Shown piece by piece: positions 1 through 64,000 of a DNA stretch of 64,000 nucleotides. Made by a program: the position numbers and the translations under genes. Below the pieces are notes generated by a model. The model made no database searches. It had not been told where the DNA came from and saw nothing but the letters and a program-made list of their open reading frames with translations. The stretch is from Mobula birostris (taxonomy: Eukaryota): positions 156,618,058-156,682,057 of the forward strand of contig NC_092372.1 of the NCBI RefSeq assembly GCF_030028105.1, in the 5' to 3' direction. The number at the start of each line of letters is the position of its first letter. Position 1 is the stretch's first letter.

Positions 1-463
1 CGGATCAATGTTGACCCAACAGGCTTGTTAGACAGTAACTTGAATTAAAGGATCCTCTGATAACATTACAAGAAGTTTTTAAAAAAAGCATCTGAAATGT
101 TAACTCAGTTTTACTTTCTACTGATGATGCCTGACTGACTGAGTGATTGTATATCAATTTTCCATAGTCTGCAGCATTTTGACTTGTACATTTTTAAAAT
201 GTACATATAATAAATAAAAACTGGAGTGTGTGCATTTGATTAAGGTGGATATAATACCATGTTAACATTTTTTAATTTAAAATTTCTTAATTTGTAATAT
301 TTATTGGAAGCATTATATGAACCAGAGTGATTGGTAAATACTTATTCTAGCTTAGTATTAGACAATGTAGTTAGATATGACTTACGGTGTATTTTTTTTC
401 GTTAGACAGATTCCCAAAGAGTTTAAATTCATATCAGTTCAATTGTTTTTATCTTGATTACAG

Positions 464-500
464 AGGATAAAGCTGAAAACAGCAAAGCCTTAACTGATAG
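464..500 (+). CDS. Possible small internal exon of the host gene (xDKAENSKALTDx)
   Basis: Pyrimidine-rich acceptor tttttatcttgattacag, an open 37-nt frame and an AG|gtaaac donor, in non-repeat AT-rich DNA. Linkage to the downstream exons is not shown. Confidence 0.3.
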
Positions 501-509
501 GTAAACTGA

Positions 510-1652
510 AAGGTTAGTTAGGAAGGTTCAATCGTTAGGTATTAATATTGAGGTAGTAAAACGGATTCAACAGTGGCTGGATGGGAGAGTTGTGGTGGAT
601 AACTGTTTGTCAGATTGGAGGCCGGTGACTAGTGTTGTGCCTCAGGGATCTGTACTGGGTCCACTGTTATTTGTCATATACATTAATGATCTGGATGATG
701 GGGTGTTAAATTGGATTAGTAAGTATATAGATGCTACTAAGATAGGTGGAGCTGTGGATAATGAAGTAGGTTTTCAAAGCTTGCAGAGAGATTTAGGCCA
801 GTTAGAAGAGTGGGCTGAAAGATGGCAGATGGAGTTTAATGCTGATAAATGTGAGGTGCTACATTTTGGTAGGACTAATCAAAATTGGACATACATGGTA
901 AATGGTAGGGCATTGAAGAATGTAGTAGAACAGAGGGATCTAAGAATAATGGTGCATAGTTCCCTGAAGGTGGAATCTCATGTGGATATGGTGGTGAAGA
1001 AAGCTTTAGGTATGCTGGCCTTTATAAAGCAGAGCATTGAGTATAGGAGTTGGGATACAATGTTGAAATTGTACAAGGCATTGGTGAGGCCAAATTTGGA
1101 GTATTGTGTACAGTTCTGGTCACCGAATTATAGGAAAGATGTCAACAAAATAGAGAGAGTACAGAGAAGATTTACTAGAATGTTACCTGGGTTTTATCAC
1201 CTAAGTTACAGAGAAAGGCTGAACAAGTCGGATCTTTAATCTTTGGAGTGTAGAAGGTTGAGGGGGGACTTGATAGAGGTACTTAAAATTATGAGGGGGA
1301 TAAACAGAGTTGACGTGGATAGGCTTTTTCCATTGAGAGTAGGGGAGATTCAAACAAGAGGACATGAGTTGAGAGTTAAAGAGCAAAAGTTTAGGGGTAA
1401 TATGAGGGGCAACTTCATTACTCAGAGAGTGGTAGCTGTGTGGAATGAGCTTCCAGCAGAAATGGTTGAGGCAGGTTCAATGTTGTAATTTAAAGTTAAA
1501 TTGGATAGCTATATGGACGGGAAAGGAATGGAAGGTTATGGGCTGAGTGCAGGTCGGTGGGACTAGGTGAGAGTAAGCGTTCGGCACGGACTAGAAGGGC
1601 CAAGATGGCCTGTTTCCGTGCTGTAATTGTTATATGGTTATATGACTATATG
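510..1652 (+). mobile_element. CR1 LINE, 5'-truncated (RT C-terminal half plus 3' tail)
   Basis: ORF 592-1239 has VPQGSVLGPLLF, a degenerate FADDTK (YIDATK) and LEYCVQFWSP. ORF 1243-1488 has RRLRGDLIEV..TRGH. Short repeat tail gttatatggttatatg. Confidence 0.92.
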
Positions 1653-1715
1653 ATTGATTGACAGTAAAATTCAGTACTTCTGCATTAAGCTGGACATGGG
1701 AAGAAACCTCGATCT

Positions 1716-2221
1716 TGCTAGCAACACACATAATATGCTGGTGAAACGCAGCAGGCCAGGCAGCATCTATAGGAAGAGGTACAGTCGACGTTTTGGGCCA
1801 AGACCCCTTGTCAGGACTAACTGAAAGAAGAGATAGTAACAGATTTGAAAGTGGGAGGGGGAGGGGTAATCTGAAATGATTGTGGAAGATAGGAGGGGAG
1901 GGATGGAGCTAAGAGCTGGAAAGTTGATTGGCAAAAGGGATACAAGGCTGGAAAAAGGAGAGGATCATGGGACGGGAGGCCTAGGGAGAGAGAAAGGGGG
2001 AGGGGAGCACCAGAGGAAAATATAGTGAGAGGGACAGAGGGAGAAAAAAGAGAGAGAAAGAAAGGGGGGAAATAAATAAATAAATAAATAAGGGATGGGG
2101 TAAGAAGGGGAGGAGGGTCATTAACAGGGGTTAGAGAGGTCAATGTTCATGCCATCAGGTTGGAGGCTACCCGGATGGAATATAAGGTGTTGTTCCTCCA
2201 ACCTGAGTGTGGCTTCATCTT
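1716..2221 (-). mobile_element. Penelope-like element 3' end (endonuclease C-terminus, 3' UTR, decayed hammerhead)
   Basis: The minus strand encodes DEATLRLEEQHLIFHPGSLQPDGMNIDLSN, typical of the end of PLE ORFs. A pyrimidine-rich UTR and a hammerhead-like motif at 1781-1823 follow. Confidence 0.8.
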
Positions 2222-2889
2222 AATTTATCCTGATTTTGTTGATAGTTTCAAAGGGTAGCTATATAAGATTGTAAAGATCTCTAGGATGACCAACAATATT
2301 TTGTTCATTTAGTGTGAGGCATGAACGTCTACTCAACAAAACTTGTTTCATTAATGCACCTTAAACCTTGTTGAAATCATTATTTATTTTTAATAGCAAT
2401 AATTTTATATAGTTATCTAAATGTTAACAGAAACATTATCAATTCCCTCTTTATGTTAAAATTAATGCTGCAAGTAAGATTTCCAGTTTAAGACAGAAAC
2501 AGCTAATATCACATTAAAAACACAACAGGATTTGAAAGAAAGAACAAGGTTGAATTTTCAGGTGCCTTTTGCACAATATCTCCTAACTAATCTGCAGTGA
2601 ACCATCATGGCTAAGCTGGGGTGTGAGGCTTGGTATTTTTCTTTGTCCTTTCTGGGATAGTGCACTCATTTTTTGAATGCTACCTTCACATAGAATTTCT
2701 ACCTGCAGAGGGACTCAAAAATAGGATATACGGTCAGAATACACTATCATTTTTCCTGTTGCATTGTTTGACAAAACATAATCTTATACCACTGGCTGTT
2801 TACTTCCTTCATCAAGAGAGTGAATGTTAGTTGTTCTGACTGAGATTTTGGTCTTTGATGGGATGAGAAATATGAATATTCCTACATGA

Positions 2890-3350
2890 TAGCATAAGAC
2901 CATAAGATAAGGGAGCAGAAGTAGGCCATTCAGCCCATCGAGTCTGCTTCGCCATTCAATCATGGGCTGATTCAATTCTTCCAGTCATCCCCACTCCCCT
3001 GCCTGCTCCCCATACCCTTTGATGCTCTGGCTAATCAAGATCCTATCTATCTCTGTCTTAAGTGCACCCAATGACTTGGGCTCCACAGCCACTCATGGCA
3101 ACAAATTCCACTGATTTACCACCCTCTGACTAAAGTAATTTCTCCGCATCTCTGTTCTGAATGGACATCCTTCAATCCTAAAGTTGTGTCGTCTTGTCCT
3201 AGACTCCCCTACCATGGAAAATAACTTTGCCGTATCTAATCTGTTCAGGCCTTTTAACATTCAGAATATTTCTATGAGATCTCCTCTTACTCTCCTGAAC
3301 TCCAGGGAATACAGCCCAAGAGCTGCCAGACGTTCCTCATATGGTAACCC
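2890..3350 (-). mobile_element. CR1 LINE 3' fragment
   Basis: Reverse complement of the CR1 3' end (gaatggcctacttctgctcc..tcttatggtcttat) and the GDLIE..TRRH region. Confidence 0.8.
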
Positions 3351-3399
3351 AATGCTCCACCGGCATGTAAGAATAGTTTTTGAAACTACTAGAAATCTC

Positions 3400-3510
3400 G
3401 AACAACACACACAAATGCTGGTGGAACTCAGCAAGTCACGCAGCGTCTATGGAGGGAATAAACCAGTTTGAACCGAGACCCTTCATTGTGATTGAAAAGG
3501 AGGGGAGCAG
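3400..3510 (-). mobile_element. Decayed Penelope-derived short element
   Basis: acacacaaatgctggtggaactcagcaagtca..gagacccttca matches the terminal sequence of the other copies. Confidence 0.6.
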
Positions 3511-5629
3511 AGGCCAGTTCCAGTCAAACCAACCTCGAATGGTTGATGGATTTTGTTCTATGAGTAATCATGCCAAGATGCCCACTGATCTCAAGAAGCA
3601 TGCAACCCATAACAATCTATATGTAGGATTGACAGGAATTAAATTGTCAATGCTTTCTTTTAACCACTGTGACCAAAGCAAGAAACAAATTTAAGCTGGA
3701 GTTAGTAAATGCTTATCCATCAATGAAAATCTTGACAAGTTATCTGCCATTCTTTCAAAAGCCAGTTTAAAATCTATCTTTTTAATGTTGCTGCAGCCAT
3801 CATCTCTAATCCATCTACCTCAATTTAAGTGCAATTTGTTGTTGAAAAGGGATCAGTGGTAAATCTGTGAAGATACTGTTGAGATTTAGAGAGAGAGAGA
3901 GAGATATTGGTGTAACAAGTTGCTGTAGCAGGGATCAATCCAAAATCAAGTTGAAAAGTGAAGCTCTCTATGCATTTATAGACTACTGAAACAGTTTGTT
4001 GCGAGGAAGTTGATTGCATTGTTTATTTAGCTAGTGGGATGGTGAGAGGGTGATTTATATTTATTTTAGTAACCACCATAATACACAATTGCCTGGTATT
4101 AAAACTTTGCCCCTTTTTGATGCACCAAACTCAAACTGCGCATAGCGTAAAAAATTGCGAAATCAGCAAAAGATACATGAGAAAAAGTGCAATGGTGGTT
4201 CAGCTGAATTTGCATGGTATCTGATGGAATAGTGCCCTACTTCAAATACTTTGCAGCAACACATTGAGAAAGGTGTAAGGCTTTAGAGGCACGTAATCAA
4301 TGTTCTCCCTTTTGAGTCTACTGAGAGATGTTATTGATGCTGTGGTGTTGAGGTCTCCTCTCGTAACTCCCATTGTTCCTCATCCCACTCCTCCAGGTCT
4401 TCCTCTGGCACTGGTGACTGTTCTCGAAATGCAGTACAGCTTGCGGGCATGTTTGGACTACAGATTGATGCCAGAAGCCAGGGAAGTGATGAAAGCCACA
4501 AAAACTTGGAACTTGCAAAAGCATTTTAGAGGTCCACGTAGGACTCTGTGAGTGTGGGCTCTTCACAGATGGGCATGCCTTTGCTACCAGACTTGAGGTC
4601 ACTAACCTTCCCACATGGCTAGGCATTGAGTGAGTTCCTGAGCAACAAAATGCCAGAGAAAACTTCCCAGTTAGTTTAAGTATACTCTGCAACTTTGAAT
4701 TTAAGCAGTCTGCAACCCATTCAAGTCTTTCAATGCCAGTAATGTCTTCCTTTAAGTAGACACAGATGCCACAAAGTAGTATGATGTGCTCCAACTAATA
4801 TCGCAAGTGATCATCAAAGTTCAAAAGTGGCTCTAAAAGTTGCAAGTTAACCTTGACTAGTGATGCTATTAGGACCAGGTCTAATACAAGAACAAAGAGC
4901 CATATAACATGGAAACAGGCTCGCAACCCAACTATTCAATGTCTATCTAATCTCGTCCCACTTTCCTGCATTTAGCCAATATTCCTCAGCCACAGCTATC
5001 CAAAGTGAGTTTTACATGAAGTGTTGAATATGGGTGTGATTTCATCTGGATATGATCACTAGCATGATTCAACCTAAATAAAACTGTTCTTGTGTGATTT
5101 TTGGCTAAGAGACTGGTGCTAATGAATTGCATCCTCACCATTTGTGCCTGATCGGTTTCCATCAAAGTTTGGAGTTCTTAGTCAAAGTCCAAGCTTATTG
5201 TAAAAAGAGAACATTAGCACCAGATAAATATTGTTGTCTGCATCAGAGAAGAACTTGCCTAGTGGTCCATTACCCAAAAAGTGAACTCAGCACTGTTGAT
5301 GAGTACATTGGCAACAACTGTGAAATTGTTGTTGAGTATTCAAGAACCGTTGCCTAATTGTATTATATTTTCCAGAGGCAAGTAATTGTTGTTGAAGTAC
5401 TGTACCTCTAGCTTGTGGGATCCGTGGTTTCTGCCTGCAACTTATTATTCCGTAATCAATATAGTGGTGAGAATATAGTCAGATACTAACTAGGGAATTG
5501 GCTTCCCACCTCTTTGCCCACGAAGCAGTCTTGACATCAAATATTTAATTAGCATGATTTGAGATAAGGGTTTCACAGTTGCCTCCTGATTAATTATGAC
5601 AATGAGTTTAAGTGCAGCTCCAGTGCTAT

Positions 5630-5945
5630 ATTTAAGTTTGCTCATGACACCACTGTTGTTGGCTGAATCAAAGGTGGTGACGAATCAGCATATGGGAGGG
5701 AGATTGAAAATCTGGTTGAGTGGTGCCACAACAACAACCTCTCACTCAATGTCAGCGAGTCCAAAGACTTGATTATGGACTATAAGAGGAGGAAACCAGA
5801 GGTCTGTGAGCCAGTTCTCATCAGGAATTCAGAATCAGAATCAGAATAAGGTTTAATATCACTGGCATATATGATGAAATAATGATTTGTGGCAGCAATA
5901 CATTGCAGTACATAATTTAAAAAACTATAATTTTCAATAAGAAAT
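5630..5945. mobile_element. Rex1/Babar LINE RT fragment (+) followed by an antisense Rex-type 3' tail
   Basis: Degenerate FADDTTVVG / WCHNNNLSLNVS region; (gaatca)n tail at about 5830. Confidence 0.7.
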
Positions 5946-5948
5946 ATA

Positions 5949-6460
5949 CAGTGGTTTCTGGTTAATTGGGCCATCGGTTAATTGAGTCAGCCGCTTATTT
6001 TGAACAACTCTTAAAGAACAAAAACTATTGGAGAAAAGAGATGAGGTTCTATTTGTTTACTTGGGACACTGTGCTGCTTTGTTAGGGCAGGAAACTGTTG
6101 CTGAGCAGTTTCTAACTAGCATCAGCCACGTGTACTTGCGTAGACACTACACCGTGCTTAGAGCAAACATTATTAATATAGCATCAGTTGCGTGTACTTT
6201 CAGAAAGCAGTGAACTTGTCACTGAGAGTAAGCAAGAAATATGGCAGAAGACAATTCAGAACTGTTTTCAAGCATTCAGACTTGGAGATGCCAGAAACGG
6301 CCGGAGGTGAAAATGAAATGATTTCTCTACTTCAACAAGTTAGGACCTAGGAAGAATTTGAAGTTATCAACAATCATCCTGAATGTTACATGAAACTAAA
6401 GACTTGGAGGATGCAATCATCATAAGCACTGTATGAAAGCAGTGCATTATCTGCTCCAGG
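5949..6460 (+). mobile_element. Tc1/mariner Tigger-like non-autonomous fragment
   Basis: TA followed by a CAGTGG..GGTTAATTGGGCCA terminus; the other terminus was not found. Confidence 0.5.
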
Positions 6461-6479
6461 CTGAGTGAGAGCCAGTAAA

Positions 6480-6850
6480 GTTCAACACCACCAGGTTCTG
6501 GAATAGTTACTACCATTAGGCTCCTGAACCAGTGTGGATAACTGCATTCACCCAATCACTGATCTGATTCCACAACCTATGAACTCACTTCAAGGACTCA
6601 CAACTCATGTTCTCAGTATTATTCATTCATTTATTTGTTGTTGTTGTTATTATTTTGTTTATTTTTTATATTTGTAGAATTCGTTGTCTTTTGCACATTG
6701 GTTGTTTGTCTTTGTGTGCAGTTTTTCATTGATTCTATCATGTTTCTTTATAGTTACTGTGAATGCTCACAAGAAAATGAATCTCGGGTTAATATATGGT
6801 GACATATATGTACTCTGGTAATAAAGTTACTTTACACTTTGCACTTAATT
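6480..6850 (+). mobile_element. Rex-type LINE 3' end
   Basis: accaccaggttc..atagttactaccattaggctcctgaacc, a T-rich UTR and an aataaa/(acttt)n tail. Confidence 0.6.
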
Positions 6851-8229
6851 TTGTGGATATCTTCCTCTGTGGTTCCAATCTTGCTAGTGTTGTAGTGAGC
6901 CCTTTTGATGGAATACCTCTTCAAATCTGTGCTCATATGAGGGGTAGTCATGACAAAAAAGCAGCAGTAGCCTTATCATTGACTTACACTGGTGAATAGT
7001 AGTCCTAGTTATTGTTTGTATTTGACCATGGCATTTTATTAATCACATTATGACCATTGTCTCTGTACATCTTCACATCTTCTAACTTTTTATGACTTGA
7101 AGTACACTGTCTGATCATCTCAAGACCCAAAGTGGTTGAATTTACTCTTGCCTCTATTAGATATTTTTGTTCAATTTATTGATATCTCTTTGTAATGTAA
7201 TGGCTTCATTTCATGTACTTAAAATGCAAGACTTCAAGATTCTACTAATCTGCTGACAATATATGTTAGGTGGAATTTTTTAAAACATTTTTGCCATTTA
7301 TTTATTTTCATTAGTAATTTCACTATTGTCAATTTTAAAGAATACATATCACTCCTAACCAACTTTTTACCTTGTGTCAGAGCAAAAACATTTCAATTAA
7401 TTTCATGATCTTTTCTATTATTCTATTTATATTTCCCATTCTGTTGCTCATCGAATCACTGCTATTCACCAGGACTTTTGCAATTTTCTCTTATTTTTCT
7501 CCATTTTTTTTGTTATTTCTTAATTATGCAGCATGTTTTATTTTGACAAGCAGATCTCTTTCCTTAGGACCCTAAGCTGCTTCTGCAGCAGGTAACACTC
7601 CTAATGTATGACTTTAGTTGGGAATCAATTTCCCATCCCAGTCACACAGGACAGTGACTTTGAAATGTATGTCACTAGTAGTTCATTATGCTGCTTTGAA
7701 TTCCTGGAACTTCCAACCTACCAACATTGTGGAAGCATCTTCACCAGAGATGGGCAATAAAAACTGGGCTTGCATGACATGAACTTTAAAAAATCTAGAC
7801 TGACGATCTCATTCTACTGAAGTAGCCTTACCTGTCCAAAATTTTACTTGTTGTTTTGCGTTTAAACATTCACATTAACTGAATTCTACCTCATTATCCA
7901 AAATGCTGAAAACACTCAGCAAGTCAGGCATTATGATAAGGGGCTGGAGGAATGTCTAAGGTTTGGCCAAATAAGCTGAAGTATAGGAGCCCTACTGGTC
8001 TCACTCTGGTGCAACTACTGTATGTAATGGTGACTAATGAGCCAAAAGTAAAATTTTGAACGATCTAGTTTAAATGAAATGGCACAAAGTTTCTCCCTCT
8101 TCCCCCCACAGAGATAAATACAGAAAGGAGTGGAGTTTGGGAGCAGGGAAGAGGAAAAACGAGATAGGTAGATTTAGCTCAGTGATTAAGACAGTGTGAT
8201 TAATTAAGCATATGATGTGGCAAGATTCA

Positions 8230-8530
8230 TAAAGTTATACAGCTCAGAAACAGTCCATTCAGTCCAGCTTTCCAGGCTGACCGAGGTGTCCATCTACGCT
8301 AATCCTATTTGCCTGCTTTTGACCAATATCTCACTAAACCTTTCCTATCCATGTACCCATTCAAGTGTCTTTTAAGAGTTGTTATTGTATTTGCTTCTAC
8401 CACCAACTCTGGTGGCTCCTTCTACATATCCACTACCTACTGTGTGAAAAGCTTGCCTCTTAGATTCTTTGCAATCAGTTCCACTTTCACTGTAAACCTA
8501 TCTCTTCTAATTTTAGACTCCCCTATCTTC
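8230..8530 (-). mobile_element. CR1 LINE 3' fragment, degraded
   Basis: Reverse complement of the CR1 3' region (cctatccatgtacc..aagtgtcttttaa). Confidence 0.6.
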
Positions 8531-8890
8531 AAAGGTTGAAAGGTTCATTTTATTATCAAAGTATGTATGCAGAATACAACTCTGAGATTTGTCTTCTCCA
8601 GATAGCCATAAAATACAGATGGGGTATCCAGGGAGGGGTAGCACTTCTGGTTGTGGGCCTGTCATGCTCCACCCAGGGGCAGCTCATCCACCTCCCCCCC
8701 CCCCCCACCACCTGCAGGTCAGTTTAACTGTTTGCATGTGACAGAGGCCACACCCTGGAACACCACTTCCACAGGCGGGCTAAAACCAGGTCAGGGTAGC
8801 CAGGAGCCTCCAACCCTGGTGAGACAGGGATATGCCTACCCAGCATGTGAAGCCGGTTCTGGTGGACTGGACGGATGAGGTCAACTACAA

Positions 8891-10084
8891 CAGGGGTCCC
8901 CAACATTTTTTGCAGCGTGGACCGGTTTAATATTGACAATATTCTTGCGGACTGGCCAACCCAGTGGGGGGAGGGGGGGACGGGGCGGGGTGGGTGTTAA
9001 TCACTACTGGAATATAGGTGATGTCACTTATAAGTGGCTAATACACTCAATTTCGTTTCTAAGGGGTTTATCTAATGAATTTAGTATTAAACACACAGCG
9101 CATATTTTCCTCGCGTGAGTATAGTGATAAGTCAACTATAACAGTGGTCCCCAAACTCCGGGCTGTGAAGAATGCAGCGGTACAGTGGTGGCCAGAATGC
9201 ACAACACATCTTTAAGAAAAAAGCTGAAATAAACAAGCTAATTGATTAGGTGCCGCTCGGCACGTAAATGTCAGCCCAGATCAGAGGCGATGATTATTTC
9301 GGCTTTTTTCTTAAAGATGTGCTGGGTACGTTCCAGCCACCGCTGTACCACTGCATTCTTCGCGGCCCGGAGGTTGGGGACCACAGAATTATAAGTCACT
9401 TATAAGTCAATAGCATCATAACATTTTAAGTAACGTTTGGATATTAAACACACAGCGCATATTTTCCCGGTATGGACATATAAAATCATTGCAACACACC
9501 AATATCGCTGAATCAGTGGGAGCCCTGGGCTTGTTTTCCTGCAACAAGACGGTGCCATCGAGGGGTGATGGGAGACAGCGTTACTCGAAGGGGGTTCCTT
9601 ATGTCCAGTCTATTCAGCAATTTAGTTTTTGTTGCATTCATTGCAGAAAACTCCGCTTCGCAGCAATATGATGTTGGAAATGGAAGTAACCTTTTCAGTG
9701 CTTTCATGGCTATCTCAGGATATTCAGCCTTGACTTTGATCCAGAATGCCAGCAGAGATGTTATGTCAAACATACTTTTCAGCCCACTGCCATTTGCAAA
9801 CTCGGGGAGTTGATCTTTTTCCTGCGCTGGCATGGAAGATTCACCGGAAACATTCACAAATGGGTCACGGACCCATTCCTTTGCATGTCTTGGGTCACTT
9901 GCGTCTTAGGTCACTGATGACCTCACGTGTGTTAAAGTTCAACAGTGGGCATGACAGGGAATGAGGAAAGGTGCAGCTGACTCATATCGTTTCATATCGC
10001 CAAATCATATCCTTTCCTCGCGGCCTGGTAGCACATGCTTTGTGGCCCGGTACCGGTCCGCAGCCCGGTGGTTGGGGACCGCTG
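8891..10084 (-). mobile_element. hAT Buster/Charlie-type internally deleted transposon
   Basis: TIRs CAGGGGTCCCCAAC / GTTGGGGACCGCTG. 8-bp TSD aactacaa/agctacaa with a central TA. ORF 9513-9857 encodes the hAT dimerisation domain (FWIKVKAEYPEIA..LLPFPTSY.CE..FS..KTK..NRLD..KQAQGSH). Confidence 0.9.
9142..9386. mobile_element. Palindromic hAT MITE nested inside the Buster-type element
   Basis: Termini CAGTGGTCCCCAA / TTGGGGACCACAG; TSD aactataa/aattataa; long internal inverted arms. Confidence 0.85.
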
Positions 10085-10859
10085 AGCTACAAGATCCAGC
10101 GGTCAAGAGGGAATGCCGCAACACTTTATGGAGAGCGAAGGGCAAGGCACAGAAGGCGTCATGGCCAAGAAAGTCTCCAATCCTGACAATTTTTCATACC
10201 ATTGGACCAAGATTTTTGAGGCTGAGAGAGTGGAACTGTCCTAGTGCAACAGCTTTTTCACTTTAACATTCTTCCCGCACAGGTTTTCAGTCACTGTTCG
10301 AAATGATGAACAACCATCACACAGAAAAGCATAGTAGTAGTAGAAAGAAGGACATCATCCCTGCCCCCCCACGCATGAAAAGAAAAAGAAACAAAAACTC
10401 TCAAATCCCCAACACCCCAACCCCTCCCTCACACAAAAACTAACAATCACCCACATGGAGAAACAGCAACAAGAACATCGAACCCCAAGCCCTCAGCTCC
10501 AGCCCGCCAGTCAGGGCGAGAACACAAAATAAACATAGAACTGAAAAAGGACAATATGAACTAGTTTGAACTACAGTCCATCCATAAATCTCAGAATTTG
10601 GGGAACAAGACTGTGACAATCTACCCTATCTACCTTTCTCATAATTTTATAAACCCCCATAAAAGGTCATCCTATAGCCTTCATCCTTTGTTTCAAGGAA
10701 AACAATCCCAGCCTGTCCAATTTCTCTTTGTAATTCAAGCCCTTGACTCCAGACTACATTCCTGTAAGTCCTTTCAGCATCCTGCCAGTTGTTTGGCAAC
10801 CAGAGTTACACACAACATTCAAAGCAATGTTAAGAAGCAGGGAGTTTTGTAAATATGGC

Positions 10860-11195
10860 TCATGGGTGGGGGGCTTTACCTGTGATGGACAGTCTAGGGA
10901 AAGCCTTCCCCACCACTGAGCACATCTACGCGGAGTGCTGTCGCAGGAAACCATCATCCAGCATCAAGGACACCATCATCCAGCAATGCTTTCTTCTTGC
11001 TGCTGCTTTTGGAAGGAGGTACAGGAACCTCAAGTACCACACCGCCAAGTTCAGGCAGAACTATTACACCTCAACCATAAGGCACTTGAACTGGAGAGGA
11101 TATCTTTACTCACTTCAACATTGGACTGATTCCACAATCTATGGGCTCACTCTTAAGAATTCTACAACTTGTGTTCTTGATATTTATAGCTTATT
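10860..11195 (+). mobile_element. Rex1/Babar LINE C-terminal fragment
   Basis: EHIYAECCRRKPSSSIKD...GRRYRNLKYHTAKFRQNYY, a degenerate Rex C-terminus. Confidence 0.65.
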
Positions 11196-12480
11196 TATTA
11201 TTTTTATTGTTTCTCAGCTCAAGCTGGTAAAACCTGAGGCACGGGCATAGCCAAACATACTCATTTCTTAATTACTTGGAACTTTAGGACTATTCAAGTC
11301 AATTCAATTCAAGTTTAATATTATTTAACTATATACATGTATACCATCAAACAAGACAATGTTTCTCCAGACCAGGGTGTAAAGCACAGTAGCACACATA
11401 ACACTTAATAACTTGGGAAAGTAAGAATAAAATCTACAAATTAATTACACATAAATAAACAAAGTAAAGTGCATCTTGTGGTGTTTAGTATTGTGGCTTT
11501 CTGGAAATTTGCATAAATATTGCTGTGAAGGATTAATTGTTTAATGCTATTGTGTAGTGACTTTGGGATGACACAAGCTGTAGGCATTACCATTGGGATA
11601 ATGTATACCATTTTTATGTTCCAATGTCTTTCAATTTCCTTTAATTCAGCATATTTCTAGTGTTTTCATTTATTGATTTCTGTCTGTTATGTGTTTAGAA
11701 TAGCTATATCTAACAATTAAGTCGTTGTTGCTTGTTTATCCTGTAATATTATATCCAGATGTTTATTGTGAATTGTCTTACCTGTAATAATGGATCAGAT
11801 ATAATATAATTTGTAGGACTCTGACTCTAAAGCTGGATCAGGCTTGTATTTATAGTAAGGTTTAGTGTCTTTCATGGGTTTGTATTTTAAAGCAAGATAT
11901 TGGTGAATGATGTTTGCCGCTTGATTGTGCCTGTGTAAGTAATCAGATTGAGTTAAACTGCTGCAGGATCCTGAACGGTGTTCGATTGTTTCTGGTTTCT
12001 CAGCATTTTCTGCATTTATTGTTCTGAATTTGTTGATCTTTTATTAAGCATTTTTGATTTTTTTTCTGTTAACCACCTGATCCTGTATTGCCACAAGGAG
12101 CTCTTCTGTTTCTAGGAAGAGGTCTCCAACTCCTGAGCCAGGTGTTCGGTGCAACTTGTGGCCTTCCACTGGTTAACTTTTTCTTCTTTAGCAATATCAT
12201 TTCTTCATTTTTCTCGGTTGTGCATTCATTTAAGTTTAGTGGTGTATACTTCTTACAGAATTGTATATGCTCACATGGAGCACTGAATCCTGTTTTTGTT
12301 GATGAAAGTATATTCCTAGAAGTTTTATCTCACTGGCGTAATTTTTATGACTGTTATTCCTCTTCCTCCTTCTGGCCCAGGTAATGTTAACTTAAATGCC
12401 TTTGAGTGTACATAGTGTTTTCTAAAATTTTTCATTTTATTCTTCTTTGTAAATTTTCCAGATCAGTTTCAGAGCAAGAT
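11195..12480 (-). mobile_element. R4/Dong-clade non-LTR retrotransposon, 3' part (restriction-like endonuclease), interrupted by a Rex tail at about 11297-11475
   Basis: The minus strand reads AIQDQVV..CRKC..PETIEH..GSCSSLTQSDYLHRHNQAANIIHQYLA..DIILQDK..LDIAI..QKATILNTTR (CCHC, RHN, PD-(D/E)xK-like), with a TAA-rich tail. Confidence 0.8.
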
Positions 12481-12484
12481 TCAT

Positions 12485-12705
12485 ATTATTATTTTATGAT
12501 TTTTATTTTTTTCTCAGCTCAGTCTGGTAAAACCTGAGCTACAGGCGTAGACAAGCACACTCATTTCTCAATTGTTAGGAACTTTAGGACTATCCCAGTG
12601 GTGTTTAGTATTGTGGCTTTCTGGAGGTTTACATAAATAATGCGCGGTGTGCCTAATTGTTTAATGCTATCGTATAGTGACTTAGGGACAATACCATATT
12701 ATTAA
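12485..12705 (-). mobile_element. Second R4/Dong 3' end, in tandem with the first
   Basis: Near-duplicate of 11205-11300 joined to 11478-11570. Confidence 0.75.
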
Positions 12706-13125
12706 TATTCTTTTCTTTTTGTATTTGTACAGTTTATGTTTTTCAGACTGGTTGTTTGCCATGTGCTGTTTTTCATTGTGTTCCTTTGTATCTAATGTGA
12801 AGTAAATGGGTCTCAAGGTAGAATATGCTAATATAAACAGAATGTACTTTGATACTGAATATGCTTTCAACTTCAAGTAGTTACTATTAAGAGGGCATGG
12901 GAAGATAGCAAAAACAGAGGGCAGAGAGCACAATGAGGTATTGAGGTATTGTTGGAAACCTCTAGGATGAGCAATTGAACAATGAGCTAGAAAAGGAAGG
13001 ACGTTGTCTGGTTAAATACCTATTCACTACCAGGTTGAGAGCTAAAGACTAGATCCTTTAAATGACAGATCTGAGATTTGGAAAACCATATGTGTAATTC
13101 AGATTACTCTCACAGTACCATGAGC

Positions 13126-13144
13126 TTGCCACCAGGGGGCCTAT
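13126..13144 (+). promoter_or_regulatory. Candidate CTCF-binding site
   Basis: TTGCCACCAGGGGGCCTAT versus the canonical core CCACCAGGGGGCGC; lies in non-repeat DNA. Confidence 0.5.
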
Positions 13145-15004
13145 ATAACTCTTCCAAAAGTCCTAAGTAAAGATAGTAACTGTTGGAAATTCTCTGTAGT
13201 TCAGCCAGCATCTTTACGGAGAGAAAAAAAAACATCAGATAAATGATTTTTGATCTGACCTGAGAATTGTTGGAGGTAAAATGAGTGTTAGAAAGCAGAG
13301 AAAATGAAGGGGAGGAGATACCAGTTTTCCAGCATCTGCAATACTTTACTTTTATATGACAGTTTGAATGTCTTTTTGTTTTTCTTAATTCTATCGTCAT
13401 GTCTGTACTGTCAGCTTACCTCACATTATATCAATGCTGGTTAGAAAACTAATTGCATTCTCAATCACTAATGTTGCTCTATTCACATCAAATAGATTTC
13501 CTACTCTTTTCAGTTTGATATTTACAGCTCTAATCACAATCACTTTGCAACATTAACCTAGTTGCATGGTTGAATTTGATCTTGCAGTTCCGTGGTTTTT
13601 GCCTTAATCAATTCATATGCTCTAATTTTTACTTTCACATTTCTTACCTATGTCAGAGATTGCTAAGACTATTAGGGGACTTTGGATGTCTCTGTAGTGA
13701 TCTGATCAACCCAGCCCAAACAGTGCAGTGTCCAGGAAATGTGGTAATAACCATACAAGCCAAACAAAGTAACTTAAGTCTTAATTTGTTATCACAAAAC
13801 GGAAAGCACAAATAAACCACACTAAATACAATGTTGCAAGTTACAAAGATTTCAGGGCTCGTAATTCTTGGTCTCCACTTGATTGTTGCTGTCATCGTAG
13901 GACGTGATTGTCACTTGTCAGGGGAACTCCGAATTCCGACTCGTGAAACCATACTAGGCACCTGTTGATCGATGGATTCTTCAGTCTAGGAGAAGTTCGG
14001 AGGGAAGGGTGCCTCATTAAGTAGGAGTTCCATCCACAAGCATTGAGACGCAGAGAAAGACAGACTCTTTGGTCTTTTGTTTCCATGTTATTAAATAACC
14101 ATGGTTTCTTTCATTCAAACAACTCATGCTCATCGACAGGCATCCTCGTGTCACATGTACTTTGAGGCCAGGAAAGTCACTAGGCGCTATCATTAAATAT
14201 TAGACACTACCGTGATACCTTTCATGCTGTGAGTTCACAAAGAGTTACAGTCTCAGTTAAAAGAGAATGAGTAAGATTTGCGAACACCATATAGTGATCA
14301 GGAATGCAAGAGTCAGATTACAATCAATTTGGCACTTTATTTGTTTCATAGGGTGAAAGTTGTATAAAGCCCGTCATTCTAGGTTTACAACATTCTCTCA
14401 CGCCCATAGGCCCCCAATCAGCACAATTAGCACATACCACATAATGTACATTTTTTCACGAAACAATATCATTTTGACAAATCACAGGGTAATCAGCGGG
14501 GCTTGTCGGGTCCCAGCAGAAGTATGACATCCAACGAAACACAAGACTAACATTTAAACAGAACAAAGCAACATTCCAGCAGGAACCTCTAAAAACAAAA
14601 GCAGAGAGATTGTTAGAAGTGTTTTCATTCTTTCTAGGTTAATTTACACTTATCCACACACACACACAGGATGGGTCTGTTCTCGTACCATCACGCAGTA
14701 TGTACTCCCAATGCCTATCGGCAGTAATCTCATGCTCACTGTGCATTGGAAGGCAGGTATATTTACAAACAACTTACTCCCCCTTCCCTTGCAGAACTGA
14801 ATTGGCTCTCTATCAGCCTGTTTAGTTGTGCCATCAGGAGCGAAAGGAATAGATTTTTCTGTCATTAGCATAAGGGGAGAGCCTCCTTTCAGAGGGCAGT
14901 TGTTCAAATAACACAAAGCATTTGGAATGACAGGTAACTATCCAGCTAAGGTGTGGGCAGGAGAGAGTAAACAAATTTGTTGTTTTAATAGGCCACTCAT
15001 TCAT

Positions 15005-15770
15005 TCAGACCACTGGCCTGTGGAAGGCCCACTGTACACTATTAAAGACAGCCCACTCTTGTACCCTGGAACCTGTAAAGTGTGAACCATTATGGGATTG
15101 AATTTCAAAGGGATCGCCGTATGCAGGAACAAGATGTTCCAATCCCCAAAGGGTATCATCCTGATCAGTTTGAACAGTAGGGATTGCCATTGAAAGACTG
15201 GCTACTGTAGTGAGGAGGGGCTGGGATCACTTCTGTAAAGGAAAAGGACAGACATAATCTATTTGCCAAACCTGAGCAGAGTCATGCCCATGGTGAATAG
15301 TAGCTAAGGGTTGCTTTGCAAGCTGTCTGTCCTTATTTCTAAACGTAACCTACTGCTGTGCGAGCTGAAGTACTTCAGTTGGAGGGAATAATCCCTGCTG
15401 CCGAGACCACTCCACTGTACCCTGTACCCCAAATGACCAGAAGATTCATGGGCCCACCGTGCTGCTGCTGACCAGGAGTCCAAAGATCAAAGGAACACCC
15501 CACACAACAGGTGAAACTTCAGGTGGGGGTGACATAGCTTGAGAGGACTCAGCAACCAGTTCATGTATTTCACTAATTTTATCCTATCCCCTTGATGCTC
15601 GTTCAGAAATATACCACTTCCAGTTGACAATTGTACTCTGTTGTGCACACCGTACCTTATGGGTAAGTGTGCCAAAGAATACCCATCCCATTATAGGAAG
15701 GTCGGGGGTGGAGGGGTTAGACCATATCCCTGTGTACGGATGTGGATTCCCATGTAATAAGACCAAATCC
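15005..15770 (-). pseudogene. pol: Class III ERV pol remnant (RT connection region and integrase)
   Basis: ORFs 15584-15766 and 15005-15190, plus a frameshifted HHCC/WQIDY segment at 15250-15470. Confidence 0.75.
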
Positions 15771-15784
15771 CCTGTTCCCCTGTA

Positions 15785-17221
15785 CAGGTGTCCCCTGCTT
15801 TTCGAACGTTCACTTTATGAAACCTCGCTGTTACGAAAGACCTACATGAGTTACCTGTTTTCGCTAACAGAAGGTGTTTTCACTGTTACGAAAAAAGGGC
15901 AGTGTGTGCCCTGAGCAGCCAAGCTCCTCCCCCGGAACTGCATTCTAGCCGGCATTGCTTAAACACGTGCCTGTGAGCAGCCATTAGCAAGATGAGTCCT
16001 AAGGTATCGGAAAAACCTAAAAGAGCTCATAAGGGTGTTACACTTAGCGTAAAGCTAGACATAATTAATTGTGTTTTAATAGTGGTGAACTAAGTAAGGA
16101 CAAAGTGAGTTTGGCTTGTGAAAGTTGATGAAGATGATGTTGAAGAGGTTTTGGCATCCTATGACCAAGAACCAAGAACTGATAGATGAAGAGCTGATGC
16201 AATTGGAAGAGGAAAGGATAACAATTGAAACCAAATGCAGTAGCGAACGAACCAAAAGTGAAGTCGTCCAGGAACTGAACATGAAACAACTGCGTGAGAT
16301 GATAGAAAAATGCATGATAGCAGTCAAGCATACTGTCATTTTTCAAGCCTTCCACATCAGCCGATGAAAACCTTCAACATCGAGGCAGGCAGACATAGAA
16401 GATGACCTGCCTGCCCTGATGGAAACAGACAACGATGAGATGACACCCCAGTGTCCCACCACCCCAAGCCCTGGGCTGCAGACCGATACATTGCCGCGGA
16501 GAATGCAGTGGTAGCCGGGACACACCCAACACATTTTTAAGAAAAAAGCCGAAATAAACAAGCTAATTAATTGCGATTGCGTCGCCTCTGATCTGAGCCG
16601 ACATTTACATGCCGGGTGGCACCTAATTAATTAGCTTGTTTATTTCGGCTTTTTTCTTAAAGGCGTGCTGGGTGCGTCCTGGCCACCGCTGGACCGCTGC
16701 ATGCTTCGCGGATCGGTATCGGTTCACTGCCCGGAGGGTGGGGACCACTGCTCCACACCAACCTCCGACGGCTCAGCCTAACACACCATCATCAGTGTGC
16801 TGAGCGCTGTCTTCCCAATTCCGGTAAGTGATACTACACTGTACATACATTATTTCTACTTTATATAGGCTGTATTTTTATGCGTTATTTGGTATGATTT
16901 GGCAGCTTCATAGCTTAAAGGTTACAGGAGAGAGTGTTTCTGCCGAAAGCGCTTGCGTGAGATTTTCACTACGGAGAACAGTACGGCAATGATTGTAGAG
17001 AAGTATTTCTACTTTATATAGGCTGTGTATTTATCATATTATTCCTGCTTTTACTATATGTTACTGTTATTTTAGGTTTTATGTGTTATTTGGTATGATT
17101 TGGTAGGTTATTTTTTGGGTCTGTGAACGCTCACAAATTTTTCACATATAAATATATGGTAATTGCTTCTTCAGTTTACGACATTCCGGCTTACGAACCG
17201 TTTCATAGGAACGCTCTACCT
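15785..17221 (+). mobile_element. Tigger1-like (pogo) internally deleted transposon, right TIR truncated
   Basis: TA followed by the CAGGTGTCCCC terminus. N-terminal MSPKVSEKPKRAHKGVTLSVKLDII (CENP-B/psq HTH start) is joined to C-terminal DVEEVLASYDQE..DEELMQLEEE. Confidence 0.8.
16449..16750. mobile_element. hAT MITE (same family as 9142-9386) inside the Tigger element
   Basis: Shares the aagaaaaaagccgaaataaacaagctaattaatt arms and the ggggaccactg terminus. Confidence 0.75.
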
Positions 17222-17492
17222 AGAGCTTTCTTGGTATTTAACTGTCACAATGCAGTCATAGAAATCCACCCTACTTGAGGCAGAGAATCCCTCTTAAGAG
17301 GAAAAAGTATATGCTTAAGACATTGTGATATTGCACATGGAAGCTTAATATTAGACAATTCACTAAATGTCTTCTCCTAACATTGGGGAGGACCCCATTT
17401 ATACAGAGCATTAGCCAGCGATCCAAAACCCTCCGAGTTTTCCATCCATCCGGGGACCTTGTGTCTTGGCTATGGTATCACTCATCTTGCTT

Positions 17493-20470
17493 AAAGAGAG
17501 TGAACACTCACAAGGCAGGAGGTCCTGATAGAGTACCTGGTAAGGCCCTGAAAACCTGTGCCAACCAACTAGTGGGAGTATTCAAGGACATTTTCAATCT
17601 CTCACTGCTACAGGTGGAAGTTCCCACTTGTTTCAAAAAGGCAACAATTATACCAGTGCCTAAGAAGAATAATGTGAGCTTGTCATAATGAGGGCGCTGG
17701 GAGCAGAACCCAAATGCAAGACACAGACACTGAAGCACTAGGAACAGGACTAGGCGTGACAAGGAAGCGAGGGAAGAGAGGAAGAAATGACGCTGGACAT
17801 TGACACAGACCCTGGGCGAGACAAGGATTCAGGGCCTGGGCTAGGACTTGACTAGGATAGCGGAACCAGGACATGGAACTGGGAATGAGGAGCCTGGGCT
17901 TGGACTCCGAGCCAGAGACTGGACAAGGACCCGAAACCTGGGTCTTGACTCGGACTCGGACCCTGGATCCAGGTGAAGGCATGACGAGGCTTGGGTTCTT
18001 CGAGCTTGGGATATGGACTCCGAGCCAGAGACTGGGCAAGGACCCAGAACCTGGGACTTGACTCGGGCTCGGATTCCAGAACTAGGACGAGGAGAGGCAA
18101 CAGGACTGGACGTGAGACTCCTGGACAGGGCAAAGGAACCCCAGCACAGGACGAGAGAACCCCAGCACCGGGCTGGGCAAAGTACTCCTGGGCTGGGCAA
18201 GACACATGGACAAGACGGGAACACAAAGCCGTGGCTTGAACAGGGCAAGGTTCTTGGACATGGCTAGGTCTGGACGAGACCCTGAAGTCTTGAATAGGTC
18301 GAGGGAGAGACAGGAACATGGAACACAGAGCCGGGACCCCTCCTTGGAGACAGGACATAGGGCCAGAACTCATACACAGAACACAGAGCCAGGACTCCTC
18401 CTTGGGTACAGGACGTAGGGCCGGGACTCATTACACAGAATGCAGAATACAACAAGACATTTCCCAACACAGGGCAGCAGCAGACGGCCGGACCTACCTA
18501 GAGAAGGCATGGACACAGACGGTTCCCAATACTAGGTAGCAGCAAACAGCCAGACCTCCCCAGCAAAGGCATGGATACAGACGGTTCCCAACACTAAGTA
18601 GCGGCAAACGGCTGGACCTACCTAGCAAAGGCATGGACACAGAGACAGTTCAAAACAACGATGACAATTCCTTATCTTGCTCCAGTAATTGAACTTGACA
18701 GTGGTGCAGGTCAGGGTTATAGGCGAGGCAAGACTTCAGGCGAGGCAAGACAAGGCTTCAGACACTGGTTGCAGGCCAAGGCTAGCAAAGGCATGGACAC
18801 AGAGACAGTTCAAAACAACGATAGACAGTTCCTTATCTTGCTCTGACAATTGAACTTGACAGCAGTGCAGGTGAGGGTTACAGGCAAGGCAAGGCTTCAG
18901 ACAAGGGAACAGAAGGGATTCAGACAGTGGGTATGGACAGGAACAATCCGGCAGCCAGAGGCTGAATTCTGAAGCTATTTATGAAGCCAGCCCAAACGAG
19001 AATCAACTGCCTCAACAGAAACTGGGGAAAACTGGAAAACCTGGAATAAGGAACTGGACCGGACCGTGAACCGGAATGTGGATATCACAGACCAGACCAT
19101 GACAGAACTGCCTTAATGACTATCACCTGGTAGCACTCATATCGACAGTGATGAAATGCTTTGAGAGGCTGGTCATGACTATACTGAACTCCTGCCTCAG
19201 TGAGGACCTGGACCCATAGTAATTTGCCTATCGCCACAATAGGTCAACGGCAGACGCAATCTAATGGCTCTCCACACGACTTTAGACCACCTGGACACCA
19301 CAAACACCTACGTCAGGATGCTGTTCATCAACTATAGCTCCAGCATTTAATACCATCATCCTCACAATCCTGACTGAGAAGTTGCAGAACCTGGTCCTTG
19401 GTACCTCCCTCTGCAATTGGATCCTCAACTTCCTAACCAGAAGACCATAGTCTGTGAGGATTGGTGATAACATATCCTCCTCGTTGAGGACCAACACTGG
19501 TGCACCTCAGGTGTGTGTGCTTAGCCCACTGCTCTACTCTCTATAGGAGCATGACTGTGTGGCTAGGCATAGCTCGAATACCATCTATAAATTTGCTGAT
19601 GATACAACCATTGTTGGTAGAATCTCAGATGGTGACGAGAGGGCATACAGGAGTGAGATATGCCAACTAGTGGAATGGTGCTGCAGCAACAACCTGGTAC
19701 TCAGTGTTAGTAAGATGAAGAGCTGATTGTGGACTCCGGGAAGGGTAAGACGAAGGAACACATACCAATCCTCATAGAGAGATCAGAAGTGGAGAGAGTG
19801 AGCAGTTTCAAGTTCCTGGGTGCCAAGATCTCTGAGGACCTAACCTGGTCCCAACATATTGATGCAGTTATAAAGATGGCAAGACAGTGGCTATACTTTA
19901 TTAGGAGTTTGAAGAGATTTGTCATGTCAACAAATACACTCAAAAACTTCTATAGTTGTACTGTGGAGAGCATCCTGACAGGCTGCATCACTGTCTGGTA
20001 TGGAGGGGCTACTGCACAGGACTGAAAGAAGCTGCAGAAGGTTGTAAATCTAGTCAGCTCCATCTTGGGTACTAGCCTACAAAACACCCAGGACATCTTC
20101 AGCGAGTTGTGTCTCAGAAAGGCAGTGTCCATTATTAAGGACCTCCAGCACCCAGGTCATGCCCTTTTCTCACTGTTACCATCAGGTAGGAGGTACAGAA
20201 GCCTGAAGGCACACAGTCAGTGCTTCAGGAACAGCTTCTTCCCCTCTGCCATCTGATTCCTAAATGGATAATGAATCTTTGGACACTACCTCACTTTTTT
20301 TTAAATATACAGTATTTCTGTTTTGCACATTTTTAAAAATTTATTCCATATATGTAATTGATTTACTTGTTTTTTATTTTTTTTCTCTGTTAGATTATGT
20401 GTTGCATTGAACTGCTGCTGCTAAGTTAACAAATTTCACGTCACATGCCGGTGATAATAAACCTGATTCT
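17493..20470 (+). mobile_element. Rex1/Babar LINE (RT and 3' end), split by a solo LTR
   Basis: [27 protein letters not shown], then LNDY, PQ.CVLSPLLYS, FADDTTIVG and GRRYRSLK..FRNSFFPSAI; aataaacctgattct tail. Confidence 0.9.
17681..19104 (-). mobile_element. Solo LTR (Gypsy-type) rich in internal tandem repeats
   Basis: TGTCAT...ATGACA termini; 5-bp TSD gagct/gaact; the Rex sequence resumes directly after it. Confidence 0.85.
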
Positions 20471-22344
20471 AATTGCTTGTCCACCACCACATTTTCCTGG
20501 ACCCTGCTTGCAGCACTAAAGTGTTATGGGCTGGGTTGATCAGACCCAAAAGACCCAAGCAATTCGAGTGTCCAGAAAATGTGGTAATAAGCGTACAAAC
20601 ACAACAAGATAACGTAAGCCTAATTTATTATCATTAAGCTGAAAGCACAAATAAATCATACTAAATGCTATGCTGTAAATTACAAAGATTTCAGGACTCA
20701 CAGTTCGTAGTCTCCCACTTGATTGTTGCTGTCATTGGGGAAACTCTGAATTCCCACTTGTGAGACCCTGTGTGTGCTGTAGGCACCTATCGATCATGGT
20801 TCTTCAGTCTAGGTGAAGTCCCAAGAACCGAGGGACAGGTGCGTCAATAAATAGGGTTCAATCCACAAGCATTGAGGGAGACACAGAGACTGATAAACTC
20901 TTTGATCTTTTGTTCTCATGCACTAACTCAACATGGCTTATTTCACTGAAAGAACTCATGTTCATCAACGGACATCCTCACGCTACTTGTGCCTTGAGGC
21001 CAGGAAAGACACCAGCTGCTATCAGCAAACATTAGACATTAACGATCCTACCATGGTAGCTTACGTGCTGAGAGCTCACAAAGTGTATCACTGGGAACTG
21101 TTCGGATTTTCATCTCATATTTTACACATTTTTAATACACCACAGCACAGTCCCCCAATAGACTTCAGCAATCTCAGAGACAGCATTGTTTACCTTCAGA
21201 ACTCACTGAAGTTCCTCTTCCTTAGACCTGTTGTATTGCAAGTCCCTCTAACATTATTTTGTAGGTGTGGACAAAACTGTGCAGATATTTTCCAGTTCCT
21301 TTTTGTGACAGTTCATTGACTTTGATCTGTGGAGATGTCAAGCAGAGGCTTCACTATGGAATTGTTTGTTCAGTACATTTTGTTTGTCCAGAAACACCTG
21401 CCACACAACCAAGTACATGCATTGCCTTATCTCAGTGTATACTGATAGAAATTATTTGCTTTAGATTATTTTTAGCTTTTATGGTTGACTAGCAACCCAG
21501 ATGTCAACCACAAAAAAAAATCAAACCTAGAAAACACTAATAAACACTGGAGAGCTTTCTTATAAAATAAAGGAGATCTTCACCTATCGCAGACCTCTCT
21601 CCCGTGGCACCCCCTTTTGAACTGTCCTTTCGATTGCTGGCCCCAACCGCTGAAAGGGACCAGCTCACATGTATTCACTCTCCGTTCAGGATGAGGACTG
21701 CCCCCAGATGCCATGTGCGATCTTTCTCAGTCTGCCATGCCATTGAAGTTTTGGAACTTGCTGTTTCTGCTTTAACTTAAATCCCTTCTCATTTATTTTC
21801 CTCAATATCCTTTCTATTCTATGCAATTCAACTTGTCATCTACCTTCAGCATCCAGCCTTCATTACAGAGTACTATTACTATCACACTTTAGCATGCTAT
21901 CCGTGGGTTTCTGTCACACTCTCGGTGTCTTCTGCCTTCGTGTTGTTGTGGGTGTGTTTCCATCAACTGTGGTCAGGTCTGGTGTGGCCGGCTGGTGTTC
22001 ATCTCTTAAGTTCTCTGTAAATACACTGTTACTGGCTACACTTGATCCCCCATTCTGTCTGGGAGCAACAAGAAGGTGAGTCTTATGGTTTAACCTGAGT
22101 CCAGTGTTTCCACTGGCTGCCTTGCCAAGTCTGGGCACAGACACATATCACCTGTTAAAAGTATCATGTGTGCTCCTATTCATCTGGGAGCAAACCCTGC
22201 ACTTCCAGGCAGCACCCTCACCATGTCTTGCTCACCCAGCTGTGGGAGGACTATCTCCTTTCCCTCCAGCTCTCTCTGATCAGCAATGTGCTGCTGTCGT
22301 TTTGCTTGGGTCTTCAACACTTTTAAGTTGGTTACAAGAGTCTT

Positions 22345-23001
22345 AAAGCTGCTGCGGAGGTTGACTTTATGGTTAAGAAGCATACGATGCATTGGCCTTC
22401 ATCAATCATGGGACTGAGTTTAGGAACCGAGAGGTAATGTTGCAGTTATATGGGACCCTGGTCAGACCCCACTCAGAGTACTGTGCTGAATTCTGGTCGC
22501 CTCACTACAGGAAGGATGTGGAAACCGTAGAAGGGGTGCAGAGGAGATTTACAAGGATGTTGCCTGGATTGGGGAGCATGCCTTATGAGAATAGGTTCAG
22601 TAAACTTGCCTTTTTTCCTTGGAGCGACCGAGGATGAGAGGTGACCTGATAGAGATGTATAAGATGATGAGAGGCAGTGATTGTGTGGATAGTCAGAGGC
22701 TTTTTCCCAGGGCTGAAATGGCTAACATGAGAGGGCACAGTTTTAGGGTGCTTGAAAGTAGGTACAGAGGAGATGTCAGGGGTAAGTTTTTTACGCAGAG
22801 GCTGGTGAGCGCATGGAATGGGCTGCTGGTGGAGGCGGATATGATAGGGTCTTTTAAGCGACGCCTGGACAGGTACATGGAGCTCAGAAGAATAGAGGGC
22901 TATGGGTAACCCTAGGTAATTTCTCAGGTAAGGATATGTTCAGCAGAGTTTTGTGGGCCGAAGGGCCTGTATTGTGCTGTAGGTTTTCTGTGTTTCTATG
23001 T
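22345..23001 (+). mobile_element. CR1 LINE 3' fragment inserted in the ERV integrase
   Basis: LVRPHSEYCAEFWSPHYRKD, RMRGDLIEMYK, and a (tttctatg)-like tail. Confidence 0.88.
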
Positions 23002-23220
23002 CTTTTATATACTGTGTCATTCTGTCCCCGTAATTACCCCATAAGGGAGTCGTGTTGCTTGCCCCATGAATAATTTGTAGCGGGCTGAGACCCAGCATGC
23101 AGTTTAGGGCTGCTCACAATCTCATCAGGATTCTTGGTAATACATCAACCCTTGTCTTTCCTGATCCAGCTATAGCTTTGGCTAAGACAATCTTGATTGT
23201 TTGGTTTATCCTTTCTACCA

Positions 23221-23660
23221 GAATCAGAATCAGAATCTGGTTTATTATCATCAGCATGTGTTGTGAAATTTGTTAACTTAGTAGCAGCAGTTTAATGCAA
23301 TACATAATATAGAAGAAGAAGAAAAAAAAATAGTAAGTAAATCAATTACAGTTTACGTATATTGAACAGATTAAAATGGTGCATAAAACAGAAATAATAT
23401 ACAAACGTTTGTATATTAAAAAGTGAGGTAGTGTTCACGGGTTCAATGTCTATATAGGAATCAGATGGCAGAGGGGTAGAAGCTGTTCCTGAATCACTGA
23501 GTGTGTGCCTTCAAGCTTCTGTACCTCCTACCTGATGGTAACAGTGAGAAAAAGGCATGCCCTGGGTGCTGGAGGTCCTTAATAATGGAAGCTGCTTTTC
23601 TGAGACACCGCTTCTTGAAGATATTCTGGGTACTTTGTAGGCTAGTTCCCAAGATAGAGC
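23221..23660 (-). mobile_element. Rex1/Babar LINE 3' fragment inserted in the ERV
   Basis: (gaatca)n tail and the reverse complement of the Rex C-terminus. Confidence 0.8.
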
Positions 23661-23948
23661 TCTGAGTGTGGTAGGGTATGTAGGACCTTACCTGAACTCT
23701 GAGGGTGGTAGAGTATGTGGAACCATTGTCAGATCCCTAGTAGCACATTTTCTTCACCACTTTCCCTGTGAAATGTGCTCTCTGATTCAAGTCCACCTGG
23801 ACTGGGATTCCCCACTTTGGGAGGATTTCCTGAACTAGAATCCATGCAACGGTGCTGGTGGAGCAGTCCCTTGTTGGGAAAGCCTCTACTCACTGTGTGA
23901 AATGACCCATAGCTACTGGACGGTAGTTTTCCCCTGTGTTTTGGCAGG

Positions 23949-24739
23949 TGTGACGGGGTTCAGAATTATCCCTATGTACCGTGCTTTTGAAAAGAGAGAG
24001 AGTTATTTAACACCGACATCTTGTTTTTAAGAGAGAGAGAGAGAGAGAGAGAGGCGAAGACTGCTCACAGCATGCTTATACTTTCTCCAAGGACGCTGTC
24101 TGCTTGGAAATTCTTAGAGAGAGAGAGAAAGGAGGAGCTGTTTGAGTGACAGTTGGTATTCAGCACGGTCAGATGCTAGACCTCAGACACATGGTTTTGG
24201 GCACTGAATGAGCTTTGTTGTGCCCACAGAAAAGATGGGTTTTGGAGGATTGATTAGGCAGATCGATCAGTGGCTCTTGCAGTGTGAGAAGGGTGTGACC
24301 GGTGGGGAGTTGTTTGTGTGGTCAACCCTCGCCTGGGTTGATAGCTCCATCACAGAAGAACAGTCCCCTTTGTTGTGGTCGCAGTCGGTGAACTTTTAAA
24401 GGATTTCGGAGGACAACGGGAAGATCAATGGCGTCAGCTCACCTGAAGACTCAAATCTCTCCCTCTCTTTCCATCACTACTCAACTCAATACCACGAACT
24501 GAACTGAACTTTATTCATCATCGTAAGACTGTCTATTTACCCCTAGACTTGAAGAAGCTTTGTTTTCATATATTTCCACACTTACTTACATATAATCATA
24601 GCTAACCTGTTTGATTTATCTGCATTTATATTACTGTTTTGCGTAGTTACTAATAAATAACATTAGTTAATAGCAATACTGGACTCCAAAGTGTTTTCCA
24701 TTTCTGCTGGTTCTTTAACCCATCACAGGGTACGTGACA
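23949..24739 (+). mobile_element. Solo LTR inserted in the ERV integrase
   Basis: TGTGACG...CGTGACA termini, perfect 4-bp TSD cagg/cagg, AATAAA at about 24652. Confidence 0.85.
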
Positions 24740-26638
24740 CAGGAGCCTTGTGAAGTTTATTTGGATGATTTCCCAGGGTCCTCTCAGTCTGCCAGCAGTA
24801 GCTTTATGCCCTGACCAGGGTTATGCTGGGCACGAATCATACAACAGCGGCAGAATTTCTCAACATTCTCGTCCATCCCTGGCCACCGCCAGTCCTGCTG
24901 GATGGTCACCTGATGCATCACCTCATATTATAACTTCAGTAGTATCTGCCTAATACATGGTGGGGCCACCGCGACTCCTTCCTCCCCATGGGTCCAGCTC
25001 CAATATGATTCGTCCTTTGCTCCATTTCTCCTTCTCTTCTGCCTCCACCTCTTCATCTAGTTTTACTAAACTGGCTTTGGTCGTTTCTTCCTGTACACTT
25101 GCAATTTCAATTGCCTCTTGTTCCTCTGCTGCCTTCTTCGCAGTGATGTCTGCCCACTCATTTCTTTTCAGCTCCTTACTGTCCCCTTTCTGGTGAGCTC
25201 TTACTTTGATTATTGCCACATGTGTTGGCAGACTCGCTGCTTCCTGCAGTTGTTGTATTAGGTGCCCAGGCTGAATATCTGCACTTATTGAGGGTACTGA
25301 TCCTCATTGCGCCCATGTCATCAGATAACCAAAGGCATACCGGCTGTCTGTATATATATTTACTTGTCTGCCTTTACTGTTGTGCAGTGCTTCTATCAGG
25401 GCTACCAGTTCCTCCATCTGAGCTGAACAACCCCCTGGCAGTGCTCTCGAAGTCAATTCTTTACCTGTTTCCTTTACCATGGCCCACCCAGTCCTGGGCT
25501 TCCCCTTTATGTACCTCTGAGACCCATCTATAAAAACTTCCTGCTTCCCCTTCCAGAGGTGTTTACTTCGCTTCGATATCTTCTTCCTGCTCTATTTCCA
25601 TTTGGCACTCATGTGCCTTCCCCTCTGTTAGGATGGTGTATGTGGAATTCATCCCAGTGTCCCTAACTATTGTCACTGACTTGTCTTGGGGATGAGAAGT
25701 GCCTCGCAAGCTGACCTCCTGCTGTCAGTGACTGCTGTTAGCCTCCCCGTCTTTATGAGCTCTGCACTGTATGGAGTGTGTGTAGCATGAGTTGTCCCAT
25801 CATTACAACTGGTTCGCTTACTCGCAATGCCCGTGTGGCGCAGTCTAATGCTGCTACACAGCGGGGAAGTCCTGCCGCAATGGGTGTCGGTTTCATTGAA
25901 TAGTATGCCACTGGCCTTCTTGTGTCCCCATGCTCTTGCACCACCACTATGTTGTAATCCCCTCCTTTAATCAAGGCATGTATTGGGGCTGTTAGTGTTG
26001 GGAACCTTGGTATGAAATTACTGCAGTAATTGAATAGACCCATTACCTTCCTCACTCCCCTAATGTTTACTGGGCAGGGCATGAAGCTGACTGCCGAACG
26101 CTGCCATCTGACATCTCCTTCCTCTGCTGGATACTGTGCGGTTTGCTTTCTTATCTGAGCCTTGTGTGGACTGATTTTAAACCCCTTGTTTCACCGTATC
26201 TCTAAAACGCTGGCAATCGCCGCTAAATGACCTGCTTCATCTTCCAAAGCAATGAGTAGAACATCTTTATATTGGAAGATGGCCGACTAGTAGGGTGCTA
26301 GATTGAGCTTTTCCAAAGTCAGTGCCATGACCTTATGAAAAGTGGCCAGGCTAGTGTGGAATATCCTGGGGAAATCTGATCTATGTATACTGCTTCCCAC
26401 CCAGAGTGACGGCAAATCTATCATGGGGCTCAGGTGCTAAGGGGAGCCCCAAAATCCAAAAGCGATATCCAGGACTGAAAAATTTGTTATGAAGACAAGC
26501 CGTTCAGGACTGTTGCAGGGCCCATCACAATGGGATGCAATCTCGGTGTGGTCTTGTTATGGGCAGTATAGTCTATTGTTAACTGATATGATTCATCGGG
26601 CTTCTTTACTGGCCATATAGGTAAGTTAGTAGTTGACA

Positions 26639-26828
26639 TAGGAGCAGAATTAGGCCATTCAGCCCATCAAGTCTGCTCTGCCATTCTATCATGGCTGACC
26701 CTGGATCCCACTCAATCCCATACACCTGCCTTCTCTCCATATCCTTTGCCCTGACCAATCAGGAAATGATCAACTTCCACCTTAAATATACCCACAAACT
26801 TGGCCTCCACTGCAGTTTGTGACGGAGC
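26639..26828 (-). mobile_element. Short CR1 3' insertion in the ERV RT
   Basis: CR1 tail; 11-bp TSD agtagttgaca at 26628-26638 and 26829-26839. Confidence 0.85.
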
Positions 26829-28085
26829 AGTAGTTGACACAGTCTCTTTGGTATCCCCTGGCATCTTAGTTTCTTCACCTTACCCTGAACAGCTGTCAGT
26901 GTGACTACACTGGCTATGTTGTGTTCTGTGTTGGTTTTACATTTTCGCTGCCCCTGGCTTGTCCATATTATTTCTCACTTTCCTGAATCTATAACGGCCT
27001 CTATTTCCCTTGGGAGGTCTAGTCCAAAAATGGTGCTCCCATTATTTGGACAGAGCCAGAAACACACTGGACCCCGTCGATTTCGAGTATCTGCAACTCA
27101 CTACTTTCTGCTTTCACTCTTTGTCCTCCTATGATTAACTTGTCCGGTTGTTGGCTCAGGCCTTCCTTCAACATTTTCAGGAAGACCGGATCATCCCTCC
27201 CAGGATTATCCAATCCTGAATACTCCTCATATGCTTGATATTTACGTTCTGCATAATCCATGGCTGTCTCATCAGCTCTTTGAATCACTGCCGTTATCAT
27301 TCCCCAGTTACTCTCACCTCTCACTAGTCACAGCCTCACTTCCCCTTTAAAAGAGCGATATCTTTCTTCATTGCTGGCACTCCTAGAAGTTACCCATGTA
27401 CCATCCCACGCCCCTGGGCCATCCTGTCCCACATATTCCTCAGGTACCTCGCCTTTACTAACACGTGAATATGTTTGGGGTGCATCTGGGGAAGTTCAAC
27501 CATTTCCTCAAGCTTGCGACAGAATTCCGAATTCCCTCATGCGACTTTAGGTGAGGGCAACTGGGACAGAATGCTCTGTTTCTCCCTAGGCATGAAGGGC
27601 TTATGAAGCTGTAATCAGAGGCAAGCACTGGCTCAATATCTGGGTTCTTGACCTAATGTTGCCTGACCTCAATAGGTACCATCCTAACAGAGATATCTAG
27701 GTAAAACCTCTCCCTGAAATATCTCCATACTAATTCCCACACTACGCAAAATATAAATGACTGGTACGAGTTAAGCAACATATACATAAAACTGTAGAGT
27801 ATATACTCCACACAGCCCCACTGGTGTCTCAAACCTTTAACAGTGCTTCGCAACTGATGGCTCTGTCTCACTAAATTAATGCACAAAGTTCGGTCTCTTA
27901 CATAAACACACATGCACGCACACACTCTACTTTTATATCTACTGGGTGGGCTGTCCGTGTTCGTTATGCCTTGTGTTTCCATGTACCACTGACCCCGAAC
28001 AGATCCAAGTGTCAGTGCTAACTTTAAAGTACTCACCCACTTGGACTGCTAAGATTGCTGGTCACACGATGGGTTACATGAAGCT

Positions 28086-28103
28086 ATCCCACTCCTGACA
28101 CCA
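28086..28103 (-). promoter_or_regulatory. Primer-binding site complementary to tRNA-Leu
   Basis: TGGTGTCAGGAGTGGGAT on the minus strand, 2 nt from the LTR end. It matches the 3' end of vertebrate tRNA-Leu(CAG) (...ATCCCACTCCTGACACCA). Confidence 0.9.
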
Positions 28104-28726
28104 AATGTTGCATGAATGATGTCACTGGAGAAAAGTATTGGAGAAAAATATGAAGGAGTCCCTTTATTCGACAAAACAAAATACAGCAGTCATGATAGGG
28201 AGACACTTTCAGTGGAAAGGTCTGCCTACGTTCAGCACCACACACTTTTTATGTGCTGAAGATCAAAGAATATTCAGGAGAATTCAAACAAATTCATATT
28301 TACAATCTTCCCACCATCACATCCAAAAAAAGTGTTAGTCATTGTCATATCCATGCAATGGAATACTGATTGGACTTGTGCATAATCAGTGAAGTGCCTG
28401 TTTTCTGGTTGGCCTCACCTGAGAACCTATTGTTCAGGGCTGCATTAAAATCAAATCTACAATCCATATTCAGATTTGAAGACTGGTGGACGAGGTTAAT
28501 CTGCTTAATGTGCTAAACCCAAAAATTACTCTAATATTAACCACAAACAAAAAAAAATCAAACACAAGAAACTCAAGTAAACACTGCAGAGCATTCTTAT
28601 AAAATAATGGAAAACTTCACCTATGATTCCTTGTGCAAAATGAGACAAAGACTGCTAAATGCAATGATAAGTTTTTGCATGGGTAATCCAATATAGGTAC
28701 TAAGCTGTGAAAATATATGCTGTCCA

Positions 28727-29831
28727 TGTCATAAGGAGCTGGCTGGGAACGGACCCAAGTGCAAAACACAGACACTGAAGTACTAGGGACAGGACTAGGA
28801 TACAGGGCGATGGCAAGGACATGGACAGGAAAACCAGAAACCTGGGACAGGACTGAACAAGAGAGCTAGGAGCCCGGGTTTGGACTCCGAGCCAGAGACT
28901 GGACAAGGACCCAGTACCTGGGTCTTGCCTCTGGCTTGGACCCCAGAATGAGGCAAGGACGAGGCTTGGCTGGCAGGCAGGACGATGCTGGAGTCTTCAG
29001 GCTTGAGGCTAGAGATTAGAGGCAAGGATTGGCAGGAGGCTGGGAGTCTTCAGGCTTGAAGCTAGAGGCTAGAGACTTGGCTTGGCTTGGCTAGAGGCTA
29101 GAGGCTGGAGTCTTCAGGCTTGAGGCTAGGCAAGAGACGAGGTGAGGCTTGGCAGGAGGCTGGAGACTTGAGGCGAGGCTGGAGGCTGGAGACTTGAGGC
29201 GAGGCTGGAGGCCAGAGGCAGGAGACTTGAGGCAAGGCTGGAGGCAGGAGACTTGAGGCTTGAGGCTAGGCAGGCTCCTCCGGGGCAGTGTGCGGTTCAT
29301 CTGGGCAGGGCGCGGTACTCCTGGGCAGGACGTGGATCACCTGGGCAGGGCGCGGTTCACCACTCGACGGAGGCATGGGACAGGAAGGGACAGAACCAAC
29401 CGCAGGTAACAGCAAGGCGGCCTGGCTTACCCGACAGAGGCAAGAGACAGGAAGGGAGCTAGGTACAGGGTGGCTCCAGGACAAGACTGCAGGCGAGACG
29501 AAGCGAGAGTTACCAGCAAGACAAGGCAAGGTTTCAGGCAAGGCAAAGCGAGACGAGAGCTTCAGAAGAGGCGAGAGATACCAGCAAAACAAGGCAGGGC
29601 TTCAGGTGAGGAAACAGAAGGCAGAGGAAGGCAAACAAGGAATAAGGACAAGAACAAACCAGCAGCCACGCCTGAGTCTCTGAAGGTATTTATGCAGCCA
29701 GCCCCAACGAGCACCAGCTGCATCAATTAGCTCAACAAGAACAGAAACAGGGTAAATAGGAAAACCTGGAGCAAGGGCCGATGGACCGGACTGTGAACTG
29801 GAATACGGACTTCACGGACCGGACTATGACA
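28727..29831 (-). mobile_element. Solo LTR, same family as 17681-19104
   Basis: TGTCAT...ATGACA termini; TSD gtcca/ctcca; shared acacagacactgaag and ggaccggactgtgaac blocks; gaggctggagactt-type tandem array. Confidence 0.85.
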
Positions 29832-29944
29832 CTCCATCCCAAAGCAGTGTTTTTGATCCATGTTAGAAGGGCTGTAGATGCCTGGTCTGAACATAATATA
29901 TCCATAAAAAACTTCCTATTGTTTCCTGTGGAAACCACAGTCGG

Positions 29945-30920
29945 TGTAGATTGGAAATAACATCTTCACCTCACTGACAAGCAACAGTAGCACATCACAA
30001 GGATGGCTCTTAGCCCACTGCCCTACTCGCTCTACTCATGACTTTGTGACTAGGCATATTTCAAATACCATCTATAAATCTGTCAAAAGCACAATTATTG
30101 TTAGAATTTCAGATTGTAACAAGGAGATGTACAGGAGTGAGATAGATCAGCTGGCTGAGTAGTGTCACAACAACAACCTTGTAGTCAATATTTGTTATAC
30201 CAAGGACTTCAGGAAGGGGAAGTCGAACATATACCAGTCCTCATCGAGGCATTAGTAGTGGAAAGGGTGAGCAGTTTCAAGTTCTTGGGTGTCAGCATCT
30301 CGAAGATCTGTCCTGGGCCCAACATATTGATGCAATTACAAAGAAGGCATGACAGTGGCTATATTTCATTAGGAGTTTGAGGGGACTTGGTGTGTCACCA
30401 AAACCTGTTACAGCTTTCTGCAGCTGTACTGTGGAGAGCATTCTAACTGGTTGCATCACCATCTGGTGTGGAGGGGCCACTGCACAGGACCGGAAAAAGC
30501 TGCAGAAATTTGTAAACTCAGCCAGCTCCATCATAGGCACTAGCCTCCACAGCATTGAGGACACCTTCAAAGGGTGATGCCTCAAAAAAGGTGACATTCA
30601 TCATTAAGGACCCCTATCACCCAGGACATGTCTTCTTCTCATTGATACCATCGAGGAGAAGGTACAGGATCCGGAAGACACACATTCAACATTTCAGGAG
30701 CAGCTTCTTCCCATCGGTCATCAAACACCCATGAACACTGCCTCAGTCTGTTTTTCCCTCTGTTTTTGCACTACTTATTTAATTTTCTTTCTTAATGCAG
30801 TATGTACCTCTTACTGTAATTTGTAGTTTATTATTATTGCTGCGTAATGCAATGGGGTGCTGCTGCACAACAGCTTACTCCACGACATATGCAGGTGATA
30901 GTAGACTAATTCTGATTCAA
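29945..30920 (+). mobile_element. Rex1/Babar LINE 3' part, degraded
   Basis: VERVSSFKFLGV and CTVESILTGCITIW motifs. Confidence 0.8.
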
Positions 30921-31280
30921 GATGAACTACGATTTACAGTTGTTGCATTAGGTTTACTGCCATTTTTTGGAACATAACCTTTGATTTATTTAAAATGGTA
31001 ATAATCTGGAAATAACCAATCTGGAAAATGAAGAGCACATCAGGTCTACATTCATTCAACACAACGTCCAGTTTGGACTTAGGGATGCATAATAAAATTG
31101 GATGTGCCTTCTAGATGCTGCTTGAAACATGACCTAAATGAAAATGATGCATCGTTCATGCAATTCTCAAGTATTTTCAAGAATTTCAAGCTATTAACAG
31201 TTGTTTTAAAAATTCATTGAGAGGTGTATCTGCCTTGTTGTTTACTGACATGGCAATGATATTTCAAATATAATTCATAG

Positions 31281-31312
31281 CTTGTGCAGTATTTTATGAT
31301 ATTCAGCTGCAG
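31281..31312 (+). CDS. Putative host-gene exon (xCAVFYDIQLQ)
   Basis: ttcatag acceptor and CAG|gtattt donor; ends in phase 0, matching the next exon. Confidence 0.4.
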
Positions 31313-31625
31313 GTATTTTTCATTGGTTATTTTATAATGATAATTTCAGAAATGCTTTTAAGATAGCACCCACAAGATTTTGCAGCTACTATTCAAAAAT
31401 TATTGAGCAATTTTCTTAACTTGTTTTTGTGTGATTATTTTGATCAATGTATAAGAATAAAATTAATTAAGTAGACAACAGGGACATCAGAGAGCACGAA
31501 ATATAGAGGATGGATCAGACAGTCCATCAATCACATTCATTGATAGACAAAGTACAAATATTATTTAAGCAACAGATATCATTTACTTAAAACCCAGGGA
31601 TTTCTTTTAATGTGAATATTCTAAG

Positions 31626-31721
31626 GGTTCCAAGTGTACAGTAAATAAAGAAGAAATACAGAATATTCATCCATTTCTGAAATATTTGAATGTTAAAAGT
31701 TCTTTAACACAAAAAGCTCTG
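31626..31721 (+). CDS. Putative host-gene exon (GSKCTVNKEEIQNIHPFLKYLNVKSSLTQKAL)
   Basis: Open 96-nt frame, strong donor CTG|gtgagt, weaker acceptor tattctaag; phase 0-0. Confidence 0.55.
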
Positions 31722-32016
31722 GTGAGTTGGTACAGCAGATCTTGTGAAAGATACACAATTCATCTGACACCCTCAGTATTCATCTCCTCAATTATTGGTA
31801 CAGTATTTGGTGGTCACATTATAATGAGACTGATTCCTGAAATGTTTCTATGCTGAAGTCGAGCAAATGTAGTTTGGAAATCTCAATTTACTTCACTCGT
31901 CGTGCTGATTATTTTGATAAGTGTACAGCATTTAAAAGATAAGTCAATTCAACAGAATATGGACATAACAGAACCTGGAACAATCAGCCCATCAATCATG
32001 TTTCTTTGCATTGTAG

Positions 32017-32062
32017 CAAGCATCTCTCAAAACTATGATCTCTACCACATGGGAGGATGAGG
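32017..32062 (+). CDS. Putative host-gene exon (QASLKTMISTTWEDE)
   Basis: Acceptor tttctttgcattgtag; only phase 0 is open; donor after 32062 or 32065, both phase 1. Confidence 0.55.
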
Positions 32063-32535
32063 GTGGTTGTGTCCAATTAAACTAATTATTCAACCTATTT
32101 AAATAAAATGTAGTTTTCCTCTTGTTGACCCAGGGTTGTGTAAAATGTAATGTTAAAAAAAAACACCTGAAAGAAAGATTAATAAATGATTTCTAGGTAA
32201 TTTAAGTTGTATCTTATTTTGTGCTATTAAATAATTGTGGAAATTTTAGCTAAGCTTCTGCTGCGTCATGTCTACCTTGGATCTTTTCAATATTTTCAGC
32301 AAAGTACTTTAGTTTAATCAAATTATTAGAACATGGTAACTCATTAAAAAGAAAATCTTTATTCACAAGGCATTTGTGTGTGACCTTAGGATTTGAAGTG
32401 ACAGTGATTTATAATGGCTGAAATTTAGATCATTGGTTTTCTTGCTTATCTCTGGTCAGGAGTGACATCAGCAATAACACTGAATTATTTTCATCTTATC
32501 GTTTCTTTACTTTTCAAAGTTTTGAATATGTTCAG

Positions 32536-32627
32536 ATAATAATAAAAACAGAACTAGATCCGGCTCTGGAGCAGAAATTGGGTTTTTAGCATTTAGCAAA
32601 GCAGCAAACTTGGACCATCTCAGCAGT
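32536..32627 (+). CDS. Putative host-gene exon (DNNKNRTRSGSGAEIGFLAFSKAANLDHLSS)
   Basis: Acceptor ttcag and donor AGT|gtaagg; phase 1 in and phase 0 out, compatible with both neighbours. Confidence 0.6.
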
Positions 32628-33145
32628 GTAAGGCCAAACCAATTACTTGGAGAGTAATTTTAATTACTCCTCCTGAGGGGGAAATAGGGAGTGTTAACTG
32701 TTTTAAGATATATGGTTTTACTTTTCATTAAAGTAACTCATTGCATAGTTTTTCAAATGGAGGGACTAAGGCCAATCAATGGGCAGAGGTGGAATGTGGG
32801 TGGATAGAGAGTCATAGGATGGAGTTTTCCAGAAGGTAATCTTGGATAGGGTGTGTTGTAATGTGAGCATTATTAAAAGTAAGTTTATACTAATTGGGAT
32901 AATGGGGGGGGGGTTCTACTTCCGGTGGCCTTTGTATATAGTGTTCCTGCCATGCCGTATGGGTTGTGAAAGCCTCTGTATATACCAATTGGTTTTGAAG
33001 TTTGAGATAAAGTTGTTTCTTTGGCATGAAGTTGTCGAGTGTGCCTTTTTCAAAGTAGAAGTTGCTACATATTTTTGGCGACAAGGTGAGCTGGTTTTGT
33101 GGATGTGTCGGCACGTTTTTCGAACAGGAGCTTCGCGTTTCAGAT

Positions 33146-33836
33146 GGCTATGTTTGGAACTATCGGGGAATTTCTGGAAGGAAACGAGGACTGGCTGGAG
33201 TATGAGGAAAGGTTGGGACACTTCTTCTGTGCTAATGGAATTGCTGAGGAGGCTAAGAAGCACTCTATTCTCCTGAGTGTGTGTGGGGCAAAGACTTACA
33301 AGCTAATAAGGAATTTAGCCACACCGCGGAAACCGGGGGACATTCCATATGACGAACTGGTCAAGCTCGTGGGGAACCACTACAATCTGAAACCTTCTGT
33401 GATAGTCCAACGGTGTAAGTTTCACAGTCGTTTCAGGAAGCCAGGTCAGTCTGTGGCAAACTTCGTGGCCGAGCTTCGGCAGCTGTCGGAGCATTGTGAT
33501 TTTGGAGCGGTGTTGGATGACATGCTCCATGATCGATTGGTATGCCGCATTAATAATGACGGCATACAACGCCGCCTGTTAGGGGAAACCCCACCATTGA
33601 CTTTCAAGAAAGCCTTAGAGATTGCCCAAGGCATGGAGATGGCTGCTATAATGTCAAGGATATCCAGAAAGGACTGGGGGTGGGGGGGTGGGGTTCGCAG
33701 TCGGCAGCAGTGCACCAAGTCAGGAGGGAGACTGGTAAATAGGCAAAGCGGGTGGAATGTTACCGGGGTGGAGGGACGCACCATGCGAATGATTGCAAAT
33801 TCAAAGATAGAAAAGTGCAGAAGTTCAAAGTGTTAA
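33146..33836 (+). pseudogene. gag: Gag of the outer Gypsy element (frameshifted)
   Basis: MAMFGTIGEF..DWLEYEERL..LLSVCG..LRQLSEHCDFG..DRLV, a Mag-type gag with a remnant zinc knuckle. Confidence 0.85.
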
Positions 33837-33859
33837 GATTAAGCCTGGGCAGGGGAAAG

Positions 33860-35930
33860 CTCAACAGGCTGGGCATTATCGAGCCTGTCCAGTTTTCAAG
33901 GTGGGCAGCTCCCATTGTTCCAACTTTGAAGGCAGACAAAACGGTGAGGATATGTGGGGATTATAAGCTTGTGGTGAATTAGGTCTCTAGGCTGGAGGAG
34001 TACCCATTGCCACAGGTGGATGACCTGTTTGCGACCTTGTCAGCGGGTAAGCTGTTCACAAAGCTGGACACGAGCCACACCTACCATCAGCTGCTGCTCG
34101 ACAAGGATTCAAAGGAGTATGTCACAATTAATACGCACAAGGGATTATTCAAGTACAGTCGCCTGGTGTTTGGAGTGGCGTCCAGCCCTGCCATTTTCCA
34201 AAGGACAATGGACACTTTGCTGCAGGTGATTCAGCACGTAGCAGTGTACCTTGATGATATTTTGATCACGGAGGCTACGGAGGTGGAGCATCTGGCTAAC
34301 TTAGAATGGGAGCTGAAGAGGCTCTCAGACGCAGGGCTGCGGTTAAAACGTGGAAAATGTGTGTCCCTGACATCGAGTATGACTTACCTGGAACAGAAGG
34401 TCACAGCTGAGGGGTTTTTTCCTATGGAGGACAAAGTGAGAGCTATTAAGGAGGTCCCAAGCCCTAAGTCCATCACGGAACTCAGATCATTTTTGGGCAT
34501 GGTGAATTATTATGGCAAGTTTCTTTCTGACCTCTCGAGGGTTTTGACCCCACTGTATAAGCTGCTTCACAATAATGCTAAGTGGCAGTGGGGTGACGAG
34601 CAGAAGAAAGCTTTCAAGGAAGTGAAAGAACTCCTCCACTCTGTGAAACTGCTTGTTCACTGTGACCCAGACAAGGAGATCACCCTTGCATCTAATGCCT
34701 CGCCCTATGGAGTCGGGGCAGTTCTCTCACATGTAATGGAGGACCGTTCAGAGAGGCCTATTGGTTTTGCTTCATGTACCTTGACAGCTGCTGAGAAGGG
34801 TTATTCACAGCTAGACAAAGAAGGTCTGGCCATTGTTTTGCAGTCAAACACTTTCATCAGTACCTTTATGGGCGCGTATTTACAATTTATACGGAGCATA
34901 AACCACTGGTGAGCCTGTTCAGTGAGACTAGATGCATCCCACCGCTAGCTTCAGCCAGGGTACAACATTGGGCTCTTACATTGTCAGCCTACCAGTACAC
35001 TATAGTGTACAGAGCGGGTGGGAATAATGCAAATGCTGATCTACTGAGTCGACTACCTTTACCTGAGACACCTGTTACTACATATGTGCCTCTAGAGACT
35101 GTGTTTTCATTGGAGAGGCTGTCAGAGACACCTGTAAAGGTGACCCAGATCAGGCAGTGGACAGAAAGGGACCCAGTTCTGTCCCAAGTCAAGACTTTTC
35201 TTTTACAAAGTTGGCCCAGAGTCGTGGAAGGAGAGGAACTGAGGCCTTATACCAAACGCAAGGCAGAACTGAGTCTGCAGGATGGCTGCATTTCCTGGAG
35301 GGTGAGGGTCATCGTGCCTCCCCCTGGCCGTTCACAGATTGTGGAGGAAATTCATGAGACTCACCCAGGAGTGTGTCGAATGAAAAGCCTTGCAAGATCC
35401 TACGTTTGGTGGCCAAGAATGAATCAGGATCTGGGGAACAATGTAAAATCATGCACACACTATCAGACTAATCAGAATATGCCACCACCTGCTCCTTTGC
35501 ATCCATGGGAGTGGCCAGACCACCCCTGGTCTAGGCTACATTTGGACTTTGCTGGCCCTTTTATGGGGCAGATGTTTCTTGTAATGGTAGATGCGCATCC
35601 TAAATGGATTGAAGCTCACATCATCAGCAACATCACAGTCCCCTCGACCATAGACAAACTCAGGCAAGTGTTTGCAGTCCACGGGTTGCCTGACACTCTG
35701 GTCACTGATAATGGCCCGACGTTCACCAGTGAGCTGTTCAGTGAGTTCATGCAGTAGAATGGCATTCACCATATTTGGACGGTCCCTTTCCACCCAGCCT
35801 CCAATGGTTTGGCTGAGCGGACAGTTCAGACAGTGAAGGAAGGCCTGAAGCGGCTGACAGGGGATTCTCTTAGCATTCGGCTTTTACGTTTCCTGTTTAA
35901 ATACCGCCTCACGCCACAGAATACGACTGA
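33860..35930 (+). pseudogene. pol: Pol (RT-RNase H-integrase) of the outer Gypsy element
   Basis: WAAPIVP, RICGDYK, FGVASSPAIFQ, YLDD, RPIGFAS, HETHPG, RLHLDFAGP and VTDNGPTFTS, with stops and frameshifts. Confidence 0.9.
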
Positions 35931-36235
35931 CCGCCTGAAGCACCTTCAATAACTCCAAAAGACTGAAGTTGGGTAAAATACTGAAAGGCTTTTATTCGCT
36001 GTACAATACGACCTCCATGCTGAGTGTCTGCCCCTGGACTGAGGGGGAGGGGCAAGGCAAAATCACCTTTATTCAGAAATCTGTGGGAGGAGCCACAGGG
36101 ACAGTCAGCAGAGGGGCGTGTCCAGACAGTTAACCCAGTTACAACATATATATGGTTTACCACATTCACCCCTCCTTTTTTTAAAAAGAGTCCCGCGGGG
36201 TGAAGTGACTGACAATATTTAAAACAAGTATATTT

Positions 36236-38945
36236 ACAGGTTAAGTCTATTAGACGGTCGAGTCCGTCACTGTGATCTACGTAGTACCGGCGGTGATTGC
36301 ACCGGCGATGGCGGTTGTGCTGGCTCCGGCCCGACTTGAGGTGCCAGCACGTTAGGCGTTGGTAATCCCTCGTGCGTGTGCGTCACGCCCGGTATGGGAG
36401 TGTCGTGTGGTGTCTGTGTAGGGCTTGGAGTGCGCCGTGTCTAGTGGGTATATATATCGGTGGATACGGGGTTAATAGTCACCACGGAGTGTTCAGGGTA
36501 GGGGCCTGGTGCTCCTGCGGGCAGCAGGTCGTGGATGGAGACCGTGTCCTCCCGCCCATCAGGTAAAACCTCATGGGCACGCTGGGGGTTCGCATGAAGT
36601 AAGTGAACCCTCTCGACCATCGGGGAGTATTTATTGTTCCTCGCATGTTTCCGGAGCAGCACTGGCCCCAGGGACGTCAACCAAGTTGGTAGGGTTGTCC
36701 CAGTGGTCGACTTTCTGGGAAAAGAAAAGAGCCGCTCATGAGGGGTGGCATTGGTGGACGCGCATAACGGGGAGGGGATGGAGTGGAGTGCCTCGGGAAG
36801 GACCTCCTGCCAGCGGGAGACTGGCAGTCCCTTTGACCTGAGGGCTAAGAGTGTGGCTTTCCACACCGTGGCATTCTCCTTCTCCACCTGTCCATTCCCC
36901 CGGGGATTATATCTTGTGGTCCTACTAGTTGCAATTCCCCTAGCCAGTGCACATTGGCGCAGCTCGTCACTCATAAACGAGGACCCTCTGTCACTGTGGA
37001 TATAACATGGGTATCCAAACAGAGTGAAGAGCTTGCGCAGGGCTTTTATAACTGACGTGGTAGTGGTGTCTGGGCAGGGGATGGCGAAGGGGAACCACGA
37101 GTACTCGTCGATAGCGTTAAGAAAGTACACATTGCGGTCGGTGGAGGGAAGGGGGCCCTTAAAGTCAACACTCAGTCGCTCAAAGGGGCGGGTGGCCTTG
37201 ATTAGTTGTGCATTTTTGGGTCGGTAGAAGCGCAGTTTGCACTCTGCGCAGACTTGGCCGTCCCTGGTCATCGTCCCGATCTCCTCAAGGGAGTAAGGCA
37301 GGTTCCGGGCTTTCACGAAGTGGAAAAGCCGGGTGACCCCCGGGTGGCAAAGGACTACATGTAGGACCTATAGCCGGTCGATCTGCGCGCTGGCGCATGT
37401 TCCCTGGGATAAGGCATCGGAGGGCTCGTTGAGCTTCCCAGGCCTGCACATGATGTCATAATTGTAGGTGGATAGTTCGATTCTCCACCTCAGAATTTTA
37501 TCATTTTTGATTTTGCCCCGCTGTTGGTTATTAAACATCAATGCAACTGAGCACTGGTCAGTTAGCAGGGTGAAACTTTTGCCGGCGAGGTAGTGCCTCC
37601 AGTGCCTAATAGCTTCCACTATGGCCTGGGCCTCTTTCTTCATCGCGGAGTGCCGCCTTGAAGTGTACGGGAGAAGAACGCCACTGGTCTTCCCACCTGG
37701 TTGAGGGTAGCAGCCAGCGCAAAGTCGGAGGCGTCACTCTCTACTTGGAAGGGAATGGCCTCATCCACCGCATGCATTGCTGCTTTGGCAATGTCCCCTT
37801 TTATGTGGCTGAAGGCCGCGCAGGCCTCAGCTGAGAGGGGGAATGTGGTGGACTTGACTGGGGGTGGGCCTTGTCTGCGTAGTTAGAGATCCATTGGGCG
37901 TAATATGAAAAGAAGCCCGGGCGCCTTTTGAGGGCTCTGAGGATGTTGGGAAGAGGGAGTCCAACAGGGGGCACATACGGTCAGGGTCAGGGCCAATGAC
38001 TCCATTCTCCACGACACACCCAAGGATAGCAAGTCGGGTGGTCCTGAATACACACTTGTCCTTGTTATAGGTGAGATTGAAAGCTTTGGCTGCTTGGAGA
38101 AAATTCTGGAGGTTGCTGTCATGATCCTGCTGGTCGTGACCGCAGATGGTGATGTTATCCAGATATGGGAACGTGGCCTTCAGTTGGCACTGGTCCACCA
38201 TCCGGTCCATTGCCCTCTGGTAGACAGATACACCATTCGTGACACCGAAGGGGATGCGCAGGAAGTGATAAAGCCTGCCGTCCGCCTCGAAGGCAGTGTA
38301 AGGGTGGTCCTCCCGGCGGATGGGAAGCTGATGGTAAGCGTATTTTAGGTCTATGGTCGAGTACACCTTGTACTGTGCTATCTGATTGACCATATCCGCG
38401 ATGCGGGGTAGAGGGTACGTGTTGAGCTGCGTGAACCTATTGATGGTCTGGCTATAGTCCACGACCATCTTATTCTTCTCCCCGTTCCGAACAATGACCA
38501 CCTGTGCCCTCCAAGGACTTGTGCTTGCTTCAATGACCCCCCCCCCTGAGCAGCCGCTGCACCTCCGACTTAATGAAGGCTCTGTCCCCCGTGCTGTACC
38601 TCCTGCTTTTAGTTGCCACAGGTTTACAGTCGGGGGTCAGGTTGGTGAACAGTGGTGGGGGAGGGATCTTGAGGGTGGAGAGGCCGCAAGTGGCATCAGT
38701 AGTACGGCAGTTGGCATGATGTTGGGTGGGATGTGCGGGTCGGTGTGTGTGTGTGGTCAGTAGCTGGGTATGTGACGTATCCCTACAAAACTGGGGATTA
38801 ACGACAGTAATTGGTGGGAGGGGCCCATCATACTTCATTGTCACGCTTTTCAGGTGGCTCTGGAAGTCGAGCCCCAATATCACAGGGGCACACAGTTGAG
38901 GCATGACCAGTAACGTAAAGTCTCGATATTCTGTGCCCTGCACCA
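36236..38945 (-). pseudogene. pol: Pol of the inner element (RT, RNase H, integrase; several frameshifts)
   Basis: MVVDYSQTIN, STIDLKYAYHQ, IPFGVTNG, YLDN, EAQAIVEAIRHWRHYL, SVDFKGPLP, IHSDRG and GNGQVEK; ends ..RPSNRLNL*. Confidence 0.9.
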
Positions 38946-40043
38946 CTAGCGTTGCTGCACAACCCCCCCACCCCGGATGTCTGTTGTATGCGACCTGGAA
39001 GCCATGGTGACCCTCTGACTTACCGGCCGTATCACGAGTCCACAATGCTGCGCCGTGTCCGGATGGATAAAACTCTCCGTGCTGCCTGTGTCAAACAGAC
39101 AGCTTGTCCTGCGCCCCTCCACCGGGATGTCCATCATTGACCTTGCGAGCTGGTGAGGAGCGCTTTGGTCGAGGGTCACAGAGGCCAGGGTTGAGTCGCT
39201 GTCTTGGTCCAGCGCAGTGTGGTGCCCCATGATCACCCGTTGGTCGTAGGCGGTGGGAGGGGGCGCTGACCAAGATGGCCGCCTCCATGTCTCGCACGTG
39301 GTGGCGGCATGCAGGGAAGATGGCGATCTCGCTCGCGATTTGGACTTACAGACCTTGGCAAAGTGGCCCTTCTTTCCACAGCTGGAGCAAGTAGCTTGTC
39401 GAGCCGGGCAGCATTTCCGGGGGTGCTTCTCGAGTCCGCAGAAGTAGCACTTTGCGGACTCGCGACTGGCAGCAGCCGAGGTCGATTTGCCGGTGGGTTG
39501 CAAGGTCTGCTGCCGGAGAGCCTCAGAGTTGTGCAGAGCGGCCTCCAGCGTGTAGGCCAGCTTGATTGCCGAACTTAAGGTAAGATCGGCTTTTTCCAAC
39601 AGCCGCTGGTGCACGTACACTGACCTGGTCCCCGTGACGAAGGCGTCTCTCACTAGGAGTTCTGCATGCTGTGCCGCCGTCAGCTCCTGGCAATTGCAGG
39701 CTCGCACGAGCGTCCGTAGGGCCTGGACGAACTCAGCATTTGATTCCCCGGGCTGCTGTTGCCATGTCACTAAGCGATGCCGAGCATAGACGCTGTTTAT
39801 CGGCCGCAGGTATTGTCCTTTGAGGGCGCTGATCGCGCCATCGTAGCTCGGCTGGTCTCTGATCAGCAAATAGACTCGTGGACTGACCCTATAGAGTAGA
39901 ACTCTGCGCTTCGCTACGGGGTCGGTCGCTTTAATCTCCTCTAGGTACGCTTCGAAGCAGGCCAGCCAGAGTTCAAAAGCATTTCCAGCTTCAGGTGTTT
40001 GCGGATCGATGTCTAACTTGTCGGGTCTCAGAGTGTGTTCCAT
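38946..40043 (-). pseudogene. gag: Gag-protease of the inner element
   Basis: Two zinc knuckles (CYFCGLEKHPRKCC, CSSCGKKGHFAKVC) and the aspartic protease motif LFDTGSTESF. Confidence 0.9.
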
Positions 40044-42481
40044 GCTTTAAAATGTACAGCGAATAAAATTGAAGCACCTTCAATAACTCCAAAAGACTGA
40101 AGTTGGGTAAAATACTGAAAGGCTTTTATTCGCTGTACAATACGACCACCATGCTGAGTGTCTGCCCCTGGACTGAGGGGGAGGGGCAAGGCAAAATCAC
40201 CTTTATTCAGAAATCTGTGGGAGGAGCCACAGGGGCAGTCAGCAGAGGGGCGTGTCCAGACAGTTAACCCAGTTACAACATATACATGGTTTACCACACC
40301 GCCCTCCAGCAGAGACGCTGATGGGGCGTAGGCCCAAGTCAAGATTGGACCTGCTACGCCTGGGCATGAAGGCAAAGGTGAAGAGAAAGCAGGAAAAGCA
40401 GAAGGAGGGACACGATCAACATGCGTGAGAGAGACAGTTAAAACCAGATGACAATGTCTATGTGAGAAACAATCAGCAATGGCTACCTGGGGTTATTCTT
40501 AAGCAGAGTGGTCCCGTCTCCTATGTTGTTAAGCTGACTGATGGGCCTGTTTTCCGCAGACATCAGGACCATGTGCGCCTACGTCATGATACCGGCTCAG
40601 AGGCAGACAGTTCCATGGAGTTTCCATTTGTGAGTTGGACTACAGTGGAAGCATGTCCACCAGTGACTTTGCCAGAGAGTGAGACGCTGGCAGAGGGGTC
40701 GGGATCCCCTGAGGAGGACGGACATTCTCACATAGACACACAGACCCCTCTCATCCCCCCAACACCAGACCAACCCAAAACACCATCACCAGCGGTGCCT
40801 GCTGGGTCACCGGGGGTAATGTGCAGATCACAGCGCACTTGTAAACCTCCTGACAGACTGAATCTTTGACGGGAGAGTTCTTTTTTTATTGTTGCTAGAT
40901 TGAATGTTGGATCTGTCACATTTTCCAGATGTTTTGTATTGATAAGCTGTTGCTGAGATACTAGTATAAGTTTTCAGGGGTACGCAAGATAATAATACCA
41001 CTGTTTTTATATCCTAGTGTTTACGTTTGGGGGATGTTGGATTTTAAAGGGGGAGAAGTGTTGTAATGTGAGCATTATTAAAAGTAAGTTAAGACTAATT
41101 AGGATAATGGGGGGGGGGGGTTCTACTTCCATACTTTTTTACTTCCAGTGGGCTTTGTATATAGTGTTCCTGCCATGCTGTATGGGTTGTGAAAGCTTCT
41201 GTATATACCTATTGGTTTTGAAGTTCGAGATAAGTTGTTTCTTTGGCATGAAGTTGTCAAGTGTGCCTTTTTCAAAGTGGAAGTCACTACAGAGTGGTGC
41301 AACACTCACCAGGCATTTTTCTTGTGATCAGAGAGCTGGAATCGCCATGGGCTATAGTGTTTTACAGCAAATTAGTGGCGTTACAAGCAGAACTGAACTC
41401 TCGACTCAGTGATCCTTAACCACAATCCCCATCATTCCCGTCACCAGTACCCTCCCAATTCCATTATAAAAGCCAAATGGTCTGATGCTTCTAATTTGTA
41501 TAAACTGCCCTGTGGCAGGCACTGCCAATCAAAACTACTGGGGAAATGCTGGTGAAATTCAAGATTTTGGTTTCTGTGCAGATGGATCTCCTTGAAACTT
41601 TACAAAACAAAATTTTGCTCGCCATCTCATACAAATGAAACCATGTGTTTGCCCCTTTAAGAGAAAAGATGAAGTGAACTTGAGTATTTCTCATCATCCG
41701 AGAACAACCTTGTATGGCACTTTTGTCACTGTTTCTTTTAGGGATGGTGGATGCAAACACTCTGGACTCTTTTAAAAGTCAGTTCAAATTCTTTTTGGAT
41801 CACATATTTTCATGAAAAGGCTTGTGGCTCGTATAATGCTTCATGCCTTTGTGTTTATCAATAGCAGGACAGAAATTCCACATTTGCAAGGTGGCTCACT
41901 CTAGGATCAGTGTGTCTTACTGAAACTGTTGTGTGGAAAGGTATCTGTTGCAGTGGAAAAAAAAGATCAACCCCATCTTTCTAGTTTATACCCAATCCAA
42001 AACATGAGCAGTCCTATAAAAACTTCGTTTTGGGTCAGTTACCCTTTCATTTTGTATCAGCTTTAATCCCAGCAGAGGTAATTGGCATCTACAGTAATTA
42101 CCCTTTACACATGTCATCTAAATGACTGTGCATTCTCTGAATCCCCTTGCATGTTTGAGCCCCTTGTATAGCCAAAATTATGTATCAATTAGAAGCATAC
42201 TAACATACAAAATCATTATATCACAACAACTTTATAGCGGTCATATTATTCTGTTAAAACATATTAAAATCAGCTCCTGAAATAGTTGATGTTTCATACT
42301 AGAATGATCCTGCGCAAGGAATATAATTGTATGAAGAACATTATTTGTAATTAAAGATGACAAGAGCTGCGACTCTTAAGTATACTGTAGGTAACCAGGT
42401 ATCAATATAAACTTTAATCAATATATTGGAGAAAAAGAAATTGCTGTCATTAATGTTAATTTCTAATCTTGTATATATTGG

Positions 42482-42766
42482 ATGCCATGCTAGCTCATCA
42501 GTTAGTGCGAGGCTATTACAGGTTGGGATGTCAGAGTTTAGAGTTCAATCCCAATGTCCTATGCCAGGCGTCTGTACGTCCATCTTGTGGAATGCGTGTA
42601 TTTTCAATGAGTGCTCCAGTTTCTTCCCCACAGTCCAAGGATGTACGAGTTGGTGGGTTAAGTGGTCATTGTGAATTGTCCCTTGGTGGATTAGTGTTAA
42701 ATTGGGGCTTGTTGGGGATTGCAGGGCCTATTCCATGCTGTACCTCTAAATCAATAAATAAATAAA
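42482..42766 (+). mobile_element. tRNA-derived V-SINE (HE1-like)
   Basis: A/B-box-like head (gagttcaatccc), V-domain gtgctccagtttcttcccacagtccaagga..gtgaattgtcc, and a (taaa)n tail. Confidence 0.75.
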
Positions 42767-42769
42767 TCC

Positions 42770-43230
42770 ACAAACACGAGGAAACCTGCAGATGTTGGAA
42801 ATTCAAGCATCACACATAAAATGCCGGTGGAACGCAGCAGGCCAGGCACCATCTATAGGAAGAGGTACATTCGACGTTTCGGGCCGAGACCCTTCGTCAG
42901 GACTAACTGAAAGAAGAGATAGTAAGAGATTTGAAAGCGGGAAGGGGAGGGGGAGATCCGAAATGATAGGAGAAGACAGGAGGGGGAGGGATGGAGCCAA
43001 GAGCTGGAAAGTTGATTGGCAAAAGGGATACAAGGCTGGAGAAGGGAGAAGATCATGGGACAGGAGGCCTCCCCCTCCTGTCTTCTCCTATCATTTCAGA
43101 TTTCCCTCTCCCCCTTCCACTTTCAAATCTTTTACTATCTCTTCTTTCAGTTAGTCCTGATGAAGAGTCTCGGCCTGAAATGTAGATGCTGCCTGGCCTG
43201 CTGTGTTCCACCAGCATTTTGTGCGTGTTG
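42770..43230. mobile_element. Penelope terminal repeats in inverted arrangement
   Basis: 42820-42989 is the reverse complement of 43068-43230; both arms carry the hammerhead motif. Confidence 0.85.
42869..42904 (-). ncRNA. Minimal type I hammerhead ribozyme (core intact)
   Basis: AGTC-CTGACGA-A-GGG-TCTCGG-CCC-GAAAC-GTC-GAAT; one mismatch in stem I. Confidence 0.75.
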
Positions 43231-43946
43231 AATAAACAAATCCGGTTCATTGCAAATAAAAATGAATTGTGTCTATGATGTGCTGATTTTAAGGATTATG
43301 ATAGTTGTTTTATATTCCTCACAACATGAGAAAAGACTTGAATTTATTTCTCCAGCTACTCAGCAATAACAGTTCAGGTTTTGTTTTATGCAATACCAAT
43401 TCAATAAAAAGTATTCTGAAAATAAAAATGTTAAATATTTAATGCAACAGAATTGATTAGTATGTAATATTCCTTCTAGAGGATATTATTGTTTACTTAT
43501 TTAAACCATCAATGAATTAAAACATGTGCATAGTGTATTCCACCATAGCCTGCTGCTCAGCAAGGTAGATAAGTAAAATAAATTGCACTATGTTAGAGTC
43601 TGCCATTGCCATCTAGCATGCAGGACATGTACAGGCAGTGAGGAAAGTTAAAGGATGAATTCTGCAAGTGTTCACATAATCTCTTCCTAGCAACACATAA
43701 CTATACAATTCTTACAAATAGCAGAATTAAATGAACCAAACTCTAGCCTTTGAGGTAGCATATTCTACTTTAAAAGTTTTTGTGTTTCTTTCAAAGTCCT
43801 TGTTAGTTTTTCAGATTGCTATCTGTATTTATAAAATAAAATTGTAGCAGGAATATTATAATCATTCATGATAGCTGAAAGCAAAAATTTATGATCTAAG
43901 ATTACTGTAGAGTACCATTTTAAAATTAATTTTCTTTCTTACTCAG

Positions 43947-44003
43947 AGATTCACAGACAACACAGAGCCACCTGACACCACACTGAAGATTACTATGCTT
44001 TAA
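43947..44003 (+). CDS. Putative terminal coding exon (RFTDNTEPPDTTLKITML*)
   Basis: Strong acceptor tttctttcttactcag, phase 0, TAA at 44001-44003. Followed by about 1 kb of repeat-free DNA with AATAAA at about 44486 and 44587. Confidence 0.6.
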   Translation, partial: RFTDNTEPPDTTLKITML

Positions 44004-45109
44004 TATTACTGCAACATCAATCATTTAAAAATATATCTGGTTCCATTTTCATATTTATTGTGCCACTTTTACCCCCGTAGCAGGCTGTAAAGATGTTATT
44101 GCTACAACCTCTCACCTTTAGTAAGATAATCTACTGTATCATATAATTAATAGGCAAATCCATGTGAATTTAGTGATTATAGTGATATACATTTCAAAAT
44201 ATTTAACTATCATTTGCTTTGTTACTTCTGATGATATAGAACATTATTATTAAACTGAAAATAGTTTGTACCGTAATTAATTTAGGGTAACATTTATGGA
44301 AGGGGGTAGGTCATTTTTATTGTGTGCTGACGGAGGCGATTGTCAGTCATGCAATCTTCTCAGTTCTCCTGGGAAGTGTAAATTTGGAGATCAGATGAAA
44401 ATAGGACAAGCTCCAAGTGTGGTGGCTACTGTTGGAGGGTGGGGGGGGGGGGGGGAAGATGCCCTCTGACTTCAAAGGGCACAAAAATAAATGGGCAGTT
44501 CAGCAGAATTCTAGAGAGCTTTGACCATCTATAGAAGATATACTATAGATCTTCAGGTATAAAAGTGAGGGTAAAGAAAAACTTAAATAAAACTTAAATT
44601 GAACAGATGGCATTCATTTGAATGAACCTCTTTGCCTCCAAGGCAAGGATTACCTTTTGCATTCAGTGATGCCATAAGTTGTGACTGTGGAGAATTGAAA
44701 AAAGGGCAACAAAATGAGTTACATTACATCAGCCATTTTGCTAAAATTGATGCAATTTTGTATTTAGGTAAAGTAAGCTGTGAATTTTACATTTACTCAA
44801 TTACTTGATATAATTATGAAACCTTAAAAGATATGGTAATTTATTAATATGTGCAAAGGAAAATAATCATTTGAAATAGGTTACCATAGGAAACAATTAA
44901 AATAACAATTCAGATCACTACCAGCAACTATGTAACATTGATAAATGAGAGATTGAAATGTATTGAAATTCATAGTCTGCATGATGTGTCCAAAAAGGTA
45001 ATGAAATTTTGTTGTATTTATGGACTCAGAGAGGAACATTAAAGACAGATGTTTAGCTTGCAGATGTGGAAGGGAACTTGAATCTGATATGAAATGTTGT
45101 TCTCAGTCT

Positions 45110-46235
45110 TACTGTAGTTGATGAGGAGGCATACAGGAGTATAATAAATCAGCTGGTTGAGTGGTGTTGCAGCAATGACCTCACACCCAACATCAGCAAG
45201 ACCAAGGAATTGATTGCAGACTACAGGAAAGGGAAATCAGGAGAACACACAACAGTCGTCATTGTGGTTCAGCAGTGAAATGGGTGAGAAGCTTCAAGTT
45301 CCTGGGCATCAACATTTGGAAGGATCTATCTTAAGCCTAACACATTGATATAATAACAAAGTCTCTGTTTGGAGTCTGAGAAGATTTGTTATATCAACAA
45401 AGACCCTTGCTCATTTCTACAGATATACAGTGGAGAACAATTTGACTAGTTGCATCACCACCTTTTATGGAGACTCAAATGTGCAGGATTGAAAGAGGCT
45501 GCAGAGAGTTATAGCCACAGCTAGCTCCATGTGGGCACAACCTTCTGTATCATTAAGAATATGTTCAAGAGGTGATGCCTTAAGAAGGTGGTATCTATCA
45601 TTAAAGACCCTCATATCTGGGACATGCCTTGTTCTCATTGGCAGTATTGAGGTGGAGGTTGTGGAGAACTTTTTTGTATGTCTTGCAACAAACAGTACTT
45701 AACAGAGTGAGATCAATCATAAGCGCATTTATTTTACTTGCAATAAGGGAAGACTAGCATTGCACAAGAGTTGCTGATAGCTTTATTAAAACAGACAGCC
45801 TAGTCGTCCATCACACATAAATTCAAGGACGGGGTGCATTCTGTCTATATAATTAGTGCATTTGATATTCTTACAGTAAGGCATCCATGGATCTGTAATT
45901 TGCCAAAGACTCAGGTTTCATTGGTATAATGTTGCACGAACATTATCAGCAAAGCACTCTGGTACAATGCAGGTTCCATTTTGTTACAGACAAAAATGCC
46001 ATTTCCACAAGGGTACAGGAGCCTGAAGAGCCATATTCAATGTTTTAGGAACAGCTTCTTCCCCTCTGCTGTTAGATTTCTGAAGGGTCCATGAATTCAT
46101 GAACTCTACTCCATTATCCTTGAATTGTACTATTTATTTTTGTAACCTAGAGTAACTTTTATATCTTGCACCATAATACTGCCACAAAAAATCTAATTTC
46201 AGAATACACATCTGTGATAACAGACCTGATTCTGT
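45110..46235 (+). mobile_element. Rex1/Babar LINE 3' part, split by a solo LTR
   Basis: Degenerate WC..N.L..N.SKTKE, SFKFLG and FRNSFFPSA motifs, plus a cctgattct tail. Confidence 0.75.
45660..46009 (-). mobile_element. Probable 350-bp solo LTR
   Basis: TGTGGA...TCCACA termini interrupt the Rex ggaggtacagg motif; imperfect TSD; TATA-like and AATAAA motifs on the minus strand. Confidence 0.6.
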
Positions 46236-46489
46236 TTCTAATACAATTATAAGGCAATAAATAATATTTTCCCTCTGATGCAATGTAATATTTAACAAAC
46301 TTTTCATTCTTTTGTATCTTTACAATTGGACCAGATTGTGCTTGCTTTGGATCACTTCTCATAGAGTCATACATCAGAGAAGTATGCTCCTCACTGCTGA
46401 CCAAGATTCCCATCTAAGCTTGTCCCATTTGCCTATGTTTGGCCCATATCCCCATAAAACTTTTCTATCCGAGTACCTTTCTAACTCCA

Positions 46490-47230
46490 CAATGGGGAGG
46501 GTTTGGAACATGGACTGTTCCACATAGCCAATGAAAAGGCAGGCGTAGCTGGGGCCCATGCAGGTGCCCATGGTCACTCCTTGAGTTTGGAACATGTGGA
46601 AGCAGCCGACGGAGAAATTGTTGAGGGTGAGGATCAGTTCTGTGAGACAGAGGAGAGAGATGGTGGGAGGGAACTGGTTGGGTATTTTGTCGGAAAGGAG
46701 GTGGAAAATGTTAAGGCCTTCTTGATGGCAGATAGAAGTGTATAGGGACTGGACATCCATGGTTAAAGTGAGATGGTCAGGGCCAGGGAATTGAAAGCTG
46801 TTGAAGAGATGGAGAGTATGTGAAGTGTCGCGGATGAAGGGGGACGTGATTGAGCCAAAGGGGATAGAATGGAGTTGAGATATGCAGACATGAGTTCAGT
46901 TTGGCAAGAGTAGGCAGAGACAATGTGCCTACTTGGACAGTCAGGTTTGTCGATCTAGGAGGCAGAAACAAGCAGGGTGAGTTAAAGAAACTATGAGTTT
47001 AGTGTCAGTGGAGGAGGAGAGAGGAGTGCTGAAGTTGAGCCAGTTGATGTCTCGTCGGCAATTTGAGAAGAAAAGATCCAGAGCAGGCAGAGAACCAGAG
47101 CCTGGTGTCCAATAGTAGTAGGAAGATAAAGAAGTGGGCTTGGAGATAGAGGCGACGGGAAAAGAACTCAGTGTCATGATGGATGCAGAGGGGGACAAAC
47201 ATAGGATTGTTGCAGAAAGAATGGCTGGGA
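46490..47230 (-). mobile_element. Penelope-like element RT fragment
   Basis: MDVQSLYTSICHQEGL..LTLNNF..GVTMGTCMGPSYACLFIGYVE are PLE RT motifs. Confidence 0.85.
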
Positions 47231-47559
47231 TCGGGGGGGGCGGGAAAGGAGAGCTGGTGGTGTCAGTGGAGGGGAGAGGGTTGGGGTGCTCAGGGAGTGT
47301 GGGTGGGGGACGGATATGGAGGCTCACTGGACCCGAGTAGTAGGGGATTTTATACTTTATACTTTATTGTCGCCAAACAATTTGTACTAGAATGTACAAT
47401 CATCACAGCGATATTTGATTCTGCGCTTCACACTCCCTGGATTACAAATATTAAATAGTAAAGATATTAAAAATAGTTAAAATTAGTAAATATTAAAAAT
47501 TTAAATTATGAATCATAAATAGAAAATAGAAAAATGGGAAGTAAAGTAGTGCAAAAAAA

Positions 47560-50248
47560 ACGAGATCCAGATTTTAGATCATCCAAACGTTCCACTTCTC
47601 ATCTGTTTCTGATTTACATTTGATTAAATTCATAACACTGAAATCACGTTCACAGTCAGCACTAGAAGCTTGAAATGTTCCAAAGATATCAACAAGAATT
47701 GACAGTTCTTCAGATTCTCTATTCTAAGTGTGTAGTTCAACATATCAGTGAATGTCTTAATTGAACCAGTCTTAACTTTCTCAGAAACGACATATTTGAA
47801 ATCACAGTATTGCTGCAATATTTTTGAGGCAATGCTTTTGTCGTTGTTTGTAATAGTAGCTGAGTATTTTTTGTCAGTCGTACAATATCCTCTTTCCCAA
47901 ATTCAAAAATTGGTTCCATTTGTAATAGCAACAGATTTGCCATTCTCTTAGCCAGGGCCGGATTTAGTGGGGCCAGGGCCCCTGGGCTGGAGGCCCTGTT
48001 GGGCCCCTGCCGACAAAGTAAAAGGCTGCTGTACCAAGCAAAAAAAGGCAAGAACAAGGGCAAAGGTCGTACTGGTCTAAATATCAAAGCTGTGGACCAA
48101 GACATTGGTTTAGTACAATATGTAGGCTATAAACTTACAGGCCTTAAGAGGGAGAACAGAAAGTAATGCAGATTCTTAGTTTGAAGGACAGCATCTAAAC
48201 CACCCAAAAGTTGACCTAGGCTTAGTAAAGTTATGAGGGAGACAAAGTATGATGTACCCAATCTTAAATCTTTATTTAGCTATTGCTGCGCATACCATAG
48301 GCCTTATTTCTCAAACAATGCCAAAGAATTTTTATCTAAGTATTTTTCTCAACCGTGTGCTCTGAGAAAGTAAAATGGAAATGAGACAAGAAGGCCAAGA
48401 GAGAAGGCACTATGGCAAACTAGGAAACTTGACAATACAACAATCTTTTTGAAAAATGAGATCTAGCACATACTAACCTATTACTGTACTGTGTGGCTTG
48501 CAGAGTAAAGACCACTTATTGCTTACTAAGTTTGTAAACAGTCAACTATTAGCCTATTGCCACAAAAACAGGAACAGCACTGACACACAAGCCTAGATAT
48601 TTACAAAGTCAGATGCTTGTTTTTCAAAATTAAAGCTTAGTTCTCAAAGTCCTTGATCAGGTCACTAAAATCCAGTTTCCGAACAAGATCACTTTCAAGT
48701 GACATCAGAGTAAGATGACTCAGCCTGTCCTGTCCCATTGAGGATCTGAGCCTACGTAGTTGCCGTTATCAGGCCTGCCAAATATGTCACTGGAGCCTCA
48801 GATAGCCAGTAGCCTCTTGACCAAAAACTTCACAACCATCAACACTCTTCTCAATACGTCAGTCCAGTAAACACAATCTGACTTGAACCATTTTTGCAGT
48901 TCTGTATCTATTCTTTCGTTATCAGACGCTAGTGTAACATAGGTCAGTATCGTTTTCCTGTGGTGTTCGCTATTTTCATGCTCTCCTATGTGCTCAGTTG
49001 CATGTTTCCAGTCGCTAAAGCCAGTTTCGAAGATGGACTGACAGTTACCGTCACTGAAGATGCAGCATGCAAAACAAAACACACAGCCGGTGGGAGGGGA
49101 ATATAAGAGCCATTGCCTTGATATGTACTCACCATTTACGAGCTTGCGTTTGAAGTGAAGTTTGGAGAAAAAATGTCTCTGCTGTTTGTATACTTATTCC
49201 AAAGCTTTGATATCCACATCCTTATTCTGGCAGGACTCCGACCGTTTCTTAGCCCAGTACGCTCGGACTGAATCAGCTAACGTTTCCTTTCCCCAGCAAG
49301 CAGGATCAGTGCTGTAAGGATCCTCAGTAGTGGTAATGTTAACATTAATGGCAGCCCGACTTGGTTGTTCGGAGGCTTCTGTGGTTGGGAATCCCAAAGT
49401 CATGCTCTCTGCCTCTTCAACGTTAGCTGCTGACTGTGGCAAGGACGGTGGTCCTGAGCTAATGCTGGTGCTAGCACTAGCTGTTGAACAAGTCTCCATT
49501 TGTCCACCTGTCTCAGACTGTGACAAGAGCGATGGTTTTGCAGCAGTATCAAGAACAGGTTTTTAAAAATTCTGTCAATTTCAATGTCTTTTTTAATGCT
49601 TCTTTTTCACGGTCCTCTTTTTCTTGTTTCTTTTCTCTTTTCTGTGCTCCACTCTCATATTTTTTTTGTCCACCATGATGGTAGCTACCTATTTTGGGCC
49701 CCTCTACAGCTCGGGCCCCTGGGCTGCAGCCCAGCCTAGCCCTTCCTAAAGTCCAGCCCTGCTCTTAACTCATTGTCAGGAAATCTATTAACTAAGTGAT
49801 TACACAGAATGAATGACTCAAATAATAGGTGCGGTATTGACGTCAGAACATATAGATGTAAGCAGATCTTTCACTTTGTCACCCCGGTAATGGTATATTG
49901 CCAAGCCCTGCCAACTTCCATTCTGTGTTTATCGTAGCAGTGTTGTACTTGAAACACTGACAATGTAAATACATTGAACCTCTAAAATGTTTCAAAGTAA
50001 AGGTTGTGGTAAAAATTTATGGATTACATTCATTAACACACAATTAATTACAGGGTCTTTCACAATTGTATTAACATAGATTTCAAAATTATATTACCAT
50101 AGTTTTCAAAATTATATTAGCATAAATACAAAACTATATTAGCATTATATAAAAGAAAATTCCAGATATGTGGCAACAAAGGTTATGTGTGTGGGAACAT
50201 TTCAGTTACAGCATGGTGCGCACCTGCACAATTTAGAGGGAACAGTGC
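47560..50248 (-). mobile_element. hAT transposon remnant (outer; ZNF862/KIAA1586-like C-terminus)
   Basis: The minus strand reads DIFGTFQASSADCERDFSVMNLIK at 47620-47700. A terminus-like ttagagggaacagtg ends at 50248; the other TIR was not found. Confidence 0.65.
47953..49761 (-). mobile_element. hAT (Tip100/Zaphod-like) internally deleted transposon nested in the other hAT
   Basis: TIRs CAGGGCCGGATTTAG / CTAAAGTCCAGCCCTG; 8-bp TSD ctcttagc/ctcttaac. TTF-type zinc finger FCFACCIF..GFSDWKHA..HENSEHH is fused to C-terminal LRSSMGQDRLSHLTLM. Confidence 0.88.
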
Positions 50249-50249
50249 C

Positions 50250-50590
50250 CAAAGCTGTGCTGACTATCCCTAATCAATCCCTGATTTCCAAACACTTATA
50301 AATCTCACGCCTCAGAATCTCTTCTGGTAACTTCCCTATCACAGACTTTAGATTTACTAGTTTATAGATCCCAGGTTTTTCTTTGCAGCCCTTAAAGAAA
50401 TGCACACCATTTGCCAACCTACAGTCTTCTGGAATTGCAACAGCCACTATCGGTGATGAAAATATGCCCAACAGGGCTCCCGCAATTTCTTGTCTATCTT
50501 CCCTCAGTGTTCTTGGACTAAGCCGTGCAGATGTATCTCCTTCATGCATTTTAAAACATTCAATACCTCCTCTGCAGTAGTGCAAATTCT
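50250..50590 (-). mobile_element. CR1 RT N-terminal fragment
   Basis: LSPRTLRE..EIAGAL..IPEDCRLANG...KEKPGIYKLVNL. Confidence 0.7.
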
Positions 50591-50739
50591 CCCCAAAACA
50601 TCTCATTATCTATTATCATTATCAGGAATCCTGATGAAGGGTCTCGACCCAATGTATCAACTCATTCCTCACCGTATATGCTGCCTGAGCTGCTGAGATT
50701 CTCCAGCATTTTGTGTGTGTTGCCCATTAGCCATTTCAA

Positions 50740-51975
50740 GCTCCAAAGTCTACCAGATAAAAATAGAGGAAAAATATTTAATAAAGGACCTCACTCATCT
50801 ACATCTCCACAGAAAGATGTCCACTTTGGTATTTCTGGGACCTTATTCTCTCACGAGTTATTTTTTTCTCGAGAGTGAGTGGATGTTGTTTTACTGGGAT
50901 TTTCAGAAGGCCTTTGACAAGGTGTCGCCCATTTGGCTGCCAAACAAGATAAGAGCCCATTGTATTACAGGAAAGATATGAACTATCATAGATAGAAGAT
51001 TGGATGACTGGTAGGAGGCAAAGAATGAATGATTCAGTTAGTCCTGATGAAGGGTCTTGGCCCGAAACGTCAACTGTACCTCTTCCCAGAGATGCTGCCT
51101 GGCCTGCTGCGTTCACCAGCAACTTTGATGTGTGTTGCTTGAATTTCCAGTATCTGCAGATTTCCTCGTGTTTGCGAATGAATAAGGGGGGTCTTTTCTA
51201 GTTGGCTGTTGGTGTGTGTTCAATAGATATCAGTATTGGGTCCGTTACTTCTCATGTTACATGTTAACAATGTGAATGACAGTATTGATAGCTCTGTGGC
51301 TAAGATACAAAATTAGGTGAAGGAGCAGGTAGTGTTGAGGAAGCAGGGAGTCTGCAGAAGAACTTTGATGGATTTGAAGAATGCGCAACTAAATGGCAAC
51401 TGGAATACAGTGTAGGGAAGTGTATGGTCATGTACTTGGGTAGAAGGAATAAAGGCATGGACTATTTTCTAAATGGGGAACAAATTCAGAAAGCAGAGGT
51501 ACTAAAGATTTCCTAAAGATTAACTTGTAGGTTGAGTCAGTTGTCAGAAAGGCAAAGGTAATATTAGTATTCATTTTAAGAAAGCTAGAATATAAAAACA
51601 AAAACAACAGGAATTCTGCAGATGCTGGAAATTCAAGCAACACACATCAAAGTTGCTGGTGAACGCAGCAGGCCAGGCAGCAAACAACAGGAAAACAAGG
51701 ATGTAACATTGAAGTTTTATGAGACATTTGGATTATTGTGAGCAGAAAGGACATGTTGGCATTCGAGAGGGTCCAGAAGAGGTTTACAAGAATAATCCTG
51801 GGAATGAAAAAGCTCACATCTGAGGAGCATTTGATGGTTCTGAGTCTGTACTTGCTGGAGTTCAGAAGAATTAGGAAGGATCTTATTGAAACATGCTGAA
51901 CATTGAAAGGCCTAGATAACGTGGACATGGAGAGGAGTTTATGAATCTAGGAATAGAGAGCGCATCTTCAGAATG
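50740..51975 (+). mobile_element. CR1 LINE, degraded, with two Penelope-derived insertions
   Basis: DFQKAFDKV and downstream CR1 motifs; inserts at 51031-51175 and about 51602-51692. Confidence 0.75.
51031..51175 (+). mobile_element. About 145-bp hammerhead-containing Penelope-derived element
   Basis: 8-bp TSD gaatgaat (51023-51030 and 51176-51183). Hammerhead core AGTC-CTGATGA-AGGGTCTTGGCCC-GAAAC-GTC at 51040-51071. Confidence 0.85.
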
Positions 51976-52149
51976 GAAGATCATATAATTAACCATCTTA
52001 GCTCTTTGTCTATTCCCTTTTCTAAAAAAAATTATTGGCCATTTCATTATGTAATTCATGGACAAAGAGACGCCGGTCAGCAGAAAACAAACTGCACACA
52101 TCGTAACAGTATACAATGACATTAAACTGTGAAACATTCTATCTATTAT

Positions 52150-55120
52150 TGAACTAATTCAGCCACTTTCTGAGTTCTATAAGTCAGCTGTCAGGCACCT
52201 CTGTGTCTCTACCCAGCTTACAGGAGCCTTCGCATTCTAAACACTCTGCGGGGCTCAGGTCTTCACCAAACTGGGTCTACAAAGCGTGTCTGCACCCACC
52301 GGGGAGATGTGTGGAAGTTGCCGTTTATAACACCTACTGGCCATTCCAATAGTCCAACCATTTTCCAAGCCTTCAGTAACAAAATCATCCGAGATGTGCT
52401 ACACGGGTATGGGTTCATCTTCTTCAAAGATGTCCTCATCTTCTCCAAAGACCCCAAGACTACATCTGTCATGTCTGTTCAGTCATTCAGAATCTCCTTA
52501 AAACCAACTGTACTGCAAGTTAGAAAAATGCCAGTTCTGAATCCCAGTCATTTCCTTCCTGGGTTACATCCTTTCACTCCAAGGCATAACTATGGACCCA
52601 GAAACTGTGCACATTTGTTGAATGGCCCCAACCACGCTCCCTCAAACAGCTGCAGTGCTTCTTGGACTTATTCAACTTCTGCCACTGTTTCATCTGAAAC
52701 TACAGCCAAATCGCCACTCCCTGCACTCCCTCACCAAGTTACCTCTCTCACAGATAACCTGGTCTGCTGCTGAGGAGCACTTTCAAGGACCTCAAGAGCT
52801 GCTTCGCCACCACTCCCATACTCCACCATAAAAACCTTCCACAAAGGTTGTGGTAGAGGACGTATCTGGTGTGGGTGCCAAGGCCACCCTATCTCAGTGA
52901 GGACCGAAGAGAAGGAGATCCTTATACCTTCTTCTTGTGCAAGTTTTACTTTATACAGCACCATTATAGAGTAGGAGACAGGAAGCTACATGCATTAAAT
53001 GGTTCTTGGAGGAATGGAGACATTTGCTGATGGGAAACACCATCCTCCCAGATCACAAACAAGGGATGGTCTGCAGATGCTGGAAATCTGAGCTATACAC
53101 ACAAACTGCTGGAGGAACTCAGCAGGCCAGGCAGCATCTAGGAAAAGAGTACAGTCGATGTTTTGGGCCGAAACTCTTTGGCAGGACTCCCAGGTCCTTG
53201 CTCCAATCATCTGGGACCTTGAGAACCAGAACCGCCAGGACCTACAGAACGAGCCTGCTCTGGTATCCTTGACAACCGCATGTATGTGCCAGTGGCCTCA
53301 TGCTCTGCGGCATCCCACTCAGCCCACTTTCTACCCCTCTCTGACCATCCAGCATACAACAGACTCTGGATCTTCTGCAGTGCCAGTTCTGGTGGCCCAC
53401 CATGATCACAGATGTACAGTTCATCACTGCCTGCCCTCAATGTGCCCAGTCCTATTCCACCAACCAACAGTCCCTTGATGTCTGTGGTCCCACTTTACCA
53501 TGGATTGCAACACAGGGTTGCCAAGTTCCAACCGGGCCATAGTGATCATGACAGTGGTGAACTAATTCTCCAAGGTGGTCCACTTCATTGCCTTTCCCAA
53601 ATATCTGTCAGCAGCTGAGACAGTGAACCTCCTTGTAGTTTGCCTCCATGGTTTCCCTCAGGTTATTGTGACGGACTGGGGTGCGCAATTTGACTCCCGC
53701 CTCTGTTGAGCCTTCTGTTCCTTCCTCAGCACCTCAATGAGTTTGTCTTCTGGCTGTCATCCATTGACCAATGGGAAGTCAGAGAGAGCCAATCAGCAAA
53801 TGGAGAAGTTTCTGTGTTGCTTCGCTGCCTCCAACCCTTCCACATGGAAGGAGTATCTACTCTGGGCTGAGCTGTCCCACAATTTACACACCTCTCCTAC
53901 AGGTATGTCATCGTTTGAAGTGTTTCATAGTTACCAGCCCCTGTTGTTCCCCGTGGAGGAGCTAACGGTGGACGTCCCATCTACCATGGTGCTGGTTTGC
54001 TGCTGCTTGGAACAGGCTACAGAGGGTCATCCTAGGTGCCAGGCATGCCTACTGCCGCCAGGCCAACCGCTGTTGGTGCCCAACCAGACTATTCCGGCCT
54101 GGAGACGGTGTCTGGCTGTCCACTTGAGATCTACCACTGTGCACTGACTCAAGGAATCTCTTGCTCCAGTTCACTGATTCCATCAAGACTACCCATCAGG
54201 CCAATCCAGTCACTTACCCTCTCCAGCTGCCACTGTCCCTCGGGACCGCACCTATCTTCCACGTTCCTGCCTCAAGCCCAATATCCATGGACCACTCAAC
54301 CCAACTGAGCCTGCACCTCATGAACCTAGGATGGTGGAAGGTGATCCAGTGTACTTGGTCCACTGGTTGATGGATTCTTACTGTCATGAATGGAGTGTGT
54401 AGTACCTGGTCGACTGGAAAGGGTAAGGCCCAGACAAGAGGTCCTTGGTGCCATCCTGTTCCATCTTGGATCCATCACTCATTGAGGAGCTCCACCATTC
54501 CCTTCGATATCACCCTGGACCATCAGGTGCCAGTCAGAGTTGGGGGTGGGGTAGTGATGCATCCTACCAGGCCTGCTCAAGCAGGCACCTCCCAATCTCC
54601 ATCCAGCTAACAGGAATCGACTGCCACTCACTTCCAGCTCATCACCTACAGCTTTCTTAAACCTACAGGAATGTGAAAAAGTCTTAGGCACATATTTATA
54701 ACTAGGATGCCTAAGGCATTTGCCCAGTACTGCATATTATGTCTTTCCGGTTACCAAATAATATTTAATACTACTGAGCTAATACTTTTATTTCTGTTTC
54801 CCATCCATCTTCCTATTTTAGCCAAAGAACAGCGCTGTGCAAAGGTCTTAAACAACCTAGCTATATCTATGTGCTCAAGACTTTTGTGCAGTACTGTAAC
54901 TCTCAGCCACAGCTCTTGTTCACTCATTGAATTAGTCAGCCTCAGTCAGTTGCTCTCAGCCTTCATTTACTTTGTTGCTTGTTTGTTTAGTATCTGCTCT
55001 CTCTTCTTTTCTGGCCCCTTGTGGCTTGTTCTTTGCAGTTTATTATTAAAATTGTTGTTCACTTCGTCTCCGTTGCACTGTGTTTGTGTCAAGCCTCCTG
55101 TACATTTACTGTCATCATCA
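52150..55120 (+). mobile_element. Decayed chromovirus (Tf1/sushi-group Gypsy) with 3' LTR
   Basis: Remnants FITPTGH..NSPTIFQAF and LSSGCHPLTNGKSERANQ; chromodomain-like YLVDWKG.GP..SLVP..ILDPSLIEE; purine tract followed by an LTR TGATG...CATCA at 54555-55120. Confidence 0.75.
53052..53186 (-). mobile_element. Penelope-derived short element (decayed hammerhead)
   Basis: 7-bp TSD ctcccag (53045-53051 and 53187-53193); the element begins at the hammerhead stem I. Confidence 0.75.
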
Positions 55121-55539
55121 ACTACACGTCATTGACAAGTTTTAAAAAAAGGCAAAATTGGGTATTATGCAAGGCTGGGTAGATGGCTGTCACTAATATT
55201 GATTTAAGAGAAAAGGTTATGGTGGAAAAGAGTAGAGGATCTTTTGCAGTGCTCGAAAGGCAATCCCAATGCCCAGAGAGTGATGGATCCAATAGAGACT
55301 GTATCACTTGGAAGATCTCACATTCTATTTTTTATCAGAGCAAAAAATAAAGAATCAAAAAGTACACAGAAGAAGATCATTAGGCCCATGGCCCCATTAT
55401 TTGGGGTAGAAATGCCTCTTCAGATTGTTCTACTTCTCCACACTCATTTGATTTCCTTACACGTTACTTTGAGTGTCATCCTGATGCTTGCTGGATTTTC
55501 TCATGTATTTTTTTGTTTTCAGCACCCTTTCACACAGTG

Positions 55540-56250
55540 AAACCTGAAACATACTTTTCAATCAGTGAAAAAAAGCCTAAATACTCCTCTGACGCTCCTG
55601 CCAAGTACCTCAAATTTGTGTTGCTTAGTTATAAACCACTGTGGAAAAGAGGTCGCGTTTATCCTGCATAGGCCTCTTAATTATATGACTTGCAGTTAAT
55701 TCTCTGACATTTTGCCAACTTTCTATTATTGTAGTAGCAAACTGAACATGGTGCAAGCTGTGTTTTTATACAATTCTAGCATGGCAGCTTCAATTTTCCA
55801 ACCAATAAGAGCATAACCATAACCAACTTAGCTGCTATTCCAATTCATTCATGGATCTGTAGATACATCCCTCTGTTCCTCTACGCTGTTCAGTATCACT
55901 TACCACTTTAGGCATTACTTCATTCTTCCAATTCCCATGTTTTCTTTGCCCAGATGGGCAGTTCATTGATTTTTTCCTAAAGTTTATAATTCTTTTCTTA
56001 TCATTATCACTCCTGCTGATTTTGGTCTCCTTTACAGTTGGGTTATGCATAGGCCCCACATTAAAGTCCAGAACATTGATGTATACCTTAAAAAGCATGT
56101 GACTCATCAAGGAGCCCCATGGAACACTGGTGTATAACTACCTTCTGGTCACTAAAACTTACAACCACCTTTGCTCTCTGGCAGAGAGCTCATCTTAGAT
56201 CCAATCTTCTACTTTACCTTTGATTTAGTGGGCCTTACTCTTCTGCCACA
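55540..56250 (-). mobile_element. Very old CR1 fragment
   Basis: Faint VFHGAP..LFKVYINVLD motif on the minus strand. Confidence 0.45.
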
Positions 56251-56279
56251 TAGACTGTGACAAACACATCACTAACATC

Positions 56280-56943
56280 TGTGGGGTTCTTTCCTTTTGT
56301 TTTTTGGGGATGGGAATATTATCACTAGTAAGAGGCACGGAGAGCTCTTGTACATCCTGATTTGATGGAGGCACATGTGAGAAGCACGGAGGAACATCTG
56401 GTGAAACTTCTGAAATGTCTGTTTTGCTGCTGCTGCTACTGTGCGATCCAGAATCTCCAAAGGGGAAGGCCCCGAGTCCTCGGCTTTGCTTGTTGCTCGG
56501 CGGCCGGGGGCGGGGTCGAAGCGCTCGCCAGAGATGGTTCTCAGTGTCGGAGGGCTGGTCGGAGGCTCGAAGTTTTCAGACGGACTCAGAGTCGGACTGT
56601 GGTCGGGTGCTTCCAGGGTGCTGCATCGGCAAGTTTGCGGCGCTGGAGGTTCATGGCAGGGAGGGTTTCTCCCTTCTACCGTCTGCGTGAGATGATGGGC
56701 TATCGGGACTTTGAGACTTTTTTTTACTGTGCCTATGGTCTGCTCTTTATCAAATTAGGGTATTGCTTTGCACTGTTGTAACTATATGTTATATTTATGT
56801 GTTTTTTGTCAGTTTTGGTAATGGTCTGTCTTGTGTTTCTGTGATATCATACTGGAGGAACAGTGTTTCATTTCTTAATGCAAGCATTTCTAAATGACAA
56901 TAAATGAGGACTGAGTGTCCTCATAATCTAATAATCTAATCTG
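56280..56943 (+). mobile_element. Non-autonomous non-LTR element with a Rex-type tail
   Basis: GC/CpG-rich body, T-rich 3' region, caataaa and an (aatct)n tail. Confidence 0.5.
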
Positions 56944-56949
56944 TTTCCG

Positions 56950-58700
56950 GGATTGAAGTTCCAGTTGGGTAGGAGGCATGAGGGCTGGTGATCTCCTTGG
57001 TATGTCAATCAGCGAGACTGGAGTTCTAGACCTGGTGTTCAGGGCCCCGTCATCAGCGTGTCTGGAGCTTGAGGCCTAGAGTTCAGGGTCTTCATTTGCT
57101 GTCACTGGCGAGCTGGTCGATCGGAAGTTTGTGGAAGCCTGGGTCTTGAGATCTCTGTGAGTCCACTGGGGTAATTGAAGCCCAATGTCTGTGAATCCCT
57201 GAGTCTGCTGGAGGCTGAAGGCGACCTGTCTTGTACGTGCATTGGTGGGTGGGTGAGTAAGAGCGAGGAATGGAGCTTGTTTTGTTGCTTGTTGTGTTCA
57301 GTGTTCTGCCAAGCACCGTGGGCATGTTGGTGCCAGAATGTGTGGCGACACTTGCAGGTTGCCCCCAGCACATCATTAGGTTGTGTTGGCTGTTGACACA
57401 AATGTTGCATGTCACTGTATGTTTCAACATACCTTTGATAAACAAATGCATCTGAATCCTGATCCACCCTCCCCATGTACAGGGTGTATCACGTGCGAAC
57501 ACTTGCTTAGTGATTTCAAAATTGGATGGCACTGGCTGTTGCATCAACTGAGTTTTTTTCTCAAGTCCTGGGATTATTTGTTTGGGACTCAGAAACAGTG
57601 GCAGGAGTTTTGAACCTTTTGAAGAAAAATGCCTGCTTTGTGATGGTATGCTATGATCATGGGTTGTTTTAAGGATTTCAATCAAGTAGTTGCTTTCTTG
57701 TCTATGAGGTTATCATGTTTCTCAAGAGCTGCTTTTCAGGGCATAGATTTAAATTTCATTTATTTTTCAACATTTACTTTCTTGTTTTCCTTGGCATTGT
57801 CTCACTAACAGAGGTCTTGGTCTCTGGACGATGTTGAAAGGTGGTGGAAGATGGGTAAGCTGCACCAAACAGGTGATACCAGCTTTAGATGTGGTGTTAC
57901 CATATTAACATAAAAATAATCAGATTATTATTCTGATGAATTTCTCACAGCACGAAGATTGCTGATGATTTTCTTTGTAACTTGAATAATTTTCTTTCTG
58001 TTGCCAGTGGCCAGTGATTTCAGATTTAGGTTAAGATTCAGATTTATTTATCACATGAACGTCGAACCATGCAGTGAAATGTGTTGTCTGTGCTGACAGC
58101 TAACACAACAGAAGGATGTGCTGGGGCAGCCCTCAAGTGCCACCAGACACTCTGTCACCAGCACAGTACGCCTAGCGTGTTCAGCAGAACAGCACAAGCA
58201 ACAATAACAACAACACAACAAGCCCCTTTCCCATCCACACACACAGACAGGGCCCCAACTCCATGACAGGCTGCCTCCGGGTCTCTGACCACCAGTCCTT
58301 GGCCTTGGACTCACAAGTCCGGACTTGCAGATGTCCAACCTGTGGACATGCCAACCCAGAGGCTTCACTCTTTGGGCCTTGACCTCGAAAACTCGTCAGA
58401 TTCTGTCTTCAACCTCTGGACTCACTGATCCCCGGACCTCAACTTCCAGGCTTCGCCAACCACTTGGTACTGACCCCAGGACTCACTGATCACGAGACTT
58501 TGACCTTTGGGTCTCAACCTCTAGACTCATGTAGACCTTGATCCTGGGACTCACTGGCCTCGGTTGGAAGGGGTGTTGCTGCCCATCAAGCCTCCTGCCC
58601 ACATGGACATCCAACCCTGGGATTTGCTGATATGGGATGTCACTAGCCTTCAATCCCGGGGCCCATCAACTTCAGTCATTGACTTCGGTCCCAAACGTAC
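56950..58700. repeat. Two related Rex-tailed repeats in inverted orientation (about 56950-57460 + and 58030-58700 -)
   Basis: 57280-57460 resembles the reverse complement of 58030-58220 (gtggcgacacttg..ccccagcacatc..ctgaatc). Confidence 0.55.
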
Positions 58701-59569
58701 TGAAGTCTTAACTCTTGAACGGTGGTCTGTTGTCTATCTTTACTCTTCACAGAATGCCAATTAGTGCTAAAATGAAGTTAAGCCTTGGGATATTGGCTTT
58801 CCCAGACGTACGATTTTCAACCTCTACAACTGGGAATGCAACATAATTATTGGCATTTAGAAGCAAATAATTGTCAGAGTGTAGATTATTACTGAGAAAC
58901 CAATCCTAATATTAACTCATAGTCTATTGGTAGCTCTGATATTTGTATCAGTTCTTGGAGGTTTGGCATCATGGTAGCTTACCATTTTAGACAAATGTTG
59001 ATTTATTGTTTAACAAGATTATCTATTCCTAGAAACCAAACCTTTTCTTGGCACCAGACCTTGCTTAGCTTTCACAATCCTTTGTTTATGTGGACAATGT
59101 GTATTACTTAGTTAGTGACTGCAAATTGACAGTGAAACTTCAAAAAGGTGGTTTAGAAATTATGCTTTTAAGAGAACACTATTCCATCTAAGTGAAATAA
59201 AAGAAAACCAAGGTAAAAAATTGAGAAGTTTTTAGGCCAAAGAACTGCATGGTGGCATTTCTCCATGGTGATGTATGAAACAAGGTTAGGTGTTAAGAGC
59301 TTGTCACTTTCTGCTTTCAGCCATGTAACCCACCAAGATATCTTGTGTTACCTAGCTACGAAGGAGGAGAAAATTAAAAAACGAGTCAGGAAAAATTGCA
59401 GGAACTCCTGTAATGTATTGACAATGGTCTGCATTCAGGCCCTCTGATTACCATTAAGCTCCAGAAAGGATGAAATCATAATAATTTACAGAAGGAAATC
59501 TACATAAACATTGCTAATACAAATCTAATAAAACTTGATTTTATGGATGAATTCTTATGAATGTAGAAC

Positions 59570-59930
59570 TTAAGTGCAGGTAGGCCACACATCCAATCAA
59601 GCAGAGTCAGCCATCGTAGATGATCTGATTGTCATCTTATTTCCACTTTCCTGTCTATTGCCAGAAACTTTCACCCTTACTTATTAAGAGTCTATCTAAC
59701 TCTGCCTTAAAAATACTCAAAGCCTCTGCTTCCACCATCCATTGAAAATTCATGATATATAAAAGAGAAAAGAACACTCCATCTTTGTATGAAATTGGTG
59801 ATCTGTTAGTTTTAAACTCTTCACATCCATTGGAAGAAAATCCACTTAAAAGTAACACTGTCAAGATAATTACGAATCTTTTCTGTTTAATCTAGTTGTG
59901 TCTTAGTCTTCTAAACTTAAGCAGACAAGA
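59570..59930 (-). mobile_element. Degraded CR1 3' fragment
   Basis: VEAEALSIFKAELDRLLISKG. Confidence 0.6.
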
Positions 59931-61554
59931 TACCCACATACAATGATACATTTTTCCCCTCTTCCCAACCCACATTTTTAAAAATTTCAGTAATGTGCTA
60001 GGACTGAAAAGAAATTGATAATCGGCACACCTGGCTTGTTCTTGCCCGCTTCCCTGATGACTAGTTTCTGGAGTAGATTACTTCTGATTGTAAATGTCTT
60101 GTGAATGTAGACAGCTGAAATCATTGTGAAAGATGATGAGGTTAGCAGTAATGACAGCTGATAAATTTAGTCAATTATGAAAAAAGCTGCAGAGTCACCA
60201 AGGTGGACGAAGTTAGAAAGATCAAAATACAGTGAGAAAATAAAAGCTATGAAATGGTGGGATAAGCAACAAAGTGAAATAACAATATTTCACTGGGTTT
60301 TATATCAGAAAGATAATTTGCAAACTTGCAAACTTGATGTAGATCGTTCTCCTTCACTCTAATCTGGATCGCCATTGCTTGTCACATCTGCACAATGCTG
60401 GAAGGGGAAGGCAACGCCATTTCCCTCCTACTCCTTTTCCTTACCATAACACACCAGTGATGGCTAGAACATGTTCATTTACCATGGTCTCTCCTACTTG
60501 TCGAACACCAAATCTTTGCCACTGCCTTCAATAAAATGTTTTCTTCTGCACTTAATTGCCATCCCAGTGCAACTGGTTGAATTTTTATAATGCATTTTGT
60601 TGAACTTTCACTTGCTGGGAGCCCACCCTGCGTGAACTGTAAGCAGCAATCTAACGCTGATAGTTTGCGCTGAGGCATACTGCATCCCCTCCCTGCTCAC
60701 CTCTGACTCCATCCACACTAATTAACAGCCCTTAACTACAAATCAACAGGACCAATTGACTTAGAGGAGGGGAATATGGCCCATGTCTCTTGTGTTGAAT
60801 GAATCACTGAAATACTGCAGGACTACTCCCTTTCTGAGCCTGCACAACATTTTTGGAACAGTTTGCCAGGTGTACTATTTTAAATTCCAGTGACTGCAGT
60901 GGATTATGGTTTTGTTATTTGCATACAATCATTTCTATTAACAGCATTTAGCATTGTGCAGAATTTAAAGGATTCTCTGTTCGTGGATTTGGTAGATCCA
61001 ATTTTGGTGGTTTAATTTCATTGGTCTTATGTTGTCTATCTATTTTATTTCACATATATCGCAAAATTGTAGAGGGTAGGACAAGTGTTGTATCTCAATG
61101 GGAGGTTGAATTCTCAAGTCTAACCTCCTTTAACAGCTTTGGTGGGTTTGTCCTGTACATGGTATGTGTGAGGGAGCAAGATCATGACAATGAAGTCATT
61201 ACTGGGTAAATCATTTTTCTACCTTTGGAGGTTCTATTAAATATAGAGTATGCACTGCTGTTGAAACTGGACTAATGAGTACCCCTGTAAATCGTACTTT
61301 ATTCGGACCAAAGAGTGTTACTGAAATTTGGCCTTAGAAGAATACCATTATTATTCAATGAAAGTTTTTTTTGGCTACTTGAGTTTCTTTGGTGAGATGG
61401 ATGAAATGAATCTTCTGTTGAATTTTAATTAGCTTTTCATAGTTAGCCAGCTCTTGCAAGTTTACCTAATTCCTTCCAAGTAAGAAGACTTAGATGTTTT
61501 AAATTCAGGCGGCATTAAAACCAACAGAAGAATGCTGGAACAAACAGTGATACA

Positions 61555-64000
61555 GAATCAGAATCAGAATTGGTTTAATGTCATCGACATATGGCATGAA
61601 ATTTCTTGTTTTTGTGGTAGCATGTTAATAGAGGAAAAACTATGAATTACAGTAAATATATATATAAAGTAATTAAATTTTAAAAAAGTAGTGCAAAACT
61701 TTAAAAAGAAGTAGTGAAGTAGTGTTCATGGGTTCATTATCCACTCAGAAATTGGATGGCAGAGGGGAAGAAGCTGTTCCTGAATAGTTGAGTGTATGTC
61801 TTCAGGCTCCTGTACCTCCTTCCTGATGGTAGCAATGAGAACAGGACATAGGTGATGTGGTTCTTAATGATGGATGCTACCTCTGTGAGGCATCGTTCCC
61901 CGAAGATGTTCTGGAAACTATGGAGGCTAGTTCCCATGATGGAGCTGACTGAGTTTACAACTCTCTGCAGCTTATTTCGATTCTGTGCACCCAACACCCA
62001 CCACGCCCTCCCCATACTAGACAGTGATGCAGCCTGTCAAAATGCTTTCCAAGGTACATCTGTAGAAATTTGTGAGTGTCTTGGGCGACAAACCAAATCT
62101 TTTCAAACTTCTAATGAAATAGAGCTGCTGGTGTGCCTTTTTTGTAGTTGCATCAATACATTGGGCCCAGGATAGATCCTCAGAGATGATGACATCCAGG
62201 AACTTGAAATTGCTCACTTTTTCTACTTCTGATCCCTCTATAATTGGCTGGTGTGTGTTCCCTTGTCTTACCCTTTCTGAAGTCCACAATCTGCTCTTTG
62301 GTCTTACTGACGTTGAATGCAAGGTTGTTGCTGTGACACCACTCAACTAGCTGATATATCTCACTTCTATGGATCCTCTCGTCACTATCTGAAATACTGT
62401 CAACGTTAGTTGTGTCATTAGCAAATTTATAGATGGAATTTGAGCTGTGCCTAGCCACATAGTCATGGGTGTAGAGAGAGTAGAGCAGTGGGCTAAGCAC
62501 ACATCCCTGAGGTGTGCCAGTGTTGACTGTCAGGATTTTATTACCAAGCTTCATAGGTTGTGGTCTTCCTGATTAGGAAGTTGGGGATCCAGTTGCAGAG
62601 GGAGGTACAGAGGCCCAGGTTTTGGAGCTTTTCGATCAGCACTGTAGGAGTGTTTGTGTTAAATGCTGATCTGTAGTCAATAAACGGTATCCTGACATAA
62701 GTATTTGTATTGTCCAGGTGATTCAAGGCCGCGTGGAAAACCAATGAGATCACGACTGCTGTAGACCTATTTTGGCGATAGGCAAATTGCAGTGGGTCCA
62801 GGTCCTTGCTGAGACAGAAGTTAGTTCTAGCCATAATCAAGTTCTCAAAGCACTTCATCACCGTATATCTGAGTGCTACTGGATGATAGTCATCGAAGCA
62901 CGAGGATGATTCCAGGAATGAAGGGGTTAATATTGGAGAAGTGTTTGGCAGCTTTGTGCCTGTACTCACTGGAAATTAGAAGAATATGTGGGGATCTCAT
63001 TGAAACCTATCAAATGCTAAAAGGACTAGATAAGGTGGATGTGGAGAGGGTGTTTCCACTGGTGGGGGTATCCAGAACTAGAGGGCACAGCCTCAAAATT
63101 GAGGGGTGACTTTTTAAAACAGAAGTAAGGAGGAATGATTTTGACTGGAGTGGTGAATCTGTGGAATGCTGTACCACAGACTATGGAGGCCAAGTCCATG
63201 GGTATGTTCAAAGCGGAAGTTAATAGATTCCTGATTAGTCGAGGCATCAAAGAATATGGTGAGAGGGCAGGTGTATGGGGTTGAATGGGATTCGGGATCA
63301 GCCATGGTGAAATGGCAGAGCAGACTCGATGGGCTGAATGGCCTAATTCTGCTCTAATGTCTTATGGTCTAAGGCAGCCCACCCTACACTTCTTGGGCAC
63401 TGGTATGATGGTTGCCCTTTTGAAGCAGGTGGAAACTTCCAGCTGTAGCAATGAGAGTTTGATAATGTGTTTGAACATACCCGCCAATTGATTGGCACAA
63501 GTTTTCAGAGCACTACTAGGTACTCTATTGGGGCCTGTCACCTTGCGAGTGTTCACCATCTTAAAAGACAGTGTGACGTTAGCCTCTGAGACAGAGATTA
63601 CAAGGTCACCGGATGCTGTAGGGAACCTCATAGCTGTAGTTTTATTCTCCATTTCAAAGTGAACAAAAATGGTGTTGAGTTTATCTGGGAGTGAAGCATA
63701 ATAGCCATTCATAATATTGGGTTTTGCTTTGTAGGAAGTAACAGCTTGCAAATCCTGCCAGGGTTGACGTGCATCCAATTCTGCCTCCAACCTCATTCAG
63801 AATCGTTTCTTTGCTCTTGAGATAGCCCTCTGTAATTTGTACCTGGTTTTCTTCTATACTCCTTGGTCGTCAGACTTAAATGGCATAGATCTAGCCCTCA
63901 GCAGATCGTGAACCTCCTAGTTCACTTATGGCTTTTGATTTGGGTACGTACGGTATGTTCTCACAGGCACACACTCATCTGCGCAAGTTTTAATGAAGTC
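61555..64000 (-). mobile_element. Rex1/Babar LINE (long copy running off the window), split by a CR1 insertion
   Basis: [56 protein letters not shown] and FRNSFFPSAI; (gaatca)n tail. Confidence 0.9.
62898..63370 (+). mobile_element. CR1 LINE 3' fragment inside the Rex element
   Basis: TRMIPGMKGL..GDLIETY..RTRGHSLKI, with a gaatggcctaattctgct..tcttatggtct tail. Confidence 0.85.

Follow-up and report, generated by a model that had tools for sequence, protein, structure and literature searches.

A chromodomain-less clade of animal Gypsy elements whose primer binding site complements its own LTR

Self-priming, in which an LTR retrotransposon uses its own RNA instead of a tRNA to start reverse transcription, has been shown for Tf1; predictions of it, in the parts of the literature available here, concern chiefly the chromoviruses and a single copia lineage of plants. 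In Tf1, the first 11 bases pair with its primer binding site (PBS), and RNase H cleaves between base 11 and base 12, according to passages of PMC7175516; those of PMC4600332 propose the same for Tj1 of S. japonicus, and those of PMC5341516 state that Tf2 needs a long transcript for self-priming. Similarly, passages of PMC6317226 predict self-priming for the plant Ty1/copia TAR lineage (Houba, Osr-1) and the Tcn1 chromoviruses, the criterion being a complement of at least 10 nt within 0 to 5 nt of the LTR. Reports on Tf1/sushi, Tcn1 and the plant TAR lineage are found in the portions covered of PMC6317226, PMC2864245 and PMC6934838.

The element analyzed here, together with the clade to which it belongs, resembles Tf1 and Tf2 of Schizosaccharomyces pombe and Tj1, as these are described in the passages available, in a PBS that complements the element's own LTR, in a predicted independence from tRNA and in a predicted cut that would free the primer. 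Unlike in Tf1, the primer of the window element is predicted to lie within the RNA and not to comprise its first bases, given promoter-like motifs ∼35 nt further upstream; unlike Tf1, Tf2 and Tj1, the clade has no Chromo or SH3_Tf2-1 match. The TAR lineage and Tcn1 differ from it, on the evidence of the same partial sources, in belonging to another superfamily or bearing a chromodomain, and in residing in plants and fungi. Sushi-type chromoviruses of vertebrates, including the present host, likewise have a self-complement near the LTR end. As a positive control, 3/8 chromovirus-type loci with a repeat pair (L200, L202, and L203) showed such a self-complement of 8 to 11 nt, starting 1 to 4 nt past the LTR end and pairing 167 to 217 nt upstream. 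In contrast with the clade, this shorter pairing lies away from any AATAAA, and L202 was confirmed to encode both Chromo and SH3_Tf2-1 domains.

Anatomy of the element and its leader

The element occupies 4,363 bp on the minus strand (35936-40298) of a 64-kb window, by which we mean the whole stretch of DNA analyzed; features below are on this strand unless stated otherwise. Its two 229-nt LTRs (5′ LTR, TG...CA, 40070-40298; 3′ LTR, 35936-36164) show 3 differences from each other, and the target-site duplication GGCGG lies on either side of the element (left copy, 40299-40303; right copy, 35931-35935). Between them lie gag, which encodes two zinc knuckles and runs into protease (38946-40043, the frame ending early in the window copy), the pol pieces for protease, RT, RNase H, and integrase (36441-39090, with stops and frameshifts and no chromodomain match), and a polypurine tract (36165-36182). 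The order LTR-gag-PR-RT-RH-IN-PPT-LTR, the TG..CA ends and the target duplication are those of Ty3/Gypsy elements, and Ty3 RT is the best match among solved structures (E 3e-47). The insertion site is the integrase region of an older K02A2.6-like Gypsy element on the plus strand (32853-41291), presumably of the Mag type. Like the clade, this neighbor has two zinc knuckles, short LTRs, no chromodomain, and a similar integrase C-terminal ending; unlike the clade, and as a negative control, it has a TGG-type PBS at ∼33077 and a self-complement of no more than 6 nt. Outside both LTR elements, the window also contains a 119-nt inverted repeat (90%) and a further 48-nt pair, at 42808-43230.

No TGG is present in the first 6 nt after the 5′ LTR. 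Instead, a single spacer base (A, 40069) past the terminal CA, the PBS position holds TTTTATTCGCTGTACA (40068-40053), which complements LTR nt 160 to 175 (40139-40124) exactly. A preliminary description of this DNA had claimed a 16-nt complement in place of a tRNA-type PBS, and every coordinate of it proved correct, as did the gag ATG at 40043, 26 nt past the LTR. The LTR segment, a predicted self-primer whose 3′ end would be the cut site, ends in AATAAAA and thereby includes the poly(A)-signal hexamer AATAAA (40125-40130). A second copy of the segment lies in the 3′ LTR (35990-36005), and in every full copy of the element this copy and the PBS form inverted repeats.

The preliminary description had also proposed that the intervening U5 folds and had suggested that the leader be folded computationally. 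In the predicted structure, both 16-nt arms pair, with a mean pairing probability of 0.91 over the 16 pairs, and a helix of GCCUUUCAGUA with UAUUGAAGGUGC stacks directly on this duplex (0.99 for the first inner pairs). The 5′ arm of the inner helix begins at the first base past the primer segment (40113-40123), and its 3′ arm lies in U5 (40074-40085). In the window family, the latter corresponds to LTR nt 214 to 225, past the expected poly(A) site, so that the stacked structure would be possible in the 5′ leader only.

The promoter-like motifs of the earlier account were located as well: a putative TATA-box position at LTR nt 91 to 99 (40200-40208) and an initiator-like TCAGT at nt 123 to 127 (40172-40176), ∼35 to 37 nt before the paired segment. 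Among the family copies examined, the former reads TATAAA (nt 91 to 96) in 63/81 matches; the window copy has an AATAAA variant. Judged by these motifs, the RNA is predicted to start at TCAGT, ∼35 nt upstream of the segment. In relatives, TATA and initiator motifs are scattered and weak. Note that L155, L184, and L128 share a GCCGCCATGTT motif 20 to 30 nt upstream of the segment, located after TCAGT in L184, which we take to resemble a YY1 site. In L147, L151, and L154, a pyrimidine run ending in TTTCAG lies 13 to 21 nt upstream of the segment; we assume this to be similar to a splice or trans-splice acceptor, which could set the RNA 5′ end.

Pairing among relatives and among copies of the family

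Relatives were collected as 80 metagenome loci and 8 loci from genome contigs; a scan of viral contigs found none. The gag start could be placed in 54 loci, 53 of which have at least 60 nt of upstream DNA. In 37/53 of these testable loci, many of them copies of the same few families, we observed a perfect 10- to 19-nt complement of the locus's own LTR, and in 34 of the 37 it begins exactly one base past CA. The remaining loci show no duplex (14/53) or one with a single break (2/53). Most of the 14 have a weakly placed gag start or <135 nt of upstream DNA; L105, L143, L148, and L159 lack the duplex despite adequate gag placement and upstream DNA. As a separate observation, the two arms of L096 are separated by an additional PBS-like copy (L096:138-250), which seems to have arisen by duplication on the spot. 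The closest named proteins are those of rays and sharks (77 to 93% over RT-IN), followed at ∼60% by Actinostola, Trichuris, and Trichinella proteins along with many unnamed ones. Eight elements of the clade (L184 to L191) come from records titled as bacterial MAGs and probably represent host contamination.

For comparison across families, we used a set of 22, consisting of the window family and 21 distinct families selected visually from the positives. With its own LTR, a family shows a match of 15.1 nt on average (minimum, 12), as compared to 4.7 nt over 462 cross-family pairs, only 4 of which reach 10 nt, between two pairs of similar families. In 11,000 mononucleotide shuffles of the LTRs of the same 22 families, the longest match was 11 nt and occurred once. 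The segment ends in TAAA(A) in 20/22 families and is directly followed by RCC in 19/22; upon folding, the duplex is in register in 21/22 and a helix begins at the base after the segment in 17/22. Since the sequences are unrelated among families, it is the pairing and its register that are conserved. A canonical poly(A) hexamer (AATAAA or ATTAAA) stands at the segment end in 13/22 families and in the loop instead in L081 and L084. The proposed burial of AAUAAA by the stem therefore holds for the window element and is common in the clade, but it is not an invariant feature.

Within the family, covariation was not detectable. DNA and gag searches of the 4.0-Gb host genome returned 3,116 and 1,754 candidates, respectively, and 757 normal LTR-PBS junctions were found within one mismatch. 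All 16 nt match in 22 of 71 LTR/PBS pairs; the changes cluster at CpG as well as at PBS positions 15 and 16, where uncompensated variation occurs in 12 and 16 copies, respectively. As for copying of the primer into the PBS, both sides had changed together in 2/71 pairs, both at CpG, and all seven 5′ LTRs with one non-CpG-type segment change (7/7) retain the unchanged PBS base. A genome-wide search for compensation found the tested variant in 3 PBS copies, 2 of them readable and neither with the matching LTR change (0/2), in a test of little power given that 12 LTR variants look independent.

PBS positions 15 and 16 (window 40054 and 40053) show two uncompensated variants, each in one leader subfamily, among the first 100 of the 484 genome matches. 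Hand counts in these 100/484 gave G:A of 29:36 at position 16 in one leader type and A:C of 8:26 at position 15 in the other. This variability suggests an essential duplex of perhaps ∼14 bp. Within the subfamilies, the variants have a roughly 50:50 look and are intermingled on the gag tree. Resolution of a heteroduplex would give such a mix, going by the portion of PMC4549124 available. We rejected the mix as evidence of reversion, as other informative sites were equally incompatible in four-gamete counts (7/71 copies excluded because identity was low or the overlap short); recombination explains it. In normal full copies (L032 to L050), the two LTRs differ at subfamily-diagnostic columns in 8/15. 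These LTR differences and the widely incompatible sites point to what may be frequent recombination or intermolecular strand transfer.

Mirror-image insertions in the host genome

One locus, L031, lacks a 5′ LTR and ends in LTR nt 1 to 175, one T, and an entire inverted LTR. Its truncated left end (L031:4680-4700) has a 10-nt match to LTR nt 156 to 165 adjoining a PBS remnant. A pattern search of the host genome for the junction of an LTR, an A, and an inverted LTR running backwards from nt 175 detected 47 places, as compared to 757 normal junctions and 0 in the control. Palindromes of ∼405 bp, LTR(1-229)-A-inverted LTR(175-1), account for 23 of the 47; they are bounded by U3 ends on both sides and by a 5-bp target duplication, which is exact in 19 and has one mismatch in 4. 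A further 9/47 continue into or through the polypurine tract, 5/47 stop early within the LTR, and the loci of 10/47 are truncated, decayed, or without a target duplication. L173, which continues into pol, is not counted among the 23 palindromes.

Both run-on junctions of full-element length end inside the PBS, and three others end 4 to 8 nt into the polypurine tract. L178, L181, and L182, for which both ends were checked, return to the plus strand and have a 3′ LTR at the end, with the duplication kept. The early stops of the inverted arm (nt 148, 140, ∼139, ∼128, and 93) are spread out and mark no single start site, so that the length of the primer is not readable from them. At three diagnostic columns, the arms of the palindromes show 0.41 differences, compared with 1.3 between arms of other loci; they are identical in 14/22 and differ at one or more columns in 8/22. 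Rare variants are common to both arms in 5/23 palindromes.

The palindromes show that the PBS site is a point of pairing and extension, with no indication as to the source of the primer RNA. Together with the inverted rearrangements, they are likely integrated products of faulty reverse transcription, and we infer that the mirror junctions mark the 16-mer as a working PBS.

Candidate primers and the placement of the clade

Given the anatomy of the element, the one-base register, the conservation of pairing throughout the clade, and the mirror products joined at this very site, we consider it very probable that the window element and its clade prime with their own RNA, in one geometry or another. 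The claim of tRNA-independent self-priming, made beforehand from the window alone, thus gained support from complementarity in a fixed register across families of unrelated sequence and from integrated products joined at the segment. As to the primer itself, our preference, held with some reserve, is for the 5′ RNA copy of LTR nt 160 to 175. That is, the R segment in the 5′ leader would pair with the PBS, a second helix would stack from the next base, and the element's RNase H would, by analogy with Tf1, cut between AAAA and GCCU where the two helices meet, freeing a 3′-OH. Such a primer would lie within the RNA and, provided that transcription starts at TCAGT, would carry a 5′ tail of ∼35 nt; a second function of the stem would be to conceal the 5′ poly(A) signal. 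Plus-strand strong-stop DNA would terminate in a copy of the PBS complementary to its own R region; if that copy paired with its own R instead of undergoing the second strand transfer, backward extension would yield the palindromes and inverted rearrangements. Alternatively, palindromes could result from read-through of the attached primer.

We gave thought to explanations in which the duplex has no part in priming or the junctions none in reverse transcription. One is a primer from the host, be it a tRNA, a tRNA fragment, or another small RNA, with the LTR match being incidental; the PBS, however, holds no TGG. Rfam gave no match at E ≤1, and among 34 distinct tRNA sequences (70 ARAGORN calls), no match anchored at a tRNA 3′ end exceeded 1 nt, while internal ones reached 7 to 8 nt at most, in doubtful intron-containing calls. 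Since this partial screen consists nearly entirely of Lys and Cys tRNAs, which leaves some room for a host primer, the stronger argument against it is that among 22 different PBS sequences, every one matches its own LTR; we consider a host primer extremely improbable. HIV-1 hides its 5′ poly(A) signal in a stem, and the stem described here might do just that while something else primes. The hexamer at the segment end in 13/22 families would fit, as would a hiding arm that is present at the 5′ end only, yet the pairing is just as good in 9/22 families that have no canonical hexamer at the site, and L081 and L084 have theirs in the loop. Moreover, hiding a signal needs no one-base register after CA, which 34/37 loci have, and no other primer site is visible, making this explanation an improbable one. 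Mirror junctions might also postdate insertion, the DNA having recombined across the 16-bp inverted repeat that every full copy possesses or between neighboring LTRs, and the 10/47 truncated, decayed, or duplication-less loci would agree with such events. However, 23/47 have U3 att sites on both sides plus a 5-bp target duplication, the reciprocal junction predicted by an inversion is absent in L031 and L178, and L178, L181, and L182 kept their duplication despite internal rearrangement. We give a post-insertion origin little credence.

A more serious contender, albeit one we hold to be doubtful, is priming by the 3′ copy, whereby the R segment from the opposite end of the genomic RNA, or of a second packaged RNA, pairs with the PBS, is cut or trimmed to AAUAAAA, and primes. 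A primer not removed would then be read through into U3, the polypurine tract, and pol, giving rise to double-stranded palindromes with two U3 ends. The nine run-on junctions favor this geometry, especially the two full-length ones that stop inside the PBS, which would correspond to the start of a used template RNA. In addition, the primer end coincides in 13/22 families with a poly(A) hexamer, near a natural 3′ end, and palindrome arms that differ at one or more diagnostic columns (8/22) would be consistent with it. On the other hand, the arms are more alike than those of other loci (14/22 identical) and have rare variants in common in 5/23 cases, both as a simple fold-back predicts; the three run-ons that stop 4 to 8 nt into the polypurine tract fit a template of strong-stop DNA that still carries a remnant of the primer. 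Furthermore, the stacked inner helix of the window family, whose partner arm lies past the expected poly(A) site, would be possible at the 5′ end only, which is what favors the 5′ copy. A weak point of priming by the 5′ copy would be a long 5′ tail, which leaves a plus-strand stop inside the PBS unexplained. We are similarly hesitant about the composite proposal that a widespread animal Gypsy clade takes as primer its genomic RNA's 3′ end, cleaved at the poly(A) signal and brought onto the PBS, with palindromes as read-through products and an origin independent of the chromoviruses.

With regard to placement, RT-RNase H identity is 25 to 30% to chromovirus-type elements of the host genome and 28% to the Mag-type neighbor. 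In an RT-RNase H tree of 26 rows, including 6 K02A2.6-like ones and rooted on one BEL sequence as a single long outgroup, the clade forms a separate 100/100 branch that is sister to the K02A2.6-like elements at 87/92 (not starred); a grouping with chromoviruses was not rejected (p-AU 0.38). The label "Mag-like" given to the element at the outset is thus that of the best tree, but the alternative grouping stands beside it. Its description as chromodomain-less was borne out, with no match to Chromo or SH3_Tf2-1 at E ≤1 in any of four polyproteins of the clade (4/4). The priming mode would be Tf1-like in a lineage with no chromodomain match; an origin separate from the chromoviruses is conjectural. 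The clade may be one already described, such as Cigr-1 or a MolGy clade, as far as the accessible parts of PMC6238403, PMC8556966, PMC2774666, and PMC3601003 allow; three of its RT motifs were absent from 11 of the 14 supplements of PMC8556966 and 4 of the 5 of PMC6238403, within the portions of these sources covered. Within the full-text listings and passages covered, there was nothing on self-priming in an animal clade that lacks a chromodomain, nor on solo-LTR insertions of palindromic form; both may have been mentioned elsewhere.

The palindromic insertions make up ∼6% of 5′ junctions and form a footprint in the genome that any assembly would allow one to count, turning a priming question otherwise confined to the bench into a comparative one. 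They also show that the integrase accepts DNA with two U3 ends. Both the element and its palindromes would be overlooked or mislabeled by LTR finders that depend on a tRNA PBS or on direct repeats. Were the 3′ end of the RNA to prime after all, this would be a geometry shown for no LTR element in the parts of the literature searched. If self-priming holds true, a clade that lacks the chromodomain and occurs in rays, anemones, nematodes, and further animals would represent a further solution to tRNA-free priming, with an internal primer that ends at the poly(A) signal, and the clade would escape tRNA fragments that target tRNA-type PBSs.
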